Below are positions 1 to 64,000 of a stretch of DNA of 64,000 nt, piece after piece (positions within the stretch are counted from its first letter, which is position 1; the number at the start of each line of letters is the position of its first letter). Made by a program: the position numbers and the translations under genes. The stretch lies in IMG/VR virus record IMGVR_UViG_3300033068_001013, positions 1,951-65,950 of that record; one strand, given 5' to 3'. Source of the DNA: a virus. Its lineage: Duplodnaviria > Caudoviricetes. The notes below the pieces were generated by a model that was not told the DNA's origin, did not search any database, and worked only from the letters and a program-made list of their open reading frames with translations.

Positions 1-191
1 AGATCCATATACTCTTGTTTCCCATTCTCACCAATCTGCAAGCGAATTCCAGTTCGTGAATCAAAATACACCTTCCACACCGGCCCGACTGTAAGAAGTA
101 CATTCGTTAGATCCACAGTCTTGATCATTTGAACATACTTTCCAACAAGAGCATTCGAAACAATTTTATCCAAAGTCAACGTCTCAGACAT
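1..191 (-). CDS. hypothetical protein, truncated by window edge
   Basis: Manual translation MSETLTLDKIVSNALVGKYVQ... is open to base 1; GGAGG SD at 200-204; overlaps the ThiF stop. Confidence 0.6.
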   Translation of the reverse strand, partial: MSETLTLDKIVSNALVGKYVQMIKTVDLTNVLLTVGPVWKVYFDSRTGIRLQIGENGKQEYMD

Positions 192-768
192 AAACATCAC
201 CTCCAACTCTGAACTGAAAATCGCTCACGCGTTCTCCGTGAACCACATATCTCAACACCGCTTCCGCGCCGACTCCAGCCGCCATATAGCTTTGAGCCAT
301 ATTCGGAATCGCTGAATACCCCCCTCCCGGAGGTCCACTCAACGGCAATCCCCAAGCGACCACAACCACGCCATTGCCGTCATAACTAACTCGCATCAAC
401 TCAGCGCCCATGGCCCGGGCATTCGCCCACATTTCTCGTCGAGGCTCAAGTCCCATATCCGTGCAATCCACAACGAGTGTTTGGTTATCCGCGCCTTCCG
501 TCCCATCCCAGCGACGAGGGATATATTTAACATTCTCCCCGTCACCCATCACAAATTCCAAGTATCCTTCCAACAAATTCAACTTGGTCTCAGTCGGGGA
601 GTAGGACTTAGGCAATCGACGATGACCGTTACCACCTTGAAGAGTATCATCATCCCAAACCTCAATCTGGGTCGTATGAAACTCCCGCGCAAGAGCGGCG
701 ACGAGATGAAATCCAACGCCACCGGCTCCAACAACCAGGATCTTCGTAAAAACTTTCGGTTCCGACAT
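184..768 (-). CDS. ThiF/MoeB/E1-like adenylating enzyme
   Basis: ILVVGAGGVG nucleotide-binding loop, VWDDD, NGHRR, TKL and VVDCTD motifs in canonical E1/ThiF order. Confidence 0.85.
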   Translation of the reverse strand: MSEPKVFTKILVVGAGGVGFHLVAALAREFHTTQIEVWDDDTLQGGNGHRRLPKSYSPTETKLNLLEGYLEFVMGDGENVKYIPRRWDGTEGADNQTLVVDCTDMGLEPRREMWANARAMGAELMRVSYDGNGVVVVAWGLPLSGPPGGGYSAIPNMAQSYMAAGVGAEAVLRYVVHGERVSDFQFRVGGDVYV

Positions 769-770
769 AA

Positions 771-1445
771 TTACCTCCGAGTTACTTTATAGTACTTAAT
801 CCCTCGAATAGATGGGCGTTGGGTGGATGCTAGAGTAAGTAATCCACGATCCCCCTCATATGCAAGAGTCACATACTTCTCCCCCATTACCTCACTGAGG
901 CTAGCTGCGAGCGGAGCAAGTTTTTCGTACATCACTTTTGCTCTCGTAGGATAGATCCAGTTCCCAACCAGATAGTACCTGCCGTGGTTGAATTCCACAT
1001 CGAGCGTAAGATCCCGATGTTTTCTTATCAACTCCGACATGTAGTCTCTTTCGGTTTTAACTCGCGCGATATCCTCATCGGGAGGGGAGATTACAAAAGC
1101 GGGGTCACGAGGGTCCACAATCTTTAGTCGCCTCCAACGTACATCAAACTCTTTCAACACTCTTTCAACGTTGAATAGATCCTCATTACGACTAATGTAA
1201 TATCCCCAAACTTGTTCTTCCGCGCCATCAACCCCTTGCACTATATAACTCCCCGATCCCCAATCAAACATCCGATTGAAGATATATTGCATAGGCACTT
1301 TAGCTGAACTTGACATTCTAAGTCCCATTAGGATCACCTCCTGTGCATCGTGAACATGAATCACCCGTATAAGCGGTCTCGCAATCCAAACATTGTTTCG
1401 CTTCAGCGGGAATGCAGGCTTGGTGGATGTATATCCACTCAACAC
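771..1445 (-). CDS. hypothetical protein (true start probably near 1325)
   Basis: ORF track; lies between the E2-like and E1-like genes with tight coupling. Confidence 0.6.
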   Translation of the reverse strand: MLSGYTSTKPAFPLKRNNVWIARPLIRVIHVHDAQEVILMGLRMSSSAKVPMQYIFNRMFDWGSGSYIVQGVDGAEEQVWGYYISRNEDLFNVERVLKEFDVRWRRLKIVDPRDPAFVISPPDEDIARVKTERDYMSELIRKHRDLTLDVEFNHGRYYLVGNWIYPTRAKVMYEKLAPLAASLSEVMGEKYVTLAYEGDRGLLTLASTQRPSIRGIKYYKVTRR

Positions 1446-2046
1446 CTGGAATATCCATCTTATTCACCCACATATTTTCAAGATAATCCCGTTCCTTGCA
1501 TCCCGCACACAACGCCGTTCGTGCCGCAGTACACGCGCTACAAATCGTACCTCCGGTTCTGGTAACTGTAGTCGAATTAGATCGCACGAGTTGTCTGCAC
1601 AAGTTACACATGACCAGGGGATCATTGGGATTCCTAGAACACCTATGCCCCATTTCAATAACCCACTCTGGAACATTAAAGAACCCATTTCCCGGGTTCA
1701 ATCCCATCGTCAAGGCTTGAATAGCGTCTTCGCTGCTACCCATGCAGATACTGCCCCCATCCCCTACATGGGGATGGCAGCGATGAACCACCACTTGTCT
1801 CGTACCGCTTCCCGTCTCCTCTGCACAATACAGCACCGATTTTCGAGACGTATCCACCACATAAATCCGACTAACCTTGAATCCCTGGGAACAAAAAGGG
1901 CACAAGATTTCTGGCTTATCCAACACCACTATTCCGCGTCGAAGGGACCAAGCATATTCATTTTCGGGTTTTTCCAAATACTCCCGCTTACGTTCCAATA
2001 TCCGAGAGGATAGGGCCCGAAAAGCTCCAAACTGTTCTCTTCCCAT
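1318..2046 (-). CDS. prokaryotic E2-like (UBC-fold) protein with C-terminal Cys-rich Zn-finger repeats
   Basis: HPHVGDGGSICMG matches the E2 HPN(x)nIC signature (Cys codon 1744-1746); CPFC, CNLC, CSAC, CAGC, CLDC and CSRC pairs. Confidence 0.6.
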   Translation of the reverse strand: MGREQFGAFRALSSRILERKREYLEKPENEYAWSLRRGIVVLDKPEILCPFCSQGFKVSRIYVVDTSRKSVLYCAEETGSGTRQVVVHRCHPHVGDGGSICMGSSEDAIQALTMGLNPGNGFFNVPEWVIEMGHRCSRNPNDPLVMCNLCRQLVRSNSTTVTRTGGTICSACTAARTALCAGCKERDYLENMWVNKMDIPGVEWIYIHQACIPAEAKQCLDCETAYTGDSCSRCTGGDPNGT

Positions 2047-2054
2047 ATCTCCCC

Positions 2055-3155
2055 CTATTGACGATAATCAAACACCGTCCAGGACGACCCCGCCACTTCA
2101 ATCTCAGACCCATTCGGAGATCGCCACGTACCCTCAATCAACACAGCCATCTGAGCTCCGTTAATGGCGATCTTGGAAACGGGTCGATCCGTGGTAAACA
2201 ACTTCGACATGGCCCCCAACACAATCCCTGAAAGCATCCGCGCCAAGGCCTTTTCAAACTCTTCCAACACTTCAGGATCACGCGAGAATCCAAACATGTC
2301 CGCGATAGCCATCGTGGTCGAGATTTCAAACTGGCGTGTATCAACGTTGCGTTGTTTGATTCCGACATAGATGACATTACAAGCCTCTGCCTGATTCTCC
2401 CAATAACCGCCACGAACCAGAACCGGTCTCCCGTTCACATACAACACAATCGTGTCAGAAAAATCCCAGTCCAGGTATTCTTCTTTCAATTGCGAAAGTA
2501 TCCAGGCACGAATCTTCGTCAACGCCTCCGGATTCCACTGCGGATTATCGCGCCAATCAAACGTCGCACTTACACTCAAAGGCATACCAATCTCCTGTTC
2601 TTCGTTGTTGGTGAGAGGTGGGTAAAACCTCTCTGGGTTTGCAAAAATTTCTCCAGATCGAATAGTGTCACACACGGGACACGCACGCTGACACAAATCT
2701 CGTGGATCAAAGGTGAATAAATGACGCCTGACCACATTCAGATTTCCGTGTAGCTCCTGCACCAGATCTTGCTCTTGAACTGACTGAATTTGTTCTGGAG
2801 TCAGATTCCAGCGATTCTCTATCGGAAGATATGACTCGTAACGAGGTATCGGAACGGGTGGGTAATGTTCAAATCTCATTTCTTCTAAACTCCTGGGGGT
2901 TGTTCTTGTTGTGAAACTAGGAAGGGTGTAAGAAGCGATAGAGTCATAATAAATCGGATCTGGACTATTTATCATTTCGAACATGGTTCGAGTTGGATCA
3001 CGAAAAGGCGTAGGTGTGGTATAAGCCTCCAACATTTCAGCTACATTAATCCTAGGTATCGCCCGATCTATTTCCTCAAGCTGATTCAAAGCATCTAATA
3101 GTTGGAGATTCATATCTACCTCTCCGTACCTCCTCGGTACTGATCGTAATCCCAA
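2055..3155 (-). CDS. hypothetical protein; possible internal start at 2585
   Basis: ORF track; AGGAG SD 6 nt before the internal ATG (MPLSV...). Confidence 0.6.
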   Translation of the reverse strand: MGLRSVPRRYGEVDMNLQLLDALNQLEEIDRAIPRINVAEMLEAYTTPTPFRDPTRTMFEMINSPDPIYYDSIASYTLPSFTTRTTPRSLEEMRFEHYPPVPIPRYESYLPIENRWNLTPEQIQSVQEQDLVQELHGNLNVVRRHLFTFDPRDLCQRACPVCDTIRSGEIFANPERFYPPLTNNEEQEIGMPLSVSATFDWRDNPQWNPEALTKIRAWILSQLKEEYLDWDFSDTIVLYVNGRPVLVRGGYWENQAEACNVIYVGIKQRNVDTRQFEISTTMAIADMFGFSRDPEVLEEFEKALARMLSGIVLGAMSKLFTTDRPVSKIAINGAQMAVLIEGTWRSPNGSEIEVAGSSWTVFDYRQ

Positions 3156-3442
3156 ATAACCATTCCCTGAGTCTTATCATCCCCCTCGACCCAATCAGTG
3201 CGCAACTCTGGAACCTTAATCTCCAACTCCGCCACATCCATTGCCTCAATATACAATCTATCCACCGGAACATCCGACTGCACACCCTGTTTCCAGCAGA
3301 AACGGTAATGAGCCCTCACAATTTCGTCCACGCGATCTCGAACCTCCTCACGCAATTGTCGATATCTCTCCACAACCTTCTCAGAGATTTTCGTCATTAC
3401 CCCCTCCATGCTGTGTAGGCCACCAGTAATCAATTCCCCCAA
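3116..3442 (-). CDS. hypothetical protein
   Basis: ORF track, operon-like packing. Confidence 0.55.
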   Translation of the reverse strand: MGELITGGLHSMEGVMTKISEKVVERYRQLREEVRDRVDEIVRAHYRFCWKQGVQSDVPVDRLYIEAMDVAELEIKVPELRTDWVEGDDKTQGMVIWDYDQYRGGTER

Positions 3443-3836
3443 CCAACTCTGGCCATTTTACTTGATAATACTCCGGCATTTTCGCAATAAGCGCACGACG
3501 ATGAGACTCTATCAACTTTGGATGATCTCTCCACCAGGGTTTGTTGAACTCACTTTCATCAAGACCTCCATCATGATAAACCTCTTCAAACTCCTCGAAC
3601 AATTTACAAGCCATCCCACGACTCATCGCCTCCTCGCACATCCTAAGTCCATATCCAATCAATCTCCCCCTATACCCTCTCCACATTTGCACGGCCGGAT
3701 GTGTTTGCCATCCATAGCTCTTATACGTCAGAGCTTTATAAATCTGCCACACTTCCACAATCTGCTTATTCAATCTGCGCTGATCCAGCGTCTCCGCTAT
3801 CAGCTTCGCTGAACAGTCCGTTATGAATGTTTGCAC
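3381..3836 (-). CDS. pyrimidine-dimer DNA glycosylase (T4 endonuclease V/MSMEG_6728-like family)
   Basis: MQTF...LDQRRLNKQIVE.WQI...GWQTHPAVQMWRGY family pattern. Confidence 0.8.
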   Translation of the reverse strand: MQTFITDCSAKLIAETLDQRRLNKQIVEVWQIYKALTYKSYGWQTHPAVQMWRGYRGRLIGYGLRMCEEAMSRGMACKLFEEFEEVYHDGGLDESEFNKPWWRDHPKLIESHRRALIAKMPEYYQVKWPELVGGIDYWWPTQHGGGNDENL

Positions 3837-4101
3837 TTCGACTCTCCAAGGATTGTTTCGTGCGTTCCCATTTCAATTGCTCGTTAAGTGCGTTCAGGTA
3901 TTCATGTTGCCAATATGAGACCGAACCTCCGAAGAGGTTTCCATTCCACATATTCTTACAAAAATCCTGTCTCTTTTGCGCAACATCAATTTGATGTTCA
4001 CAGAGTTTGATTAGGTCTTCCATTTTTACTCCCCTCTTTTCGTTTTTCACACCAATGACAAAACTCTCGCCAAGGATTCCAGGTAAAAAATGACTGCGCA
4101 C
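3766..4101 (-). CDS. hypothetical protein
   Basis: ORF track; true start probably at MEDL. Confidence 0.45.
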   Translation of the reverse strand: MRSHFLPGILGESFVIGVKNEKRGVKMEDLIKLCEHQIDVAQKRQDFCKNMWNGNLFGGSVSYWQHEYLNALNEQLKWERTKQSLESRSANIHNGLFSEADSGDAGSAQIE

Positions 4102-4138
4102 ATCGCTTACAATGTTTTTCGATCATTACAACTCTCCC

Positions 4139-4453
4139 TCACTTCTTCTCAAACAAATCCCATTTCAACAAATCTGCCCAACCCATGCCCTCAATCTGAT
4201 CTTCAACCGGGCACTCCACTACGACATAACCTATATGGTGGGTCATTTCACGCGAGGTAAAAAAGGCAGGCTGCGTCGGACAATTGTCGCTGTTACCTCT
4301 TTCCCATAACTCGCGAGCTTTGTCATATCGACGAATAAAATTATTAAGCGTCCAAACCCATCGCTCTGCGGTTTCTTTTGAAGACGTTGCAAGAATGGGA
4401 TCGTCGCTTTCAGACGTATAGCCGGTTACTAAATAAATTTTATCTCCCACCAC
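4139..4453 (-). CDS. hypothetical protein
   Basis: ORF track; typical small phage early gene. Confidence 0.55.
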   Translation of the reverse strand: MVGDKIYLVTGYTSESDDPILATSSKETAERWVWTLNNFIRRYDKARELWERGNSDNCPTQPAFFTSREMTHHIGYVVVECPVEDQIEGMGWADLLKWDLFEKK

Positions 4454-4730
4454 TCACCTCCATCTCTCTTTCTAAATCTTCCATCGGACCTCTCAACATT
4501 CCCAGCGTTAGAGGCTTGCTGTGCCATCGGTCCAACACTATCTGCGCCGCCACGCGCAGCCCATCCCTCTCGGCACGCACATCAATAAGCGCTTGAATAA
4601 GCGCGATCTCCACCGCATTTGCCATCGCACCACCTCCATTCGAATCAATAACATAATACCCACTCTCACGCGGTTCTGCGACAAAGCCTTTAGCCAAGGT
4701 TATCTTATCACTCACCTTACTCCCCCTCAT
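4440..4730 (-). CDS. hypothetical protein
   Basis: ORF track. Confidence 0.5.
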   Translation of the reverse strand: MRGSKVSDKITLAKGFVAEPRESGYYVIDSNGGGAMANAVEIALIQALIDVRAERDGLRVAAQIVLDRWHSKPLTLGMLRGPMEDLEREMEVSGGR

Positions 4731-4926
4731 CCATCAACGGACGATAATTTTCCGCCTCCGGCACCTCCGCTGCTACCAACACTTTGTACAACACCAAATC
4801 CAAACTTTTCGTCTTAGGCTTCAACTCCACACCCCACTCCACCGCACATTCGGCAATATCATTAAAGGTAATATCCGAAGGATCAGTCGGCCTACCCCAT
4901 CGCTTACGAAATTCTTCTTTTGTCAT
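4717..4926 (-). CDS. hypothetical protein
   Basis: ORF track, SD upstream. Confidence 0.55.
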   Translation of the reverse strand: MTKEEFRKRWGRPTDPSDITFNDIAECAVEWGVELKPKTKSLDLVLYKVLVAAEVPEAENYRPLMDEGE

Positions 4927-4927
4927 C

Positions 4928-5185
4928 TCAAACCTCCACAGTTATCTTCGCGTTGTCACTCAAAAAGGTTAAACCCTTAACAGCATCTTCAATATTAAGA
5001 TGCCATCCGTTGTGTGTCACTCCCCCACTTCCCAAGCGAACAGCCGCATTATACAAATTAGTGCGTTCCCCTCGATAAATTCCCATAAGGGAGTACACGA
5101 CTCCATATTTGTTAATCCATAACTGTCCTAACTTGGGCTCCTTCTTAACAGGATAACCCCTCACAACCACGACATGATCCGCCAT
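4928..5185 (-). CDS. hypothetical protein, paralog of 5292..5564
   Basis: Shared GQLW...VY.L...Y.A..L..G pattern and C-terminal V.(L)EV. Confidence 0.6.
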   Translation of the reverse strand: MADHVVVVRGYPVKKEPKLGQLWINKYGVVYSLMGIYRGERTNLYNAAVRLGSGGVTHNGWHLNIEDAVKGLTFLSDNAKITVEV

Positions 5186-5187
5186 GA

Positions 5188-5295
5188 CTATTTCGCCCCC
5201 TTCTTCGCCACCTTTGTTGCCGTTTTAATCGCTCCCGCGCTTCCCCTCACAGCCTTTTTCATCGCTTTAATAAACTTGGATTCTTTCTTTGTCAT
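5188..5295 (-). CDS. 35-aa Lys/Ala-rich basic peptide
   Basis: Manual translation MTKKESKFIKAMKKAVRGSAGAIKTATKVAKKGAK; GGAGG SD; fills the gap between neighbours exactly. Confidence 0.6.
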   Translation of the reverse strand: MTKKESKFIKAMKKAVRGSAGAIKTATKVAKKGAK

Positions 5296-5564
5296 TTCAC
5301 CTCCAACTTGACCACGGTCCCTTTGGGAAGTCTCTTCAGATCCTTAGCACATTCCTCATATCCCTTTGTGCTAATATTCCACGGAAGACCTCCCGATAAT
5401 GAATCAGCAACGTAAAATCGCTTTTTAGATTCCTCAACCCAAAAACTTGACAGGATATAAACCTCTTCTGTAGACGGGTGATACCACAACTGTCCCCGTT
5501 CATACTCACCTTCCATAATTTCAGGAAATTCCACTTTTACCTCAACTCCCATAGTCACCTCCAT
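5292..5564 (-). CDS. hypothetical protein, paralog of 4928..5185
   Basis: See 4928..5185. Confidence 0.6.
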   Translation of the reverse strand: MEVTMGVEVKVEFPEIMEGEYERGQLWYHPSTEEVYILSSFWVEESKKRFYVADSLSGGLPWNISTKGYEECAKDLKRLPKGTVVKLEVK

Positions 5565-5573
5565 TAACCTTTC

Positions 5574-5606
5574 TCTAATCTAAAATCACATCTATACCCC
5601 CCACGG
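5574..5606. repeat. 33-bp intergenic repeat, copy A (copy B at 9867..9899)
   Basis: TCTAATCTAAAATCACATCTATACCCCCCACGG; 28/33 identical to copy B. Confidence 0.75.
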
Positions 5607-5777
5607 GGGATTAAATTAATTAACCCTCACTAACCTCGCCCGAGCTAGGGGGTAAAGACTTGAGATTAGATAAGTTAGTTCTAACCTTGCCCTCACAAAC
5701 GCCAAAACGCCAGCCCACATTTTTCAGTGCAAACTGGCGTCTGACGCACCATTCTCATTTACTACTCTTTCAGCTTC

Positions 5778-5957
5778 TTAACTAAACAACCCTCTCCAAA
5801 CTCTCCGCGCTTCCGCCACTTTCCCTTCCCGTTCTTTCAGCTTCTCTCGCACCAACACTCTCACATCCACCCTTTCCACCGCAGGCACCTCTACCACGGT
5901 AGCCCCGCTCTTTTCCCCCTTTTTCACCAATCTCGGCTTTTGTTGATTGCTCATCAT
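5778..5957 (-). CDS. hypothetical 59-aa basic protein
   Basis: Manual translation MMSNQQKPRLVKKGEKSG...RRVWRGLFS. Confidence 0.5.
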   Translation of the reverse strand: MMSNQQKPRLVKKGEKSGATVVEVPAVERVDVRVLVREKLKEREGKVAEARRVWRGLFS

Positions 5958-5977
5958 ATCCCCCTAAATTGTTGTTA

Positions 5978-6199
5978 CTAAATCTTCATCTTGACTTCAC
6001 TTTCCAAGAACACCGTCCCAGACCCATCAAAATCAATCGACACCACTTCCCCAAAGTATACTCTGGAAAAGTCTTCCCCATCTTCAGGCTCTCGCATAAC
6101 CACCCGTAATTTACCATTTGGATGATTTTGCAATCTCTGAATAATCTCTTCCAAACGTCGAATCAAATCGAGTCCGGTTAATGTATCTGCCATCCCCAC
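5978..6199 (-). CDS. hypothetical protein
   Basis: ORF track. Confidence 0.55.
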   Translation of the reverse strand: MGMADTLTGLDLIRRLEEIIQRLQNHPNGKLRVVMREPEDGEDFSRVYFGEVVSIDFDGSGTVFLESEVKMKI

Positions 6200-6609
6200 C
6201 CCCCTACGGAATCATCATCCACGCCGCCACCGCGAGTGCTCCAATAAGCAAGAACGGTTTCCACAGCGAAAACCATCCATACGTCATCGACCCATAAGTC
6301 ATTCGCAATCCATTTCGATTTTTCATTTCTCATCCACCTTTCTAATTAAATCCCATATTAAAAGCCCACGCACAAGCCCACGAACAAAACCTCTCCAACA
6401 CAACCAACTTCTTCGTCAACCGACAATGAGCGCACATATCAACCATTTCATCGACAGTCATAGCGTCTCCACTAAATCCAAAATCCCGAGACTCCAACAG
6501 GCAGGAGGTGTTTGCCCCGGACGTATTCTAGGATAACTGCACCTTCACAAACAAGTTCACTTGGCACAGCTCCGCGCATATTCGGTCCGAGTCTCGCGCG
6601 ATAACCCAA

Positions 6610-6683
6610 TACCCCCGGCAGGATTCGAACCTGCGACAAGCGGGTTAGAAACCCACTGCTCTATCCAGCTGAGCTACGGAGGC
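6610..6683 (-). tRNA. tRNA-Arg(UCU)
   Basis: Full cloverleaf GCCTCCG/CGGGGGT, D arm GCTC/GAGC, loop TT-TCT-AA, T loop TTCGAAT; no encoded CCA. Confidence 0.93.
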
Positions 6684-6689
6684 TCTTAC

Positions 6690-6938
6690 TTACAGCTCGA
6701 TAAAGTTTCCTTCAAAGAAACTCAAATCAAGCGGCTCAATTGAAATCTCCGTTGATCCGCCCCACTTTCTCATCACCTTATCCCCAAATCCACTCAAGAT
6801 AATCTCTTGAAACCACCATTCCGGATATTCTCCGTTATTTTCTTTCTTCACCTTATCACAAACCAAATTCCACTCACCTTCACTGCAAGTTTGCCCCAAC
6901 ACCTCTTTCACGTCTTCAAGTTTCGTATAATCCATCAC
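6690..6938 (-). CDS. hypothetical protein
   Basis: ORF track. Confidence 0.55.
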   Translation of the reverse strand: MMDYTKLEDVKEVLGQTCSEGEWNLVCDKVKKENNGEYPEWWFQEIILSGFGDKVMRKWGGSTEISIEPLDLSFFEGNFIEL

Positions 6939-7102
6939 GTTCCCCTTTCGTTATCTAACAAAAATACCGCCCCTCCGCAACTCCCGTCACCTTGGGGCGG
7001 CATCAAATCCAAACAAGAGGTTAAATCAACATGAACTTTCGTTCACAACGCGAAAAGGTCAGTAAAAGGGCTTTCGCCCCTCTACTGACCTCCCCGCCCT
7101 CC

Positions 7103-7315
7103 TTACCCCCTCAATCGCTTCAACATCTCCAAATGATGTTTCACTTTCCTTGCCTTCAGATCTTCCAAACTCTCGCCCTTCGCCACTTTCTCTCGATCTT
7201 TCTTTGACAACCCTTCCGGAATACCCTCCTTCTCCGGTTCGTAATCTTCCCAAAACTTCAACCACATTTCCGTCGATTCAATTCCCAACTTCGTCTTGAT
7301 ACGTTGCACTTTCAT
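7103..7315 (-). CDS. hypothetical protein
   Basis: ORF track; preferred over the S/G/R-rich 7059..7265 frame. Confidence 0.5.
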   Translation of the reverse strand: MKVQRIKTKLGIESTEMWLKFWEDYEPEKEGIPEGLSKKDREKVAKGESLEDLKARKVKHHLEMLKRLRG

Positions 7316-7358
7316 AGAGTCAAGCTCCTTGTCACTTTACGTGACCATTCATAACCAT

Positions 7359-7580
7359 TTACTTCTCACTACTCCGAGCAATCTTCTCGAACGCTTCCAT
7401 CACCGCCGCATAGTCAGCACCCCTCCCGGCCTTCTCACACTTCGTCGCGAGATTCAACAGCCCCTTCAGCACATCCGCCTTCCCAAATACCTTCCCATTC
7501 GCTTGCGCAAACGCTCCCATATAAAACACCCCCGCAAGCATCGCGGCAATCGCCGCTCGTTTCAGCCATTTATTCTTCAT
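7359..7580 (-). CDS. small secreted protein
   Basis: MKNKWLKRAAIAAMLAGVFYMGAFA-Q signal-peptide-like N-terminus. Confidence 0.6.
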   Translation of the reverse strand: MKNKWLKRAAIAAMLAGVFYMGAFAQANGKVFGKADVLKGLLNLATKCEKAGRGADYAAVMEAFEKIARSSEK

Positions 7581-7881
7581 TCTTCACCTCCTTAATCGCC
7601 TTATCAGCGACAAACACGAAATCGCCCGTTTCCGTCTTTTCTCTTTTTTCCGCCAACTTCTTCTCCACAGCCTCCTTCGCCCTCGCCAATCGCTTCCGCG
7701 CATCTTTGAACAGGATACCGGTATCCATCGCAATAAACGCATCCGCCATATCGCTCCCCACCGTCTGACAGATTGTCACACCCACAGCCGCGCCATAGGC
7801 GATCCAATCTTTCTCTTCCCTTGTCAACTCTTCATTGTTGTCATTCATTGTCACTCTCCTCTTCCTCCGATACCACACCAC
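7570..7881 (-). CDS. hypothetical protein
   Basis: ORF track; start probably at MNDNN. Confidence 0.55.
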   Translation of the reverse strand: MVWYRRKRRVTMNDNNEELTREEKDWIAYGAAVGVTICQTVGSDMADAFIAMDTGILFKDARKRLARAKEAVEKKLAEKREKTETGDFVFVADKAIKEVKNEE

Positions 7882-8169
7882 CCACCACCAACCCCGCCAG
7901 AGCGAGTGTTAGTCCTTTCAAGAAGGTCCTTCTCTTCATCTTATTTAAACTCCGCTCGCACGCCGTCAATCTTCCACATAAGCCGAATATTGCTCAACAC
8001 CTTCCACGGCTCGTCAGGCCACGACCAGCGAGCAGTATCCGCCCACAACCAATTCTGTTCAAACATTTCCTTTGTCATCTCATACCCCTTTGTTTGTTGA
8101 CACCTTACAACGCCAAAAGGTCAGCCGGGGGAACTTGTCCCCAGACTGACCTTCTAGCACTATCCCAGC

Positions 8170-8859
8170 TTACTCCGCGTCCTTCTTCTCCTCCACCGGC
8201 TTAACTCCGAACAGTTCCGCCGCATCCGCGATGTTCGGTTGCTGGATGATGCCCGCTTCAGCCAATTTCTTAAGCATCGCACTCATCAACTGATCTTTCC
8301 CCGCCGCCGAAAACTTCGGACCCTTGTTAAACTTCTTCTCCAGCGGAGTCACAACCTCTTTATGAATCCGCTCCTTCGTCTCCTCCGGCAGTTCTCTGTA
8401 CTTGAATCGCACGCCCGGCAGGCGATCCAACTCCCCTTCCCGCCACCTCACAACGTCCCCAAACCCGATCTTATCCTCATCCTTAACCGTGATCGGTTCG
8501 CCCTTCGTGCTTTTCGTCACCAACCCCGTATGCTTCTTCAACGTGGCCACAATCGCGCGAAACGTCGTCTTGTCCCGTTTCTCCCGAATCGTTTCCGCGT
8601 CCCATTCACTCACGATCACGCGCACCTTGCTGTACAGGACCGGTTTGCCATCCTGCCCAATCCCGACCATCCCCTTGCCTTCCGCAATTTCCTTCGCGGT
8701 AAACTTGACTTCCATTTCCCGCGTCTTTTGTCCCGTAACCACGCCCTTTGCGGTAACGTGTTCTTTCAACACCATCCCGCTCTCAGGCAACTCCAACATC
8801 ATCCGATCATCCTGACGAATGATCACCAAATCATTCACGCCCTGTTCATTGTTCTGCAT
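8170..8859 (-). CDS. hypothetical protein, first gene of the leftward arm
   Basis: ORF track, GGAG SD, strong codon bias. Confidence 0.7.
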   Translation of the reverse strand: MQNNEQGVNDLVIIRQDDRMMLELPESGMVLKEHVTAKGVVTGQKTREMEVKFTAKEIAEGKGMVGIGQDGKPVLYSKVRVIVSEWDAETIREKRDKTTFRAIVATLKKHTGLVTKSTKGEPITVKDEDKIGFGDVVRWREGELDRLPGVRFKYRELPEETKERIHKEVVTPLEKKFNKGPKFSAAGKDQLMSAMLKKLAEAGIIQQPNIADAAELFGVKPVEEKKDAE

Positions 8860-10061
8860 ATGTCACACTCCATTTCAAGGTTAAATCCCGCACTATCGCG
8901 GCGAGTCGCAAAGACTCATTTCAGATAGTCTGTCACCCTATCTCAAAAAAGCCTTTGCACCTTTCCAAGTGCGAAGCTGGCGATGCCCGCGCCACTCTAG
9001 AGGATACCCGCACACGTTAGCAGGAAACATTAGCTGCGTCGTGTGTCAGGTAGACTTTTGACATTCCCCTGAGTCGTCCTAATTTTCAAGGGAAACCGAC
9101 CTCATCAGCCGGAGCGGACCGTCTCGCCCGCATCGTTTTTGCCACTTGTTCCCCACGCGATTCGCTAGGCTAGTTCGCTATGCTCTTCCAGCCTCTACGC
9201 TCTTTCGCGTGTGCGGCGCTTGCCGCTTGCCGCCGGCCGTTCCGTGTCGCGGTCGGTGTCGGTGACGCACTAGGTAAAGCAGGTCCCGTGCCATTCAGGT
9301 TTGTTCGCAGTTGCGAGATAAACCTAACTCCTTTAAAATCAACAACTTACAGCCAACATTAAAACCCCTATCTCGCACTTGCGAAGGTATTAAGGAATTA
9401 ATAATTCGAAATTTCCTTGTAATATCTACTCGATTCGGTGTGTAAAAAGGTGTAAAGTGTTGATTTTAAAGGGTTTATGGGTATGTAACTTCTACCTTCC
9501 CCCTTTACCATAGAAGGAACGTGTGCGCGCTCGCGCGCGTTACCATATATATGTGCCCCTGTCAAGTTGAAAATGAATTTCAACTTCGATTCCAACTCCC
9601 GGCCCGCTCCCGTACCAAGTGTGAAACATCGTTTCACTCTTCAAATTAACACCCCACCCGCACCCCTGTATCACGCACGAAACAACGTTTCACTTGTTAG
9701 TCACCTTAGTTGTCGAAAGGGTGCACCGCACGGGGGATGGATCGTGAAATGGTGTTCAAAAAATTTTTATTTTTTTTTTCTGGCATCATACCAAGTGTGT
9801 GTGTGGATTTTTTTTTAAGAGATCGTAGGGAGATTATTAGAGATTATTAGAAAATTTAAGTTAGATTCTAATCTAATATCAGATCTTACCCCCCCACGGA
9901 TGGAACAACACACACACTGTAAGTCCTTTAAATAGCACTTCGTGTAAAAATAAAAGACTTAACAAAGGTGTGTGTGTGCGATACAGAGGGGGGTAAACTC
10001 TTGAAAAAGGGTTAAAGGGGATTAATTTTGGCAGATTGACTCAAGTGTGTGTGTTGTGTAA
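8860..10061. promoter_or_regulatory. divergent non-coding control region (candidate origin, packaging site or genome-end region)
   Basis: About 1.2 kb with no credible ORF between divergent gene arms; AT-rich tracts, TG repeats, inverted and direct repeats. Confidence 0.6.
9867..9899. repeat. 33-bp intergenic repeat, copy B
   Basis: TCTAATCTAATATCAGATCTTACCCCCCCACGG. Confidence 0.75.
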
Positions 10062-10823
10062 GTGTATACACACAGAGAGGAGATGAGTGAGATGACTTTG
10101 AAAGAAATCATGGAACGGACCTATGGAACTCGCTCCGGGCAACCCGGGTTTAAACAAGTGACGCAATCATACAAAGCGGCGTTGAGGTTTATGGAGGGAG
10201 AGCTGGAGAAGCTGGGGAAGACTGAAAAGGACCTGATGGAGTTTAACGACTGGGAATGGACTCAGTATATGTTGAAACTGAATGTTCATTCCTCAGCGGG
10301 GTTGTATAAAAAGTGTTATAACATGTTGCTGGAATGGTATGAGGAGAATGGAAAACCCGGTGGGGGATTTCCGTTGAAGTCAGGATTGGGATATTTGCGG
10401 AATAGGGAATTGGAGTTTCGAGGACAAGCTAAGCGAGCACGGGGGGTGTCTTATAAAAGAGACCCTAATTTTGTTGAACTGAGTGATGATATCCAAGCTG
10501 AGTTGAACTCAGGAAGTGTTGTAAAGGGGGCTGATAAAAATGGAACAGCGCGTAAAGATTATGAAGGATTTTCTTTTGTCGATAACCTTAATCAGTTTGC
10601 TGATAGGCGGCGGGCTGATTTGGCGAAAAGCAATGAGAGTGATGGACTCGATAGAGAGAACGAGTATTCAGACCGAGAAGTTGGTGACAGTGTATGCACA
10701 AGTGGCGGGGAGCGAGAAGAACCAGAAAGCGGTCGAAGCGAGTCTGGCGGCAGCAGCGACGTGGCAAGCGACCGGGAGGTTGACGAATACAGTGGTGATC
10801 CCGGAGATCACGAGAACGATTAA
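10062..10823 (+). CDS. hypothetical protein; C-terminal part overlaps the next gene out of frame
   Basis: ORF track; the last ~90 aa have shadow-frame composition. Confidence 0.55.
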   Translation: MYTHREEMSEMTLKEIMERTYGTRSGQPGFKQVTQSYKAALRFMEGELEKLGKTEKDLMEFNDWEWTQYMLKLNVHSSAGLYKKCYNMLLEWYEENGKPGGGFPLKSGLGYLRNRELEFRGQAKRARGVSYKRDPNFVELSDDIQAELNSGSVVKGADKNGTARKDYEGFSFVDNLNQFADRRRADLAKSNESDGLDRENEYSDREVGDSVCTSGGEREEPESGRSESGGSSDVASDREVDEYSGDPGDHEND

Positions 10824-11247
10824 GAGTGCGACAAAGGCGATTGATAATGTGGGGCGGTTAAGTGCGACAGTAAATCGAGAAGTGGAGGTTCAAAGTGGGG
10901 AAGCGCAGAAGACTCAGGAAGAAGTTAGAGAAACACTCATTGGAATTCAGAACTCAATTCAAGATGTTAAAGAAACAACACAGGGACTTGCAAAAACTGG
11001 AGAACGACTCGCTGAGGAATTGGGAGCTGATGTCACCAGAAGTACGAGAAAGGTTGATGAAGTTATTGAACAGTTGAGAGTGAGTGCGCAACATATGTCG
11101 ATTGTAACAGCAAACGCCGAACAGGCGAGTCAGTCGATGCCAGCCATAGCTAAAGGGTTGGAGAAGGTAGCGGGACGTGCGCCGACGTATCAGAAGATTG
11201 GAACAATCTTGGCAATTGGTTTGGGGTTGGCGAATATTTTTCGATAA
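10540..11247 (+). CDS. membrane-anchored coiled-coil protein
   Basis: N-terminal TM (FLLSITLISLLIGGGLIW), long heptad region, C-terminal hydrophobic helix. Confidence 0.7.
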   Translation: MEQRVKIMKDFLLSITLISLLIGGGLIWRKAMRVMDSIERTSIQTEKLVTVYAQVAGSEKNQKAVEASLAAAATWQATGRLTNTVVIPEITRTIKSATKAIDNVGRLSATVNREVEVQSGEAQKTQEEVRETLIGIQNSIQDVKETTQGLAKTGERLAEELGADVTRSTRKVDEVIEQLRVSAQHMSIVTANAEQASQSMPAIAKGLEKVAGRAPTYQKIGTILAIGLGLANIFR

Positions 11248-11256
11248 GGAGGGGAT

Positions 11257-11523
11257 ATGACAATTAAGGCTGTGTGTGTTGGGGGCCCAAAGGATGGAGA
11301 AACGTTGGAGTTTGTTGAGGGGCGGGTGCTGAAGGTAGGGTTTATTGGAAGTGAGGGTACTCAGGAGTTTAAATATAAGGTGCACTCTTTCAGTCCTCGT
11401 GACAGTGATCAAGTGGTTTGGTTAGCGGGAGATGAAAATTTCTCCGCATGGGAAGTTTTGCAAGAACTTGTGGAAAGTCACAAGAGTCATATGATGTATC
11501 TTAAATATATGAAGGAGTATTGA
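11257..11523 (+). CDS. hypothetical protein
   Basis: ORF track, strong SD. Confidence 0.6.
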   Translation: MTIKAVCVGGPKDGETLEFVEGRVLKVGFIGSEGTQEFKYKVHSFSPRDSDQVVWLAGDENFSAWEVLQELVESHKSHMMYLKYMKEY

Positions 11524-11524
11524 A

Positions 11525-12217
11525 ATGGCTGTTGAAGTTGGAAAGAGAGTCAAAGGTGGTCCAAATATCCCGTTTGGGGCTAAAGTTATCACCGGAGCCG
11601 CGCGGGCGATTAATGGGGTTGAGGTTGAACAGGGAATTTTTAATTTGCTGAAGCAAGCTTCCCATGAACTTGGGCTGGATGAACAGGAACTGGGAAAGTT
11701 GTTTGAGGCTAAGAAGCGTCAGTGGCCGGAACTTGGGAAGTTGAATGTGGCCTTCCCAATGTTGCAGATTGCAGTGTGGGGATGGGTTTATGAAGATGGA
11801 GCTGTTGGAGCTAAGATCTTGATGAGGACCGATTCTCAGAGACATAAAGAGATGTTGATTGGGGTGGAAGATCGGGAACGGGGGGTGAGGAAAGAATATA
11901 AGTGTGAGATCGGTCCCGAAGCTCGCCCGGATGATATGCGGGAAAAGCTGGGCTTGACGATTTTGATTGAGATTGAATTGCCGGATGGGAAGAGAGATAT
12001 GGTTGAGGCACCTACGATGGCTGCGCCAACGATTCCAGAACCGAAGAAGGTGAATGTGCAGGAAGTGATCAATGAGGTGCTTAAACCAGATACTCCTGGA
12101 CGGGATATGACCGAAGCCGAGTTGGTCGCGGACTTGCCGAAATTGGAAGTGGAGAAAGAGGAACCCCGGGTACCAATTCGTCGGCCAAAAATTGAAATCG
12201 GAAAGGGAGCAAAGTGA
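11525..12217 (+). CDS. hypothetical protein
   Basis: ORF track. Confidence 0.65.
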   Translation: MAVEVGKRVKGGPNIPFGAKVITGAARAINGVEVEQGIFNLLKQASHELGLDEQELGKLFEAKKRQWPELGKLNVAFPMLQIAVWGWVYEDGAVGAKILMRTDSQRHKEMLIGVEDRERGVRKEYKCEIGPEARPDDMREKLGLTILIEIELPDGKRDMVEAPTMAAPTIPEPKKVNVQEVINEVLKPDTPGRDMTEAELVADLPKLEVEKEEPRVPIRRPKIEIGKGAK

Positions 12218-12292
12218 GTTATAGCGATAAAGTAATCTGGGTACGAGACCGATTTAAGCGCGAAGAGAATCGTGTTATGATCGGGGAGGAGA

Positions 12293-12586
12293 TTGATAAG
12301 ATTCTTAAATGGGCAAAGGAATATGATGAGATTCATTCTAAGGCTGGTAGTAACCGGGAAGCAGATCGTGGAAGCGATTCAGGGGTTGACAGAGGAAGTG
12401 AGGCGTCTTCGAGTAGCTCTCGTTCCGGAACTTCCCGAGATGACAGACGAGAAGGATGTGAGACTGGTGAAGACTCTAAACTTGAACCCCCCTTCTGATG
12501 GAAGAATCTCAGGAGATGAGTGGTCTAAAGGTGTGTTGAATGAATTCGCACCACGTCGAAACTACTGGGAGGGTGATCGTGGATAA
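12293..12586 (+). CDS. hypothetical protein
   Basis: ORF track. Confidence 0.45.
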   Translation: MIRFLNGQRNMMRFILRLVVTGKQIVEAIQGLTEEVRRLRVALVPELPEMTDEKDVRLVKTLNLNPPSDGRISGDEWSKGVLNEFAPRRNYWEGDRG

Positions 12587-13229
12587 GGATAAAGTTGGAA
12601 TGGTAGTGTACAAACAGGCGGGGGACTTTATGGTCCCCCCTGTTGGGGACGTAGTGGCCGCGAGAGAAGGGGAAAGTGGGACAGTGGATTGGGTACTTGG
12701 ACAGGCTCTCGGGCCCAGAAAAGAAGCTTTGGGATGGTTGGAAGGGTTGGTTAAGAGTACAGACTTGTTCGAAGTTCCCATAGGACGAATGGTGCTGGCG
12801 GCAAAGACTTGGATTGAACAGGGGGAGAGGTGGGATTGGAACAAAGCCGCCGCAGTTGCGGGAGTGAGTAGTGAACAGGTGATGAGTGAGTTGGCGAAGG
12901 GGATGAGACAACTTGGGCAGATGACTGCCATGGTGAAGATGGCAAGGGAGTTGCCAAAGGTTGCGGAGGCCACTATTGAGAGTGCGCAAATTTTGGGCAA
13001 AGAAGGATTTAGTGATCGGGAGATGGTGTTGAAAATGATGGGATTGGTGGAGAGTAAAGGGGGAGTACAGGTTAACGTTCAGCAGAATAATGTGAATAGG
13101 ATGGAAGGATTGAAGGGGGGAGGACTTGCACCTCTGAAGCAATTCACTGAAGGTGCGGAAGAGATTGACGGGATGTTTAGAGAAGGTCAGATTGTAGATG
13201 CGGAGATTGTGGAAGAGAGAAGGGAATAA
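12540..13229 (+). CDS. putative terminase small subunit
   Basis: Immediately upstream of TerL and coupled to it; HTH-like WNKAAAVAGVSSEQV; C-terminal VQVNVQQNN pattern. Confidence 0.5.
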   Translation: MNSHHVETTGRVIVDKDKVGMVVYKQAGDFMVPPVGDVVAAREGESGTVDWVLGQALGPRKEALGWLEGLVKSTDLFEVPIGRMVLAAKTWIEQGERWDWNKAAAVAGVSSEQVMSELAKGMRQLGQMTAMVKMARELPKVAEATIESAQILGKEGFSDREMVLKMMGLVESKGGVQVNVQQNNVNRMEGLKGGGLAPLKQFTEGAEEIDGMFREGQIVDAEIVEERRE

Positions 13230-15415
13230 TGTATCATCCAGAGATTACTACAAAAAATTTACTACGAGCAGAGAGATTAATTCGGGAGAGGTATAAACTT
13301 CCGGCTAAGTGGGTATGGAAGGAACCATCGGATGATGAGTGGTATACAATGGATAGCCACTTCCGGGAGTTGGTGGATGATAAAGGGAAATTGATTCGAG
13401 AGTTGAAACCAGAGGAGGAACTGTGGAGGTTTTGTGAGGCCCAACGGGCGAAGCTGGATTTTGAGTATTATATGAAACGGTACGTCAAGATCCTGGATTG
13501 GTCCGGACAGTTGGTTAGGTTTAAACCGAATGTGGCGCAAAGGATTTTTTTAGATATCGTAGCAGAGTCCGAGTTGAAATATCTGGCGCAGATGTATCAG
13601 ATATTGAAGGCGAGGCAAGAGGGATTTACTACGATATTTCAAATTTTGTTGAGTCAAAGGATATTTTTTCACAGGAATGTCAATGCGATCACTGGATCAG
13701 CTTCTGAGAAGAAGTCCCGGAAGATGGTGCAAAAGATTGAAAAGATTTGGCAGGAGCTGCCATGGTGGATTCGGCCGAGACGCACATCGTTTGAGTCAGG
13801 GGAAAGAATGGAGTTTGGTGATCTGGGCTCCGGAATTTGGGTTCAGTGGGGAAATCAAAAGAGTGGTATTGGGCGCGGCGACACGGCGACGGTCGCGCAT
13901 TTGAGCGAGCTTGCTTCGTTTGAAAACGCGGATGAATTGGTGGATGCTTCGCTGGTAAGAGCAATGCACGAGAATCCGTTTGCGTTGTTGGGATTAGAGA
14001 GCACGGCGGAAGGATTGGGGAACTGGTGGCATCGTACGTGGCAGACGATGGTGGATATGGACTCGGAGGGGTTGGCGAGATATAAACCTTTATTCTTTCC
14101 TTGGTACGTAGCGAAGGATATTTATCCAACAAAAGGATGGTTGCGGAGACGCCCAATTCCGGACGGTTGGGAGGTTCCGGAGCACATCGAACGACACGCA
14201 GATGCTGCACAGGCGTATGTGAGAAGTTCGAAGATATTGAATAAGTATCTTGGTGAGGGGTGGCAAATGCCCCGAGAACAGAAATGGTTTTATCATGTAG
14301 AGTATCTGGAGGCTTCGAAGAAGAAGACATTGGGATTGTTTCTACAAGAAATGCCCGCTACGCCGGAGGAAGCTTTTCAAGCTTCTAATCCAAGTGTGTT
14401 TCCTATTGAGGTTTTGACAAGAGCACGCACAGAAGCTAATGCAAGTGTACCTGAATGGGTGGGGCAAATTGGGGGAAGGGATATTAGTGACGCGTATGAT
14501 TTTCATGGTCCAGCTATTGGGCAGAAAATGTTGAAGTGTTATCGGCCGAACGGAGAGGTCCGGGAAGAGTTTGAGTTGAATGAATTGGAATTGAAGCAAT
14601 GGCCAGAGACGGATGTGGATGGGAAGGTTTATATCTGGGAATGGCCCAAGGTTGGGGAGGAATATGGGATAGGCGTAGACCCCAGTGAAGGCGTCGGAGG
14701 TGATGGAGATGATGCGGTTATTTCGATTATTAAAAAAGCAACTCCCGAACATCCGGATATTCAGGTGGCTGAGTGGGCATCGAATCGCGTTGGGCCGCAT
14801 GATTTGTGGGCATGGATATTTGCTCTGGGGCACTTGTTCACAACTTTAAAGCGGTCAGGGGGGTTTAGTTATCCACATATTGTTATCGAAACCAATATAG
14901 CTGCCGGGGATGCGTCACAAACCGAGATTGTCAAACGTGGATGGCCAATGAGTTGTTTGCATTTTGAGCAGGATCTTACGAGACCATTACAGAATGCTCG
15001 GATGTTGGATCGAGGAGACGCGAAGTTGGGATGGAGAACTACTCGGGCCAATCGTCCAAAGGCTCTGAGTTTGTTTCGGAAAATGGTGAGGGACGGAAGT
15101 TTTGTTGCTAAGTCTCCATCTTTGGTAAATCAAATGGCGACGTTGGAATATAATACTGACAAACAACGCATCGCGGCTGCTGCCGGGAATCATGATGATC
15201 GGGTACTGGCTAGTGCGATTTTGTTATGTTCGTGGTATGATCCAGAAGTTCGAGGGGAACGTGGACCGCAAGCCTGGGAAGAGGCTAAGAAGTCCATGAA
15301 AGAACTTGAGTTTAGGCCAGCGTATTCATCGCAAGTGTTTGGAGGAAGGGCCCGAGGTACTTCACCTGTGGTGAAGGTTTTAGATGGTCGATCTTTATAT
15401 AAACTTTTATCTTAG
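13229..15415 (+). CDS. terL: terminase large subunit
   Basis: Walker A ILKARQEGFTT, Walker B AHLSELA, ESTAEG coupling motif, RNase-H YGIGVDPSEG, HDDRVLA. Confidence 0.93.
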   Translation: MYHPEITTKNLLRAERLIRERYKLPAKWVWKEPSDDEWYTMDSHFRELVDDKGKLIRELKPEEELWRFCEAQRAKLDFEYYMKRYVKILDWSGQLVRFKPNVAQRIFLDIVAESELKYLAQMYQILKARQEGFTTIFQILLSQRIFFHRNVNAITGSASEKKSRKMVQKIEKIWQELPWWIRPRRTSFESGERMEFGDLGSGIWVQWGNQKSGIGRGDTATVAHLSELASFENADELVDASLVRAMHENPFALLGLESTAEGLGNWWHRTWQTMVDMDSEGLARYKPLFFPWYVAKDIYPTKGWLRRRPIPDGWEVPEHIERHADAAQAYVRSSKILNKYLGEGWQMPREQKWFYHVEYLEASKKKTLGLFLQEMPATPEEAFQASNPSVFPIEVLTRARTEANASVPEWVGQIGGRDISDAYDFHGPAIGQKMLKCYRPNGEVREEFELNELELKQWPETDVDGKVYIWEWPKVGEEYGIGVDPSEGVGGDGDDAVISIIKKATPEHPDIQVAEWASNRVGPHDLWAWIFALGHLFTTLKRSGGFSYPHIVIETNIAAGDASQTEIVKRGWPMSCLHFEQDLTRPLQNARMLDRGDAKLGWRTTRANRPKALSLFRKMVRDGSFVAKSPSLVNQMATLEYNTDKQRIAAAAGNHDDRVLASAILLCSWYDPEVRGERGPQAWEEAKKSMKELEFRPAYSSQVFGGRARGTSPVVKVLDGRSLYKLLS

Positions 15416-15424
15416 GAGTTTGCG

Positions 15425-16168
15425 TTGAAAAGTAAGAGTAAGAAGGTTGGGTTTTTGAGTGACATACATTTTCCTTTCCATAATCCAAAGCATGTTGGAA
15501 TTGCTTTGGATTTTATGGAGGATTATAAGCCAGATGTTATTGTACTCGGGGGAGATATTTATGATTTCTACCCCATTAGTCGATTTAATCACAGTCCCTC
15601 CCGTCGGCATACTATCCAGGAAGAAATTGATTCCGCTAAGTGGTTTATTCAGGCAATTGATGAGCTGGCTCCGAGAGTGGTGTTTATTAAGGGAAATCAC
15701 GAAGGGCGGTTTTCAAGGACACTGGCGGATACTCCGAGTTTGTATGACTTGAGGGCGCTGGAGTTTCGGAAAGTTTTGGATTTGCCAGAGTCTTGGGAGG
15801 TAGTGGAAAATCAAAAAGGGTTTATGTATGGTGGGGTGTATTGGATTCATGGAGATGTAAAAGGAGTTAGTGAACGAGTGATGTACCCTGCTGCGGCAAT
15901 GTTGAGATATCTCAGGACTACATTTGTGTGTGGGCATTATCACCGTCCAGGAGTTGCTTATCAGAATGATTTTGATGGATTGCCAGATGCTGGTTGGGTG
16001 AATGGGCATTTGAGTAGCGAAGAAGCTTCGGAGGAATATATTACGAAACCAAACTGGCAATCGGGGTTTATTTCAGCCGAAGTAAACGAAGAGTGGCATC
16101 TGCCAGAAGTTACTCAGCATATAATCTATGGTGATAGGATGTTGAGTGGTGGGAAGATTTATCAGTGA
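15425..16168 (+). CDS. calcineurin-like metallophosphoesterase
   Basis: SDIH, GGDIYD, GNHE, HGD and GHYH motifs; TTG start with AGGAG SD. Confidence 0.9.
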   Translation: MKSKSKKVGFLSDIHFPFHNPKHVGIALDFMEDYKPDVIVLGGDIYDFYPISRFNHSPSRRHTIQEEIDSAKWFIQAIDELAPRVVFIKGNHEGRFSRTLADTPSLYDLRALEFRKVLDLPESWEVVENQKGFMYGGVYWIHGDVKGVSERVMYPAAAMLRYLRTTFVCGHYHRPGVAYQNDFDGLPDAGWVNGHLSSEEASEEYITKPNWQSGFISAEVNEEWHLPEVTQHIIYGDRMLSGGKIYQ

Positions 16169-16176
16169 GAGGAAAT

Positions 16177-16674
16177 ATGAAACCCTTACATTCCTTTGAG
16201 TGTCCAGAAGGGCACCAGTTTGAGAAGCAAGTAAAGTGGAACCAAGAACAATCCAAGTGCCCCGAATGTGGGGCACAGGCGGAGAGGGTGTATATGAGCC
16301 GACGTTCTCCGCATCAACAATTCAGTCAACCGATTGTGATGTGGAGATATCAGGATGGGAAGCTGGGAATTGCCGGACGAGCGGATTCACGTACACCTGC
16401 CAATGCTGACCGAATCGAGATCAACAACATGGGCGAGTATCGGCGATATGTGAAAGAATTGAATGCTCAACATCGCAGTGCGGAGTCTCGTCAAGAAGAA
16501 AGGTATTTGGAACAGGTGGAAGAATATCTCGCTCCTGGAAATCGTGAATTGGCGAGGTTGGCTGCACAGGAATCGGACCCAATGGCAAAGGCAATTTTGC
16601 TGGAGGGTTTGAAAGCGAGCTATGACAAATCTCCCCAGTTTCGAGAATGGTACTCGGAGGTTATGGAATCCTAA
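16177..16674 (+). CDS. FmdB-like zinc-ribbon protein
   Basis: FECPEGHQFE...CPECGAQAERV. Confidence 0.7.
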   Translation: MKPLHSFECPEGHQFEKQVKWNQEQSKCPECGAQAERVYMSRRSPHQQFSQPIVMWRYQDGKLGIAGRADSRTPANADRIEINNMGEYRRYVKELNAQHRSAESRQEERYLEQVEEYLAPGNRELARLAAQESDPMAKAILLEGLKASYDKSPQFREWYSEVMES

Positions 16675-16712
16675 ACGCAGTTACTATAAACACTTAAACA
16701 AGTGAGGTCACA

Positions 16713-18899
16713 ATGGCAGATACAACTTTAGCATCCACGGCACCTGCAGTGTCCAAGGGTGGCTCGTCCAAACCGTCGCGCTTTGAGGCTCCTTCGTTGT
16801 GGGATGGTCAAAGCCAGAGCGATAAGGACCGGTTGTTGGGATGGATGCGAGAAGCGATTAATGAAGGAGAGTGGTTTCTTAAAGGAAACTCCGGATATCA
16901 ATTCGTGGATGCCAGTCATCGGTTGATGGCGGATATTGGGCTGGAAGAATTACCCCCCACACTTAGCAAAACTTCCATGAATTTTGTCAAGAGGGACGTC
17001 CGAGAAGTAGTCGCCACGCTCGCGAATCCCCGTCCGATTAATAGTTTTGTAAGTACTAATAGTGCTTATGACGATCAGTGTGGGATTTTGAACAAGGGTT
17101 ATCGGAGCTGGTACAGCGCCTGTGATGTGGACCGCACCATTCGCGATGCTGTGTATTTTGCCGCAGTAGAAGGAACTGGATACATTCTCAGTGAATGGGA
17201 CCCGGGTTATTGGGCAAATGGTCAGGGCGATGTCCGTGTTCAGGCTTTGGGCGTTGATGCGGTGTTGCCGATTCAGATTAGCCCAGAGGGCTGGGATCTT
17301 CAGCAAGCGTATGCGGTTATTATTCGACGTCAAGTTCCTTTTGTATATCTTGCAAATAGATACCCATGGGCCGCAAATAGTTTCGTTCCAGACGGAGAAA
17401 ACGTTAGCAGGTGGAGACGCCTTGTGAATCGTTTGATGGATAAGGTTACTCCGACGGTTCATAATACCTATGGATCTCAGCGTGGATATCGCGGAGAAGA
17501 TCCAGCCGGAAAGTGGCTGGTTACGGTTTATGATATCTATATCCTGGATCGTGCCATCAATACCACTGGACAGGAAATGAAGATGGGATTGGATGGCTCT
17601 CCTTGGCAATATCGAGTTCCCTCGATGGGCGGAGATATTCCAATGCCATATAACAACCCCGATGGATCTCCTGTCTATCGCAAAGCCACTGCGTTTGACG
17701 CCAAGATGTTCCCATATAGACGGCATATTGTGGCTACTCGGAATATGATTCTAAGCGATGGGCCCTCAAAATGGTGGCATGGTCAAGTGCCCCTTGTTAA
17801 AATCGCCCTCGATTCCAATCCGGCCGAATACTGTGGAATGCCTCTGACAAAGGAACCTGCCAAACTTCAAATGATGGTTACGAGTTTGTTGAGGGCGTAT
17901 GATGATTCCGCCAATGCACGGCTCCGCCCGCCTATTGCGTATGACGATTCTCGCATGGCCGAAGCGGAAGCGCGACAAATTGATCCCCGTGTCGGTGGTC
18001 AGGTTGTGGCGATTAGGAACATGGTAACGGAACCTTTCAAACTTCTCGTAGATCCTCGAATTTATCAGATGCAGTCGGATATTCTTCCTCTCATTCAATG
18101 GGCCAAAGAAGAAGGAACCAAGTTGATTGGACTGCATGATCTAACCGCATTGCAGCGTGCTGCGCAAATACCCTCTGCGGATACGATTGAGAAATTGAAT
18201 GAGATGGCTGGGCCGCTGGCCACGGACATGTCTCGTAACATGGAAACGGCTCTGAAAGGACTGGGAGAGCAATTCAAAGCCCTATTTTTTGAATTCTACA
18301 GTGCCCCTCGTCGCTTCCAGCTTCTCGGACCTGATGGTCTTACCCAGGAAGATTTTGATTATGATCCAGGGGAATTGACTCCTAATAACCTCAATCTCCC
18401 CGGCATCGGCACCCGAGGTAGTCGAATGGAGCGGGCGCGGGCCCATATGCAGAATTTCAGGTTCGATATCGTTCCCAACACCATCTACGAGATGACTCAG
18501 AGTTCTCGTAAGTTGTTGCTACTGCAACTTGGTCGTATGGGATTGCCGGTTAGTCCTTACACGATTCTCGAACAATATGACATCCCAAATGTCGGGCGTC
18601 CTCCAAAGATTGACGGCGTGGAGCCTATTTCCGAAATCGACAAGTGGAAAGCTTGGAAGAAGGAAGAAACGGATGTCATGATCGAGCAGCAAATGAAGAT
18701 GGCGCAGGCGCAGATGGAGATGCAGGCGCAAGCTGCGCAGGCTAATCCGATGGCTCAATTGGGTCAGGCCCTCCAACAGATGGTTCAATCTCCTACGGTT
18801 AAAAACCCCCAAGGAGAAGGGCGACCCCCTACAGCCCAAAAGCCTCCCCACATGGAGGCCAAGGATGGGGGAACTCGGATGGCTATCGCGGAGAGTTAA
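16713..18899 (+). CDS. portal protein
   Basis: 728 aa, position after TerL, GTGY...W pattern, Q-rich coiled C-terminus typical of podovirus portals. Confidence 0.8.
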   Translation: MADTTLASTAPAVSKGGSSKPSRFEAPSLWDGQSQSDKDRLLGWMREAINEGEWFLKGNSGYQFVDASHRLMADIGLEELPPTLSKTSMNFVKRDVREVVATLANPRPINSFVSTNSAYDDQCGILNKGYRSWYSACDVDRTIRDAVYFAAVEGTGYILSEWDPGYWANGQGDVRVQALGVDAVLPIQISPEGWDLQQAYAVIIRRQVPFVYLANRYPWAANSFVPDGENVSRWRRLVNRLMDKVTPTVHNTYGSQRGYRGEDPAGKWLVTVYDIYILDRAINTTGQEMKMGLDGSPWQYRVPSMGGDIPMPYNNPDGSPVYRKATAFDAKMFPYRRHIVATRNMILSDGPSKWWHGQVPLVKIALDSNPAEYCGMPLTKEPAKLQMMVTSLLRAYDDSANARLRPPIAYDDSRMAEAEARQIDPRVGGQVVAIRNMVTEPFKLLVDPRIYQMQSDILPLIQWAKEEGTKLIGLHDLTALQRAAQIPSADTIEKLNEMAGPLATDMSRNMETALKGLGEQFKALFFEFYSAPRRFQLLGPDGLTQEDFDYDPGELTPNNLNLPGIGTRGSRMERARAHMQNFRFDIVPNTIYEMTQSSRKLLLLQLGRMGLPVSPYTILEQYDIPNVGRPPKIDGVEPISEIDKWKAWKKEETDVMIEQQMKMAQAQMEMQAQAAQANPMAQLGQALQQMVQSPTVKNPQGEGRPPTAQKPPHMEAKDGGTRMAIAES

Positions 18900-18909
18900 A
18901 TTTCTCCAA

Positions 18910-18938
18910 TTGACACTACCTCAAACCCATGGTAGTGT
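18910..18938 (+). promoter_or_regulatory. sigma70-like promoter P1 overlapped by an inverted repeat
   Basis: TTGACA-17-TAGTGT with TG extension; GACACTACC/GGTAGTGTC 9-bp inverted repeat spans it. Confidence 0.6.
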
Positions 18939-18968
18939 CCTCTTGTTCACGTCATAACCCTCCTTCTA

Positions 18969-19008
18969 AGGGAGTCCGTCACCCCCGACGGCTCCCTTTT
19001 TGCTTTTT
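18969..19008 (+). terminator. intrinsic terminator
   Basis: GGGAG-T-CCGTC/GACGG-CTCCC hairpin followed by TTTTTGCTTTTT. Confidence 0.75.
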
Positions 19009-19020
19009 ACAGCAATCTAT

Positions 19021-19049
19021 TGACATTCCTGTACCAATCTGATACAACC
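19021..19049 (+). promoter_or_regulatory. sigma70-like promoter P2 for the capsid operon
   Basis: TTGACA-17-TACAAC. Confidence 0.55.
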
Positions 19050-19088
19050 CCTTTGGATTAGAAGGTTAGATCTAATTAAGGAGACACG

Positions 19089-19475
19089 ATGAATTTTCCA
19101 CTTATGCCTACTGACCCTTCGATGATTGCCGGTGCTCCGGCTGGACCGGGTAACATGGGTGCCCCTCCAACGGCGTCTGCGCCCCCAATCAGTGGACAGT
19201 CAGGCGGTCCGAATGCTTTGTCCGGTCTTCTTGGATTAGGAAGTCAACCTTCATCCCCCTCTTCAGATTCGCTCTCTATGCAGGGAGCTATTAGTCAGGC
19301 CCTTCAGCAGTTGGATTATATTGCCAATCAGGTTTCAGACCTAGCACGGGCTTACCCAGGTAATGAAGAAGCTGCTCGCATGATTATGGAGGGGGTTTCA
19401 CAATGGAAACAAGGTATTGTTACTACGATCTCCACTCCGGGCCCACTAATGCCCGGTGCTGCGGGGATGATGTGA
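19089..19475 (+). CDS. Pro/Gly/Ser-rich hypothetical head-module protein
   Basis: ORF track, AAGGAG SD. Confidence 0.65.
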   Translation: MNFPLMPTDPSMIAGAPAGPGNMGAPPTASAPPISGQSGGPNALSGLLGLGSQPSSPSSDSLSMQGAISQALQQLDYIANQVSDLARAYPGNEEAARMIMEGVSQWKQGIVTTISTPGPLMPGAAGMM

Positions 19476-19546
19476 CCAACCTAATGACCAATCGTCGAGA
19501 AGAACCCCTCGGGGCAAGCTTCTCGTGAAGTCTTCAAAGGAGTCAT

Positions 19547-20533
19547 ATGCCGACAGCTAGAGAACAGGTTTCTGCGCTCGTTGATAATCTCATCAAAGAA
19601 GGTGTGATTGCTTCTACGGAGCGTGATAATTATCTAACCAGTCTCGCGGGAGACGATGCGAAAGCTCAGCGTTTCGCAAATATGTTGTTGATGGGGAATG
19701 ATTACACGCGTAAAACTCAGGATCTCGCCGCTCAACGTCGAGAACTTGAGGCTGAACGTCAACGTCAGGCGAATGAATTGGCTAATCGTCAACGTAGTTT
19801 GGAAGATTGGGAGCGGACGGCTCGTGCGGAACTTGAACAGGCGCGTGCGTTGCAGTCCAGTGTTCCAGGAATGGCCGCGAAAGTGGCTGCTTATGAACAA
19901 GCTCTTCGGGATTATAACCTCTTGGATCAGGTTAATGTTCCGGCTGTACCTACTACTTCTCATACTCCAGGAGAAACCATGACGACTACATCCAATCCTA
20001 CCCCAACTCAACCGGCCGGTGACTGGCTTAAACGAGACGAAGCGACGGATTATCTTCGCCAGATTCTGGAACTTCAGGGCGAATCCATGCTGATCGCTGC
20101 TCGTCATCAAACGCTGTTTGGCAAACCTATTGACCGAAATATCGTCGCGGAATCTCTCCGCGCCAACGTCCCTCTCGACCAGTATTGGCGTACTTTGTAC
20201 AACGTTGAAGCCCGAGAAGCCGAGCTTCAGGCGAATGAGCGTGAAGCCGAACGGGCCCGAATTCGAGAGGAAGAGCGTGCTAAGTTGATGTCTGAGTTTG
20301 TTGGACAGACTCCGGGTCAGCCCGCTTTCCAGGGGGCTAAAACTCCAGAGCTGTTCAATGTTTACAACCCCAGCAAATCTCTTGCGACTGAGCGAACTGA
20401 CGTAGCTCCGGAAATGAAACCGGATCTCGGCAGTGCAATGAGTCGTGTGAATGATGCTGTTAGCTTCTTCCGTGAGCGGTTTACACCCGAGGGTCTGCCT
20501 CGTAATGGGGGTGGGCCGGCTGGAAGTGTATAA
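19547..20533 (+). CDS. putative capsid scaffolding protein
   Basis: Coiled-coil, directly upstream of the major capsid gene. Confidence 0.65.
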   Translation: MPTAREQVSALVDNLIKEGVIASTERDNYLTSLAGDDAKAQRFANMLLMGNDYTRKTQDLAAQRRELEAERQRQANELANRQRSLEDWERTARAELEQARALQSSVPGMAAKVAAYEQALRDYNLLDQVNVPAVPTTSHTPGETMTTTSNPTPTQPAGDWLKRDEATDYLRQILELQGESMLIAARHQTLFGKPIDRNIVAESLRANVPLDQYWRTLYNVEAREAELQANEREAERARIREEERAKLMSEFVGQTPGQPAFQGAKTPELFNVYNPSKSLATERTDVAPEMKPDLGSAMSRVNDAVSFFRERFTPEGLPRNGGGPAGSV

Positions 20534-20595
20534 CTATGAAGCCTTCTACACCGAAAGGATCGGCTGAGATGGCTTCTTTGAATTAAGGAGACAAC

Positions 20596-21735
20596 ATGGC
20601 TGATCCTATTGTTAATAGTATTAACGCGGTTACGCGGGAGAAGATCTGGCCGCGTCAGATCACTGACAACTTCTTCCGTGCTATTCCATTTTTCACCTAC
20701 CTTCGGGACAAGGCCCTCCAGACTTTTGATGGTGGGACGTTCCAGCAGTATCCATACCTGTTCCGTCCGCTGATCGGCGGTTCGTATGCTCCGGGTTCGG
20801 CCTTTAATATTGATAAGGTTGACACCATTGCGGCGACTCGGTTCCGTGAGCGGTACTATGAAGTCAACGTTACGGAGTTTATGGAAGATATCAAGGTCCG
20901 TAACCGCGGTGAGGCTGCGGTGTTTAGTCTGCTCGATGCCGATCTGAAGACGGCGATGATGACTCTCACGACCATCATTGCCATCGCTGCGTGGCGTCAT
21001 GGTCAGGCTGCGGGCGGTACGGTTCTGGATGATCGTTCGCTTGAAATCAACGGTCTTTCCGAGGCCCTCAACAATGGTACGGTGTATTCGTGGGATGGAA
21101 ACATTTTCGCGAACTACGGTGAACAGGCCCGTAATGGTGCCATTGGTTCTTCGCTGAACTCGGTTCCTCGTTGGCTCGGTACCTCGACGGGCGGTGGCGG
21201 CAAGATCACGTATGACCAGCTTGAAGACATGTATCAGACGGCTACGCAGGGCAACCTGTCGCCGGATCTGGGCGTTACTTCGAAGCGCGGTATGACGCTG
21301 ATCAAGAACACTCTGCAGCCTCAGCAGCGGTTTGCGCAGGAGACGGACCCTCGTTATGGCTTTGAGGGGATTCTCCTGAACCGCATGCGGATCACCAAGG
21401 ATGACTATGCGCCTAGCGCGTATGGTGAGAATGATCCGAACCTTGGCAACTACCTGACGACCACGATTGCTTCGAGCGGTTTGACGGGTACGCCTGCTGG
21501 TAACTTCCCGAACTCCACGGCGGCTCCAACGCTGACGGTTGGTGAGGTGCTGTTCATGCTTAACACGGATACGTGGATTCTGCGCGTTAGCTCGGATGAG
21601 ACTTATTCGTTTGGCTGGACGGGCTTCAAGCCGGGTCAGGACAACACGCGCGTTTCGGGTCAGGCTCTCGCGGCTCTGAATCTGGAGTGCGTTGCGAATC
21701 GTCTCAATATTCATGGTTTTGGCTTCACGAGCTAA
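20596..21735 (+). CDS. major capsid protein
   Basis: 379 aa, strongest codon bias in the window, position after the scaffold, HK97-type length and composition. Confidence 0.8.
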   Translation: MADPIVNSINAVTREKIWPRQITDNFFRAIPFFTYLRDKALQTFDGGTFQQYPYLFRPLIGGSYAPGSAFNIDKVDTIAATRFRERYYEVNVTEFMEDIKVRNRGEAAVFSLLDADLKTAMMTLTTIIAIAAWRHGQAAGGTVLDDRSLEINGLSEALNNGTVYSWDGNIFANYGEQARNGAIGSSLNSVPRWLGTSTGGGGKITYDQLEDMYQTATQGNLSPDLGVTSKRGMTLIKNTLQPQQRFAQETDPRYGFEGILLNRMRITKDDYAPSAYGENDPNLGNYLTTTIASSGLTGTPAGNFPNSTAAPTLTVGEVLFMLNTDTWILRVSSDETYSFGWTGFKPGQDNTRVSGQALAALNLECVANRLNIHGFGFTS

Positions 21736-21845
21736 GCCTTCCAAATAGGGGGTGAGTTTCTCACTCCCTTGGGCCCGGGAGCCGTCTACGGACTGGAGCA
21801 TCTGCGTCACTGCTCCCCCGGGCTTTAATCTAAACGCAGGAAAGG

Positions 21846-22460
21846 ATGAACTATATGTTTCGTCGTTCTACTAATAATCCGTGGATTCCCCCGGGTGGGC
21901 TTAACTCCGGTTCGTTCGCGCAGATCGGTGGCGTTGAAACGGTTGGTCAGCGATTTGGCGGACTGCTTGGTCAGACGTGGGTAGCGAGTGATGCCGATGC
22001 TCTGAAGGTTTCGAAGACGAGTGTTGGTACGCTTTATAACGGCGTCTATCAGCTTGTGAAGCTTTCGAGCAACGTTTCCCGTGGGCAGATTGTTTTCTGG
22101 GATACGCTTGCGAATAACGGTACGGCGCAGTTCAAGGTTACCAGCACGGTTACAGCTCCGGCCGCTTTTAAGGCGGGTATCGCGATTTGTGATGGTACGA
22201 GTGGTGAGTATGTTTATATTCAGGTTGCTGGTCTGGCCAGTGTTCTGTATGCGGGCTCGGTAACGAGCGCGGTGCTGGGCAATCTTGTTATCCAGAGCGC
22301 CCTGAATGCTGCGACGGCTGATGCTCTGGCGGATGCTGGTGCGCTTGCTACGGCGGGTGGATATAAACAAATCGTCGGTCTGGCCTATGAACTTCCGGTC
22401 GCTAGCTCTCTCAAGCGCGTTCTTCTCAATCAGGCTGGTTTCCTGCCTGTGATTGGATAA
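21846..22460 (+). CDS. putative capsid decoration/cement protein
   Basis: A/G/V-rich, follows the MCP, high-expression codon use. Confidence 0.55.
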   Translation: MNYMFRRSTNNPWIPPGGLNSGSFAQIGGVETVGQRFGGLLGQTWVASDADALKVSKTSVGTLYNGVYQLVKLSSNVSRGQIVFWDTLANNGTAQFKVTSTVTAPAAFKAGIAICDGTSGEYVYIQVAGLASVLYAGSVTSAVLGNLVIQSALNAATADALADAGALATAGGYKQIVGLAYELPVASSLKRVLLNQAGFLPVIG

Positions 22461-22470
22461 GGAGGTCTAA

Positions 22471-22797
22471 ATGGCTCTTACGATTACTCCGGTTCCTGGG
22501 ACTCGAAATAGCGACGGAAGATATTTTTCTCAGATTGTGGACATCGCGCTGGATAATAGCTATCCCACGGGTGGGTATGCTATTTCTCCACGAGATGTTG
22601 GTCTGGGTTTGACTATCTTCGGTATGCAAATTATCGGGGGCAATTCTGCGGCTAATGGCCGAAAGGCCATGTGGGATACTGGTAACAATAAACTCATGCT
22701 GGCGCAGGATGCTGGCGCTGCTGGCGCAATGGCTCAGGTTCCGAATGCTACTGATGTCAGTACCTTGACTTTCCGAGTTAAAGTTACTGGGTTTTAA
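22471..22797 (+). CDS. small virion structural protein
   Basis: YPTGGY motif common in small head proteins; position in the head module. Confidence 0.5.
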   Translation: MALTITPVPGTRNSDGRYFSQIVDIALDNSYPTGGYAISPRDVGLGLTIFGMQIIGGNSAANGRKAMWDTGNNKLMLAQDAGAAGAMAQVPNATDVSTLTFRVKVTGF

Positions 22798-22813
22798 ATT
22801 TCGATAGGCACGT

Positions 22814-24022
22814 ATGGGAAATTTTCTCTCTTATTCGAATCAACTTCGGGCCTTCGTGCCTATCCTTTCTCCTCAACAGGCTGAGGATTATATCAACCAA
22901 GCTTGGCGAGCTATTAGGACCGCCTACGATGGTTGGACTTTTCTTCAGGCTGAAGAGTATTGGCTTGCTCCGGGATTGATTGGATTGAGTGGACTTCAAG
23001 TCACTCAATTCGATACTACCGTTACGCTGGGATATGATGCCATGGCATCCTTGGGTGGGTTGAATAATCCACCCATTACTTCCCGGCAACTTCGATTTGG
23101 CACGAATGGTGGACCGATCTATGTGATCAGTTCTACAGATCTTCAGAAGGGAACTGATGGAGCTGCGACTGGAACAACACTAACAAGTGCAAGTGCTCCG
23201 TTTGTTTCAACTGATGTTGGAAAGAAGATTCGAGTGGTTGGGGCTGGTGCTTCTGGTGGTAATTTGGATACCACTATTGCGGCTTATGTTAGTCCTACTC
23301 AAGTTACTTTGACTGCGGCTGCATCTACAGTAGTTACGAATGCTACGTTTTATTGGGGTTCTACTATCACATTGGCTAGACCCTACAATGAGCAGACCAG
23401 CACTACCGCCTCTGCAGTTTGTTTGAGGTACTACTACTCGCCTCTTTCAACGGACTTTGCCCGTATTGATCATCTTAGTGATCCCATTACAGGATATGAA
23501 TTCGGATGGGACATTGGATCTTCCGATGAGTTGGATCGAGTAGACCCGCAGAGATCTTCGAATGGAGATCCTTGGAGAATCTTCCATCGATTCTATGATT
23601 CGAATACCGCGCTACCTGTATACGAACTCTGGCCAGCTCCACGAGCTGCTCGTGCGTATAAAGTAGTGTACTGGAAACTGGGAACGGACTTTGTGAATGA
23701 TACTGACAGTCTCCCCCCAGAGATTCCAGAAGAACTGCTTCTAATGAAAGCGCGAATGATTGCGTATGAGTTTGCCATGACTGCCGATCCTGATCGAGCA
23801 AATAAGCAAGCTTATGGTAATGCCTTGGGGTATATCCGAGGAATTTATTCTGGTGAATCACAACCTGGCCGACCTTTGGGTAAGTTGGATGAAGTTATTC
23901 GCCAGGATAAGAATCGAGCGGTTACACTTGGACGCAAGAGACCACGGTGGCCAGGACCGGGTTGGCCCATCGACTCAAACTTTGCACAACGACATGCGTG
24001 GCCTAGCGGTGCTTGGTATTAA
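22814..24022 (+). CDS. head-tail adaptor-like protein with inserted beta domain
   Basis: A..YINQAWRAI...W.FLQ N-terminus and YELWPAP motif typical of adaptors. Confidence 0.6.
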   Translation: MGNFLSYSNQLRAFVPILSPQQAEDYINQAWRAIRTAYDGWTFLQAEEYWLAPGLIGLSGLQVTQFDTTVTLGYDAMASLGGLNNPPITSRQLRFGTNGGPIYVISSTDLQKGTDGAATGTTLTSASAPFVSTDVGKKIRVVGAGASGGNLDTTIAAYVSPTQVTLTAAASTVVTNATFYWGSTITLARPYNEQTSTTASAVCLRYYYSPLSTDFARIDHLSDPITGYEFGWDIGSSDELDRVDPQRSSNGDPWRIFHRFYDSNTALPVYELWPAPRAARAYKVVYWKLGTDFVNDTDSLPPEIPEELLLMKARMIAYEFAMTADPDRANKQAYGNALGYIRGIYSGESQPGRPLGKLDEVIRQDKNRAVTLGRKRPRWPGPGWPIDSNFAQRHAWPSGAWY

Positions 24023-24024
24023 TG

Positions 24025-24053
24025 TTGACTCTGCTTTACAAATTTGCTATGCT
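24025..24053 (+). promoter_or_regulatory. sigma70 promoter, probably for a leaderless transcript
   Basis: TTGACT-17-TATGCT; ATG 6 nt downstream at 24060, no SD. Confidence 0.65.
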
Positions 24054-24059
24054 TTTTAT

Positions 24060-24794
24060 ATGAAAAATAAGAACTATTCGAATAAGCGTGCAAATGAAGT
24101 CAGATGGCAAGCTCAGCGTGAGTGGGTTGCAAATGAAGTCAACACTAAGAGATGTGAAACCTGTGGTGGGGACCTGATTTGGACAGGAAAAATAAATACC
24201 ACTACAGTTAGAAAACGTCGATTCTGCAGAGAATGTTTAACACAGCAGGTTAAAGATCGACAAAAGATCAAACGAAAAGAAAAGTCTTTAACCTCAAATG
24301 GTTATGTGTTAATTTGGGATGGGGATCAGAGGAAATTGGAACATGTAGCTGTAATGGAGAGGCGATTAGGTAGACCCCTTGAATCTAACGAAATCGTTTT
24401 CCATTGGGACGGAGATAAAACTAACAACAATTTCAGTAATCTCCTTTTATGTGACCGATCATTTGCCAACTGGCTTTTTGCAGAAATGGGAAGAAAGCAT
24501 ATGAGGGAGAAATTCGGCCCTTCTGTTCCAGACGAAGAGATTCCTGGGAGATATTTGCACAAAGGTTATTGGCAAATGACTGTTGGATCAAGAACGGTTG
24601 GCGTTCACGTCCACAAGGCAGAGGCGGTTTTAGGTAGAAAGCTTAAAGCCAATGAGGTAGTTCACCATATAAATGGTGATACGCTAGATAATAGAAATTG
24701 CAACTTGTTGATATGCACAAAAAGTTACCACAATCGGTTGCATAACGAAATGTCTAAACAGTATCAAAAAGATAAGTTTAGGCTAGATCAGTAA
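24060..24794 (+). mobile_element. free-standing HNH homing endonuclease with tandem HNH domains
   Basis: CETC/CREC finger; FHWDGDKTNN.FSNL and HHINGDTLDNRNCNL; AT-rich relative to flanks. Confidence 0.85.
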
Positions 24795-24807
24795 AGGAGA
24801 ATTAGAT

Positions 24808-25188
24808 ATGTCTCACAAAATGAATGGTGGACGCGATTGGGATTGGGGCAGTGGCCCTGGTGGCGGTCTTGGCACCAAGCAGGGTCAGATTGCCGGTCCT
24901 AATGAAGGTATGGGGTACGATATTAAAGCGGCTCCAGGCCCCGGTATCGAAACTGGTGGTTGTGGTATTGGGCCCTTTGGTTTGTACAAAGAGTCTCCAA
25001 CCATTATGCCGACCGTGAGTGCGGTGAGTGTTGGGGAAAATATGGGTACAGATGGTGGACTCGAAACTCCGATGTCTACGTCTCCGGCTATGCTGATGGG
25101 TTCGGGCGGTTCGTCTGGATCGGGTAGTCAGAGTGGTGGTATCGCTTCCCCTCTTCAGACGCCTTTCGGTGATCGTGTTGGTAAGTAA
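24808..25188 (+). CDS. Gly-rich hypothetical virion protein
   Basis: ORF track, AAGGAG SD. Confidence 0.55.
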   Translation: MSHKMNGGRDWDWGSGPGGGLGTKQGQIAGPNEGMGYDIKAAPGPGIETGGCGIGPFGLYKESPTIMPTVSAVSVGENMGTDGGLETPMSTSPAMLMGSGGSSGSGSQSGGIASPLQTPFGDRVGK

Positions 25189-25229
25189 ATAGTTCCAAGT
25201 TCCTTTCAATTCCACCCGTGAGGAGATTT

Positions 25230-28200
25230 ATGTTTAAGAGATATCTAATTCTTTTGGCTATGACGCTAACCATCCTTGCGGGTGGAACTTTTGCTCAAAC
25301 TCGACAGAAGATTCAGGGGTATTGTGAAGATGGTGGTCAGACGGTTACGACCGATGGACGTACGTCTACTACGAAGGTTCAACGTAGTTATCCAAGCTGT
25401 ACGGTGACGGTGTACGATGGTGGAACTACCACACTGTCAACGATTTACAGCGATGAGTCTGGAACCCCCAAAGCTAACCCATTCGTTGCGGATGCGAATG
25501 GTGGTTGGTCTTTTTATGGGGGAGTTGGCCGGTATGATACCAAGTTTAGTGGGGGTGGAATTACTACGCCCTTTACGCGAAGTGGATGGTGGGTTGTGGT
25601 TCCCGGTGGCGGAGGTGGTGGGTTGAGTGGTGGTGGTACGGCCAATCGAATCGCAAAATGGTCTGGAGCCTCCAGCCTTGATAATTCTATTTTAAATCAA
25701 GTAGGGACCAGCGAAATTACTTTAGTTAATGGGAGGTTCAATCTCCAATCTAAACAGCAGGTGTTGGAGGTTGCAAATGAGGGGGTTACAGGAACTACTC
25801 AAGATAGGTTGGCGAAGCTAACGGGAGCCCCGAGTACGGCTATCCTAGCTGGGACTAGTGACACCTCAGGCATTCTGGGGATTGTGGTGGCCAGTGCGGG
25901 CACGACTGGAAGTGCTCAGATCGCAATTGCTGGAAGATATAATTGTGAGTTCGATGGTGCCACTACCGCAGGGAATTATGTGGTGTCAAGCAGCACTACT
26001 GCGGGTAAGTGTGCGGATGGTGGAGCTACGCCCCCAACCACTCGTCAGGTGATTGGCAGGGTGTTGAGTACAAACGGTGCTAGTGGGACTTATGAGATTT
26101 TACTGACAGGTCCTGGGGGATATAGTGCGGCGGGAAGTTATATGAGTGGGGGTACCATCAACGCAGGTACTACCGGAGATCTTGGGTATTATGCATCGAA
26201 TGGAACTACTATTAGTCCTTTGGGTAAAGGGTCTACCTTCACAATCAGTGGAGGTGTGCTTAAGACTCAGACTTTGAGAAATGCGGTTAATGCGTTGGAT
26301 TATGGGGCGGATCCTACGGGGGTTAGTAATAGTACAACTGCTTTACAGAACTGGATTACGGCTTGTCAGGCTGCTGGAGGATTTTTATGTTACCTGCCGG
26401 GAGGCACTTATCTTACTGATCCCATCACGCAGAGTATTAATGGATTGCGGATTGAGGGAGATGGGAGAGAGAAATCTATTCTTAAGGCCCGGGTGGTAAA
26501 TAATCCTATTATCAATATCACCTCTGCCAATTTTGCGGTGAATTTTACTATTAATGGAATTGGGTTTGAGGGACAGGGAAAATCGTCAGGAACAAGTGGT
26601 CATTGTGTTTCGATCTCTGATGCTACGGGTGGCACTGCACAGTTTAGTATTGAGAATTCTTCTTTTATCAATTGCGGAGGCAAAGGGCTCTATATCCCTT
26701 ATATGTTCGCGGGAAGGTTTAAGAATCTTTTATTTGATGAGATTGGAGATAATCATTTAGAAGTGCAGGGAGGCAGTGCTAGTGTGTTTGAGGGGTTGGA
26801 CTTCAAAACAGTTGAGGCTAATAAAATTGGTTTATGGGTTTATAGCGGTAATCCGGTATTGATTGCTAATAATGGTATCGAGCCGGATAGTGGGGCAGGA
26901 TCTATCTGGGGTAGGTTTGGGCGCAGCTTGGCCGATGGAGATGGCGCAGATAGTTACGTTCTTGGGGCAACCTTTACTGGAAATAATGTTGAGGATTTTA
27001 AGAGTAAAGGATGGGAGTTTCGGACAGGCAGTGGGGGATCCACCTACTCGGGGAATACTTTCATCTCCCCCTCCAGCGGAACAGTGACGGCGATCTATTT
27101 TCAGTTTTTGAGTGGAACAGAGCTAGGGATCTGGTCAGGCGGTACTTTCACCCTGCAGGGCACGGCGGCGTGGACAAACTCGCAACCTGTTCACGCGCGA
27201 GGTTATGCACCGTTTTATGTGAGTGGCACCAACACCCCTACGGATTTCTATGAATGGAATGCAGCTGAGGTGAGATCGCTGCCTTATGTGCGACCTGAGC
27301 TGTTGGCGGGTACAACCGAAAATGGGTTGAAAGTATCCAACTTTTTCAGTGATGCTATTTTTAATTCGAGCCTTGCGGGGAGTTTGACTGGGACAACGGA
27401 TCCCTCAGGAAATGCTTCGAGGATTATCTTACAATCCGGTAGTGCCTCCCGTCCGGTTTATAGTTTTTCGGGAGATAGTGATAGCGGAATGTATAGTAGT
27501 TTGGGGAATCTTCTTTGGAGTACTGATGGTACTTTGAGGATGACCTTGAATAACAGCTATGGATTGGTGCTGGGGAATAACGCTACAGGTACAGGGAAGT
27601 TTACTGCGCAGGGGCTGAGTGCCTCCACTGGGTTTTATGTAAGGACCGCGAGTGCCCCTGGATCTCAGGGTGGATTGGTGATGCCGTTTGAGGGAGGGGG
27701 ATTGACGTTTGGTCCCGGCATCTGGTGGGCGGGTGGTGCGTACAATGCTATCTCTGGATTGTGGTTATCGAATGGATTGAATTGGCAGAGTGCGTCGAGT
27801 ACGCACTCTCAGTGGAAGATTAGGAAAAGTACTGGAACATCTGGCGAGGGTGATATTGTTTTAAATCTTCATCCTGACGATGGGTATATTGGGTTGAATC
27901 CTTTTGGGACCAGTGCGGGGAATACAAGTGAGACTAGATATCTGGAGCTTGCTGCTAATGGGGCGAATTATGTTGGGTTCAAGGCTCCGGATAATATTGC
28001 CACTACAAGGATTTGGACATTGCCTTCCGCTGATGGAAGTGCGAGTCAATGCTTGCAGACTAATGGAAGCGGGGTGCTGAGCTTTGGGGCTTGTAGTGGG
28101 TCTTCCAGCTTGACTGTTGGTACGACCACGATTACTGGTGGTACGACCACGAGAGTGCTCTATAACAACGCGGGCGTGCTTGGCGAGTATGCGGTTACGG

Positions 28201-30206
28201 GTACGGGCAATGCGGTGCTGAGCGCGAGCCCGACGCTGACGGGCACGGTTGCGGCAGCGGGGGCCACGTTCTCCGGGACCATCACGCAGACCAGTGCGAG
28301 CGCGACGGCGTTCGAGTCGGGGCCGAATGGCAGCACGAATCCCGTTTTCCGCTTGGTGAACAGCACGGCGAGCAGCGCAACGGGGCTGAGCATCACGGGG
28401 AATGCGGCGGGGAGCGGCGTGACGCTGACGGCGTTAAGTAGCGGAAGCAATGAAGGAATCACGATAAATGCTAAGGGGACGGGAAATATTACGATCAACA
28501 ACCAAGCGGTCATTTCAGGGATGACCATTGGCGGAAATGATATTTTTCGGGCAGGACGTATTCAGATTGGCACGAGCACGAGCAACGTGCTGGATTTTTA
28601 TACAAACAATACGATTGCAGCATCTTTCGGGGGATCAACCGGAGCGGTTCGATCTTTCGGGCTTGGCTCTGACATGGCTTTTGGTTTTGCCAATACGTCG
28701 TCTCCTTCAGGAGCGACGCTTGACATTACCCTTCGCCGCGCTGCCGCTGCCAACCTCGCCTTCGGCGCAGCCGACGCCGCCGCCCCCGTCGCGCAAACGT
28801 TGAGCGTGCAGAACGTGGTCGCGGGGACGAGCAACACGGCGGGAGCAAACTGGACTTTCGCGGGATCGCGCGGCACAGGCACGGGCGCGGGGGGCGCAAT
28901 TATCTGGCAGATCGCTCCTGCTGGATCTTCGGGAACTTCGCAGAACGCTCTTGTAGAGACAATGCGACTTGACGGCAATGGGATTCGGTTGCCGGAAATT
29001 TCGTCGGCAGCGACGCCTGCCACCAATAATGTCTATCTTTACGCCAAGGACAAGACCGGCGTTTCGACTCTTTACTACAAGAAAGACGACGGCACGGAAG
29101 TTGAGATTGGAAGTGGGGGTTCCGGGACGCCCGGCGGCTCAAACACGCAGATTCAGTACAACAATGCGGGCTCCTTTGGTGGCATTTCTGGCCTGACGAC
29201 GAACGGCAGCACAACGCTTGTGCAGACAAGCAGCAATGCCGCAGCGTTCGAGTCCGGCCCGAACGGCTCAACCAATCCCGTGTTTCGTCTCGTGAACAAC
29301 GTTGTGAGCGCGGCGACGGGGCTGTCGATCACGGGCAACGCGGCAGGGAGCGGTGTTACCCTGACGGCCCTTTCCTCCGGTACGAACGAAGATATTGTCA
29401 TCAACCCGAAGGGGAGCGGCGCAATCCGGATCGGCACAGGACCATTCGCCCGCTTCGATTCCTCGCACAATAGCAGCTTCACCACGTCCACCGGTGTTAT
29501 CAAACTCGGGAACGATTTTTGGATGTCCTCGAACCTCGCAGCAGTCGGTCTCAATACCTATTACAACGGGGCGAACTTCGTGTACGCCCAGACCGATCCC
29601 GCGTTCCTGTTCGGCTTCAACGCGAGCCGCAACGCCTTCAAGATTCAAGCCGCCGCGAGCGGCACGGGGGGAAGCACGGTTAACTTCTCGGCGGGCCTGG
29701 CGGTCCTCAGCGACGCGACGGTCGGCGTCAACAAAGAGTCTTCGACCGGCGCGCAGTTCCACGCGGTCAGCGGGTCCAGTTCGCGCGTGGCGCTCCGGGC
29801 GGATAGCGCATCCTCGAACACGGTCGATATTGCGCAGTTTACCGTCAATGGATCGACGACGGCGGGCAATTACGTCGGCCTTGCGTCGGGTGGCGCGGTC
29901 AAGGTTCGACGGCAGACCTACAGCGGCTCTGGAACGCAGACGCTTAATCTTGCAAATGGCACCGTACACGAACTCACTGTGACGGGGACGACAACCGTTG
30001 CACTGTCAAATATCCAGAACGGCGGATTCTACATCCTTGCCATCATTCAGGATGCTACAGGCGGACGCTCCGTAACCCTTCCTTCCACGATCAAGCTCCC
30101 TGGCGGCTCGTGGATTTTCACGACAACCGCAAACGCGCGGGATGAGTTCCATTGCTACTCGGACGGAACCAACCTCTATTGCATGCCGCAGGCAGACGTT
30201 AAATAG
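25230..30206 (+). CDS. tail fibre/tailspike with pectate-lyase-like beta-helix
   Basis: PKANPFVADANG head-binding-type motif, VNALDYGADPTG..STTALQ beta-helix entry, G/S/T-rich fibre repeats; start set at the ATG after GAGGAG. Confidence 0.8.
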   Translation: MFKRYLILLAMTLTILAGGTFAQTRQKIQGYCEDGGQTVTTDGRTSTTKVQRSYPSCTVTVYDGGTTTLSTIYSDESGTPKANPFVADANGGWSFYGGVGRYDTKFSGGGITTPFTRSGWWVVVPGGGGGGLSGGGTANRIAKWSGASSLDNSILNQVGTSEITLVNGRFNLQSKQQVLEVANEGVTGTTQDRLAKLTGAPSTAILAGTSDTSGILGIVVASAGTTGSAQIAIAGRYNCEFDGATTAGNYVVSSSTTAGKCADGGATPPTTRQVIGRVLSTNGASGTYEILLTGPGGYSAAGSYMSGGTINAGTTGDLGYYASNGTTISPLGKGSTFTISGGVLKTQTLRNAVNALDYGADPTGVSNSTTALQNWITACQAAGGFLCYLPGGTYLTDPITQSINGLRIEGDGREKSILKARVVNNPIINITSANFAVNFTINGIGFEGQGKSSGTSGHCVSISDATGGTAQFSIENSSFINCGGKGLYIPYMFAGRFKNLLFDEIGDNHLEVQGGSASVFEGLDFKTVEANKIGLWVYSGNPVLIANNGIEPDSGAGSIWGRFGRSLADGDGADSYVLGATFTGNNVEDFKSKGWEFRTGSGGSTYSGNTFISPSSGTVTAIYFQFLSGTELGIWSGGTFTLQGTAAWTNSQPVHARGYAPFYVSGTNTPTDFYEWNAAEVRSLPYVRPELLAGTTENGLKVSNFFSDAIFNSSLAGSLTGTTDPSGNASRIILQSGSASRPVYSFSGDSDSGMYSSLGNLLWSTDGTLRMTLNNSYGLVLGNNATGTGKFTAQGLSASTGFYVRTASAPGSQGGLVMPFEGGGLTFGPGIWWAGGAYNAISGLWLSNGLNWQSASSTHSQWKIRKSTGTSGEGDIVLNLHPDDGYIGLNPFGTSAGNTSETRYLELAANGANYVGFKAPDNIATTRIWTLPSADGSASQCLQTNGSGVLSFGACSGSSSLTVGTTTITGGTTTRVLYNNAGVLGEYAVTGTGNAVLSASPTLTGTVAAAGATFSGTITQTSASATAFESGPNGSTNPVFRLVNSTASSATGLSITGNAAGSGVTLTALSSGSNEGITINAKGTGNITINNQAVISGMTIGGNDIFRAGRIQIGTSTSNVLDFYTNNTIAASFGGSTGAVRSFGLGSDMAFGFANTSSPSGATLDITLRRAAAANLAFGAADAAAPVAQTLSVQNVVAGTSNTAGANWTFAGSRGTGTGAGGAIIWQIAPAGSSGTSQNALVETMRLDGNGIRLPEISSAATPATNNVYLYAKDKTGVSTLYYKKDDGTEVEIGSGGSGTPGGSNTQIQYNNAGSFGGISGLTTNGSTTLVQTSSNAAAFESGPNGSTNPVFRLVNNVVSAATGLSITGNAAGSGVTLTALSSGTNEDIVINPKGSGAIRIGTGPFARFDSSHNSSFTTSTGVIKLGNDFWMSSNLAAVGLNTYYNGANFVYAQTDPAFLFGFNASRNAFKIQAAASGTGGSTVNFSAGLAVLSDATVGVNKESSTGAQFHAVSGSSSRVALRADSASSNTVDIAQFTVNGSTTAGNYVGLASGGAVKVRRQTYSGSGTQTLNLANGTVHELTVTGTTTVALSNIQNGGFYILAIIQDATGGRSVTLPSTIKLPGGSWIFTTTANARDEFHCYSDGTNLYCMPQADVK
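28287..29432 (+). repeat. 70-aa internal duplication (28287..28496 and 29223..29432)
   Basis: Both copies contain AFESGPNGSTNPVFRLVN...TGLSITGNAAGSGVTLTALSSG.NE. Confidence 0.9.
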
Positions 30207-30214
30207 GAGCAACT

Positions 30215-30319
30215 ATGAAACAGACTCTCTTCCTTCTCTTCCTTCTCGTTTTTTCCGCGTCCATGTTGGGCGCGCAAGGCGGGAAGGCGTTCGACGCCCT
30301 TAACGCGGCGCTGATGTGA
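30215..30319 (+). pseudogene. 34-aa ORF consisting almost entirely of a signal peptide (possible gene remnant)
   Basis: MKQTLFLLFLLVFSASMLGAQGGKAFDALNAALM*, AGGAG SD. Confidence 0.4.
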
Positions 30320-30326
30320 AAAACTA

Positions 30327-30458
30327 ATGAAACGCACTACCATACATTCTATCGTTCGACCCAAACCAGAAGACTCGGATGAACCTTGGCTGGTTGGGGG
30401 TGCATTGATTGTGACCGTGGGTATGACGCTGGGGTTGATGATTCTATTCATTCTATAG
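30327..30458 (+). CDS. 43-aa single-TM protein
   Basis: Manual translation MKRTTIH...WLVGGALIVTVGMTLGLMILFIL. Confidence 0.45.
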   Translation: MKRTTIHSIVRPKPEDSDEPWLVGGALIVTVGMTLGLMILFIL

Positions 30459-30467
30459 GAGAAACAC

Positions 30468-30731
30468 ATGACTGATGCTCAGATTCAAAACGGACTCACG
30501 AACTTCCGACGTTCCCTCACCCGACTCTATGAAGCCATCGAAGAGTTTCGGGCCATCTCGAAACGGGTGAGCGGGCAGGGGATTTTTGATGAGTTGAAAG
30601 TGGAACAGTTGACGGGCGAGCATCTTGGGCTGGCTCCCGCCGATCTCGCCACTGCCAACACGACGGTTCAGGCCATCCTCGCACAGTTGCCGGATGGAGC
30701 CGATAAGTCTATCCTGAAAGTTATCATCTGA
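30468..30731 (+). CDS. hypothetical protein
   Basis: ORF track, AGGAG SD. Confidence 0.65.
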   Translation: MTDAQIQNGLTNFRRSLTRLYEAIEEFRAISKRVSGQGIFDELKVEQLTGEHLGLAPADLATANTTVQAILAQLPDGADKSILKVII

Positions 30732-31027
30732 TGAAAGGATTGGGCTTAATGCACATCGGGGAATACCTCACCATCGGGGTGCTGTTCTTGTCTAACTTCG
30801 CGTGGTTGGTTAGAATGTACGTGAAGTTGGAAGACTTATTGAAGTGGAAAGACGATGTTGAGAAACATCTGAAGGATATCACGATTCACATTGATCCGCG
30901 CAGAGATGAGGAAAAATGGAAAAGCCTTTATCGAACGCTGGATAAAATAGATCAAAAACTTGATAACATTTACCTCCTCGAACGGGGAGATCGAAAATCG
31001 AATAAAGGAGACGCAGATGACAAATAA
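30731..31027 (+). CDS. TM plus coiled-coil protein (holin-like or lysis accessory)
   Basis: YLTIGVLFLSNFAWLV TM followed by a LDKIDQKLD coil. Confidence 0.5.
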   Translation: MKGLGLMHIGEYLTIGVLFLSNFAWLVRMYVKLEDLLKWKDDVEKHLKDITIHIDPRRDEEKWKSLYRTLDKIDQKLDNIYLLERGDRKSNKGDADDK

Positions 31028-31331
31028 GATTCGTAAAACCTTCATTGCCCTTCTGGCGATGGTTATTTTCACCGGGGCGATTATGGCGTTTGGGCAGGAT
31101 TCCAACAAAGGACTCCCTAAGCAAATTCCACTTACTCAGGTTGAGTTGCTGCTTATTGAAAACACCCAGCTTCGGATTGCTGAGCTTCAGCGCCAGCAAG
31201 TGGAAGTGCTTCGAGGTTCACTCCGTACGGCCGGTATTCCAGAGAATCTTTGGGATAAGTATGAACTCTCCAAAGACGGTAAGGGCTTTATTCTGAAGGA
31301 AGAGCCGAAAAAGGAAGCGCCTAAAAAGTGA
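31017..31331 (+). CDS. secreted hypothetical protein
   Basis: MTNKIRKTFIALLAMVIFTGAIMAFG-Q signal peptide; GGAG SD. Confidence 0.6.
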   Translation: MTNKIRKTFIALLAMVIFTGAIMAFGQDSNKGLPKQIPLTQVELLLIENTQLRIAELQRQQVEVLRGSLRTAGIPENLWDKYELSKDGKGFILKEEPKKEAPKK

Positions 31332-32707
31332 CCACCTATACTCATACAACTTTTGCTCAGGCCAAGACACAGCTAGCTGCGTTGCTTGGGGATAGCGCCA
31401 AAGTATTCTGGACGGATGACGAGTTGGGGAGTTATATAAAAGAAGCTCTTCGAACTTGGGGTCTGGCTACTGGGTACTGGAAGGCTACGGCTACGGTTCC
31501 CTTGGTGGCCGGGCAAGCGTTCTATGATGTAAGGGTGGATTGTGTAGATAGTGGTGGAACTCCTCTTCAGGGTTCCACCATTACTGACCGTGATGTGATT
31601 AATGATATTTGTTACGCTCTGATGGAACCTCCTATTGTTACTTGGAGTGGAGGCTGGATCGGAAGTGAACAATTTTCATTAGATCAAATCGTTACGGCGT
31701 TGCAAAGAAATCGGGATGAAATTCTAGCTCTAACTGGAATGATTGCCAGTGAACAGTCCTATAACATCGCGGCTGGGGTTCAGAGATTACCTTTGGATGA
31801 GACAGCTATTCGAGTTCTCCGGGTTGCGGTTCAGGATACATTCTCCACAAATCAACCTTTACCCATCTGGTCTATAGATGAACATCAGGCTCAAACTACT
31901 ACGCCTAGTAGTTATGCTCCAGAACTATCTCGCCCCAAAGCTTATTCGACAACGTATGTTCCTAATTTGAGTTTGGATCTTTGGCCAGCTCCAGGAACCA
32001 CTTACATAGTTAGTGCCTATCAAATTACTCGTGGGGTAACCTTTACTCCAACGATTAACGCATCACCAATAGGTCTGCCAGATGATTTGGTTTGGTTGTT
32101 GAAATACATGACCATTGCGGATATCTGTTCCAGTGATGGTATTTCAAATGCGCCCGCGATAGCTCAATACGCCAATCAACGTGTTCAAGATGGGTTGATA
32201 TTGATTGATAGGTATCAGTCCCTGCTCTGGTCTAATATTGATCAACGCAGAAGTTCAGTTACTTCATTGGCGTCTTTGGATCTCCACCGCCCAACTTGGG
32301 CAAGTGTACAAGGCTCCCCACGTACGTTTCATCTTATGAACTGGAATGTGTTTGGATGTAATCAAGTACCATCCACCAATCAAGATGCTGCGGTTGAGAT
32401 GGTTCGAAAGGCCATAGTGCCGACCAGTGACACAGACTACATCCAAGTTAGTTCTGATCTGATGCCTATGTTGTTGAGCTTCTGCCAGCACTTGAGTCAT
32501 GTAAAAATTCAAGGGGCTGAATTCCAAATGATGATGCCTCAGTATCAGGCTCTAATTGATCGGGCCAATACATTCAAGTCCGGAGTAGCCGCATCCGGCG
32601 TGTTCTATCCAACGCTACAATGGAGAGTCAAACAAAATCGATGGACGGTTCCATTTAAGAAAGACTCTGAGATTCAATCAGTTACTCAAACCTTGGGAGA
32701 AGATTGA
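31328..32707 (+). CDS. tail adaptor/tubular protein A-like
   Basis: TFAQAKTQLAALLGD...FWTDDELGSYIKEA pattern; LDLWPAP motif; upstream of the nozzle. Confidence 0.6.
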   Translation: MTTYTHTTFAQAKTQLAALLGDSAKVFWTDDELGSYIKEALRTWGLATGYWKATATVPLVAGQAFYDVRVDCVDSGGTPLQGSTITDRDVINDICYALMEPPIVTWSGGWIGSEQFSLDQIVTALQRNRDEILALTGMIASEQSYNIAAGVQRLPLDETAIRVLRVAVQDTFSTNQPLPIWSIDEHQAQTTTPSSYAPELSRPKAYSTTYVPNLSLDLWPAPGTTYIVSAYQITRGVTFTPTINASPIGLPDDLVWLLKYMTIADICSSDGISNAPAIAQYANQRVQDGLILIDRYQSLLWSNIDQRRSSVTSLASLDLHRPTWASVQGSPRTFHLMNWNVFGCNQVPSTNQDAAVEMVRKAIVPTSDTDYIQVSSDLMPMLLSFCQHLSHVKIQGAEFQMMMPQYQALIDRANTFKSGVAASGVFYPTLQWRVKQNRWTVPFKKDSEIQSVTQTLGED

Positions 32708-35700
32708 TGGCTGAGTATGTAAATCAATCAAATAAATTTCTCCTTCGGGGAATGAATAACGCTTTGCCATCCGACCGTCTCGGGGTTGAATGGGCGCAGT
32801 TGATGAAGAATCTCCGAAGCTATCGTGTAGGCGAATGGCAACAGCGTCCTGGGTTGAGTTTAATTGCGGATGTGGATGGGGGTAGTACGGCCGGAATTTG
32901 GTTTGCGAAACGTATTTCAAATAACAATGCAGGAACTTACCGACGATTGGTAGCTACTGCAGATGGAAAAGTTTATGTTGATGATGCCGCTCATACCTCA
33001 TTTAGTTTGGTTGATAGTGGGTATAGTTCTAATCCGTATACATCTATCATAGCCCGGCCTGACCGATCTCCATTGCCTTATTTGTTTCTGGCTAATGATA
33101 CCCGACTAGGTAAGTTTGACGTACTTGGTAATAGAACTGAATGGGGGTTGAGTGCGCCATTAGTCGCACCAACTGCTGAGCTAGCAAGAAATGCTTATAA
33201 GGTTATTGATGATTGTGAAAGTGCTGCCGGGTTTACTGGAACTGGCGGAGCTGTTAGTGCGGTAGCAAGAGCTAGCGCAGTTGCCATTTCACAAATTCTT
33301 TTTGATACCGGCACAACTGGATGGGCATGCGTTGTTCCCGCGACTCTTGACACAAATTGGCAAGAGGGAATGTTTATTACGACAAGCGCCAATGTCGAGA
33401 CTGTTATTATTGAATCTATCTATCAACAGATTGCCTCGACAACTATAGGGAGTATTCTATATGACTCTGGAACATCTGGACTGTGTACAATTCAATTGGC
33501 TACCCCAACAGCTGGATTGCAACGAAACTCAATTATCCGACTTAATGCTACCGAGAATGTTCGAGTGTTGTCGGTTACCATGGGATTGGACGGTATTCCA
33601 TCCCTGCGTTGTTCCACCTCCGGAACATTTAGTGCGGGACAAACAGTGGACGGCTTCCGATCATTCCGGGCTTACTTCTCCAACAATCACACCACGGCAG
33701 AGACGCTGAGTACTAATTATGTTCAATTAGCGGTCGCAGGTTCGGGGTTGTCTTCAGTTTCGAAAACAGCCGCACTCGACTTAACATCAACCAATGTGGG
33801 GGCTACCCGGCCCGTTCAAGCTTCTGACTATGTGCATGTCTCAATCTTGGTTTCGGATTTCAGTCTGGTAAGTGAAATTCAAATCCAATTCGATTGCGAC
33901 TCAACGACGAATGATTTTACGAAGAACTATTACTTCAAATCCATTCGTCAACCTGATTTGTTGGCCGCTGTAAAACAAACGTCAAGTTCCTTGACTGCAC
34001 AGCAGACCGCAATTCAGCGTCAGCAGATTGACGAGTTTCGGCGTCAGCAACTTCTGGATGAAAAAGCTTATATTGAAAGTCAGAATCTGGATACTGGTTT
34101 CGCCGGTATTGGCCAGTTTCGTAGAGATCGACTGGATGAAATTAATAGTCAGCTTGGTGATGGCTTCCTTGTTAATTCTGGACAAGGCGCACTTAGCGAA
34201 TCCGGCATTGCTGGGAGTGGACAATGGACAGAGCTTAAGATTCCTATCACGGAATTTCAAAGAGTCGGATCGGATACTTCCAGAGGATGGAAAGATATTA
34301 AAGCCTTTGCAGTGACGGTGAATGCCACTGCAGCGGTCAATGTTGGCGTGGACGCCCTGTGGATTGGGGGCAGTTATGGTGCGGATTTTTCTATAGGCCA
34401 AACAACTTCCCCATCCTCCACAGGGGCTTTAGATGGTTATACGTATGTCTATCGGGCCCGAAATAGTTCAACTGGTTCGAGATCAAACCCTTCTCCTCCA
34501 ATGCGGTCACCTGTATATCCAGAGAGAGAGGCGGTGAGTGTTACTATCCCAAGTGGATATGCTGATGCTCAGGCAGATTTTTTTGATCTGTACAGAATTG
34601 GTGGGAGCTTGGGAGCGTATCATTATGTGGCAAGTATTCCAAGCGGGAGCTTAACGTATACGGATACATTGCCAGATGATATTGTTGTTACTCAACCAAT
34701 GTTGGAGTTTGATAGGTTTAAACCGTGGCCTAGAATTGATACTCCCAAAAGTGGGACGTGTGATGTTGCAGGTACGAAGGTTAAATTTACCGGTGGTTTT
34801 GTTGCGAATGCAGGTTGGTTGAGAGGAACACAGATTATTATCAACCAACAGGCGTATACATTTTATAGTAATCCCACTACTGCTGGAGGTGTGTGGTATG
34901 TGGAATTAAACGAGTCGGCTGGTACATTGAGCGGAGTTAGTTTTCAAATACCGGAACCTCAGTTGGATGGACAGGCTCTGCCTGTAGTTGTTGGACCTTA
35001 TGGCGGGGGCGTCAGTGGGGAATTTATTCACGGCTGTGGCGATCCCGTTAATCCAGGATACTGGTACTGGACTAATGGTAACGACCCCGAAAGTGTTGGG
35101 GATGCTAATTATCTAGAGCTTTGTTCTCCATCTGAAGTGTTGATGAACGGGGCGATACTTGACGGGATAATTTATGCGTTCTCGAATCAAAGGTCGTGGA
35201 GAATTTTGCCAAGTTTTTCCGGGGGGCAATCTGGCGGTGGGTCAGATTTCTATGCTCAAGAAACTGCAATTGGAAAAGGCTTGGCCGGGCGTTGGGGATT
35301 GACTGTTGGAGATCAGATTTATTTCGTATCCTTTGACGGGATTTATGCCACGAAAGGGGATGTGCCTCGGAGTTTGACTGATGATGCCTTATCCCCAATC
35401 TTCCGTCGAGACGGCTCTACGTACAATGCTAATGTGATTGGGTATCTTTCTCCTGTTAGTTTTGATTCGGCAGATGAGAAGTATATCTCGTTGACGTACT
35501 CCAAAGATGGATTGTATTTTACTTATAAGGGTATTGATGGGAATCGGTATAATTTATATTACAGCTTCCTGACTCAGGGCTGGATGTATGACACATTTAC
35601 TCCAACAGCTCAAAGGATGTTTCGTGAAGAAGGGCTGCAAGTTGATACAGTGTTAATGGGATCGACTACTGGAAAGTTTTATTACATGACTCAAACGAGT

Positions 35701-36684
35701 CAGGTAGATGACGGTAGCGGGATTCTGTGTAGTTTGGTAACTCGGGAAGAGGATTGGGGCGATACTCGGGGAACCAAGATGTTTGGAGATTGTACTATTG
35801 ATTGCGTTCCGGGGGGAAATACCTTGAGTGGGACGTTGTTGATTGACAACAATACCTCCACACAAGTTTTAGACCAAACGATGACGGGAACTACTAGACA
35901 GCGATTTGTTCGAGGAGTTCCGTTTGGGGCGGATAAGTTAGTGCGGTCGGTGGCCTTGCAGCTTAACTGGACTACCAGTAATGGGAATTATACGTATCTG
36001 TATGAGTGGAATCCGGCCGCATTGCCCAAGCCAGTGTATACGGATTTGAGATCTACTGATTGGGATACGGCGGGATATGACGGGCCCAAGTGGGTTCAGG
36101 GGATGAGGTTGACTTGTGATACAGGAAATTTACCCAAGGATATTACGATTCAATATGACGAAGGGTTGACTGGGGCCATTTTGTCGGACGTAACTCACAA
36201 TGGCGAGGTTACAAAAGAATACAGTTGGTTGCCCTTTATCGCTCATCAGGTCCGTATCGTCACGACCGATAATAGTGTCAACTGGAGATTTTTCCGGGTT
36301 GAATGGATTGTGGAACCTGAACCGGCATCCGCAACTCGTTGGGATATTCAGTCAACTTCTCTAGACCTTCCGGCGTTCTCTCATGTGGCGGATATAATGA
36401 TTTGCCACCGGTCCACGACGGATTTGACCTTGGAAGAGATTGTAGACGGAGCGTCAGTTACTTACACGATCCCTAATTCTGCGGCAAGTGTACGAAGATC
36501 ATACATTCGTCTACAAGCTCGGAAGGGTAAAATGAGAAAATATGTGGTCACATCCACGGACCCTTTCGCTATATATTTAAAAGACTTAGCTCTGAGAGTC
36601 GGTGCTTGGGGCAGAACTGGTGAGTATGTTATAATCCGCCCGTTTGGAGATGTATCAAGATCGAACGGTGGAGCTAGAATTTAG
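32707..36684 (+). CDS. tail nozzle/tubular protein B-like (P22 gp10-type position)
   Basis: 1,326 aa, beta-rich, GMNN...N.R..R.GEWQQRPG N-terminus. Confidence 0.65.
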   Translation: MAEYVNQSNKFLLRGMNNALPSDRLGVEWAQLMKNLRSYRVGEWQQRPGLSLIADVDGGSTAGIWFAKRISNNNAGTYRRLVATADGKVYVDDAAHTSFSLVDSGYSSNPYTSIIARPDRSPLPYLFLANDTRLGKFDVLGNRTEWGLSAPLVAPTAELARNAYKVIDDCESAAGFTGTGGAVSAVARASAVAISQILFDTGTTGWACVVPATLDTNWQEGMFITTSANVETVIIESIYQQIASTTIGSILYDSGTSGLCTIQLATPTAGLQRNSIIRLNATENVRVLSVTMGLDGIPSLRCSTSGTFSAGQTVDGFRSFRAYFSNNHTTAETLSTNYVQLAVAGSGLSSVSKTAALDLTSTNVGATRPVQASDYVHVSILVSDFSLVSEIQIQFDCDSTTNDFTKNYYFKSIRQPDLLAAVKQTSSSLTAQQTAIQRQQIDEFRRQQLLDEKAYIESQNLDTGFAGIGQFRRDRLDEINSQLGDGFLVNSGQGALSESGIAGSGQWTELKIPITEFQRVGSDTSRGWKDIKAFAVTVNATAAVNVGVDALWIGGSYGADFSIGQTTSPSSTGALDGYTYVYRARNSSTGSRSNPSPPMRSPVYPEREAVSVTIPSGYADAQADFFDLYRIGGSLGAYHYVASIPSGSLTYTDTLPDDIVVTQPMLEFDRFKPWPRIDTPKSGTCDVAGTKVKFTGGFVANAGWLRGTQIIINQQAYTFYSNPTTAGGVWYVELNESAGTLSGVSFQIPEPQLDGQALPVVVGPYGGGVSGEFIHGCGDPVNPGYWYWTNGNDPESVGDANYLELCSPSEVLMNGAILDGIIYAFSNQRSWRILPSFSGGQSGGGSDFYAQETAIGKGLAGRWGLTVGDQIYFVSFDGIYATKGDVPRSLTDDALSPIFRRDGSTYNANVIGYLSPVSFDSADEKYISLTYSKDGLYFTYKGIDGNRYNLYYSFLTQGWMYDTFTPTAQRMFREEGLQVDTVLMGSTTGKFYYMTQTSQVDDGSGILCSLVTREEDWGDTRGTKMFGDCTIDCVPGGNTLSGTLLIDNNTSTQVLDQTMTGTTRQRFVRGVPFGADKLVRSVALQLNWTTSNGNYTYLYEWNPAALPKPVYTDLRSTDWDTAGYDGPKWVQGMRLTCDTGNLPKDITIQYDEGLTGAILSDVTHNGEVTKEYSWLPFIAHQVRIVTTDNSVNWRFFRVEWIVEPEPASATRWDIQSTSLDLPAFSHVADIMICHRSTTDLTLEEIVDGASVTYTIPNSAASVRRSYIRLQARKGKMRKYVVTSTDPFAIYLKDLALRVGAWGRTGEYVIIRPFGDVSRSNGGARI

Positions 36685-36692
36685 GAGAACTT

Positions 36693-37016
36693 ATGATTTT
36701 TGCAAAGACTCTAACGCTTACGTCGGCTAATACGGGATACTCCCTAACGACTTTGTTGGGTTTGAATCAGTCTACTCTGCCCGTTCGGTTCGCTTCCGTG
36801 CGAATTCAGGCGGATTCGGCGGATTGTTTTATCGTCCCGGCATCGGGCAGCTATGCCAATACGGCCGGTGTCCCCAATGACTATGGGTATAAGATCACTA
36901 CGACGAATGAATTTCAGGAGTATCTGGCGGGTGCTAACTGGATCACTGCGGATGAATTGATCATTGGTAGTGGCTCGGCGGGCGCGAAGATTCATGTTTT
37001 GGTTTATACGGTGTGA
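36693..37016 (+). CDS. hypothetical virion protein
   Basis: ORF track, SD. Confidence 0.55.
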   Translation: MIFAKTLTLTSANTGYSLTTLLGLNQSTLPVRFASVRIQADSADCFIVPASGSYANTAGVPNDYGYKITTTNEFQEYLAGANWITADELIIGSGSAGAKIHVLVYTV

Positions 37017-37510
37017 GTATGAGTAGTGGCCCGAATCAATATTATCCCAGTATGCCTGCGAACTTGGATCCCCGAGTGGCGCAGATGCTGGAGCATTTGT
37101 TTGATCGGGTTAATTACTTGTTGACTAAAGTTAGTGAGGGAAGTCGAGGAGACGGTGGGAAGGGGATCGTTCCCACCCAGCGTCCCTCGGGATTGTCGGT
37201 TTCTATCGCGGCAGCTTCTGATCCTTTGTTGGGTGGATCTACGTTGGCTTCGGCTGGAGATACAAATTTCGTAGGACAAGCCGTGCCACTTACGGCCACT
37301 GGCGTTGGGTTCAGTATTTCTGGAACTACAACTTCTGGTGTTATTTCGGTTAGTAACGCGGCAACGGCTAGGGCCGCTCTCGGAATAACTCTCCCCACTG
37401 GAGTCGCCGCACATACGATAACTATTCCGAAACTAACGGGTGGTGGAGCAAATGGGTCGATATCCTGGGATGCTAATGGATGGATTACCGCATTTGTCGA
37501 TCCAACATAG
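37013..37510 (+). CDS. hypothetical tail-associated protein
   Basis: ORF track; C-terminal fibre-like G/T/A segment. Confidence 0.55.
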   Translation: MSMSSGPNQYYPSMPANLDPRVAQMLEHLFDRVNYLLTKVSEGSRGDGGKGIVPTQRPSGLSVSIAAASDPLLGGSTLASAGDTNFVGQAVPLTATGVGFSISGTTTSGVISVSNAATARAALGITLPTGVAAHTITIPKLTGGGANGSISWDANGWITAFVDPT

Positions 37511-37519
37511 GACGCAGAT

Positions 37520-37930
37520 ATGAATATTGTTTATCGGTTTCTTAATGAGGAAGAGTATTATCTAGCGGATCAGTTTTTTGAGGATCAGCAGGTTCCGAAA
37601 CTTGATCCAAAATGGTCCAAGGTTATCGCGGCCATTGACATGGATATTCCGAAGGTTGTTGGTATTATGTGTCTTCAACTTGTAGCACATGCGGAACCTA
37701 TTATGATTGAGAAGGAATATCGTGAGCAGGGTATCTGGCGCGAGATGGCCGAAATGATGGATGGATATTTGTTTGCTTCAGGAGTTCCGGGAGTTTATAC
37801 GCAGCCGACGAATCCCACCGCCAAAGCATTGACGGAGAAGATGGGATTTGAAGAAAGTAAACATCCTCTGTGTGTGAAAATTTACGACTCACTGTACACG
37901 GATCTAGTACCAGTGGAGAAAGAAGGTTAG
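37520..37930 (+). CDS. GNAT-fold acetyltransferase-like protein
   Basis: IMIEKEYREQGIWREM motif A; position before the ejection genes is typical of podoviruses. Confidence 0.65.
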   Translation: MNIVYRFLNEEEYYLADQFFEDQQVPKLDPKWSKVIAAIDMDIPKVVGIMCLQLVAHAEPIMIEKEYREQGIWREMAEMMDGYLFASGVPGVYTQPTNPTAKALTEKMGFEESKHPLCVKIYDSLYTDLVPVEKEG

Positions 37931-37931
37931 C

Positions 37932-38600
37932 ATGGCGGCAGCTATTCCAGCGGCAATTGGACTTGGTTCCTCAGTGATTGGGGGAATTCAAGGTAAGGGT
38001 GCGGCAAAGAAACAGGCGAAGTTGCAGGAACAGCAATACGCGTTGTTGAAGCCGTTGCTTGAAGCGCAGTCTGCGGGTGGGAAATACGCAATTGATCAAT
38101 CAAAGCCCATGATTGCCGGAGCTACGAAGGGGTTGGAGGATTTGAAAAACTTCTGGCAACCTTTGGTAAGCGGGGATCGAAGCGCGATTGATATGTTTTT
38201 GAGTCCGGAGCGTCGGGCGATTAACCAGGGGTATAGGTCCATGGCAAATAACCTAGCCACCTTTGGTCCCCGAGGCGGTGGACGGGTTAGTGCGCTGGCT
38301 CAGGCAGATGAGAATCGACAAGGGAAGTTATCGGATTTGGTTTTTGCTGGACGACGGGAAGGCGCAAATCAGTTGGGAGATTTGAATAAGACCTTGGGAA
38401 GTATGGGGACAAATATTCTTGGGCAAGGACTGGGGGCTGGGCAGCAGTTGTCTGGGCTTTATAACAACCAGTCGAACCGGTCGATGGCTCAGAATCAGAT
38501 TACAGGAAATGATATGGCGGGACTTGGGGAAACCTTGGGTAAGTTTCTGGGGAATTTTAAAATCTTTGGCGGTACCGGATTCGGTAAGAGTGGAGGTTAA
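37932..38600 (+). CDS. DNA ejection (pilot) protein 1
   Basis: MAAAIPAAIGLGSSVIGG hydrophobic N-terminus, G/Q/A-rich. Confidence 0.65.
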   Translation: MAAAIPAAIGLGSSVIGGIQGKGAAKKQAKLQEQQYALLKPLLEAQSAGGKYAIDQSKPMIAGATKGLEDLKNFWQPLVSGDRSAIDMFLSPERRAINQGYRSMANNLATFGPRGGGRVSALAQADENRQGKLSDLVFAGRREGANQLGDLNKTLGSMGTNILGQGLGAGQQLSGLYNNQSNRSMAQNQITGNDMAGLGETLGKFLGNFKIFGGTGFGKSGG

Positions 38601-38602
38601 GT

Positions 38603-40102
38603 ATGCCTAACTTTGCAACTGGTTTGGCTCATGGATTGTTTGGAGCTATTAATGATCAGAATATGCAGGCCAAGGAACGCGAAGACGCCGCGCGTAAGAA
38701 TACTCTTACCATGCTTGGTAGTATGTTGGATCAGGTTGATGATGACTCGAAACCACTGTTGTTTCAACAGATGGCGGAAGTGGCAGGGTTGAAGGGGAAG
38801 CATCGAAGTTTTTGGGATGAGATCACTGGGAAGGGGAGGAATGAGGTTACGGATGCTCTCAATCAAAAGTATGGGGATGTGATGGGATCGTTGGTTGGGC
38901 CCGGGGAGATGGCGAAGCTCCGACCGCATATGGAAATTCAGGGCACTGCGGGATCTACCCCGGTGGAGGGGATTGGGGCGATTCCGAATCTGGTGGGTGG
39001 AATGTCGGCAGATCAATCGCAGGGAAAGATTGGTTTGAAGAGTGCCCTGCAGGACAAGATGAAAGAAGAGGCTGCAAAGATTAAGTTGCAGCAGACTTAC
39101 TTGAACCAACGACTGGCTGATCGAGAAGCGGCGGTGTTGCAACGTCAGCAGGAGTTGGAAGATTTGCGGCAGGCGAATCGGAAGGAATTGGAAGACCAGA
39201 AATCTCACTTGAAAGCTTCAGGAGATGTGCTTAAACGAGCATCGGTAATTGCCGCGCAAGCGGGTAGGGGAATTCCGAGTGACGAGGATAAAACTTCAGC
39301 GGCTACGCAGATTGCCACAGAACAGGGATTGAATGTTGATAAGTTGAAGACCTTGATTGGTATGGAGGCGGCTAAGACGAAGTATTTTGAAAGTCAAGCC
39401 GGTGGAGCCGCAGGTGCTGTTGATGGAATTAAACCGGCTGAACGTATTCGAATTGATCAAGCGCAACAACAGAATGCTCAAGGGGTTTACAGTAAATGGG
39501 CTGATGCTAGAGCCAAGACCGAAGCAGCGGCTAAGACGGCTGATACGCTACGTGCTCAGTTGAATGCTTCGGCTGCACAAGCTGGATTGATTTTTAACGG
39601 ACAGACTGGGACGTTTACTAAACCAGATGGATCTGCACCTGACCCAAATAACTTTATGGCTCGCATGGTTATTGAAAAAGCTGGGGGTGTTTTGAAAGCT
39701 TATAATGAAGCCATGCAAGAGCGGGTTAAGTCTGAGGCTGAAATGAGAGCCCACCATGGTACGCTGAAAGCGAATTATCCTGATTACTATGAAACAGGCG
39801 ATGAATGGTGGGCGAAACCAAAAGCTACGTTTGGGGGTGTTGCCCCAGTCGGGGCTCCACGAACTGGTGGTGGAGGAGGCGGGGCGGTTTATGATGCAAC
39901 GGGGGCGTATAGTGGACCTGGAGGGAAGCCAGGAAATATTGCTGACGGTCAACTTATAATTGGCACTGCGCAAACTCCGGCTAGTAAGTATAAGGTAGGA
40001 CAGTTGGTGAACTATGGAGGAATGAAGTATAAAGTAAAAGCGATTGTTCCCCCTACTGAAGATCAACCCTATGGAGCGGTCCAATTTGAATCGGTGAAAT
40101 GA
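38603..40102 (+). CDS. DNA ejection protein 2
   Basis: MPNFATGLAHGLFGA start, helical A/Q/K-rich, position in the ejection module. Confidence 0.6.
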   Translation: MPNFATGLAHGLFGAINDQNMQAKEREDAARKNTLTMLGSMLDQVDDDSKPLLFQQMAEVAGLKGKHRSFWDEITGKGRNEVTDALNQKYGDVMGSLVGPGEMAKLRPHMEIQGTAGSTPVEGIGAIPNLVGGMSADQSQGKIGLKSALQDKMKEEAAKIKLQQTYLNQRLADREAAVLQRQQELEDLRQANRKELEDQKSHLKASGDVLKRASVIAAQAGRGIPSDEDKTSAATQIATEQGLNVDKLKTLIGMEAAKTKYFESQAGGAAGAVDGIKPAERIRIDQAQQQNAQGVYSKWADARAKTEAAAKTADTLRAQLNASAAQAGLIFNGQTGTFTKPDGSAPDPNNFMARMVIEKAGGVLKAYNEAMQERVKSEAEMRAHHGTLKANYPDYYETGDEWWAKPKATFGGVAPVGAPRTGGGGGGAVYDATGAYSGPGGKPGNIADGQLIIGTAQTPASKYKVGQLVNYGGMKYKVKAIVPPTEDQPYGAVQFESVK

Positions 40103-43100
40103 TGGCTGAAATTACTCTTGATGATCTGCAGATCGACGATGGGGGTCAACCGGCGAAGAGTCAGTTGACCCTTGATGATATTAAGGTTACTCCTATGGTG
40201 AAGGCCAAGGTGACTAGGCCGAAGTCTGCCGAACCTTTGGTGGTGAAACCGAAGGCGGAGATTTATAAGACGCTAGGAGAGATGTCTACACCAGAGTATG
40301 CAATCCAGCAACAATATAAGTTGAAGAAGCCAACGATTAAGGTAAAGGGAAAGATGCCAGATTCGCAGGCGTTCACTGATAAGGTTGTGGGTCAGATGCA
40401 GGGGTATAATCTGGGACCGGATGGCAAACCCGCGACTGCGTTTAAGTTGCCGGAGGAGACTACCGAAGACTTCTTGCAACGTGCGGGAGATCTGCAGCGA
40501 GCGAAAGATCAGCAGGATCAGGCGACGAGGATGAAGGGACGGACGGAAGCTGCGGCGAAGATGAGTCAGTGGCAATCGTTGCCGACCTCGTTTGCAAAGG
40601 GTGCGGGAGAGACGCTGTTGCAGACCGTGAAGGGTGCGAAGGTGATGGGAGAGACGTTGATGGGAACGTCGTCTCCAGATGAGGTGTACTTCCAGCCGAA
40701 CAGTGGGCCGGTGACGAAGGATGATTTTGTGAATCATCTATCGAGCGCGCTAGGGGCGTTCGTGCCTCAGACCGCGATTGGGGCATTGACCGGACATTTG
40801 GGGACAGTGATGCAGGGGGCGTTGCAGAACAGCGCACAGGCTTATGACGAAGCAAAGATGTCGGGAGCGGATGATGATACCGCGAAGTTGAGTGCGGGGT
40901 TGGGACTTGTGATTGGGAGTCTGGCGGGATTGGGGCCGCAGGCTTTTGGGGCGAGACTTGCGAAAGCGCAGGGAGATTTGTTGGAGAAGGGGTGGAAGTC
41001 GTGGGCTAAGGAGACGTTGCAACCGGCTGGGGTGATGGCTGCGCAGACTTTTTTGAATAACGTGAATGCGAAGATTGGTGCGGGATATGATCCTCAGAGA
41101 GCGTTGAGTCAGGGAGTGGCGGAGAGTGGATTGATTGGGGGGATATTGGGTGCTGGGCAAAAGGTTTTTACTACTGCAGCTAATACCGATATTAACCAAG
41201 TAAAGCAGAAATTGGTTGATATGGGGATTGCTCAATATTCAGATAAACATTATCCTAGATTATCGCCATCGGAGACTCGACTATTTTCTGGGTTACCTTT
41301 ATCCACTGAAAAGGATACTCCAAAGGAGTTTGCTCCTTGGTATTACTCTCAATTAGAACGAGTAGTGGAACAAAAATTTCCAAATAAAATGTCTGTCGAG
41401 CAAGCTAAAGCTATGCTGACTGATCCTCAAAGGGGAATTAAGGCAGAAGAATATGAGTGGTCTGGATTAAAGGATTTCTTAGATCAAAAAGAAAGTACTA
41501 ATGAACCAGTTCTGAAAGGCGATTTGCAGAAAATTATTCGCCAAAACAGGTTAGAATTAACTGAACAAGTTTTAGGATTTGATCGGGAAACGCCAAAACT
41601 AAAATCACTTCTAGAAGAGCGGCAGGCATTAGAGGAAAAAGATAATCAATTGCTGTGGGCTTTGAAGCTGTCTGAGCAACAGTTTTCGACTATAGAGTCA
41701 AATCTAAATAATAGTTTGCCTGAACATCTGCTACAGCACGGTGTTGGGTGGGCATTTGCTAATGTTAAGGATCAATTATCTGCGGATACCTTAGCTAAAT
41801 ACGATTTGTATAACAACGCTTTAGCTGAGTGGAGACAAATTCAAGATGATCGACATGAGATCTTTCTAAGAACCAGACAGTTAAACTCCGAGATACAACA
41901 AGAAAGGGCTGGAACTGAGGGGTTCGATCCAGAGTATGCTTCATACTCACCCCTGCAAGGCAAAAATTACAAAGAGTTACTTTTCCATTTACCTAATGAT
42001 TTTGAGGCTCCTCACTTTTCTAAAAGAGGTAAAGGGTTGCTGGCTCATGTTCGGTTTAATGAAGCTGAAGATCCGATTACTGGTAAGTCACGACTTCAGA
42101 TTCAAGAGATACAATCCGACTTGCATCAAGCGGGACGTGAACAGGGATATAAGCCCAAAATGCCCACTACTGCTGTAGAAGAGTATCAGGCAATGGAACA
42201 AAAGTTAAAAGAACTGAAACAGCAAATGGATGATATAGATAATATCTATGGAAATCTTGATCCAGATAATATACCTTCGGAAATATTAGTTAAGTTCAAC
42301 GAACTGAATGAGCAATATCAACAAATTAAAGTTGATCGAGATATTCATCTTGCGGATTATTCTACAGAGCCCGTCTATGATGCAGAAGAGGGAGTTTTTT
42401 ATTCAAATGAGAAACCTCCGGCAGCTCCGTTTAAAAATACTTGGCATGAACTTATGTTTAAGCGAATGCTTCGGTATGCGGCGGAAAAAGGATATGATGA
42501 AATTGTATGGCCTACTGGAAAATCGCAGGTTGCAATGTATGAGGATGTGACTAGAAAAAATGTAGATGAATTGCATCTGCTCCCAGGCCCGAGAGGTCGT
42601 ACTTTAAGAGGGTATAAGAACGGGGAGTTTGTGACAGATGTTGAAATTAAGAATGATAAAGAACTGGAAAAATATGTTGGCCCGTCCATAGCAAAGAAAT
42701 TGCTTGAGCAAAGTGTGGTTAAGGACTCTGATCTGTCTATCGGGGGACAGATGCATAGGTTGCTATATGATGAGAAGTTGCCAAAATTCGCTCAAAGTAT
42801 CGGCAAGAAGTTTGGGGCGAAATATGAACGCAAGAGTCAAGGAGATGAAGAGGTACATTCTTTTGTAATTCCCGAAACGTTGAAGAGATCTGTTTTGTAT
42901 GAGGGTCAGAAATTATTTGTCAATCCTGTGGCAGATCCGGAACTATGGAAGAATTTTCTAAAATCTCGTCGAGGGGATGGAGATGGGGTTAGTGAACAAC
43001 CGAAGGTTAATAGTTCTTTGGGGGTGTATAGAAAAGATGGATTATTGTTTTCTGGAAAAGAACTTTCGGAAAATGATAGAAATATTCGAGGAACTTATTA

Positions 43101-46100
43101 CTACTTAGCTGATGGGCAGTCACGACCAGAAAGTCATAGACTAAATCCAAAAAATATTTTAGAGGCTAATAATAAACTCGATGCTCTTCGTAAGTTGGGA
43201 GTTGATGATAAAGAACTGCGTTCTTTGTTTTATATAGATAAACAACAGCTTAATGATGTGTATGGTGGAGATCATTCTAAATATTTAAATGAACTATCTG
43301 GCCCAAATGCTTATGGCAATTCAATGGATGGCTTGGATGGTTGGCTGGCTACTGAGGCTCGTAAAGCTGGATATGATACTATTAAACTAAACCATCAGCC
43401 AGATTCAGAAGGAAAGAGAAATACTGAAATTGTAGACTTGAGTGAAGTAGGCAATAAAGATGGTGTACAGAATGTTCGAGCTTCGTTTGCTGAAGATTAC
43501 CATAATGCCGCTAAAGAATTTGTAAAAGGATCAAGAGGTGCGGACGAAGAGGGAAATCCGATTGAAGTGTTTCACGGTACGCAATCTCCGAAAGAGATTA
43601 CTGAACTTGATTTTAGTAAGCTAGATCCTAATGCGTTATATGGGCCGGGATTTTATATGACGCAGGATAGAGACGTGGCTGCCGGAGAAGGAGGATACGC
43701 TAGTACAAAGGGTTCTAATGTGGGACCCGATGAGCTAAAGAATTTAAGAAATAGTCCTAATTACGATTCGGCTTTGAATGATCGCTTGTTGATGTATGAA
43801 CCTGATTATATTGAGTATCTTAAGGAGCGGGGATTAGATCCAATGGGTCATAATCCTGGAACAGGAAAAGAGTATATTAAACAGCTAAAGGAAGCGCTTA
43901 AGAATTTTCCTGAGACAAGAAAGGATTATGAACAGATTGAAGAGGACGCAGCTTGGAGTTTAGTTGATGAAATAAATAAACCACACGCTTATAAGCTTTA
44001 TCATAATATTAAGAATCCTTTTGATATTGATGCTCCCATAGATTCCAAATTAAAAGAATACTTTATTAAACAAGGTATTCCTGAATGGAAACTACAAACT
44101 AATCAAGATGCATATAATTTTCTAACTTTTAATAATGATAGGGCCGCGACTAATGAGAAATTGAAAGAGTTTGGGTACGATGGTATTACACATTTAGGTG
44201 GTCATAATGGAAATACAAAACTATTTAAAACTCTGGATGAAGCTGAAAGTTATGCCAAACAAACTGGAGGTAAATTAGAGCATTCTAAAAACTTAGATCT
44301 TGTTCCAGATGCTCCGTACCAAGTTTCCGGCCATCGAGTCTGGATTGCTTTCGACCCCAAACAGGTCAAGAGCGCCACGGGCAATCGTGGCACCTTCGAT
44401 GTCAACTCTCCGCGAATCTCGGAATCCATTGCCGAAAAACCAAACCTAACGGAAATGGAACAAAGAGCCCGAGATGCTGGCCATATCATTGCACTCACTC
44501 CCAAGACTCGGGAAGAGTTTATCCAAGAGTCTGCCCGTTTGATGGAGTCGATGAAGACCCAAGACCCCACATCTCCAGAGTTTTTACGAGACTCTCAGAG
44601 ATGGATTGAATTGAATCGAGCGATTACAGATAGTGAAGGAATTGAAAATCTAACCTCCCATAAGGATCTTCAAGATCATGTACGCCGCATTAACCTCGGG
44701 CATGAGGGAGATACGGAACAGATGTTGAAAGATATGGGATCGGTGATGCCAGAGGCTTCCAGTCCGGATTCTGAATTTGTGACTGGTGAAGCCGTAGACT
44801 CGATCAAGGAAGGTGGATATAAGATAGTGTATGGAACTGAGAGTGGAAAGGCTCCAGTTTTGTACATGCCTGACAAAGTATTTGAGGCTTTAGGGCATAA
44901 GATGGTGGGAGGGTTGAACTTCCCCTTGAGAGAGTTGCCGAGACAACTGGAGAGGGTTAAGAACTCTTCTTTGTTTACAGAACCCGAACGTCAGCAAGCG
45001 ATAGAGTCTTTGAGATTGATTGGTAGAGCATCAGATGCTGAGGGGTTGAGTTCGATTTCTCTGTTGAACTCAAATACTCATCCAATCAATTTTCAGAAAG
45101 TTACGCATCATGAAACGTTTCATGCTGGACAGCAGGAAGCGTTGGAATCAATGGCTCGACGAGAGGGGTTAGATCCTGCTCAGTTTGATCTAAGAGCTTT
45201 GCATTCCTCAGAATGGGCCCAGAAAAATCCGTATGTGGATAAGTTTCTGGAAACTCCCGTTGGACAGTTTTATGCTCAAGGTAGAGATGTTAGTCAGGCA
45301 AAAGATATTCTAGCTTATGAACTTGCAGCATTTGTGGCGGGTGGGCAGTATTATCATGATTCATCTGAAGGAGCAATCAAAGCTACAGGCCTGACCACGG
45401 GTGAAGGTATTGACTACCTGACTGATTACATTCAACATATCTATGATACCAACGGCGATGCTGCCATCGAAGCCATTGACGCAATGGTTCGAGCCGCTGA
45501 ACTAAGAACAAATATCAGCGAGACGATTGATCTCGCAAGGAGTTTAGAACGTGCAAACCCAAATTCTATCGACGCCATTAAAGCAAAGACCAACTCCCAA
45601 TCCGATTTCGGCATGGAGGATTCAGCAATTCGCGCGTCAGTATCGGGATCTCCGGAAGGGGGGATTGAGTCCGGTGAAAGCAAAGACCGCATTGAAGAAC
45701 TTCATCCAGTCCCAACTGGGGACGGACCCCCAGAAGGGCGCGATAAGTTAGATTTTCAGAATGACTGGCAAAGTGATCCGTTTTTTAAAGTAGTGGTAAA
45801 TGATCCCTTCATTCAAAAAACTGCAGATGTGTTTAAGGGATTGATGGATAGTGAGGGAGTTAAGTATGATCCCCGCATTCCGCCAACTATTCAGATTAAA
45901 GACGCGATCTTGAGGGGAGATCTGAGACCAGAGAAAGTTGAAGAAGCCTTGGCCAAGCATGGATTGACTTGGGACGATTATGCTGAAGCTATGCAACGGA
46001 CGGTTAGTACTGCGGGTAGGGTACTGTCCATGATGGCTCAAGTGGAGAGACATTATAAACAGTTGCTGTTAGATGATCCAGGATTGGCAAAGAAACTGGG

Positions 46101-48153
46101 AGAGCAAAGGAAGTTTGTTGAAAGAGTGCTGGGAGATTTGGAGCGATCCAAATTGGGACAGAATTGGTATCAGAGATTGAGTGCTCTGCAGATTAAGGCT
46201 TTGCTTGGTACTGTACACATTGCGATGAATAATGTGATTACTACAGTGGCTAGATTGCCTTTGGATTTGGTTACTCCGGCAATGGCCGGATGGATTGTTG
46301 GACGGAAAGAGTTTATTAAAGCCAAACCAGATGCCACTATGGCGGAAGCCGCGTATGCTGGGGCGCAGATGGCAAAGAAAGCGATTCAACCTGCGATTAA
46401 TGTCATCATGAGTCTTAATCCTAAAGAACTTGGTCAAGTTATTAAGGGAACTAAGATTAACTGGTCTGGGGTTGAGCTGGGACGAGGAGAGAGATTTCAA
46501 CACTACGATGATTTGGTTTCTTCGTTAGAGCAATACTTTCCGGATTATCATAGTAAGTTACATGGGTTGAGTTCCGGAATTGAAACTCGAAATGAAGACC
46601 CGTCAAACTGGATTAAGTTGGTTCGAGAAATCATGCCCACTATTGATGATCCAAATGTGAAGGCGAAGTTTGAAGCTCGGACTAAGATTCTGGAGGAGAG
46701 ACTTAAGCAAAATGAAAGTTTGTTGGGGAAGACTTTTAATAAGGTGGAATGGATTTACGATCTGCCACTAAGACCTTCCAACTTTCAGGAATTTTTCTTT
46801 AGACGTCCTTATTTCGTGGGAGCGTTGGATCGGGAATTGGCGCTTCGAGGCATGAGTCTGCATGATATGGTGGTTGATGGGAAGCTAGCAGAGATCCCAC
46901 CTGAAGCGATGGAAGCTGCTACAGATGCTGCGTTAACTTTCACATTTGCATATAAGCCAAAAGCAGATGCGCCGGGGACTGTGGGCATTGAACGCGGAGT
47001 TGCATCTATCATCAAAGGTATCAACGGTATGGGAATATTGGGCCATACTGTTGGTGAGATGCTCCCGCAGGCCATGTTCAATGGAGCGAAATTTTGGTAT
47101 GAATACGGTGCACTGGGGGCGATTCGGCCTGCAATTAAACTGGCGAATGGAAAGACCAGAGCTGATATGGATTTCCATGACCAACATCGTCTAGCGCAAG
47201 CGGCCATTGGGACCATGTTGTATGCTGGGATTCTAAGTGTTGCAGGTTCTATCTTTGGGGATGAGTGGTATAAGTTAAAGACTGGTAGAAAAACCAAGGA
47301 CGGTAAACCGATTTATATTGATGCCCGTGGAGCGATGGGCCAATTTGCGGCGTTCTTTTTCATGGCGCATACAATTCATAATTATCAAAAGGATAGAATT
47401 ACAGATTGGAAGAAGGTAGCCGCACAGGGGAGTGAGGTGTTTTTTAATGCACGGAAAGATACGGAAACCTCGGCGGCTTTGACTGCGTTTCAGAAAATGT
47501 GGGGTGGGTCGGAACCTTTGAGTGGAGAAGAGTCTAAGATGATGCAAGGGGCTGGGCAGTTCTTTGCTACTTGGATTCGACCCGCTTTAAATCTCCGAGA
47601 TGCCATAGCCGAGTTTAATGCTGAGGAGAATGTTAAAAAGGATCTGAAACAAAATCCCCTGTTCGGACCTTCGATGGACACAATCCCGTGGTTGCGAAGA
47701 CGGTTACCGAATTTGAGTTTGCCGGGAGAATCTAATCCTATTCAATTGTCCATGCATCCCGGTGTGGCACAGTTCACTGGGGTGAAGTTGGTCGAGGGGG
47801 CCCCGGCTGCGAAAACTGAGATCAGTCGTCTGGGGGTGTCGATTAATAAATGGCTACCTCGGGATACTGATCCCGTTATTGATCGAGTTCAGAATCAGGC
47901 CTTTACTCAGATGATTGAAAGTCAGGCCGAGGCGTTTTTAAAAGATCCCACATATCTCAACGCGGATGAGAAAATGAAGCGGTCAATGTGGGAACAGGTA
48001 GTGACTGGGAAGGACGGGATTGCTGCTTATGCAAAGCGATTCGGACAAGAAGCCAATCCTCTTGAAATGCAGAAGAGGGAAGTGAAGCGTTCCATAGGCC
48101 CGTTCACACGGGAAGCTTATGGGATTGACAAACAACTTGAGAAAATTAAATAA
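40099..48153 (+). CDS. large polyvalent ejection protein with ART-like and zincin domains
   Basis: 2,684 aa; FHGT...LYGPGFY and AFDPKQVKSATGNRGTFD (polyvalent ART pattern); HHETFH (HExxH). Confidence 0.75.
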   Translation: MMAEITLDDLQIDDGGQPAKSQLTLDDIKVTPMVKAKVTRPKSAEPLVVKPKAEIYKTLGEMSTPEYAIQQQYKLKKPTIKVKGKMPDSQAFTDKVVGQMQGYNLGPDGKPATAFKLPEETTEDFLQRAGDLQRAKDQQDQATRMKGRTEAAAKMSQWQSLPTSFAKGAGETLLQTVKGAKVMGETLMGTSSPDEVYFQPNSGPVTKDDFVNHLSSALGAFVPQTAIGALTGHLGTVMQGALQNSAQAYDEAKMSGADDDTAKLSAGLGLVIGSLAGLGPQAFGARLAKAQGDLLEKGWKSWAKETLQPAGVMAAQTFLNNVNAKIGAGYDPQRALSQGVAESGLIGGILGAGQKVFTTAANTDINQVKQKLVDMGIAQYSDKHYPRLSPSETRLFSGLPLSTEKDTPKEFAPWYYSQLERVVEQKFPNKMSVEQAKAMLTDPQRGIKAEEYEWSGLKDFLDQKESTNEPVLKGDLQKIIRQNRLELTEQVLGFDRETPKLKSLLEERQALEEKDNQLLWALKLSEQQFSTIESNLNNSLPEHLLQHGVGWAFANVKDQLSADTLAKYDLYNNALAEWRQIQDDRHEIFLRTRQLNSEIQQERAGTEGFDPEYASYSPLQGKNYKELLFHLPNDFEAPHFSKRGKGLLAHVRFNEAEDPITGKSRLQIQEIQSDLHQAGREQGYKPKMPTTAVEEYQAMEQKLKELKQQMDDIDNIYGNLDPDNIPSEILVKFNELNEQYQQIKVDRDIHLADYSTEPVYDAEEGVFYSNEKPPAAPFKNTWHELMFKRMLRYAAEKGYDEIVWPTGKSQVAMYEDVTRKNVDELHLLPGPRGRTLRGYKNGEFVTDVEIKNDKELEKYVGPSIAKKLLEQSVVKDSDLSIGGQMHRLLYDEKLPKFAQSIGKKFGAKYERKSQGDEEVHSFVIPETLKRSVLYEGQKLFVNPVADPELWKNFLKSRRGDGDGVSEQPKVNSSLGVYRKDGLLFSGKELSENDRNIRGTYYYLADGQSRPESHRLNPKNILEANNKLDALRKLGVDDKELRSLFYIDKQQLNDVYGGDHSKYLNELSGPNAYGNSMDGLDGWLATEARKAGYDTIKLNHQPDSEGKRNTEIVDLSEVGNKDGVQNVRASFAEDYHNAAKEFVKGSRGADEEGNPIEVFHGTQSPKEITELDFSKLDPNALYGPGFYMTQDRDVAAGEGGYASTKGSNVGPDELKNLRNSPNYDSALNDRLLMYEPDYIEYLKERGLDPMGHNPGTGKEYIKQLKEALKNFPETRKDYEQIEEDAAWSLVDEINKPHAYKLYHNIKNPFDIDAPIDSKLKEYFIKQGIPEWKLQTNQDAYNFLTFNNDRAATNEKLKEFGYDGITHLGGHNGNTKLFKTLDEAESYAKQTGGKLEHSKNLDLVPDAPYQVSGHRVWIAFDPKQVKSATGNRGTFDVNSPRISESIAEKPNLTEMEQRARDAGHIIALTPKTREEFIQESARLMESMKTQDPTSPEFLRDSQRWIELNRAITDSEGIENLTSHKDLQDHVRRINLGHEGDTEQMLKDMGSVMPEASSPDSEFVTGEAVDSIKEGGYKIVYGTESGKAPVLYMPDKVFEALGHKMVGGLNFPLRELPRQLERVKNSSLFTEPERQQAIESLRLIGRASDAEGLSSISLLNSNTHPINFQKVTHHETFHAGQQEALESMARREGLDPAQFDLRALHSSEWAQKNPYVDKFLETPVGQFYAQGRDVSQAKDILAYELAAFVAGGQYYHDSSEGAIKATGLTTGEGIDYLTDYIQHIYDTNGDAAIEAIDAMVRAAELRTNISETIDLARSLERANPNSIDAIKAKTNSQSDFGMEDSAIRASVSGSPEGGIESGESKDRIEELHPVPTGDGPPEGRDKLDFQNDWQSDPFFKVVVNDPFIQKTADVFKGLMDSEGVKYDPRIPPTIQIKDAILRGDLRPEKVEEALAKHGLTWDDYAEAMQRTVSTAGRVLSMMAQVERHYKQLLLDDPGLAKKLGEQRKFVERVLGDLERSKLGQNWYQRLSALQIKALLGTVHIAMNNVITTVARLPLDLVTPAMAGWIVGRKEFIKAKPDATMAEAAYAGAQMAKKAIQPAINVIMSLNPKELGQVIKGTKINWSGVELGRGERFQHYDDLVSSLEQYFPDYHSKLHGLSSGIETRNEDPSNWIKLVREIMPTIDDPNVKAKFEARTKILEERLKQNESLLGKTFNKVEWIYDLPLRPSNFQEFFFRRPYFVGALDRELALRGMSLHDMVVDGKLAEIPPEAMEAATDAALTFTFAYKPKADAPGTVGIERGVASIIKGINGMGILGHTVGEMLPQAMFNGAKFWYEYGALGAIRPAIKLANGKTRADMDFHDQHRLAQAAIGTMLYAGILSVAGSIFGDEWYKLKTGRKTKDGKPIYIDARGAMGQFAAFFFMAHTIHNYQKDRITDWKKVAAQGSEVFFNARKDTETSAALTAFQKMWGGSEPLSGEESKMMQGAGQFFATWIRPALNLRDAIAEFNAEENVKKDLKQNPLFGPSMDTIPWLRRRLPNLSLPGESNPIQLSMHPGVAQFTGVKLVEGAPAAKTEISRLGVSINKWLPRDTDPVIDRVQNQAFTQMIESQAEAFLKDPTYLNADEKMKRSMWEQVVTGKDGIAAYAKRFGQEANPLEMQKREVKRSIGPFTREAYGIDKQLEKIK

Positions 48154-48659
48154 TGGTTACCATGAACTATGTACCAGACGATAGCGTTGTTGATTTTATT
48201 CGCCAACATGAGGGCGAGCGGCTGGAAGTTTATGCTGATCCAGTTGGATTGCTGACTGCCGGTGTTGGGCATTTGCTTACAGAAGAAGAGCTTAAGACTT
48301 TTAAACTTGGGGATAAGATCTCCGAGGAACAAAGTCGGAAGTGGCTTCGAGAGGATATGCAAAAGGCTATTGATTGTGTTAAGGCAGTCAAGGCTCCTTT
48401 GACTCGTAGTCAAGCGGCGGCGCTAGTTTCGTTTGTGTTTAATGTAGGAACTGGTGCGTTTAATCGCTCTAGTTTGAAACGGTTGTTGGAGCAGGGGAAG
48501 TTTTCCTTGGCCGCTCAAGAATTCAAGCGGTGGTCGAAGGCTAAGGGTAAAGTACTTCCTGGACTTGTAACTCGGCGAGACGCAGAACGCCAATTGTTTT
48601 TGAAAGGTGAACATGAATTCCCAATTTCTGATGCAGATCAAAAAGGCAATTCTAAGTAA
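48153..48659 (+). CDS. endolysin, GH24 phage lysozyme
   Basis: HEG.RLEVYADPVGLLTAGVGH catalytic E-x8-D-x5-T; ALVSFVFNVG; GLVTRR.AER.LF. Confidence 0.92.
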   Translation: MVTMNYVPDDSVVDFIRQHEGERLEVYADPVGLLTAGVGHLLTEEELKTFKLGDKISEEQSRKWLREDMQKAIDCVKAVKAPLTRSQAAALVSFVFNVGTGAFNRSSLKRLLEQGKFSLAAQEFKRWSKAKGKVLPGLVTRRDAERQLFLKGEHEFPISDADQKGNSK

Positions 48660-48801
48660 TCCTTGGACGACTTTCATGGCGTTCGCGGGGTTGGTGGCGT
48701 TGGCGATTTATTCCAAAACCGTGACGCCCGTTCAGGCTATTAACTTGGTTATCACCATTCTAACTGCGGCTGGCGCTGCAGATGGTGGAAAGGAAAGTTG
48801 A
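48607..48801 (+). CDS. putative holin
   Basis: Two short hydrophobic helices, overlaps the endolysin. Confidence 0.5.
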   Translation: MNMNSQFLMQIKKAILSNPWTTFMAFAGLVALAIYSKTVTPVQAINLVITILTAAGAADGGKES

Positions 48802-49064
48802 TGTTTAAATTTGTGGATAAGTTTTTGAAGTTTCTCAAGGGGCTGGTTACCCGACCAGGACTTCAGGCGTTTCTTAGTGAATGGCTGGAGTTTGCTGTGA
48901 AGGAAGGGGAACTGCTTATGAAGCAGAATAATAATGCTGGGCTTAAGCAGTGGGAACAGCAGTTCTTTGATGCGGTGAAAGTGAAGACGGGAGAGCTGAA
49001 GGGTACGTGGATTACGATTCTGATTAACCTTGCCTACGAAGAGCTTAAAGCTCGGGGGGCGTAA
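48798..49064 (+). CDS. hypothetical lysis-module protein
   Basis: ORF track; last gene of the + arm. Confidence 0.55.
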   Translation: MMFKFVDKFLKFLKGLVTRPGLQAFLSEWLEFAVKEGELLMKQNNNAGLKQWEQQFFDAVKVKTGELKGTWITILINLAYEELKARGA

Positions 49065-49073
49065 AGCCCCCTT
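49055..49073 (+). terminator. hairpin at the convergence of the two arms
   Basis: GGGGGC-GTAAA-GCCCCC; weak U tract. Confidence 0.4.
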
Positions 49074-49230
49074 CACCTGCAGCGTCCTCAGCCAATTGAC
49101 CAAAAAAGAAACTCCATTGAGATGGTAGCCAGTGCAAGAGCAAGGGCTATCATGAATAAGGCCTTTTCAGATGGAGTAAGGTCGTCAAACCAGATTAGGA
49201 ACAAGTGAATAAGTGTTTGAATGCTTCGCA

Positions 49231-50019
49231 TTACTTTGCCTCCACATAACGAGGTTCACTGGTGTGACCGAGAAGAGTGTATCGAATGGTGAAACGGCCA
49301 CGTAGTTCCAGAGGCCACTCGAAACCGATGAGCCGAGTTCCATAGGGGCCGGATTGAACAGAGTAGGTTTCGGTGAATTCACCTACAGTATCTCCGGTGA
49401 CGACATCGGTGATGAGAAATTGACCTCTGGGAAGTGGGGTGCGAAAGCCTTCAGAACCATATCCCCAACCTGAAGCATAGACGGTTAGGAGAAAGAATTC
49501 GGATGGGATAAAGAATCCTGCGGGGGTGATGGGGGTCATAGTGGAGGATGTTCGAACGAATCCTACCGCTCCGCTACCGCCGTCGTTTGCAAGCCAGGGA
49601 CTGACAGGTTGGAAGGTCTCTTCAAACACTCGAAGAGTGACTCCGTTGCGGAGAATCCGAATGGGGAAGACATTGGATTGACGGGTTTTAAATGGGAGTC
49701 CTTCGAGAGGGACGATTACCCCGAGCATGTTTTCGGAGATGTAGATGATTCGGGAAGTGATGCCCGAGATCTGGACAGTGTAGCCCTGAACAACTGTTGG
49801 CGGATTGAAAGGATTGATAGATTCGGGGGTGCCGATGTTGGTACCGCAGAGATTGATACGGAGGCCCGGGGCGTAGGCTCCGTTATCTGCGACAGGGTAT
49901 AGAAATTCTGGGGCCGGAGGAAGTTTCGTTGCAAAAGAGTTGCAGGATAAGGCGGCAAGGACCAGAAGTCCAAGGCCAAGAAGTGCTAAGGCTCGAATGA
50001 GAGAAATCATGGATGTCAT
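49231..50019 (-). CDS. lipoprotein with TIGR03437 (Soli_cterm)-like domain
   Basis: LAALSC lipobox; APG..INLCGTNI...G.TV.ISG....IIYISE..LGVIVP pattern. Confidence 0.55.
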   Translation of the reverse strand: MTSMISLIRALALLGLGLLVLAALSCNSFATKLPPAPEFLYPVADNGAYAPGLRINLCGTNIGTPESINPFNPPTVVQGYTVQISGITSRIIYISENMLGVIVPLEGLPFKTRQSNVFPIRILRNGVTLRVFEETFQPVSPWLANDGGSGAVGFVRTSSTMTPITPAGFFIPSEFFLLTVYASGWGYGSEGFRTPLPRGQFLITDVVTGDTVGEFTETYSVQSGPYGTRLIGFEWPLELRGRFTIRYTLLGHTSEPRYVEAK

Positions 50020-50393
50020 TTTGGTGCCTCAAATTTTGCTTTAAGTCGTTCGTAAGTTTCTCGTTCCACTTCCGCGTCTCGAATAGCTTGTAGGGCTAAA
50101 GCACGTTGACGTTGTTCTTCCCAGAAATCTTGTTCACGTTTCCAACGAGCGTGCCATTCTAATTCAGATTGGCCAAGAAGGGCGTAAGGAATGGCAATGT
50201 ATTCATAATCACCACATTTCCATTCTTTGAAAATGAACGCAAAATCTGTAAGATCAAAATCTGCATCATCTGCTTCCTGATAACTCCAGTTAGTCCATTT
50301 ATGGAACTTAATATACTCATTCGCACACTCCGCTGCTCTGGTGGCTGCAGCGTTTAGGAGTTTACGAAGTTCATCTTCTGATGGGAAATTCAT
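50016..50393 (-). CDS. hypothetical protein
   Basis: ORF track. Confidence 0.6.
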   Translation of the reverse strand: MNFPSEDELRKLLNAAATRAAECANEYIKFHKWTNWSYQEADDADFDLTDFAFIFKEWKCGDYEYIAIPYALLGQSELEWHARWKREQDFWEEQRQRALALQAIRDAEVERETYERLKAKFEAPK

Positions 50394-50400
50394 AAATACC

Positions 50401-50607
50401 TCAAATAAAATAGGCCCCCAAAAATAGGAGGCCTGCCAGGAGAATCAAAACAATTGATTGAACTCTTCTAGTCATTCTTAACCTTCTTCGGAGGAGGTTG
50501 TTCGACTTGGAGTGGTTTACGTTTGACAGCACGTTTCTTGGAGGAAGGCTTAGCTTTCCTTTTGCTGTCTTGGCTTCGTTACGAGATCCAAATCCCCAGA
50601 TTTTCAT
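50401..50607 (-). CDS. small membrane protein (start probably at MTRR)
   Basis: C-terminal IVLILLAGLLFLGAYFI. Confidence 0.4.
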   Translation of the reverse strand: MKIWGFGSRNEAKTAKGKLSLPPRNVLSNVNHSKSNNLLRRRLRMTRRVQSIVLILLAGLLFLGAYFI

Positions 50608-51302
50608 TTCTCTCCTTTCAATGTGCGAGCTTCAGTCGGCCCGGTTTGACCTTGGTAGCGTCCAACCTCACCGTAACCTTTGGTGGGCGGGGCGAACATC
50701 ATGAGGGGAACGAGTTGGACGTAGCGTTTGCCTGCTTCGATAACTTCCTCGGTGTGGCTGTGCAATTCGAGCGTGAGTTCGCCCTCGAATCCCGGATCAA
50801 CCCAACCAGCGAGAGCGTGGTCGAGACCTCGGCGTGCCGCACTCGATTTGAGATAAACGGAAGCGCAGAGGGGGTTGAGGAGGAATTGTTTGGGATTGTT
50901 CGCGTCAGCGCCCTGGAGGGCGGAGTAGAACGGGTTCTCGATTAGGGTTGGGGTTGCGGGGATGCGAACGTATTCGAGAGTGGAGGCGAGGAGGGCCACC
51001 CCAGGAACGAGAACCACTTTCGATGCCACGAATTTTTCCATCGGAGCCGCTTCGTGTTCCGAACCATCAGAAGCAAAGTAAGTGAGGGAATGGGGGGAGC
51101 GGTTGACGAATTCGTTTCCGAGTCGAAGGTCGATCGACGCTGGATTGACGAGTGAGGAGTCGTAGGGTTCAACGAGTTTACATTCTTGCGCGAGCAAGGC
51201 GATCATCCAATCGGGTAGGGTCATTTTAAACTCCTTCCATTTCTGCCCAATCACTTCCGACGGAAGCTTCGGCAGCACATACAAAACCGTCCGGGCACAC
51301 AA
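50604..51302 (-). CDS. dcd: dCTP deaminase
   Basis: VNPASIDLRLG, KSSAARRGL, AGWVDPGFEGELTLE, YQGQ.G motifs; true start probably MTLPDW (51224). Confidence 0.9.
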   Translation of the reverse strand: MCARTVLYVLPKLPSEVIGQKWKEFKMTLPDWMIALLAQECKLVEPYDSSLVNPASIDLRLGNEFVNRSPHSLTYFASDGSEHEAAPMEKFVASKVVLVPGVALLASTLEYVRIPATPTLIENPFYSALQGADANNPKQFLLNPLCASVYLKSSAARRGLDHALAGWVDPGFEGELTLELHSHTEEVIEAGKRYVQLVPLMMFAPPTKGYGEVGRYQGQTGPTEARTLKGEK

Positions 51303-54300
51303 CTGGATCGGCGAGAATTGTTACGGGAGCCTCCAACATTTCTTTAGCTATGTGGATGCACTCCTCCACGACTTCATCGGGAGGGTGGAATAGGACAGCA
51401 TCGTGAATGATGTTGATCAGCTCCCACCTTTCGAGCAATCCCTTTGAGTTCATTTCCAGAAGCTTATGACGAAGCATTCCATGGGCGTCATTGGCGGGTA
51501 GAAATGCCTTGGCTTTCTCAGCATCCTTTCCGCCTTTGGGTTTCCAACCAGTTAAAGTCTTCTCCCAACGAAAGACTTCATGGAATCTACGTACAGCCCC
51601 CCAACGAGAGATAAGCATCTTGCGGCGATCCGCTTCGAGGCAGATGGCTTCTTGCCATGCGAAGACCTTGGGGAAGAGGGACTTGAGTAGGTCGAGCAGA
51701 CGCTTGGCTTCAGTTTCGTTTTCGAAATTCTCCCTATTTTCAAAAAACATTCTCCTAGCGCCCATTCCAAAACCGATTCCAAGGATGCAATTTGCAACTA
51801 ACCTATCGGATACCGTAAATCTTTTTCTTGGCCCTGCATTTAAGATGTCATAGACTCGTGCCGTTCTAGTATTTCTTCCCCAGTCAAACCTTGTTTGATT
51901 AATTTGCGAGTTTGACTGTATTCGTATGGACTCGGAAATTCTCGAAGTGGGATCAGTTGATTTTGATACATAATCTTTAGAGTAATTCGACGATTTCTCA
52001 TTTGATCTTGTCGAGAAGCTAATCTTAGGTTTCCCGGTTCGTAATGACCATCGTTGTTGATTCGATCTATCTCCTGCATATGATAGGTTGGGTGAGGCAG
52101 ATTCTCTACTACCCATTGTATAAACTCCATCCGAGATTTGAAACGATTTTGTATTCCCCGTCCACCATAGCTCTTGTAATGTTTGTGTAAGGGGTTTGTA
52201 CAACGAGCAACTATAGCGTCGTATCGTCTTCCCAAGATAGCTGCGTGGAGTTGTGTACGAACCCCGTTTCGGATAAAGGAAGTCACTCGCCCAGCATTTA
52301 AGGCGTCTAACCAAGTCCACTTTTCTATTCCAGTTTCGTGACATTTGGCTAGAACTTTGCGATGCTTGCCTTCCCGTTTTATCTCCGGTGAAATGATTTC
52401 TATTGATCCGAATCGCTTGCCCACCATTTCCTGATTGTATGATCCCGACCATCTCGGATGCTGCTCTCCAGAAAGGAATTTTCCTGCCGTCATCTGTATA
52501 TACCTCATGGTCTATAGTAGCCCAAAGCCCATCGTATTTAGCAACTTGCTTAATACCTTGATAGACTACTCCATCATGGTTCACCCAGTCAAGCCCATCC
52601 CAAACTTTATCTGTAAGTTGCACCTGTTCAATAGGTTTTAGCCCATTAGATGTTAGAACCAGTTCACCTTCCGCTATGCAAGGCTTGGCCTTGAAGTCGC
52701 GGATGAATTTGTGGGCTTTTTTTATTTCACCCAAGAGGGCGCGAAGGTCGGTGTCGCTGAGATCGAGCGCGGTTTCGATTCCCTTCCACTTGACGAGGTG
52801 ACCGGTGACGAAGGAGTGAATATCCATGTCAGCGATCCGCATGTAGGTGGCGTCTTGGGCTTCGAGTCCGAGGGTACGAGCGTGATAGGCTCGAAAATCA
52901 ATCTCGACAAGTTTGTGTCCGGGCTCTGCTTTGATGCAGGCACGGAATTTTTTAGCAAGTTCGGCTCGACGTTTGGGAGTCGTGAGTACGTTTGGGTTAC
53001 GCGCGCCGAGTTGCCAAGTTGCGGGGCCGAAGGTGAAGGTGGTGCGGAGACGGCCGTCTGGTCCTGGATTCCAACCTCCAACAATGGAGCCGTCATCTTG
53101 AAGAGTGCCCGTGTAGGCATTGATCATTTTGGAATGGGCCCGATATTCGCGAGCAAGTTTGATCACGGGATCGCCAGTTTTGGCAGCAAGTTTTTCTAGT
53201 TCTTTATCACCTGTAGTGGCTTTGCCATCTTTGAAACGGGTTGGCATTGGGTAACCTTTGTAGGCGATGTAAGACTTGAGTTGGTCAGTGGACCGTGGAT
53301 TCCACTGAAGCTTGCGCGCGAAACGGCCATTAGGGAGTTGGATATAACCGAGTTTGAGGGCTTCGGTTATTTCAGGTGTCCAATCTTCGAGACCTTCTTG
53401 GATGGATTTGTAGACATCAGACCATTTGAGTTTGGATTTGATCTCTCTAGTAGATCCATTTTTGTTAATCTTAATGGTCGGAGCAAAGAGATCCGAACGA
53501 TGGGTTAGGATTCTTTCTCGAATATCCTCCGGTAACTTGGCGTATCCATCTGGAGGTACGTGAGATCCAAGATGGGTGGGGATAAGAGGTTGAAGGTCTT
53601 GTCCGAATTTAGTCACCTGATCCATTAGCCAGGTTCGGAAGGAGTTTAAGTTATCCCGATTTACCGGAATCCCTCGTCGCTCGACTGCTTGGAGAATAGT
53701 GTGAAAGCGTCGAGTAAAGTTATCATATCCTTGCCATGCATTAGCGCCATTGGGGGCAACAAGTCTCTCGGCATCTTTGGGAAGCTTGGACATGATTCGA
53801 TGAACAGCACAAACGTCTACGACTCCGTAGAATTCGAAGTGAGTGCCCGACATGTGTTTCCAAGGAAAGGTCCAACCATAGACCTGAGCAACGCCTTGAA
53901 GGTGTGCGGGGAGGTCGGGTTGGATGGAGTGCCACAACCAGAGAGTGTCATGAAGAGTACCTTCCAGAGTGACTCCGTGACGTGTTAAGATTGGATTATC
54001 AAATAACCAAGTGTTGTGTCCAACTTTAGCGTTAGGAGTTTTGAAGAGGGCTTTGATTAGCGGGACTGTTTCCGAATTCCACTCAACGGTCCAGCCCTCG
54101 GAATCATTTAACGCGAATTGGACGGTGGTGATGGCGGCTTTTTGAGTATCAAGTTCACCAGTAGCCCACTCGGAAGATTCTTCTTCCGGTTCCTCCTCAG
54201 TCGGAGTTGGATCTTCATCTCGACTGAATTCGTATAGCTCGTCTTCGTCTTCGAGGGCGGACTTGGAAGTTTCCAAGTCATAGGAAAGTAAGGCATCGGG

Positions 54301-54843
54301 GTTGGCCTGAACAGTTTTGAGAAGTTCGGCCAAGGCGGCAGTGCCTGTATGAACTCGAACTTCAGTCGAAGGGTCCACGCATGGAGCCAAACGACCTTGG
54401 ATGACGGAATAACAAGAAGAAATATCCAGCATCACCAGCCCAAGAAGTTTGGATTGTTGCGGGAAAATGCGATTCTCTGACTTGCTAAATGTTTCGAGAT
54501 CAAAGGTGCCGATACCCGGAATTCCCGCAAAGGTGGGCAAGCAAAAGCCACGCATATACTTAAGGGCCCGCTTGCCGCCGTAGTTCCCAGTGAGAGTTCC
54601 GAAAGCGTGATCGCCCATCATTAGAATAGCTTTGGGGGAGAGTTTTTGAATCTCTTCCATCAAAGTGTCCCGATAGGCGGAGAGTTCTTCGAGAGTATAA
54701 AATCGAGCCGATGGGGCGAAGGGGATGTATGGGATAATAGTATAAGTCTTCGCATCCAAACCCATCGACTGAGCTGTCGATGCCCATTTGGTTGTAGCAA
54801 TTGAGGACCACCGATAGCTGGTTATGATTAGCAGGTCAGACAT
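51226..54843 (-). CDS. polA: family-A DNA polymerase with N-terminal UDG-like domain, 3'-5' exonuclease and an intein
   Basis: Exo motifs YDLET, GHN..FD, HDT, YGVVD; Pol motifs IDFRAYHAR, KAK..(intein)..LGIGFGMG, IHDA; start coupled by TGATG at 54843. Confidence 0.9.
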   Translation of the reverse strand: MSDLLIITSYRWSSIATTKWASTAQSMGLDAKTYTIIPYIPFAPSARFYTLEELSAYRDTLMEEIQKLSPKAILMMGDHAFGTLTGNYGGKRALKYMRGFCLPTFAGIPGIGTFDLETFSKSENRIFPQQSKLLGLVMLDISSCYSVIQGRLAPCVDPSTEVRVHTGTAALAELLKTVQANPDALLSYDLETSKSALEDEDELYEFSRDEDPTPTEEEPEEESSEWATGELDTQKAAITTVQFALNDSEGWTVEWNSETVPLIKALFKTPNAKVGHNTWLFDNPILTRHGVTLEGTLHDTLWLWHSIQPDLPAHLQGVAQVYGWTFPWKHMSGTHFEFYGVVDVCAVHRIMSKLPKDAERLVAPNGANAWQGYDNFTRRFHTILQAVERRGIPVNRDNLNSFRTWLMDQVTKFGQDLQPLIPTHLGSHVPPDGYAKLPEDIRERILTHRSDLFAPTIKINKNGSTREIKSKLKWSDVYKSIQEGLEDWTPEITEALKLGYIQLPNGRFARKLQWNPRSTDQLKSYIAYKGYPMPTRFKDGKATTGDKELEKLAAKTGDPVIKLAREYRAHSKMINAYTGTLQDDGSIVGGWNPGPDGRLRTTFTFGPATWQLGARNPNVLTTPKRRAELAKKFRACIKAEPGHKLVEIDFRAYHARTLGLEAQDATYMRIADMDIHSFVTGHLVKWKGIETALDLSDTDLRALLGEIKKAHKFIRDFKAKPCIAEGELVLTSNGLKPIEQVQLTDKVWDGLDWVNHDGVVYQGIKQVAKYDGLWATIDHEVYTDDGRKIPFWRAASEMVGIIQSGNGGQAIRINRNHFTGDKTGRQASQSSSQMSRNWNRKVDLVRRLKCWASDFLYPKRGSYTTPRSYLGKTIRRYSCSLYKPLTQTLQELWWTGNTKSFQISDGVYTMGSRESASPNLSYAGDRSNQQRWSLRTGKPKISFSTRSNEKSSNYSKDYVSKSTDPTSRISESIRIQSNSQINQTRFDWGRNTRTARVYDILNAGPRKRFTVSDRLVANCILGIGFGMGARRMFFENRENFENETEAKRLLDLLKSLFPKVFAWQEAICLEADRRKMLISRWGAVRRFHEVFRWEKTLTGWKPKGGKDAEKAKAFLPANDAHGMLRHKLLEMNSKGLLERWELINIIHDAVLFHPPDEVVEECIHIAKEMLEAPVTILADPVVCPDGFVCAAEASVGSDWAEMEGV
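51790..52680 (-). mobile_element. intein (297 aa) in PolA motif B
   Basis: CIAEGELV block A, ATIDH block B, VYDIL block F, LVAN/C block G; extein rejoins as KAKP-CILGIGFGMG. Confidence 0.9.
51840..52508 (-). CDS. HNH homing endonuclease nested out of frame in the intein
   Basis: YGGRGI and EIDRINNDGHYEPGNLRLA..Q.RNRR motifs; frame offset by 1 from the Pol; GAGG SD 9 nt before ATG 52493. Confidence 0.88.
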   Translation of the reverse strand: MRYIQMTAGKFLSGEQHPRWSGSYNQEMVGKRFGSIEIISPEIKREGKHRKVLAKCHETGIEKWTWLDALNAGRVTSFIRNGVRTQLHAAILGRRYDAIVARCTNPLHKHYKSYGGRGIQNRFKSRMEFIQWVVENLPHPTYHMQEIDRINNDGHYEPGNLRLASRQDQMRNRRITLKIMYQNQLIPLREFPSPYEYSQTRKLIKQGLTGEEILERHESMTS

Positions 54844-54941
54844 CACCACCATCCTTGTTCACTGCCGATTAAGTAGATTAGCCAAGCCACGCATAAGAGA
54901 TATAGAAGTATGGAAAAATTTCGACGAGTGTTTGAAGACAT
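54843..54941 (-). CDS. 32-aa TM peptide
   Basis: Manual translation MSSNTRRNFSILLYLLCVAWLIYLIGSEQGWW; stop overlaps the Pol ATG. Confidence 0.45.
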   Translation of the reverse strand: MSSNTRRNFSILLYLLCVAWLIYLIGSEQGWW

Positions 54942-54942
54942 A

Positions 54943-55089
54943 TCAACCTCGACGTTTCGCACGACAGGGAGAACAGGCCTGTCCAGGTTTATCAACAGGA
55001 TTGTGGTGACAAATAGAACACTTTGGTTTGATTGACGTGGGGCGTCGAATCCAACCAGGACGCTTAGTGGGATTTTTATTTTCCGCCAT
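54943..55089 (-). CDS. 48-aa basic Zn-finger peptide
   Basis: Manual translation with CSIC...CSPC. Confidence 0.5.
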   Translation of the reverse strand: MAENKNPTKRPGWIRRPTSIKPKCSICHHNPVDKPGQACSPCRAKRRG

Positions 55090-55201
55090 CAGAGTCTCCT
55101 AAGAAAAGGGATATGATGTAAATAATTACACCAACGATGGCTAAGAATATAAGAAGAATGCCAATGGGGTCAATATCCGGGAGATAATTTAACCAAGTCA
55201 T
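55076..55201 (-). CDS. 41-aa TM peptide
   Basis: Manual translation MTWLNYLPDIDPIGILLIFLAIVGVIIYIISLFLG...; AAAGGA SD. Confidence 0.5.
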   Translation of the reverse strand: MTWLNYLPDIDPIGILLIFLAIVGVIIYIISLFLGDSDGGK

Positions 55202-55372
55202 ATAAGTCCTTTGAGTAAGGGGTGGGGGCTGCAGCTTCTTGAAACCCCCACCTCCTCTGCGCCAAAACGAACTGAGTCGGGGGATCGCCCCTGGAAATCA
55301 AAGAACAGTCTCAGTTCTATACCGAATGAACGCCTAGAGTTCCGACGTCCAAAGTGACTCGCGTGAGTCACA

Positions 55373-55444
55373 TACGCGACCAGGGATTTGAACCCTGATT
55401 ATCACGCCTAGTGGGTGATGGCTTACCAGTTAGCCGAGTCGCGT
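55373..55444 (-). tRNA. tRNA-like gene with CUA anticodon (amber suppressor-like, atypical loop)
   Basis: ACGCGAC/GTCGCGT acceptor, GGCT/AGCC D stem, CAGGG-TTCAAAT-CCCTG T arm, anticodon loop CA-CTA-GG with C31-C39 mismatch. Confidence 0.7.
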
Positions 55445-55445
55445 G

Positions 55446-55709
55446 CTAGAGGAAACTTTTTAAAGCACTTCCTAGAATAGAGCCCAGTAAACTGGGAGAG
55501 TTGGATTGTTGTAAGGCCCGTTGTAGGGCTTGTTGATGGGCATGTTGGATATGATATAGATTTTGCACAGCTTCGTAGTAGTCAAAGGGAGAGGGTTTAA
55601 TTGACTCCCTAAAAGCCTGTCTATCAAGTTCTGCATGATAGTCGAAGATGTCTTGAACAGTGACTTTAGGGGGTTGAGACATTGCGGATTGTTTTGTTTT
55701 GAACATCAA
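55446..55709 (-). CDS. hypothetical protein
   Basis: ORF track. Confidence 0.5.
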   Translation of the reverse strand: MMFKTKQSAMSQPPKVTVQDIFDYHAELDRQAFRESIKPSPFDYYEAVQNLYHIQHAHQQALQRALQQSNSPSLLGSILGSALKSFL

Positions 55710-55875
55710 AAATTTCTATCTCCATAGAACATTCAGGACAAGCTTCTATGTTTCCAACCTCATCTTCAAAGATGATTGATATTGGGATCAAGTCTGTGGA
55801 TTTTCCCGAAAGAATATCATCATCCTCTGAGACTCCACATATATCGCAATACTTTCGAAATCGAACTTCAATCAT
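55666..55875 (-). CDS. small Zn-finger protein
   Basis: CDIC...CPEC. Confidence 0.55.
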   Translation of the reverse strand: MIEVRFRKYCDICGVSEDDDILSGKSTDLIPISIIFEDEVGNIEACPECSMEIEIFDVQNKTIRNVSTP

Positions 55876-55894
55876 CTCATCACCTAATCTCTAA

Positions 55895-55968
55895 TCCGGA
55901 TAGCAGGATTTGAACCTGCGACCCCCTGTTCCCAAAACAGGTGCGCTACCAGACTGCGCCATATCCGG
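55895..55968 (-). tRNA. tRNA-Pro(UGG)
   Basis: CCGGATA/TATCCGG acceptor, GCGC D stem, CCTGT-TT TGG GA-ACAGG, TTCAAAT T loop. Confidence 0.95.
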
Positions 55969-56275
55969 AAAATCACCGGCCAGCTTCGACAACTGACTCC
56001 CTCGCGCGATGGGGCGATGCGGGTGTGCTGTTACGCTAAAGACTCCACGGCTAACCTTATCGTTACCAAGAGGGGTATGGTAGTTAGCCACCTTGCGGCC
56101 CTCTCGACTGGACAGGTGCGGCATTCCCTAATTGCAGAGCTGGGCGTCCATCTCCAGGTATTGATCAATCAGGGAAAGTCAGACTCGGTGGGTTTCCTCC
56201 ACCATGGCATCTGACCACGTATCGCGAGTCACTCTTTAAAGGGTGGCTGCTTCCAAGCCCACCTCCCCGCGTTCA
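55969..56275 (-). ncRNA. large structured ncRNA containing a 23S rRNA H42-H44 (L11-binding) mimic
   Basis: GCGGGGAGGTGGGCTTGGAAGCAGCCACCCTTTAAAGAGTG (56270-56230), then a 194-nt structured insert, then CGTAACAGCACACCCGC (56035-56019). Confidence 0.75.
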
Positions 56276-56286
56276 AAAATCTTGTT

Positions 56287-56410
56287 TACTGCGGACCGGA
56301 CTCGATACCGGCTCTGTTTCCATGAGTCAGTGCGATTCTGGCTAATTAAACCAGTCAGGCGGCTCGCACGTTTTTACGAATGCCCGCGTGTCCATCCACG
56401 CCGCCGCAGT
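56287..56410 (-). ncRNA. tRNA-like element with expanded core
   Basis: ACTGCGG/CCGCAGT acceptor, GCGT-GGATGGAC-ACGC D-like arm, GCCGG-TATCGAGT-CCGGT T-like arm, about 70-nt core. Confidence 0.55.
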
Positions 56411-56502
56411 TACATTGATTGTGGCCATTGTCCTATCACCACCTTATGGGCCTATGGTGACCTTCATCCCATCGCTTCTAGGTTAAGACAATGGCCACAA
56501 AC

Positions 56503-57165
56503 TTATTCCTCAATATTCCGAATCTGCGCCTGGACAGACTTCACTTCAGCATTCTTGGCATCATAGTACAGATGCGGATTGGCCTCAAGAAGTTCCAGGG
56601 TCTTCTCATCCAAAGTCCGTTCAGCTCGATAGCGAACAACCTCTTCGAGATTGAATGCTCGAACAGCCGCCTCACCCTGGATTTCAGTGTAAGACGTACC
56701 GCCTTGTTCATTCTCGAACGGAACCGAGCGAACCCAACGAGTCTTGGCGCGAGCCTGAAATCCCTCCGGGAGATCAAAAGCCGTCTTGACGTGATCGGCA
56801 TATTCGCCAAGGTTAGCAAAACGCTTCGTGGGATGTCCAGCCACTCGACACAGAACCGCCAGAGAGGACGTGGACTGTCCCGTCGGAACGCTGGATGAGG
56901 CATAGAAATCCTTGAGAAAACCACCCAAACCGCCATCATCCTTCACAAAGCGGGGCGAGAATCGAGCGACGATTCGAGTGCCTTTATCGTCACTCTTCAC
57001 ATAAATCGGTTCGCTCTGACCCCCGGTACGGAGAGTGAGGTGGACTGTATGAATCCCATCACTCGGAGGAGCCGGAGGAATCTGAATCATAGATCCATCC
57101 GGATCGAAATCCTCAACAGGGAGATCATTAAGACGGGGATCGTTAAGGTCAAAAACTTCAGACAT
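56503..57165 (-). CDS. putative ssDNA-binding protein (OB-fold, DUF669-like position)
   Basis: Position in the recombination module; acidic N-terminus, beta-rich core; no diagnostic motif. Confidence 0.4.
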   Translation of the reverse strand: MSEVFDLNDPRLNDLPVEDFDPDGSMIQIPPAPPSDGIHTVHLTLRTGGQSEPIYVKSDDKGTRIVARFSPRFVKDDGGLGGFLKDFYASSSVPTGQSTSSLAVLCRVAGHPTKRFANLGEYADHVKTAFDLPEGFQARAKTRWVRSVPFENEQGGTSYTEIQGEAAVRAFNLEEVVRYRAERTLDEKTLELLEANPHLYYDAKNAEVKSVQAQIRNIEE

Positions 57166-57166
57166 G

Positions 57167-57421
57167 TTAGTTCCTTTCCATTCTAGCTAGTTGAATACGA
57201 GCCTGGAGTCCTGAGACAGTGCGCTTGACTCCAGACTTTAGTTCGCGAACGAGCCCTCTTTCAATGAGGGGTTTGAGAGAAGCTTTGTAATTACGCCCAA
57301 ACTGGGTCCGGAGATCTTCAGTAGTCCACTGAAGACTTTCCAAAATCTTAGATTGATTAAGAGAAAACCGAACTCGTTGTCCCGTGTTTCGGTCAGTGAT
57401 CGTGATTGTTTGTGAACTCAT
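57167..57421 (-). CDS. small winged-HTH-like protein
   Basis: LKPLIERGLVRE pattern. Confidence 0.45.
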   Translation of the reverse strand: MSSQTITITDRNTGQRVRFSLNQSKILESLQWTTEDLRTQFGRNYKASLKPLIERGLVRELKSGVKRTVSGLQARIQLARMERN

Positions 57422-57738
57422 TATGACCTCTCATGACAGGTGTTATCAGGTACAGCAGACCAATCAATACCAGTGCGTTGTGAATCACGATGTCGTACTT
57501 CACATTCACTGGCATGATCTGCAAAGTTGTATAGATTCCCACAGACATCACACTTGTGCTTGAATGCCGGGGTTACGCGATCTTTAGGACAACGATCAAC
57601 ATTTCGGGCGTATTCAGTTTGACAAGCCCCACAGAAGCGGACAAGACTAGGCATCTTCCACCTCCTCGGTCTGAGCTCCACGAATTGCAGCCATTGCATC
57701 AGCAAGACGTTGAATCTCCGCAAGCTGTTCCTTGCCAA
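57421..57738 (-). CDS. Zn-finger protein (start probably MPSL)
   Basis: CGAC, CPKD, CDVC...C...H. Confidence 0.5.
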   Translation of the reverse strand: MARNSLRRFNVLLMQWLQFVELRPRRWKMPSLVRFCGACQTEYARNVDRCPKDRVTPAFKHKCDVCGNLYNFADHASECEVRHRDSQRTGIDWSAVPDNTCHERS

Positions 57739-58675
57739 AGGTAGGCAACCAGGGGTTGAGTTCTTCCGCCGTAGCGACTTCGCCTTCAGCAGGGTTTAGC
57801 AGATCAGCGGGATTACGGAGATAGTTATAGATCGTCGCAAAGTTTGCTTTCGGAAGTTTCGTAGGCAATCGCCGACGGACTTTCAACTCACCGGCTTCTT
57901 CATCCCATTCCATTTCAGCGAGCTGTTCTTTCATGACCAATGCCGAGGGGGCCGGCATGTATTTTGGGAGCCCCTGAACCAAAACCAACGACGCTACGGA
58001 GAGTTCATGCCACACAGCGAGGTCCGTGATTTTGAACTTGTTCAACAAAGGAGTGCCATTATTCCAAGGGGTACGGGGCTGGAAGGTGGCGATGATGGCA
58101 CGAATTCCTTTGGATTGGGCAATGGAGAATAGAGACTTGAGAATGTAATTCACTCCCGGCCATGCCCCACCGTAATTGCCTTTGAGAGCGCGTTCGGGGT
58201 CAATGCCATACGACATCGGGGAACGTTTCACTTCTGCCAAACACCCATCCTGCAACCATCCAGCATTATCCAGAATAAGCGTAGTGAACCGGTTAGCGGG
58301 GATGGAATCGAATGCTGCCTTAATCATATTAAAAACATGAATAGGGCGAAAGTTGTAGCCATAGGTATCAGCACACATATCAAGGATGGGCAGATATCCT
58401 CCAACCTTGGTTTGTCTTGCAAGAGACTCACCTTTGGATTCGAAGTCAAGCATCAGGATGTTTTGTCCACGATCAGCTCCAAGGGCGAAGGTGGTTTTAC
58501 CGCGACCCCGAATACCCGTTACGAGAACAAGTCCATTAAAATCCGGAGGGATGATAGACGGAACTCGTTCACCTTCGAACGTGATAATCGGAAGTGTTGG
58601 CTCAATTGGAGTTGGTGTTGGAGTCGAGGTCGCTGGACGTGCGGCCGGTGTTGGCGGTTTCGTTTGAATTGCCAT
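57647..58675 (-). CDS. Sak4-like/AAA_24 P-loop ATPase (recombination)
   Basis: GIRGRGKTT Walker A, LDFE, LILDN Walker B. Confidence 0.75.
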   Translation of the reverse strand: MAIQTKPPTPAARPATSTPTPTPIEPTLPIITFEGERVPSIIPPDFNGLVLVTGIRGRGKTTFALGADRGQNILMLDFESKGESLARQTKVGGYLPILDMCADTYGYNFRPIHVFNMIKAAFDSIPANRFTTLILDNAGWLQDGCLAEVKRSPMSYGIDPERALKGNYGGAWPGVNYILKSLFSIAQSKGIRAIIATFQPRTPWNNGTPLLNKFKITDLAVWHELSVASLVLVQGLPKYMPAPSALVMKEQLAEMEWDEEAGELKVRRRLPTKLPKANFATIYNYLRNPADLLNPAEGEVATAEELNPWLPTFGKEQLAEIQRLADAMAAIRGAQTEEVEDA

Positions 58676-59933
58676 TGGTATCCTTTCCTAAGATAAGTAT
58701 CTCAATTGGATGGTTCGGTTCTCGAACTTGTAACTTTCCATTTATCAATCGCGCTTGGAGGGAGTCCGCTCCCCAGCAGATATCATAAAACTGACAAGGT
58801 TTATTGAAGTCATAACAACAGGACGAGTCTCGATAGAACTCCTCGTCAACAGTCTTACCAATGTTCACCATGGCAATCTGCGTCATGAATCGGATCTCGC
58901 GATTGACCGCAGATGCGAGCCAGCGTTCTGCCTGGGGGCGATTCCAGGGTTGAATCATTGGGATAGCGATAGCCTCAGCTAACCAGTCTCGTTCACGTTC
59001 GGTATCCACAAGTCCCAGATCCAACCATTCAAACCATTCATTTACATCCATCACCTCCCAGATGTCAACCCGTTCGAAGGTGGAACCAAGCTTGTGGGTT
59101 TTACCATCCTCGCCAGTCCAAGATCCAACCATACGAAAGTCAGAAGGTTGGGGGGCTCCGACGAGGTTCTTTCGTAGCCAGGGTCGGATAAGAGTGGAAG
59201 AATAACGTCGGGCTCCGCCTAAGTTCGAGTCTCGTTGTTTCTCTCCTTTGAGGAAGTAGATGTATTGAATGCCTTCGCAATCCCGTCCGTAACGATGCGT
59301 GATGGCCCAACCTTCCGTGATACGTTGCAAGTCTGAACGGAATTTGTTGAGCTGTTCAACATCGTAGGAAGCTGCTGTTTTGTAGCTGACTCCGATGAGA
59401 GCGTCTGTAATGCGGTCCTTCAAGATCACATCTGGACGGGATGCAACAATGGCGACTTGAGATTCGAAATCTTCGGTGTATAAAGGCCAGTTGATTTCGT
59501 CTTCGATGGAGACGATCTCGTATTGGGATTTGAAATTATCCAAGTGACGCCTTGCGAAGGTTTTAACAAGTATCTGAGCAAGGATAGCTTGTTCGAGGCG
59601 AATTTTTGCAAGAGCATCTGGACCCAGCAACTCCAACAATTGAGCCTCTCCGAAAGCGATCTGTGCTTTTGATACTTCGTCGTATGCCGCCTGACACGCG
59701 GTATCTTCAGGGTGTTCAAGCAGCAACAACTCAAGTCCCTTATGCACCGCACTACCAAGAACGAGTTCCTCGTTTTTGTAGATTGAGTCCACTCCGATGT
59801 TTGCAGGCCCGGAATGATATTTAGCCCAGCGCTTCCAGTCACATGAAATGGTCATACGAGAACGGTCAGTGATCCACTGGATTTGGTCTGGCCGATAATC
59901 CCAAGACTTTCCGCTGTCCCATACGGTCACCAT
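58602..59933 (-). CDS. PD-(D/E)XK Cas4/RecB-like nuclease with Fe-S cysteines
   Basis: GSAVHKGLE, SIEDEI, RPDVIL, SYKTA, N-terminal C plus C-terminal C.....PC.F...C. Confidence 0.75.
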   Translation of the reverse strand: MVTVWDSGKSWDYRPDQIQWITDRSRMTISCDWKRWAKYHSGPANIGVDSIYKNEELVLGSAVHKGLELLLLEHPEDTACQAAYDEVSKAQIAFGEAQLLELLGPDALAKIRLEQAILAQILVKTFARRHLDNFKSQYEIVSIEDEINWPLYTEDFESQVAIVASRPDVILKDRITDALIGVSYKTAASYDVEQLNKFRSDLQRITEGWAITHRYGRDCEGIQYIYFLKGEKQRDSNLGGARRYSSTLIRPWLRKNLVGAPQPSDFRMVGSWTGEDGKTHKLGSTFERVDIWEVMDVNEWFEWLDLGLVDTERERDWLAEAIAIPMIQPWNRPQAERWLASAVNREIRFMTQIAMVNIGKTVDEEFYRDSSCCYDFNKPCQFYDICWGADSLQARLINGKLQVREPNHPIEILILGKDTNGNSNETANTGRTSSDLDSNTNSN

Positions 59934-60065
59934 ATGATTAACCCTCCTGCAAGCATAATCGCGACTAGGATAATTTGGAGTGAGGTTTTAATAACCTTTC
60001 CATCAAGTCGAGCCTCCGGACAGGGGTGGATGGTATGGCCCTTGACTTTATATCCAATAACTTCT

Positions 60066-60332
60066 CTAACTTTCTGCATCATCTGATTCCTCTAGCCATT
60101 TAACGATGGCGTTTTTGATAATTGTTTTCAGGGCAAGTAAGGTTTCGTAATCACCCAACGTTAGCGAGATCGACCAACGAGGCCAACGAATCGCTTTTCC
60201 ATTCTCGACATCTTCGACGAGAAGGACGATCTTGGCACGTACTTGATTTGGACTATCCCCCCAGCGTGAATTATACAATAAGCGACTAAATAGTGTTCGT
60301 GGTCTGTTCACCCCACCAAATCTTCCAAGCAT
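60066..60332 (-). CDS. hypothetical protein
   Basis: ORF track. Confidence 0.45.
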   Translation of the reverse strand: MLGRFGGVNRPRTLFSRLLYNSRWGDSPNQVRAKIVLLVEDVENGKAIRWPRWSISLTLGDYETLLALKTIIKNAIVKWLEESDDAES

Positions 60333-61546
60333 CTTACCCTCTCTTCAGTCCAGTCATTTATCTTCCACCAAACAAGTCCAGAGGATTCTTCTTTGATAAG
60401 AATATCCGCAGCGGCTAGTTCGTTGCAAGTACGGTCGAGGGTGGCCGGACTCAAACTTGTATGCCCAAGTTTACGAGCAAGCGTCAGGATATCTGCTGAC
60501 GGTACGGATTCCATTTTACGTTCATAACATATCTGTCGAATGGTTTGAGTGATAAACCACCGTCTCGGGGGGATGGAATCAATGGCGATTCGTTGAGCAA
60601 TTTCGAAGTCTTCCTTGGAGAGTGTGGTCCGTTTCATCAACTTCGAATGAGCTTTCGCGGTTAACCAACAAGCGGTCATGATCCGACCTGGACCTTCGGT
60701 ATCTGAGACATCTGTAATCTGTCCCTGACGATCTCGATCCACTGATCGCCTATACCGAGCAACAAGTGAGGCAACGAGATGAAGACCAGAAGCTTCGACT
60801 TCACTTCTGGTTAGTCGTTCTGTGGATGGGACTAAAGATCCTTCAAGCCATTCTCGTACATATCTCCCCAGTTCCTCCCGCATATCATGTCGATCATCTT
60901 GAACAGAGGCTTGCAATGCAAGCTGTTCCATGTCCCCCACTCTCCAGCGGACATATAAGAATCTCTCCCCAAGATCCCGCATCAACGACCAAGCTTTTTC
61001 GGCAGCACGGGTGGCTCCGCAGAGGATAGTACACTTCCCTTTCCATTCCTCTGTCTTTCCAATCCCCCAGTTCTTGGAGATGGAGCCGTCATAGACTTCT
61101 CTAAACTGAGATCCGATGGCATTTTTCGCATCACCACTCATGGATGAGATTGAAGAAAAGTCTGAGATCCAGAAGATAATAGACTCCCCAAGACGTCGCA
61201 GGAGTCCGGTTTCGCCGGACTTCTCCCCGGCCCTCCAACCACTCAGCAACGTTTTATCAGTGAGATTTGATAAAGTATAAACATCCTGAATGTGTTCCAG
61301 GATGGGCCCAACTTGACTTGTTTTCCCAGACCCGGATGGCCCAATCAACATCAACCATACTGGGGATGCTTGAGGAAAAATATGATGGGCGGCAGCTGCA
61401 GACGCCATAACCCGGATACCTTGGAGGTCTGGTTCATGGAAATAATCCTCCATCAATCCGGCCACTTTTTCCCACCGAATCGCGGCTTGACGCTCTTCGA
61501 AGGGGAAGGGCTTAAGTGTTTCAGTTTCAATAACTTGCGGTTCCAT
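60308..61546 (-). CDS. AAA+ (MCM-like) replicative helicase-like ATPase with C-terminal wHTH
   Basis: LIGPSGSGKT Walker A, FWISDF Walker B, REVYDG, CGAT sensor, LGERFL arginine finger. Confidence 0.7.
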   Translation of the reverse strand: MEPQVIETETLKPFPFEERQAAIRWEKVAGLMEDYFHEPDLQGIRVMASAAAAHHIFPQASPVWLMLIGPSGSGKTSQVGPILEHIQDVYTLSNLTDKTLLSGWRAGEKSGETGLLRRLGESIIFWISDFSSISSMSGDAKNAIGSQFREVYDGSISKNWGIGKTEEWKGKCTILCGATRAAEKAWSLMRDLGERFLYVRWRVGDMEQLALQASVQDDRHDMREELGRYVREWLEGSLVPSTERLTRSEVEASGLHLVASLVARYRRSVDRDRQGQITDVSDTEGPGRIMTACWLTAKAHSKLMKRTTLSKEDFEIAQRIAIDSIPPRRWFITQTIRQICYERKMESVPSADILTLARKLGHTSLSPATLDRTCNELAAADILIKEESSGLVWWKINDWTEERVRCLEDLVG

Positions 61547-61608
61547 TCGCTAACCTTTCATACTATATTACCCTAGTGGGCGGTCGGTTAGTTTAGCATA
61601 GAATCTAC

Positions 61609-62256
61609 TCAGGATACATTCTTACAAAACATACGCACACGAGGTTCGAAGGACCGTTGTAAAGTCCAATGAACATCCCGAGGGAGAGTTTTAGGGGTGA
61701 TGTGTGAAAATATATGCCCTAAAACATACAACGCACTGAAGCCTTCAGTTCGAATCGGGAGGCGCGTTTTCCAAAGTTCCAATTGTTTTCGTAGTTCTTT
61801 ACGAGATTGATGTGCTTCTATAATCTCCTTCACTGTTGGTTGTTTAAGCCAACGTTTGATTGAATGGAATAGATCTTGGTCATCACAAGGTAAGGGGTTA
61901 GTGTGCCAGTGATGTATCCATTGAGTTTGTTTCTTTACCCAAACATCTAGATACTGTAAGCCACGACGAGAGTGGAGAGTCCATTGTTCGGAGCCGGTTA
62001 TCCATAGAGGGTATGGGATTAGATATGACATCCCATAAGCCCGGTGACCGAGATGAAGTTGGATAGAATCTTCATCGTCCTCCATCCAAAACCGAAAACT
62101 TTTGGAAGTGCGAACTTCTCTAACAATTCCTTCGTCCAGCCGCCATCCAGGGATAGAGGTATTATCCCACTTCTCCAAACTAAGAAGATAACCAAGTCGA
62201 GAAAGTTGAGTAGCTACGTCTCTAAATTTCTCATCACGGGATCGGAGGATTTTCAT
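61609..62256 (-). CDS. hypothetical protein
   Basis: ORF track. Confidence 0.55.
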   Translation of the reverse strand: MKILRSRDEKFRDVATQLSRLGYLLSLEKWDNTSIPGWRLDEGIVREVRTSKSFRFWMEDDEDSIQLHLGHRAYGMSYLIPYPLWITGSEQWTLHSRRGLQYLDVWVKKQTQWIHHWHTNPLPCDDQDLFHSIKRWLKQPTVKEIIEAHQSRKELRKQLELWKTRLPIRTEGFSALYVLGHIFSHITPKTLPRDVHWTLQRSFEPRVRMFCKNVS

Positions 62257-62537
62257 TCAAGTCTCCTTTCATAAAACCTCCCTAATCCAACTTGAGAACA
62301 TTGCACCAATTCATCAATCATTTCCTGCATCTCCAAGTCATTCACAAATTCAACCGCAACTCCATTGAGTGGAGTTTCGTGGTTGACCTCCCAAAAATCA
62401 ACTGCAATGGGGAAGAAGCTTATCTCACTAAGCAACTTCCCCCCGCAGGTGAGTTTCCAGACCAGGGCCGGAGGTGGGGTCAAACTCTCACGGTAGGTCG
62501 GCGGTCCGGCTAATATCGTCCTTGATGCTTGTTTCAT
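62253..62537 (-). CDS. hypothetical protein
   Basis: ORF track. Confidence 0.45.
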   Translation of the reverse strand: MKQASRTILAGPPTYRESLTPPPALVWKLTCGGKLLSEISFFPIAVDFWEVNHETPLNGVAVEFVNDLEMQEMIDELVQCSQVGLGRFYERRLE

Positions 62538-63612
62538 AGAACATACTATAGAACGTCATCTGCTCTTCAAACAAGGTATCGAGGAGATCTTCCTTTTGAG
62601 AAGAGGTCAGAGTGGACATCGTAGGATCTCGTTCGATAATCGCCATCAAGGTTTCTCGTGAACGCCACTCGGGGATGGTGGAGGCGAGCTTGGGTTCTTT
62701 CTCTTCGGCCGGAGGCAGGAGACGAAGATTGTGTTCAACGGCTGCGGCCGAAGAGTCTGCGACATCGGTCGAATAATCGGCGTAGGAACGATAATAATCC
62801 TCGTACGGGTCGATCTGCTGTACCAGCGCCCCCTTTCCCGAGTTCGCATGCGCGTCCCACTTGTAGCTGCGCCGTCCCGATCTGCCCGTAGCTTTGACCG
62901 AAACGGCTAGAGCTTTTGGGAGTTGGGTTGCGATCTGGGATTCGGGAAGGACTTCAGGAATAAAAGCTTTCTTCGCGTAATAGGTTTCTTCCAGACCACA
63001 GTCCGCTTTGGCGGCAATTTTAACTATCGAAGTGAGGGTAATGTTCGCCTTCGGACAATCCCCGAGATCGGTACCGATTGTGGTATCCCACACTTCGATC
63101 CATTCTTCGGGCCAGTCTTCAATAATCTCCCCAGTATCGGGGTCGGTGGGAACGATGGACATCGCACAGAGCCCGAGAGTTCCACAGTCCAACAAAACTT
63201 TCCCGACGGCTTTGTATTCGAAACCGAGAACCGATCCCTCGTCAGTTTCGATTTTGGTGGAAACGACAATTGAGGCACCGAATTTTTTATTGAAGTCCGT
63301 TACATCCGTGTCAGAAAAGAACGCCCCCATGCCATGGTGGGAATGCAACACACAGACATAGTTGGGTTCGACAACGAGGTTGTTGAATTTGACGGTCCCC
63401 ATTGTACGATCCTGATCGGGAACAACAAACCCGTCAATGACAACCTCCCGTCCGTTTGATCGACGTTCGCCAGTGAGAACAATCCCCCACTCATGACCTT
63501 TCTCTACTGCGAGAGTCGCGGTGAGTTCGATGAGGACGTTGGTGGGGATGTAAATTCTCCCCCGTATCCCCCGAGTACGTGGACAATCTGATGCGAATGG
63601 GATTGTGAACAT
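62488..63612 (-). CDS. JAB/MPN+ (JAMM) metalloisopeptidase
   Basis: E(WGIVL)...HSHHGMGAFFSDTD is the complete E...HxH-x7-S-x2-D motif. Confidence 0.88.
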   Translation of the reverse strand: MFTIPFASDCPRTRGIRGRIYIPTNVLIELTATLAVEKGHEWGIVLTGERRSNGREVVIDGFVVPDQDRTMGTVKFNNLVVEPNYVCVLHSHHGMGAFFSDTDVTDFNKKFGASIVVSTKIETDEGSVLGFEYKAVGKVLLDCGTLGLCAMSIVPTDPDTGEIIEDWPEEWIEVWDTTIGTDLGDCPKANITLTSIVKIAAKADCGLEETYYAKKAFIPEVLPESQIATQLPKALAVSVKATGRSGRRSYKWDAHANSGKGALVQQIDPYEDYYRSYADYSTDVADSSAAAVEHNLRLLPPAEEKEPKLASTIPEWRSRETLMAIIERDPTMSTLTSSQKEDLLDTLFEEQMTFYSMFYETSIKDDISRTADLP

Positions 63613-63621
63613 TTTGTCTCC

Positions 63622-63864
63622 TTAGTTGGGTAGAACCTTGAAAGATATGGGTTCATCTAGATCGAAGTCAAGCTCAAAAGGTTTGTAGTCTTTAACTGAG
63701 CGACCCTTGAGTACTAGAACCGCTACAGTTCCAACTAACTCGTCTGTCACTGGAGAATATAAGTTTCGAAGTCTGATACTGGCTGACTCAATAACTAAGG
63801 TATCGGCACGGTACTCAATCCTTTTATTAACCAATGAGGCAAGTAGCCATTCTTCGATAGTCAT
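63622..63864 (-). CDS. hypothetical protein, similar to the partial ORF 1..191
   Basis: TIEEWLLASLVNKRI vs TLDKIVSNALVGKYV. Confidence 0.55.
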   Translation of the reverse strand: MTIEEWLLASLVNKRIEYRADTLVIESASIRLRNLYSPVTDELVGTVAVLVLKGRSVKDYKPFELDFDLDEPISFKVLPN

Positions 63865-63867
63865 CTT

Positions 63868-64000
63868 AATCCCCTTTCGACCACACTTTCAGCAATGCAA
63901 GGGTGCAAACCAAAGCAAGAATTAGGAACCCAATCACCACTCCAAGTGTCGCACCCTGCACGATTACAGCAATGACAACAAACCAGGAAACAAGAAATGG
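63868..64000 (-). CDS. membrane protein, partial
   Basis: Open hydrophobic frame ...VVIGFLILALVCTLALLKVWSKGD*. Confidence 0.45.

Follow-up and report, generated by a model that had tools for sequence, protein, structure and literature searches.

The phage contig studied here probably encodes a five-gene ubiquitin-like (Ubl) protein conjugation system, in which an E1-like enzyme devoid of a catalytic cysteine is paired with an E2-like protein fused to zinc fingers. The window, a stretch of 64,000 nucleotides, covers bases 1951-65950 of one 65,950-bp IMG/VR contig that is classed as viral and rated 96% complete. The source element is a phage: genes for a large terminase, a portal, a scaffold and a major head protein lie on the plus strand, and genes for a Sak4-like annealase, an exonuclease-like protein and a DenV-type glycosylase lie on the minus strand. 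The five genes of the cassette, and one ORF lodged between two of them, are as follows (window coordinates unless stated otherwise).

2055..3155, minus strand: f3, a conserved partner of 366 aa whose conserved part spans residues ~114-366
1318..2046, minus strand: E2-like protein of 242 aa, with a UBC-like core, a zinc-ribbon insert and a CxxC zinc-finger tail
771..1328, minus strand: lineage-specific ORF of 185 aa between the E2-like gene and the E1 gene
184..768, minus strand: minimal E1-like adenylation enzyme of 194 aa, without a conserved catalytic Cys
62488..63612, minus strand: predicted JAMM/JAB metalloprotease of 374 aa, with the protease in about the N-terminal 170 aa and a variable C-terminal extension
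contig bases 370..669, outside the window, minus strand: f4, a candidate modifier of 99 aa with the tail ...SAGAG-LR (locus L016)

Layout and conservation of the cassette

HMM searches recovered the cassette in the order f4, f3, E2-like, E1, JAB in 16 of the 16 related viral loci with enough flanking sequence (L001-L013, seeded from E1, and L018-L020, seeded from distant E2-like proteins). These correspond to 14 distinct loci, because L003/L004 and L006/L007 are near-duplicate pairs. In each related locus an f3 homolog immediately precedes the E2-like gene, and f4 has been relocated downstream of E1 in this phage and in L001. Many junctions within the cassette are 4-nt overlaps or abutting ends, and the cassette is kept while the flanking genes vary from phage to phage. 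JAB directly follows E1 in nine relatives, with junctions ranging from -98 to +231 nt and falling at -4, -1 or 0 in four of them. The preliminary description had proposed that this phage carries its own Ubl writer and eraser kit, and had named co-occurrence of E1, E2 and JAB in related phage genomes as a check. The linkage of the three genes in the same cassette supports this proposal, which had overlooked f4 and f3.

The complete JAMM gene had been placed at the far end of the window from E1, in the same orientation. The gene is indeed complete and on the same strand, while its distance from E1 is most likely an artefact of linearisation, as indicated by the gene order of the related contig L001. 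This contig, whose E1 is 77% identical, is collinear across both ends of the 65,950-bp contig; starting at E1, it passes homologs of the small genes encoded within bases 1-1,950 of the latter and reaches the N-terminus of JAB. Direct joining of the two contig ends would put E1 and JAB ~2,521 nt apart on the same strand, within one long minus-strand block, with f4 and several small ORFs between them. No terminal repeat was found on the contig and IMG/VR classes it as linear, so the junction may lack a few hundred bases. The spacing across the corresponding join is ~240 nt longer in L001, which likewise suggests that a short stretch may be missing.

The preliminary description had also placed E1 and E2 in one operon. 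Since promoter and terminator scans performed no better than chance, the case for an operon is built from strand, spacing and synteny, and the 185-aa ORF lies between the two genes. In relatives other than L001, the E2-like and E1 genes abut or overlap by 4 nt. The gap holds an ORF only here (185 aa) and in L001 (positions 7466-8011, 182 aa), with no relationship between the two products (BLASTP E 0.84). The 185-aa ORF matched no family in Pfam, PHROG, NCBIfam or PADLOC. It is probably not a core part of the cassette, and the gap looks like a variable insertion slot.

Several neighboring genes were also identified. The gene immediately upstream of the cassette (3381..3836, minus strand) encodes a DenV-type pyrimidine-dimer DNA glycosylase (Pfam Pyr_excise, E 3.7e-16), which is also kept in L001, L006 and L010. 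A tRNA-Arg(TCT) detected by ARAGORN in the early block (6610..6683, minus strand) is the sole stretch of DNA in common with deposited phages. Downstream of JAB, the region 57647..61546 (minus strand) encodes a 412-aa AAA-like ATPase with weak Pfam AAA matches, a 443-aa exonuclease-like protein (phrog_1218) and a Sak4-like annealase (phrog_124); the exonuclease-like and Sak4-like genes (families f5 and f7) keep their synteny with the cassette in several relatives.

A related arrangement was seen in L014 (positions 1845-4410) and L015, two AT-rich viral contigs with a pair formed by a distant E1 (24% identical) and a JAB. Ahead of this pair come a 97-aa protein that looks like MoaD/ThiS, with KAA at its C-terminus, and a 284-aa protein with the sequence HYHQSRPDCWG. 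The arrangement may be another cassette of this kind, more remotely related.

Activating enzyme, protease, candidate tag and E2-like protein

The ThiF/E1 gene reported at 184..768 was recovered as an ORF on the minus strand with the motifs of its superfamily. Across 45 aligned members of its family, G14xG16G17xG19, D39xD41, R51, K62 and D101-C-T-D104 are invariant, which covers the Rossmann nucleotide-binding loop (GxGxxG), the adenylation-site Asp, Arg and Lys, and the Mg-binding DxxD motif. No Cys is invariant among these members, and the crossover region is very short; canonical ubiquitin-type E1s carry their catalytic Cys in or near the crossover loop. The family profile retrieved TcdA (1.3e-5), ThiF (2.9e-5) and Cap2 (1.6e-4) from the PDB, with matches ranging from 1.3e-5 to 9e-4. 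The protein itself matched Pfam ThiF at E 1.4e-4 with 21.6 bits, under the curated cut-off of 28.1 bits, and PADLOC Cap2-type E1-E2 models at E 4e-5. Because the adenylation motifs are invariant, no Cys is, and the profile matches TcdA, ThiF and Cap2, we assign the 194-aa protein, from its sequence, as a minimal E1/ThiF-type adenylation domain without a thioester Cys of its own. ThiF, MoeB and the E1 of Bub operons likewise lack a catalytic Cys, and Bub operons offer a precedent for such an E1 (PMC11601596). We collected 126 homologs, mostly of ~185-230 aa and up to 267 aa, many of them on contigs of 40-73 kb.

The 374-aa protein is a predicted intact JAMM protease. It passes the Pfam Prok-JAB model (PF14464) with 33.1 bits against a cut-off of 25 (E 5.6e-8). 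Its metal site, E...HxH-x7-S-x2-D, is preserved, with E-W, H-S-H and S-x2-D invariant in 15 relatives. A C-G pair and a Pro at about residues 150-165 are invariant as well. Beyond the protease, residues ~175-374 form a C-terminal extension that varies from ~70 to 300 residues in relatives and has no match.

The candidate tag, f4, has homologs of 51-125 aa. Every homolog seen carries the tail A-x-(A/G)-G followed by 0-2 variable residues, and several stop right at the glycine (five distinct sequences ending in ...AEAG and one in ...AEGG). This conserved glycine tail is the signature of a modifier matured at its C-terminus. A C-terminal glycine, bare or short-tailed, encoded inside the cassette of an E1, is a trait of ubiquitin-like modifiers. 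The protein matched neither ThiS nor any other Pfam, NCBIfam or PDB sequence entry, and its ESM Atlas model was poor (pLDDT 0.58). The second protein of the cassette without a family, f3, had no match in Pfam, PHROG, NCBIfam, PADLOC or PDB sequences. Its only invariant residues are A, W, G and W, with no invariant Cys, so f3 is probably not an enzyme.

The E2-like gene at 1318..2046 is likewise a genuine minus-strand ORF, with the motif quoted in the preliminary description: H91-P92-H93-V94, five residues, then I100-C101. An exhaustive HMMER search gathered 107 relatives. Among 106 aligned sequences, C49, C52, H91, P92 and C101 are invariant, and H93 (at least 90%), G103, H134 and C136 nearly so. 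UBC domains typically carry an HPN-like motif with a Cys 7-10 residues further on, which is present here as H91-P92-H93-x7-C101. A profile restricted to the core aligned 'HPHvssggkiCl' with 'HPHVYSNGHICL' of UBE2W, over 13-15 residues (UBE2W 78-92), and five of its eight PDB matches were E2 active sites (UBE2W and four others). The phage motif, HPHV-x3-G-x-IC, is nearly identical to UBE2W residues 80-92. However, no sequence similarity to UBE2W was detectable outside the motif, and the phage protein differs from it by a zinc-ribbon insert in the beta-meander and by the absence of the last UBC helices.

We modeled the E2-like protein with AF2. Folding of the single sequence was uninformative (pLDDT 38), and the family alignment gave a confident model (pLDDT 87.8). 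In this model a long N-terminal helix is followed by a beta-meander, the HPH loop, Cys101, two helices and zinc-finger-like modules, with a UBC-like core at residues ~1-140 and a CxxC zinc-finger tail at ~140-235. Foldseek found no match in the PDB below E 0.001; among the weak structural matches that cover the N-terminal domain, E2s account for about half and give the longest alignments. A structure search of BFVD returned only partial matches of zinc-finger type. The predicted topology is UBC-like and the fold match to E2s is weak, and with moderate confidence we read the protein as a putative UBC domain that has diverged strongly and contains an inserted zinc ribbon.

No curated model from Pfam, NCBIfam or PADLOC detects the E2-like protein, and a search of the whole genome with Pfam UQ_con, Prok-E2_B and Prok-E2_D found no match. 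Only 5 of the 106 relatives gave weak matches to UQ_con (best E 0.0096) or Prok-E2_D, which, zinc fingers aside, are the only Pfam models that recurred as weak matches of relatives. The number of CxxC pairs per relative runs from 0 to 10, which marks the C-terminal zinc fingers as accessory, and relatives without the tail keep the core and the motif. Among the relatives, P0128 (5,690 aa) matches the E2-like query in 28 separate stretches (E 3e-15), the best one covering query residues 49-130 with the HPH...C core, and P0209 (1,002 aa) matches it in 16 separate stretches (E 2.6e-5). Both may be giant proteins made of repeats of the E2-like domain.

Comparison with known systems and alternative readings

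We compared the phage module with the known prokaryotic systems that combine such enzymes. It works most like Bil or Bub, yet it fails the defining features of both. Bil (BilABCD) has, as the phage module does, separate genes for a Ubl, an E2, a JAB and an E1 in one operon, an E2 with a catalytic Cys and a JAB that trims or removes the tag. In contrast to Bil, the phage tag is not recognizably beta-grasp or ISG15-like, the E2 has both a zinc ribbon and a tail of zinc fingers, f3 is an additional conserved partner, and the module is carried by phages rather than found in bacterial defence islands. Membership in Bil was rejected: the phage E1 consists of one domain of 194 aa and lacks a conserved Cys, unlike an E1 of the IAD-AAD-Cys type. 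PADLOC Bil models found no match among the eight window proteins scanned.

Bub (6E/DUF6527) shares with the phage module a Cys-less E1, an E2 reduced to a minimal UBC domain and a JAB that matures the tag. In Bub operons the E2 has Ser in place of Cys, the JAB is fused to the E1 and a DUF6527 protein is present (PMC11601596), whereas the phage module keeps an invariant Cys in the E2, encodes JAB and E1 separately and has no DUF6527 domain. Type II CBASS also combines an E2, an E1 and a JAB, as Cap2 (E2-E1) and Cap3 (JAB), and PADLOC Cap2 models and PDB Cap2 chains match the phage E1 weakly. Cap2 fuses the two enzymes, has an E1 Cys and acts on a CD-NTase, whereas the phage cassette has separate genes, a dedicated small protein with a glycine tail and no CD-NTase. 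A type II CBASS assignment was set aside, as there is no fused E2-E1 and the cassette neighbors f3 and f4 match no family. PRTRC systems of plasmids and ICEs are, like the phage module, borne by mobile elements and contain a ThiF-like and a JAB-like protein. The PRTRC_A model matched JAB at E 6e-4 (19.4 bits, cut-off 101.8) and PRTRC_ThiF matched E1 at E 0.04 (13.2 bits, cut-off 144.75); with scores this far below the curated cut-offs, membership was rejected. The other NCBIfam PRTRC models had no match, and no ParB was found nearby.

Three other functions were weighed against conjugation. JAB proteases such as QbsD and Mec+ trim the tails of sulfur carriers, and trimming of a Gly-Gly-plus-two tail is known in sulfur-carrier pathways. 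The cassette could accordingly be read as a sulfur-carrier system in which f4, like ThiS, MoaD, CysO or QbsE, is trimmed by JAB, adenylated by E1 and converted to a thiocarboxylate that gives sulfur to a cofactor, a nucleoside or DNA. The Cys-less E1, as in ThiF and MoeB, the place of ThiF among the best PDB matches of the E1 profile and the precedent for JAB tail trimming agree with this reading. However, searches of the genome for ThiS-family, rhodanese or PP-loop genes returned none, in line with the earlier remark that no thiamine or molybdopterin genes explain the ThiF; f3 has no invariant Cys, and sulfur transfer would leave no role for a strictly linked protein with an E2-type motif. 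We regard it as quite unlikely. A role of the E1 on a tRNA base, like TcdA, or on a small peptide, like MccB, with the linkage to JAB and f4 being incidental or regulatory, is likewise difficult to reconcile with the strict linkage of the five genes. TcdA is the best PDB match of the E1 profile and JGI labels one E1 homolog as a t6A dehydratase, but every sampled locus has all five genes, with translational coupling, and the glycine tail of f4 suits an E1 substrate. Such a role appears highly improbable.

Conjugation might also proceed without an E2, as it does in the archaeal SAMP/UbaA and Thermus TtuB/TtuC systems, the 242-aa protein being then a zinc-finger adaptor or regulator whose HPH...C residues bind metal. 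This reading stays alive because the fold match to E2s is weak. The protein is also missed by the Pfam E2 models and is rich in zinc-binding motifs, C49, C52, H134 and C136 being conserved along with H91, H93 and C101. Against this stand the match to the UBE2W active site over 13-15 residues, the E2s among the structural matches to the N-terminal domain, and the relatives that retain core and motif without a zinc-finger tail, which together make an adaptor unlikely.

Proposed pathway and occurrence

From the genes, catalytic motifs, strict linkage and glycine tail described above, we infer how E1-E2 conjugation of f4 could proceed. JAB would trim the 0-2 residues after the conserved C-terminal glycine of f4, exposing Gly97, and the minimal E1 would use ATP to adenylate this glycine. 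As the E1 family has no conserved Cys, we propose that Cys101 of the E2-like protein attacks the acyl-adenylate directly to form a thioester. The E2-like protein, with its zinc-finger tail and/or f3, would then move f4 to an amino group of a target protein, and JAB would probably also reverse the mark. The position of the module in the early, DNA-metabolism block leads us to expect that it acts during takeover or replication.

The protein families of the cassette are unnamed in databases, and none was found in the cultured phage or cellular genomes searched. tBLASTn of E1, the E2-like protein and JAB against 50,697 deposited phages returned nothing, and the E1 profile, the only one searched against 185,579 prokaryote species genomes, had no relative there. 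PHROGs gave no match for f3, the E2-like protein, E1, JAB or the 185-aa ORF. In the searchable literature, bacterial Ubl conjugation appears as anti-phage defence (Bil, type II CBASS) or as Bub operons, and no description of such a phage cassette was found. The phage entries in Iyer et al., 2006 comprise only the lambda/T1 tail-assembly Ubl and JAB, and ThiF homologs have been reported in Asgard viruses.

The chances seem about even that widespread, uncultured and apparently lytic phages run a complete Ubl pathway of their own, with a possibly non-beta-grasp tag, an E1 reduced to a bare adenylation domain and an E2-E3 hybrid with RING/LIM-like zinc fingers, marking host or phage proteins early in infection. 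If true, the phage pathway would mirror, on the side of the virus, the Bil, Bub and CBASS defences of bacteria. It would also supply a very small toolkit with which to study what Ubl transfer minimally requires: a Cys-less E1 of 185-200 aa, a UBE2W-like HPH active site and a tag of ~60 aa. A complete phage-borne system would show that bacterial viruses, like eukaryotic viruses, use Ubl chemistry too, and its target, once found, could reveal a new strategy of takeover or counter-defence.

Follow-up and report, generated by a model that had tools for sequence, protein, structure and literature searches.

The window that we analysed, a stretch of 64,000 nucleotides from a phage record of 65,950 bases, carries a family-A DNA polymerase gene that is interrupted in motif B by an intein, within which a second ORF is nested in another reading frame (see the table for the coordinates). 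The polymerase gene is the only one of its kind in the phage (PF00476 matches once in its whole genome), and a blastn comparison in distant mode with the deposited phages gave no matches for it. In about 30 of the closest related polymerases, all intein-free at this point, the residues RDFKAKP are joined directly to (A/T/S)ILG(I/V)GF, and in the window the same residues are followed by the intein and then by CILG; relative to these empty alleles the insertion is precise and in-frame.

Features of the interrupted polymerase gene and of the ORF nested in its intein (positions are those of the window)
Feature	Position	Strand	Basis
Family-A DNA polymerase precursor ORF, 1208 aa	51226..54852	minus	ORF list; Pfam PF00476 (DNA_pol_A) E 2.2e-15
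N-extein, 724 aa, ending in R-D-F-K-A-K-P in motif B	52681..54852	minus	comparison with intein-free relatives
Class-1 intein, 297 codons, in motif B of the polymerase (O-helix codons)	51790..52680	minus	C-I-A-E-G start, L-V-A-N end, then Cys
N-terminal splicing part, residues 1-88, blocks A and B	52417..52680	minus	AlphaFold2 pLDDT 96-98; Foldseek NpuDnaE 4kl5 probability 1.00
Polymerase-frame linker, residues 89-267, stop-free, S/R/T/K-rich, predicted disordered	51880..52416	minus	pLDDT ~40-50; composition
C-terminal splicing part, residues 268-297, blocks F and G, terminal Asn	51790..51879	minus	pLDDT 96-98 from residue ~270
C-extein, starting with the +1 Cys (51787..51789), C-I-L-G-I-G-F-G-M-G	51226..51789	minus	
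Nested ORF, offset +1 to the polymerase frame, 222 aa and stop (217 from the second ATG)	51840..52508	minus	
GAGG Shine-Dalgarno-like tetramer, from intein His-Glu-Val codons, 9 nt before the second ATG	52503..52506	minus	
Second ATG of the nested ORF, likely start codon (217 aa)	52491..52493	minus	
Core motif, nested residues 146-172, E-I-D-R-I-N-N-D-G-H-Y-E-P-G-N-L-R ... N	51993..52073	minus	conservation in relatives

The intein, for which the span and the open frame of 297 codons given by the first-pass annotation hold exactly, has the features of class 1: a nucleophilic Cys at position 1, the block B motif T-x-x-H (here T-I-D-H, residues 55-58) and a terminal Asn (N297) that is followed by Cys as first residue of the C-extein. 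The residues C1, T55, H58, D278, G283 and N297 are invariant across 42 relatives, and the motif R-V-Y-D-I-x-N-A-G-P-x-x-R-F-T-V-S within the C-terminal splicing part is conserved among the relatives as well. The penultimate position, where His is common though not universal, is occupied by Ala (L-V-A-N, then C), as had been noticed at first reading. Relatives whose polymerases are otherwise intact have H, S, A, L or F at this position, and therefore the intein family tolerates the loss of the His. In a Foldseek comparison the two splicing halves were connected to the NpuDnaE, gp41-1, Ssp DnaB and Mtu RecA inteins (probability 0.98-1.00), and both are predicted to share the HINT fold. The middle of the intein frame had been described as S/R-rich nonsense, and the residues S, R, T, K, N and Q indeed make up 55% of positions 89-267. 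The predicted product of the polymerase frame is a mini-intein with a disordered linker of around 180 residues. Since the phage has this one PolA gene only, the intein must be removed, presumably by protein splicing.

The nested ORF, on the same strand but in a different frame, begins at the block-B His codon and reaches into block F, and it is a complete endonuclease-like ORF. The first-pass annotation had already located it, with a length of 217-222 aa and its own GAGG, and had pointed to the overlap between its first ATG (52508..52506) and the block-B His codon (gac-cAT-Gag), all of which we recovered. The second ATG is the likely start, because no Shine-Dalgarno (SD)-like sequence was found upstream of the first ATG and the GAGG precedes the second. 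Most relatives of the nested ORF have GGAGG or GAGG at 9-10 nt ahead of their own start codon. The SD/ATG pair that is usual in the family, at intein nt 146, is gone in the window copy, which reads TAC instead of TAT and then has a TAG stop. The internal -10-like box (TACTAT) noted at first reading gained no support: the hexamer exists, but a scan with a sigma-70 pattern gave no promoter-like site there, and sigma-70-like sites in the region are no commoner than in shuffled sequences.

A scan of viral contigs with the single nested protein recovered no relative, and an alignment-based query was needed to find them. Among the 120 distinct nested-protein cores obtained from viral contigs, 106 are surrounded by an open host frame, to which 90 of them lie at +1 and 16 at +2, and the other 14 are free-standing. 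In the free-standing relatives the corresponding frame contains 3-34 stops (13 of 15) or a single one (L095 and L096). The related nested genes at +2 are found in a second intein family. The arrangement was also recovered in the deposited phages LP31, Javan113 and vB_Gva_AB1, and in about 60 of the 120 best protein matches, and some relatives have shrunken remnants of the nested gene. A canonical in-frame endonuclease fusion was seen neither among 120 intein-bearing polymerases nor in a search for longer proteins, the latter being weak evidence of absence; in P0163 (469 aa), the only joined ORF of that search, the nested frame continues into the C-terminal half of the intein and the C-extein.

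As the sequence comes from a viral contig of metagenomic origin, an indel made in sequencing or assembly might have split a canonical HNH intein that was in frame. Yet the arrangement recurs in independent phage records and is therefore not a frameshift error: the same offset is present in 90 distinct sequences, isolate phage genomes included, the in-frame version was absent from both searches, and a chance error would have been unable to erase the 12-13 stops that are expected in the polymerase frame (see below). We give this explanation practically no credence. Phages use programmed frameshifts, and as both frames are open on the same strand, the endonuclease could in principle be made within the intein by ribosomal frameshifting to +1 and back, which would yield a conventional fused intein-endonuclease. 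This would require two precise shifts, and no RNA structure around the nested start was outstanding (z -0.24). Moreover, the nested frame is interrupted by a stop codon, which in the window lies 5 nt ahead of the block-B His codon and in most relatives 32-35 nt ahead of it, and each such stop is followed by an SD and start codon of the nested ORF's own; the nested genes at +2 in the second intein family do not fit either. We thus hold frameshifting to be very improbable. Both frameshift error and programmed frameshifting were rejected.

We then considered what selection acts on in each of the two frames. The synonymous codons of the nested ORF were resampled 20,000 times and the stops appearing in the polymerase frame were counted: the mean was 12-13, none of the 20,000 resamplings was stop-free, and the observed number is 0. 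The third frame has 22 stops over the nested ORF. The polymerase frame is kept open by selection, more than chance would allow. The dN/dS in both frames across homologs, which had been suggested as a check, was 0.16 for the nested frame, 1.12 for the polymerase frame and 1.25 for the unused frame in 21 relatives; the polymerase-frame linker has the level of a non-coding frame. Inside the overlap the wobble phase moves from position 3 of the polymerase codons to position 1. Between the window and the closest relative P0001, there are 59 single-step differences, of which 51 fall on the wobble position of the nested codons and 46 would leave the nested protein unchanged (binomial p 9e-9), where the changes were inferred by parsimony on a protein sequence. 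These figures show purifying selection on the nested frame, with a polymerase frame that is constrained to stay open and in no other way. Dual coding over about 670 nt had been claimed at first reading, and the two frames do overlap for that length, but true double coding of folded protein is limited to about 45 codons, the other ~180 codons of the polymerase frame being spacer. Overall, recurrence, the substitution patterns per frame and the predicted folds agree on an intein with an endonuclease-like gene in a different, overlapping frame, the central claim of the first-pass annotation.

The nested ORF of the window phage could be a recently silenced relic, with the intein persisting as an immobile mini-intein around a long junk spacer. 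The loss of the usual SD/ATG pair at nt 146 and of three of the four zinc-ribbon cysteines would fit such a history, and the shrunken remnants in relatives indicate that decay does occur. Nevertheless, the ORF is intact over 222 codons and has retained all invariant residues, a replacement SD/ATG is present, and the differences with respect to P0001 are overwhelmingly silent in the nested frame. The cysteine loss is common to L004 and L005, at 52-54% identity, and is therefore old and tolerated. A relic seems to us quite improbable.

With respect to the nature of the nested protein, the name HNH endonuclease is attached to the PHROG families that it matches (phrog_374, 4e-25; phrog_3377, 3.5e-24) and to many of its 103 BFVD matches, and AlphaFold2 predicts a confident fold (pLDDT 88). 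Sequence searches against Pfam, NCBIfam and the PDB gave no significant match; for the curated HNH models (PF01844, PF13392 and relatives) the window protein had no Pfam matches, and HNH_3 was touched by 2 of 37 relatives (E 0.05). As to the beta-beta-alpha-metal fold of the HNH/His-Me class, Foldseek found no match in the PDB and a second structural aligner no His-Me match; the restriction enzyme PacI (3m7k_A) was aligned to nested residues 84-176 in the wide search only, with a Z of 6.4 that lies below the safe value and is tied with that of an unrelated chain (rmsd 2.6 A, 78 residues). Within the core, D148, R149, Y156 and N160 are invariant and R162 and N172 are at least 90% conserved among 37 relatives, and the conserved Asn and metal-binding Asp that are typical of HNH/His-Me nucleases are represented by D148, N160 and N172. 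The place of the general-base His, at the end of strand 1, is taken by Arg (D-R, not D-H) in 111 of 112 distinct cores, and the loop Tyr is likewise present in 111 of the 112. The proposed HNH identity is carried by the PHROG and BFVD family names and by the weak fold match to PacI, and the label is weaker than it looks because there is no Pfam or NCBIfam match and the catalytic His is replaced by Arg.

PacI has no general-base His and uses a Tyr in a loop instead (PMC5714182), and the near-invariant loop Tyr of the nested proteins could replace the His in the same way. The groups of His-Me proteins that have neither the His nor a Tyr substitute are considered inactive (PMC5714182). The nested protein might accordingly be real and selected without being a nuclease, e.g. 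a His-less, degenerate His-Me/HTH DNA-binding protein that serves as a regulator or as targeting partner of another nuclease. Besides the Arg in the core, the missing match to a canonical HNH Pfam model and the weak structural link to the His-Me nucleases, such a role could be read from P0169, where the nested-protein module has a canonical HNH_3 domain as its neighbour, an arrangement that would suit a DNA-binding accessory. We consider it unlikely, as the element acts as a mobile unit, for which a DNA break is needed, and the intein contains no other nuclease; furthermore, the best meaningful fold match, PacI, is also His-less with a loop Tyr (PMC5714182), and the family has its Tyr in that same loop together with the conserved Asp and Asn.

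The distribution of the intein is patchy. The polymerases that are closest by their exteins are intein-free, the closest inteins reside in unrelated polymerases for which N-extein similarity is undetectable, and members of the same intein family are inserted at several points of motif B and also in a helicase. Such a scattered distribution, with transfer among host genes that are unrelated, is as found with homing endonucleases, and the nested protein may well be what cleaves the intein-less allele. We consider it probable that the locus represents a mobile class-1 intein in the only DNA polymerase of the phage, i.e. a mini-intein whose endonuclease slot has been invaded by a formerly free-standing HNH-like gene in frame +1; from what was shown here (the anatomy and exact insertion site, the recurrence and patchiness, the selection per frame and the predicted folds) we infer splicing, separate translation, nuclease activity and target. 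Translation of the polymerase frame would yield, successively, the N-extein, an N-splicing half of 88 residues, the disordered spacer of ~180 residues, a C-splicing half of 30 residues and the C-extein, after which the HINT domain would excise itself and the spacer to leave an intact polymerase. From the internal SD/ATG pair, made up of intein codons, the same mRNA would be read for a separate nested protein of ~25 kDa with three putative modules: a beta-barrel, a His-Me-like core and a helical C-terminus. At co-infection this protein would most likely cut or nick intein-less polymerase alleles near motif B, and repair would then copy intein and nuclease together (homing). Selection preserves the sequence of the nested protein, and forbids stop codons in the polymerase frame and nothing more. 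Going further, the nested proteins might together make up a large and uncharacterised family, namely His-less His-Me nucleases that rely on the loop Tyr like PacI and would be the first homing endonucleases with that chemistry, and the SD/ATG pair might be gated by the ribosome traffic in the polymerase frame, the nuclease being made only when polymerase translation is low; we regard this combination as possible, but doubtful.

The arrangement as such is not new: it was reported in 1998, and again in 2025-26, with endonucleases of other families. In actinobacteriophage inteins an endonuclease VII-like homing endonuclease was found in reading frame 3 (Gosselin, Arsenault and Gogarten, bioRxiv 10.1101/2025.01.02.630785); the authors call the arrangement rare and propose intein invasion by a free-standing endonuclease. 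As in those inteins, a same-strand, out-of-frame endonuclease ORF occupies the endonuclease slot, and the host frame is open and unstructured. Here, however, the protein is an HNH-like one of three modules with the D-R/Tyr core, the frame offset differs, and, rather than rare, the arrangement was counted in at least 106 distinct viral sequences and in ~60 of the 120 best protein matches. In a cyanobacterial DnaX intein a LAGLIDADG endonuclease is encoded out of frame (Phillips, DeSimone and Gogarten, bioRxiv 10.64898/2026.09.14.751524), a case which, as cited, goes back to Gorbalenya 1998. The similarities with the DnaX intein include: splicing and endonuclease functions in separate overlapping frames, coexistence with homologous mini-inteins, a proposed origin by secondary invasion, and dN/dS values that are low for the frame of the endonuclease and elevated for that of the host. 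The DnaX case is cellular and at +2, whereas the present one is an HNH-like gene at +1 in a phage PolA.

The insertion in the methylase of mycobacteriophage ShiLan contains a hidden out-of-frame HNH endonuclease (Arsenault et al., Genes 2025, PMC11855218). It shares with our locus an HNH-type ORF in an alternative frame of an insertion that is stop-free in the host frame, and also the question of how this ORF is translated; it lacks a splicing domain, and a ribosome-binding site could not be detected in it, whereas in the window the intein blocks are complete and the start is preceded by an SD-like sequence. In the so-called fractured genes (Dassa et al. 2009, PMC2677866) a free-standing endonuclease gene lies between the halves of a split intein, and there too an endonuclease of the free-standing type is located at the endonuclease insertion point of the intein. 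The fractured genes involve GIY-YIG and Vsr-like endonucleases; in the window the host frame is continuous, and therefore the intein is contiguous and would be cis-splicing. One locus of the nested-protein family, L067, looks like a fractured polymerase of the Dassa type. Finally, the nested protein resembles PacI (PDB 3m7k/3ldy), a His-less His-Me finger nuclease, in having a Tyr in the loop between two strands and no general-base His, but PacI, a restriction enzyme, is dimeric and contains two zinc sites, whereas the nested protein has lost most zinc ligands and shows no detectable sequence similarity to it.

With the nested proteins, a type of intein still referred to as rare in the literature gains a family that is very large and spread across phages, and this supports the view that inteins gain endonucleases by invasion of free-standing genes. 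The locus also shows overprinting in a clean natural form, with one frame under no constraint other than to stay open. This is of relevance to gene callers and to annotation on the basis of dN/dS, because public records label such genes simply "DNA polymerase". The replacement of His by Arg in a core with an invariant Tyr poses a small enzymological question. As relatives occur in cultivable phages of Salmonella, Escherichia and Streptococcus, splicing, separate translation and homing are directly testable.

The single PolA gene of this uncultured virus record (65,950 bases, estimated to be 96% complete and covered nearly entirely by the window; genes for terminase, portal, major head and tail-spike are present) carries an intein, inside which lies a second, nested ORF. 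All coordinates of the first-pass annotation proved correct on re-reading of the window sequence. The intein starts with C-I-A-E-G-E-L-V, contains T-I-D-H and ends in R-V-Y-D-I-L-N-A-G-P-R-K-R-F-T-V-S-D-R-L-V-A-N, followed by Cys. The first ATG of the nested ORF overlaps the block-B His codon by two bases, and a second ATG (Met6) follows five codons later. The window copy stands out by its relocated start site, the loss of its zinc ribbon and an Ala as penultimate intein residue.

Location of the polymerase, its intein and the nested ORF, with the modules of the nested protein
Feature	Position	Strand	Remarks
DNA polymerase precursor	51226..54852	minus	1208 aa; Pfam DNA_pol_A match
Intein	51790..52680	minus	residues 725-1021 of the 1208-aa polymerase
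Nested ORF	51840..52508	minus	inside the intein, offset +1 to the polymerase frame
Nested protein module 1	about residues 22-76		small beta-barrel (predicted structure)
Nested protein module 2	residues 84-176		core (predicted structure)
Nested protein module 3	residues 183-222		helical C-terminus (predicted structure)

Two features at the 3' end of the polymerase gene were recorded separately. Motif C (window 51226-51500) reads I-I-H-D-A-V instead of the usual H-D-E; since H-D-A is found in no fewer than 20 of 43 related polymerases, it is characteristic of the clade rather than a sign of damage in the window copy. The next downstream ORF in the mechanical ORF list (50604..51302, minus) overlaps the polymerase ORF by 77 nt (51226-51302), and its true start is probably further inside than listed.

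The open polymerase frame opposite the nested ORF is not expected by chance. When the nested amino-acid sequence was kept fixed and synonymous codons were redrawn 20,000 times, the polymerase frame contained 12-13 stops on average and was stop-free in 0/20,000 cases, against zero stops observed; the third frame across the nested ORF has 22. In a tblastn search of deposited phages the nested protein has its best hits within genes annotated as DNA polymerase, in Streptococcus phage Javan113, Gardnerella phage vB_Gva_AB1 and Salmonella Jerseyvirus LP31. Each of these three polymerase CDSs is uninterrupted, and the match lies in a different frame from it. Scanning viral contigs twice with alignment-based queries yielded 160 loci; of 120 distinct cores, 90 are at offset +1 to an open host frame, 16 at +2 and 14 free-standing. 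The frame that is open at nested loci contains 3-34 stops in 13 of 15 free-standing loci and one stop in each of the remaining two (L095, L096). Among the best 120 intein-bearing polymerases in the protein database none encodes the nuclease in the polymerase frame, and 60 show the same "nonsense" middle as the window, which is the shadow of the same overlap. An assembly artefact, with frameshift errors having moved an HNH out of the intein frame, is therefore excluded by the missing expected stops, the out-of-frame recurrence in deposited phages and many viral contigs, and the absence of in-frame versions among those 120 polymerases.

The first-pass annotation had proposed comparing dN/dS in both frames across homologs, and this was done for 21 distinct relatives (309 codons each). 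In the N-terminal splicing part polymorphism is maximal at the third position of the polymerase codons (96% of sites) and the polymerase-frame dN/dS is 0.09. Within the overlap the maximum is at polymerase position 1, i.e. nested position 3 (86% versus 56-59% at the two remaining positions), and the median pairwise dN/dS is 0.16 for the nested, 1.12 for the polymerase and 1.25 for the unused frame. For the window's own lineage we used only the protein P0001, its closest relative (extein identity 86-93%), codon changes being deduced from amino-acid differences. In the overlap 59 of 70 polymerase-frame differences can each be accounted for by a single-base change confined to one codon position (51 on position 1, 8 on position 2); of these 51, 46 would leave the nested protein unchanged (binomial p 9e-9), which shows that conservation of the nested gene extends to this lineage.

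The predicted structure of the intein has a pLDDT of 96-98 at residues 1-88 and 270-297, a part that matches the solved mini-inteins NpuDnaE, gp41-1, Ssp DnaB and Mtu RecA (probability 0.98-1.00), and of about 40-50 in the linker between, of which 55% is S/T/R/K/N/Q. The nested protein is modelled in three modules with a mean pLDDT of 88. With a disordered linker opposite a folded protein, true double coding of folded protein is limited to about 45 codons, at both ends of the overlap. Anatomy, recurrence, selection by frame and predicted folds thus confirm the observation of an intein with an endonuclease-like gene in a different, overlapping frame, and support its interpretation.

The designation "HNH nuclease" has evidence in its favour but is weak. 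PHROG families annotated as HNH endonuclease match the nested protein (up to 4e-25), as do 103 BFVD structures, many of that name; no sequence match was found in Pfam, NCBIfam or PDB, and a Foldseek search against PDB was empty. The sole His-Me match is PacI (Z 6.4, rmsd 2.6 A, 78 residues), with which an unrelated chain ties. The core motif E-I-D-R-I-N-N-D-G-H-Y-E-P-G-N-L-R ... N (DR in 111/112 cores) has Arg at the position of the general-base His. PacI likewise lacks this His and uses a loop Tyr instead (PMC5714182); here 111/112 cores have a Tyr in the corresponding loop. Given these names and the PacI likeness on the one hand, and the weak matches and the Arg on the other, nuclease activity is plausible but unproven, and a DNA binder without catalysis is carried as the rival explanation. 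The sub-group formed by the window and loci L004 and L005 has lost three of the four cysteines that the other relatives have in their zinc ribbon.

The stretch of the intein that encodes K-E-V-I-x-Y-D contains GGAGG or GAGG in most relatives, with a +1-frame ATG 9-10 bases further and a nested-frame stop just upstream. In the window this usual start is gone (TAC for TAT, then TAG) and replaced by a pair built from H-E-V-Y-T-D-D codons, so that the GAGG SD ascribed earlier to the nested ORF is indeed present, 9 nt before the second ATG. Mini-inteins without any nested gene mostly lack the GAG-GT codons, in a small sample that is suggestive only. The internal -10-like box was not borne out, as a promoter scan of the region found no promoter-like site; no unusual RNA fold was found either. 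Internal initiation on the polymerase mRNA is the simplest reading.

Inteins with an endonuclease gene that is out of frame or antisense are already known: a DnaX intein (Gorbalenya 1998, as cited; revisited in bioRxiv 10.64898/2026.09.14.751524) and actinophage inteins whose frame 3 encodes an endonuclease VII-like protein (bioRxiv 10.1101/2025.01.02.630785); a hidden HNH is known from a non-intein insertion (PMC11855218). The literature searched contained no description of a PolA/HNH-like out-of-frame intein family.

Several relatives deviate from the common arrangement. L067:1060-4226 resembles a fractured polymerase, in which the N-terminal ORF ends 112 codons into the intein and is followed by an intact 243-aa nested gene and, in the third frame, the C-terminal intein half and C-extein; this layout may represent a split-intein intermediate or result from a frameshift. 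Loci L073-L076 have a CIAEGSLV intein elsewhere in PolA, following ...N-R-T-G-R-W (intein start 3001 in L074-L076). The host frame stays open for only 94 codons, and the C-terminal block is found about 408 codons downstream. As no nested-protein relative was detected, these loci may contain another inserted gene or a split intein. The empty motif-B site of a related polymerase, P0147, reads P|C-I-L-G, with Cys where occupied alleles have +1, which could be the footprint of precise intein loss; an insert is present elsewhere in this protein. In P0163 (469 aa predicted, one short contig) the nested-gene frame runs straight on into the C-terminal intein block and C-extein; either an indel variant or a broken gene could account for this. 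A second intein family in motif B (N-terminus C-L-H-R-H or C-F-G-P-E-T; L001, which is Salmonella phage LP31, L071 and L078-L083) has a related nested gene at +2 instead of +1, which points to two or more independent captures, or to a change of frame.

The window's intein family sits at no fewer than three positions within motif B, at another PolA site and in a helicase. The motif-B positions of the CIAEGELV inteins (the window junction at 52680 versus L002, L013, L017 and others) are one, two or five residues past the conserved Lys, according to polymerase clade. In L048, L052, L055 and protein P0064 the host of the intein is a superfamily-2 helicase; the insertion follows a ...P-G-K-D-N motif and contains the nested +1 gene or its remnant, so that the element has switched host gene. 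No intein interrupts the closest polymerases (870-950 aa, about 53% identity), in which RDFKAKP is directly followed by (A/T/S)ILG(I/V)GF, and the closest inteins after that of P0001 occur in polymerases without detectable N-extein similarity to the window's. Shortened inteins (134-184 codons) have kept +1-frame remnants of the nested gene and the smallest (122-143 codons) have none. Intein-free close polymerases, unrelated hosts and a shrinking nested gene together make up a pattern of invasion, decay and loss as would be expected of a homing element.

Follow-up and report, generated by a model that had tools for sequence, protein, structure and literature searches.

The window analyzed here is a 64,000-nt stretch of an IMG/VR virus record (65,950 bp, 96% complete). 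The GTPase-associated center (GAC) of 23S rRNA comprises the top of helix 42 (H42), H43, and H44 and is the 58-nt fragment that binds uL11 and thiostrepton; the translational GTPases also contact it. On the minus strand of the window, at positions 56270-56019, we found both halves of this center (E. coli 1051-1108), split between the equivalents of E. coli nucleotides 1091 and 1092 and separated by 194 nt. The 5' half, GCGGG-GAGGTGGGCTTGGAAGCAGCCACCCTTTAAAGAGTG, occupies 56270-56230, the insert 56229-56036, and the 3' half, CGTAACAGCACA-CCCGC, 56035-56019; all three were read from the sequence and are just as an earlier note on this DNA had described them. The E. coli 1051-1108 sequence quoted in the note agrees with that of rrlH. 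The bounds of a covariance model of the family place the whole element at 56013-56276 on the minus strand (~260 nt), with a core of 56019-56270.

The element is closed by a helix between GCGGG (56266-56270; 23S 1051-1055, the top of H42) and CCCGC (56019-56023; 1104-1108), two strands whose pairing covaries. Within it lies an H43-like hairpin (56240-56264; 1057-1081, the "1067 stem-loop"), recognized by covariation and invariant positions, in which the equivalent of A1067 is a G, at 56254. The UUUAAAGAGUG segment (56230-56239; 1082-1091) is marked by covariation at 1082-1086 and conservation of GAGUG; it contains the 1082-1086 tertiary pair, the A-minor adenines A1084 and A1085, the bulged A1088, and the 5' strand of H44. 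Between 1091 and 1092 a 189-nt branch (56041-56229) is closed by G1091-C56041 and ACUC/GAGU, and it is joined to the 3' half by UUUAG (56036-56040), the local form of a family signature, C-UUURG. The CGUAACAGCACA segment (56024-56035; the 1092-1103 equivalent) supplies the "1095 hairpin," supported by covariation of 1092-1099, and the 3' strand of H44; A1095 is kept, at 56032. The earlier note had the insert closed by GACTC/GAGTC, and so it is, but the simple split that it pictured has to be redrawn. The C that precedes UUUAG is paired with G1091, and C1100 is paired with the final G of UUUAG, so that the halves meet at a three-way junction, consisting of the 189-nt branch and a UUUA linker.

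Over 1056-1103, the window and E. coli rrlH are identical at 39 of 48 positions. Compensatory changes, which the note had also reported, are found at 1058/1080 (G-C for U-A) and at 1090/1101 (U-A for A-U). We built a covariance model, R1, from 28 relatives with the window excluded. In a cmsearch of the window, R1 returned a single real match, at 81 bits (E = 2.3e-24) and across the full model (1-170). Other family members scored 79-128 bits, compared with 42-56 bits for genuine 23S GACs, E. coli rrlH included. The match in the window is far beyond chance. The window also carries GACUC...GAGUC-UUUAG and A1101, the branch, linker, and 1101 features of the family. The unconstrained minimum free energy (MFE) of the element was only modestly better than that of shuffled sequences (z = -2.0), and the MFE structure lacks the GAC fold, which depends on tertiary contacts.

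LSU rRNA gave no match in the window at the gathering threshold, nor at E <= 10; a tRNA and further noncoding sequence flank the element, and the similarity to rRNA ends at the closing helix. Over the 64 kb, tRNAs alone passed the Rfam thresholds and no rRNA did, and a cmscan of 55300-56700 with all 4227 Rfam 15 families gave no match to the element up to E = 10. The element is what the note had proposed, a free-standing noncoding copy of the GAC in a phage. The association with tRNA genes was likewise correctly seen: tRNA-Pro(UGG) (55894-55969, minus strand; ARAGORN and Rfam, 70 bits) lies 49 nt downstream of the element on the same strand and is likely its co-transcript, with an RNase P site. 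Beyond it on the minus strand lies a tRNA(CUA); the TAG recoding that this tRNA suggested was unsupported when tested. Upstream, 235 nt of the same intergenic region (56271-56505, minus strand) fold into a 17-bp perfect hairpin and a multibranched, tRNA-shaped module (MFE -86.7 kcal/mol, z = -3.99, 0 of 200 shuffles as stable). This region holds no ORF with a family match and may belong to the same precursor as the element. A scan for promoters and terminators found nothing beyond shuffle expectation. Searches for an L11 gene in the window's genome and in five carrier phages found none, and ribosomal protein genes of PF00298 and PF00542 were absent from the window's genome. An L12 C-terminal domain was encoded by one carrier among the five records searched for it (the window's genome and four carriers). 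The DNA polymerase of the window's phage is only ~30% identical to the enzymes of cultured phages.

The element belongs to a large, apparently undescribed family. Two exact-pattern scans of IMG/VR recovered at least 25 and at least 119 loci, and MAG or isolate contigs contributed 7 more. In all, at least 105 distinct elements were collected, in large phages, and 105 were used for the family counts given here. More than 15 carriers are cultured phages in which the element is unannotated: they include Pseudomonas phages pf16, UNO-G1W1, and Milchi; Pectobacterium CBB, Cronobacter GAP32, Serratia BF, and Erwinia pEa_SNUABM phages; and Xanthomonas XbC2 and XaC1, Aeromonas 4_4572, and Paenibacillus Pd_22F. 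Each of five complete carrier genomes tested had exactly one copy. A tRNA lies within 300 nt of 57 of the 105 elements, and all 477 tRNAs within 3 kb of an element are on its strand. tRNA arrays, on the tRNA strand, are the setting of almost all relatives. No protein family recurred in more than 6 of the 105 neighborhoods, and no gene is conserved beside the element across the family. We conclude that the family is linked to tRNA genes and has no partner protein gene. That the RNA might be new, one option in the earlier note, agrees with our finding no description of the family in Rfam 15 or in the searchable literature. One candidate for a prior description, PMC7159879 (eLife 2020), uses "GTPase-associated" of proteins. 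Long R1 matches in the genuine rRNAs L032, L047, and L054 proved to be matches of the 5' half with a spurious 3' alignment.

Does the family preserve the GAC fold? Covariation, whose absence the note had named as grounds for rejecting its proposal, is extensive. Across the 105 relatives, 92.6% of cells are paired, compared with 73.9% in shuffles and 32-63% in slid controls; double changes occur at 14 of 21 pairs, a number reached in 0 of 500 shuffles. All eight pairs of the closing helix covary (1054-1105, for example, is GC in 69, AU in 31, and UA in 5). In H43, 1058-1080 is GC in 38, UA in 38, and AU in 23; 1064-1074, 1062-1076, and 1057-1081 covary too, while G1059-C1079, U1060, and G1063-C1075 are invariant. 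Positions 1061 and 1077 are unpaired in half of the family sequences, as they are in rRNA. The 1092-1099 pair is CG in 103 and UA in 2, and the linker G pairs with C1100 in 105 of 105. The rRNA tertiary pair 1082-1086 covaries as well (UA 65, CG 24, AU 10). The tertiary nucleotides G1055-C1104 with A1085, A1084, U1060, A1088, G1071, and C1072 show little or no variation, in line with the tertiary triples described in PMC1919483. Most members could instead form a UUAAAG/CUUURG pairing that would disrupt the GAC fold; we rejected it as the selected structure, since AUAAUG variants do not keep it but do keep 1082-1086. We conclude that the family exists and that its GAC-like secondary and tertiary pairings are backed by covariation. 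In the window itself, the pairing of the top of H42, H43, and H44 is present, together with the 1082-1086 and U1060-A1088 pairs.

Some of this conservation reflects how the loci were found. At 1084-1091 and in the 3' half, the "invariance" stems in part from ascertainment, an effect that is lessened but not removed when each half is checked in loci retrieved through the other. GAGUG occurs in essentially all loci ascertained through the 3' half alone. C-UUU-R-G is invariant or nearly so in the 105 elements, partly from ascertainment. A1101, where rRNA has U, is a signature of the family, whose members carry A or G there. All 105 members have the branch at 1091/1092, C-UUURG, and A or G at 1101, and the genuine rRNAs of the same data set lack these features, which argues for a single origin and long purifying selection. 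Every member has an expansion at 1091/1092, and about eight have one at 1077/1078. Both expansion sites are in or near helices used by uL11 and the tertiary core.

A1067 and A1095 are universally conserved in rRNA, where they contact factors and thiostrepton. The window keeps only A1095 of the two, having G1067. Among the 105 relatives, 1067 is A in 78, G in 22, C in 3, and U in 2; 1068 is G in 80 and A in 24; 1070 is A in 86 and G in 19; 1096 and 1097 are free; and 1095 is G in L012 and L019. G at 1067 is of the eukaryote type and has been linked to thiostrepton insensitivity (PMC2175356). Since 1067 varies in the family, a faithful thiostrepton or factor site is not the conserved thing, and the thiostrepton-site mimicry suggested in the note is not supported. 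We conclude that conservation is relaxed at the exposed loop bases, where factors or thiostrepton make contact, while the nucleotides that determine the fold or contact uL11 are invariant.

In contrast to this core, the branch varies greatly in sequence, measures between 24 and about 400 nt in different members, and contains recurrent modules. Its first pairs are formed in 28/28, 28/28, 26/28, and 20/28 of the seed sequences. By blastn, the window's insert has no relative among the 105 inserts; a search through the IMG/VR relatives of the adjacent 220-amino-acid ORF and a metagenome scan with the junction yielded only unrelated inserts, at ~45% overall identity. Two stems proposed in the note, GTCAGA/TCTGAC and TTCCCT/AGGGAA, both appear in the unconstrained MFE fold; its GGCTAAC/GTTAGCC stem and its two pseudoknots (AGAGGG/CCCTCT and TGGAC/GTCCA) are possible on paper. 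A regular expression and alignment identified at 56055-56075 (minus strand) a divergent copy of the module NCACC-GNRA hairpin-UAAGG-N', which is present in 23 of the 105 inserts with covarying N/N' (G-C, U-A, A-U, and C-G). The insert also holds a sarcin-ricin-loop (SRL)-like sequence, AGUCGAGAGGGCC (56097-56109, minus strand), two edits from E. coli rrlH 2654-2667, which a GAGA-tetraloop hairpin with an AGU bulge represents best. Fuzzy SRL matches with at most two edits occurred in 2 of 105 inserts versus 0.28 in shuffles. In the window, AGU-CGAGAG-GGCC has no A2657 and carries G in place of A2665, so that the S-turn cannot form. Accordingly, the bulged-G/S-turn motif AGUA-C-GNRA-G-GA(A/C) with a closing helix is absent from the window and present in L080 and L089. 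SRL-type hairpins (GUA-N-GNRA-N'-GA with a closing stem) are found in the inserts of L080, L089, L116, and L120, four against 0.35 expected from shuffles.

How does this RNA compare with known systems? It shares with the 23S GAC the helices, the A1088/U1060 pair, the junction adenines, G1071/C1072, and the 1082-1086 tertiary pair with its UA/CG covariation. It differs in being a stand-alone gene in tRNA arrays, outside any rRNA; in adding the 1091/1092 helix and the C-UUURG linker and replacing U1101 with A; in having relaxed positions at 1067, 1068, 1070, 1096, and 1097; and in its closing helix, 5-9 bp of free sequence without the lower H42 or the kink-turn. Only the 58-nt uL11-binding domain is copied, so the L10 site is not reproduced, and L10 as a target, suggested earlier, is not supported. 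The L10 leader (Rfam RF00557) imitates the L10 site beside the GAC, and ribosomal protein leaders are likewise extraribosomal RNAs that imitate a ribosomal protein site of rRNA. However, they are cis-acting 5' untranslated regions that resemble rRNA loosely, whereas the phage RNA is a near base-for-base copy with no ribosomal protein gene downstream; in the window, tRNA-Pro follows, and we found no Rfam match and no PF00298 or PF00542 gene. GOLLD (RF01998) and ROOL (RF03087), to which the note thought the RNA might belong, gave no match even at E <= 10. These RNAs and T4 rnaC/rnaD resemble it in lying in phage or prophage tRNA arrays, on the same strand, without a known function, but have no sequence or structure kinship with it; T4 rnaC/rnaD lack its motifs and gave no R1 match. 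Group I or II intron-split rRNA does not fit, as there was no intron-family match, the rRNA exons do not continue, and the insert length varies so widely. 6S RNA, CsrB/RsmZ, and the Y-RNA-like YrlA share the logic that we propose, an abundant RNA that titrates or recruits a host protein by imitating its natural ligand. They differ in fold and target, and the protein partner of the GAC-like RNA is putative.

What might such an RNA do? It would be transcribed together with the phage tRNA genes and probably released by tRNA-processing nucleases. No phage protein accompanies it, from which we infer a trans action on some host component that is universally conserved. The determinants of uL11 binding are the fold, the U1060-A1088 pair, and the minor groove of the 1067 stem (PMC2175356), and uL11 is the most likely partner because what its C-terminal domain recognizes, this fold and the U1060-A1088 pair, is exactly what the family keeps invariant. 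Bacterial L11 binds even yeast GAC RNA (PMC2175356), so that one RNA could serve in any host. The RNA would then bind uL11 as a decoy or sponge or form a uL11-containing ribonucleoprotein. Ribosomes or RelA might be deprived of uL11 as a consequence, and the stringent response blunted. Against this reading, titration of an abundant ribosomal protein demands very high RNA levels, the expansions at 1091/1092 and 1077/1078 fall within or close to helices that uL11 uses, and the universal extra helix and C-UUURG linker go unexplained by a pure uL11 decoy. To the reading of the window's element as a trans-acting copy of the 58-nt uL11-binding domain, acting in one of these ways, we give about an even chance.

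Perhaps the free RNA, alone or with uL11, instead soaks up an agent that attacks the GAC and so spares the ribosomes, much as phage tRNAs compensate for anticodon nucleases? Such an agent could be a defense factor or competitor toxin of the Tre23 type that modifies or cleaves H43/H44, or a GAC-binding thiopeptide. To our knowledge, no defense system targets the GAC, and stoichiometric protection of tens of thousands of ribosomes would be demanding. The element stands alone as a gene, with no phage partner protein, in tRNA arrays that are a known anti-defense compartment, and an insert-free GAC-like element in the Nostoc chromosome, upstream of an operon with a ThiF-family gene, hints at other uses of free GAC copies. 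Tre23 ADP-ribosylates H44 at 1095-1098 (PMC8661411); however, the bases that such agents recognize are the least conserved (1067, G in the window, and 1095-1097), and we consider this explanation unlikely. The same relaxed positions, as the factor contacts of A1067 and the 1095-1097 loop, weigh against imitation of the whole factor-binding site, in which a GAC copy, sometimes with an SRL copy, would bind or misactivate EF-G, EF-Tu, IF2, RF3, or RelA off the ribosome. Proper SRL-type hairpins in four inserts and the window's SRL-like 13-mer at two edits would suit this reading, as would the L7/L12 domains that phages encode (bioRxiv 10.1101/174177), one carrier in our set included. Yet a proper hairpin is present in only ~4% of inserts, some inserts are plain 24-nt hairpins, and the window's copy lacks A2657, A2665, and the S-turn, so we think it improbable.

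Equally improbable in our estimation is that the GAC fold serves as a compact, nuclease-resistant chassis, possibly stabilized by uL11, for an insert that holds a phage-specific function. The range of insert lengths, the recurrent modules, and the internal covariation of the one in 23 of 105 inserts are what such a chassis would predict, but conservation sits in the GAC core: L064, L090, and L149, with bare hairpins of 24-44 nt, retain it in full. Nor would a chassis need all of the rRNA tertiary nucleotides, which are kept in carriers whose hosts range from Pseudomonas to Paenibacillus to gut Firmicutes. Finally, the element could be functionless captured rRNA (a pseudogene, or an intron or intervening-sequence fragment) or a cis-regulatory leader of a neighboring gene. 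Its core is homologous to 23S rRNA, and rRNA-mimicking leaders of ribosomal protein operons are a known kind. However, there is neither flanking rRNA nor an intron match, the elements of enterobacterial phages do not follow their hosts' AAAGAAAG/CUCAC variant, the downstream neighbor is a tRNA rather than an ORF, and no adjoining gene is conserved; we regard both versions as very improbable indeed.

Returning to the uL11-binding copy, we offer a broader proposal with more reserve, as a possibility and not the expected outcome. The replica would capture uL11, with some members adding an SRL replica, and so strip or bypass an element needed by RelA and by ribosome-linked defenses. The family would then be an anti-stringent-response or anti-defense device, housed in the tRNA arrays of large phages of many bacterial phyla.

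We found no described precedent for a stand-alone, near base-for-base copy of a ribosomal functional center that forms a separate gene in hundreds of phages. The family is also a natural experiment on the GAC fold, one that separates the nucleotides of the fold and of uL11 binding from those of the factors and shows that 1077/1078 and 1091/1092 tolerate grafted helices. The 58-nt GAC/uL11/thiostrepton system is a classic model in biochemistry, so existing reagents allow a direct test of the hypothesis, and the more than 15 cultured carriers are genetically tractable. If uL11 is bound, the RNA would give viruses a new means of manipulating translation or the stringent response, and some of the "dark" RNA in phage tRNA clusters would have a function.

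On the minus strand of the window, the GTPase-associated centre (GAC)-like element comprises a 41-nt 5' half (56270-56230), 194 nt of intervening sequence and a 17-nt 3' half (56035-56019), enclosed by a GCGGG/CCCGC closing helix. The earlier note had read the minus-strand sequence at 56270-56019 correctly to the letter, and the 23S rRNA segment 1051-1108 that it gave agrees with the E. coli rrlH sequence that we fetched. The window and rrlH are identical at 39 of 48 positions over 1056-1103 (E. coli numbering), and the claimed compensatory changes are present: G-C for U-A at 1058-1080 and U-A for A-U at 1090-1101. As the note had also stated, the 64-kb window, which makes up the bulk of a 65,950-bp IMG/VR virus record with an estimated completeness of 96%, contains no other rRNA, and tRNA-Pro is adjacent, starting 49 nt downstream on the same strand. 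Three tRNAs were found in the window: Arg(UCU), Pro(UGG) and one with a CUA anticodon. The element's neighbours are a family-A DNA polymerase, an AAA_24 protein and small ORFs that had no family match.

The remaining intergenic part upstream of the element (56271-56505, minus strand) is strongly structured (MFE z = -3.99), with a perfect 17-bp hairpin at about 56500-56420 followed, at about 56410-56287, by a tRNA-shaped module with several branches, both on the minus strand. This region, the GAC-like RNA and tRNA-Pro could form a single polycistronic RNA precursor. The tRNA with the CUA anticodon, an amber suppressor, lies at 55373-55444 (minus strand); ARAGORN labels it 'Pyl', and it scores 44 bits with the Rfam tRNA model. 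We saw no sign of TAG recoding in this genome: standard-code ORFs cover 91% of the window, and of 68 long ORFs, 19 stop at TAG.

How widespread is the element? In a blastn search of GenBank phages, three cultured but unrelated phages of Pseudomonas had the 5' half inside their tRNA clusters, and these loci share the order closing helix, GAC 5' half, insert, (C)UUUGG, GAC 3' half, closing helix. Further blastn added as carriers Pectobacterium CBB, Cronobacter GAP32, Serratia BF, six Erwinia pEa_SNUABM phages, Kaldavass, Xanthomonas XbC2 and XaC1, Vibrio 2.275.O, Aeromonas 4_4572 and Paenibacillus Pd_22F. In the GenBank records of cultured carriers the site is always unannotated or lies under a short 'hypothetical protein'. 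Exact-pattern scans of IMG/VR yielded 25 loci with the 5' half and at least 119 with the 3' half; MAG and isolate contigs of a species-representative genome set gave 7 elements, all within tRNA/tmRNA arrays, and 10 metagenome loci matched the window's own junction. Collection with both conserved halves, as proposed earlier, gathered at least 105 distinct elements after duplicate removal, the set used for alignment and counts. Rfam 15 contains no model for this family, and full-text literature searches found no description of it. Each of the five complete carrier genomes tested has exactly one copy. One IMG/VR phage contig, L129, carries two elements in tandem (3839-4344, minus strand) that differ in the 1082-1086 variant (AUAAU versus CUAAG) and in the insert.

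Pairs were counted on a MAFFT alignment of the 105 elements, with the secondary structure of the rRNA imposed on it. Standard pairs filled 92.6% of cells, compared with 73.9% in column shuffles, and 14 of 21 pairs had changes on both sides; none of 500 shuffles reached any of five measures, and pairing fell to 32-63% when the 3' partners were shifted by 1-3 columns. The imposed GAC pairing therefore covaries, where the earlier note had held that a lack of covariation would speak against mimicry. All eight closing-helix pairs covary, as do helix H43 pairs 1058-1080 (GC 38, UA 38, AU 23, CG 2), 1057-1081, 1062-1076 and 1064-1074 and the tertiary pair 1082-1086 (UA 65, CG 24, AU 10). At 1061/1077 only 56 of 105 elements have a standard pair, as expected, since this position is not Watson-Crick in the folded GAC. 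U1060, A1088, G1071, C1072, A1084, A1085 and G1055-C1104 show little or no variation, matching the intercalated A1088-U1060 pair and junction A-minor triples of the GAC (PMC1919483, PMC2175356). Judged from the alignment, the phage family reproduces the long-range or tertiary features found in the rRNA domain.

Invariance is partly forced by how loci were ascertained; to reduce this bias, each half was checked in loci found solely via the other. GAGUG is present in the 5' half of all but one (a chance match) of the 108 3'-pattern matches listed, while the 3' half in the 5'-ascertained set varies: two loci have U-A at 1092-1099 (L021, L026), two have G1095 (L012, L019) and three have G1101. The GAC fold is incompatible with an alternative pairing, UUAAAG/CUUURG. 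AUAAUG variants lose that alternative but keep 1082-1086 paired; hence, the GAC fold is the selected one.

A covariance model, R1, was built from 28 short-insert members, with the window left out. It found the element at 81 bits (E 2e-24) as the sole credible match in the 64 kb. Other members scored 79-128 bits, and genuine bacterial and archaeal 23S GACs, rrlH included, scored 42-56 bits. The rRNA scores quantify the mimicry, and phage members are cleanly separated from rRNA. R1 had no match in the T4 tRNA region with rnaC/rnaD. Nostoc/Anabaena chromosomal contigs (L033 5447-5502, plus strand; L038 5292-5347, minus strand; also L040 and L057) have, away from any rRNA operon, a 56-nt GAC-like element that stands alone and lacks an insert; it gives a local Rfam LSU match of 53 bits and 42-44 bits with R1. 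In L033 it lies beside an IS630 transposase, about 135 nt upstream of an operon encoding an uncharacterised 276-aa ORF and a ThiF-family protein. This cyanobacterial element is a free GAC copy of another kind, and may serve as a regulatory or immunity RNA.

What sets the phage family apart from rRNA is a helix branching between 1091 and 1092 in every member. G1091, which does not vary, pairs with a nearly constant C just before a UUURG linker, and the first four branch pairs are kept in 28, 28, 26 and 20 of the 28 seed sequences. The last G of the linker pairs with C1100, so that the '1095 hairpin' stacks on the lower part of H44, just as it does in rRNA, and a three-way junction results from the extra helix. 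Position 1101 is A (rarely G) in phage members, whereas it is U in genuine rRNAs of the same data, and Enterobacterales phages do not track the host rRNA variant AAAGAAAG...CUCAC. Such common signatures point to one origin with later spread from phage to phage rather than to repeated capture of host rRNA. A second expansion site, 1077/1078, bears a hairpin in about eight members and lacks one nucleotide in CBB and GAP32. The closing helix is 5-9 bp long and free in sequence, and neither lower H42 nor a kink-turn is conserved in the family; the copied unit is thus the minimal 58-nt domain that binds ribosomal protein L11 (uL11). In a 1460-bp Caryophanon MAG contig (L047, about 914-1054, minus strand), a genuine-looking 23S fragment leaves the rRNA sequence right after G1091 (GAGUG|AUAGCGAAC...), which may reflect an intervening sequence at the site of the phage branch or an assembly break.

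Elements are linked to tRNAs: 57 of 105 have one within 300 nt and 71 within 3 kb, many loci being truncated, and all 477 tRNAs within 3 kb share the element's strand. In Pseudomonas phage UNO-G1W1, 13 and 7 nt separate the element from its flanking tRNAs, which suggests release by tRNA-processing enzymes. When all ORFs within 5 kb were clustered, no protein family was common to more than 6 of 105 neighbourhoods, and no L11 homologue was found in the window's genome or five carrier phages. An L12 C-terminal domain was found in one of five records searched, UNO-G1W1 (PP551948.2 96300-96383, 36 bits), and not in the window's genome, pf16, CBB or GAP32. Since no phage partner gene is shared, the partner most likely comes from the host and is conserved across phyla.

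Inserts range from a plain 24-nt hairpin to about 400 nt, and their use of the GAC as a stable chassis is a reading that we consider improbable. About a fifth (23 of 105) contain, near the 3' end, a module AGUR...RAG-NCACC-CCG-GNRA-CGG-UAAGG-N' whose N/N' positions covary; a divergent version of it lies in the window at 56075-56055. No family insert or searched relative is close to the window's insert, and of the three stems named in it earlier, two appear in the MFE fold. Compared with the E. coli sarcin-ricin loop (SRL), four inserts (L080, L089, L116, L120) have SRL-type hairpins, against 0.35 expected in shuffles. Those of L080 (insert about nt 225, GGUACGAGAGGAA) and L089 (about nt 223, AGUACGGGAGGAA), each with a 5-bp closing stem, are convincing, so that these large members carry copies of both halves of the ribosomal factor-binding site. 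As an account of the family, imitation of that whole site, GAC plus SRL, has similarly little likelihood. In the window, AGUCGAGAGGGCC (56109-56097) differs from SRL 2654-2667 by no more than two edits, a closeness seen in only 2 of 105 inserts (0.28 expected); it lacks A2657 and A2665, so the S-turn cannot form, and a hairpin with a GAGA tetraloop and an AGU bulge represents it best.

The family-constant positions are those of the GAC fold and of the surface read by the uL11 C-terminal domain, which contacts the U1060-A1088 pair and, in the 1067 stem, the minor groove (PMC2175356). Constraint is relaxed at 1067, 1068, 1070, 1096 and 1097, exposed loop bases that touch factors and thiopeptides; the window has G at 1067, the eukaryote-type base tied to thiostrepton insensitivity (PMC2175356). 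A decoy for GAC-targeting toxins or antibiotics, for which the toxin Tre23 offers a precedent (PMC8661411), seems to us unlikely, and junk or a cis-leader deserves hardly any credence. We rank first, at roughly even confidence, a trans-acting uL11-binding RNA, either a decoy or part of an RNP, because of the conservation pattern, the lack of a phage partner gene and uL11-GAC recognition that holds even across domains of life (PMC2175356). Capture of uL11 by such an RNA might, as an attractive conjecture, have a downstream effect on RelA activation. RNA mimics and protein sponges are familiar in their general principle; what this family, with its putative function, would add to them is a phage gene that replicates a functional centre of the ribosome as an independent unit.
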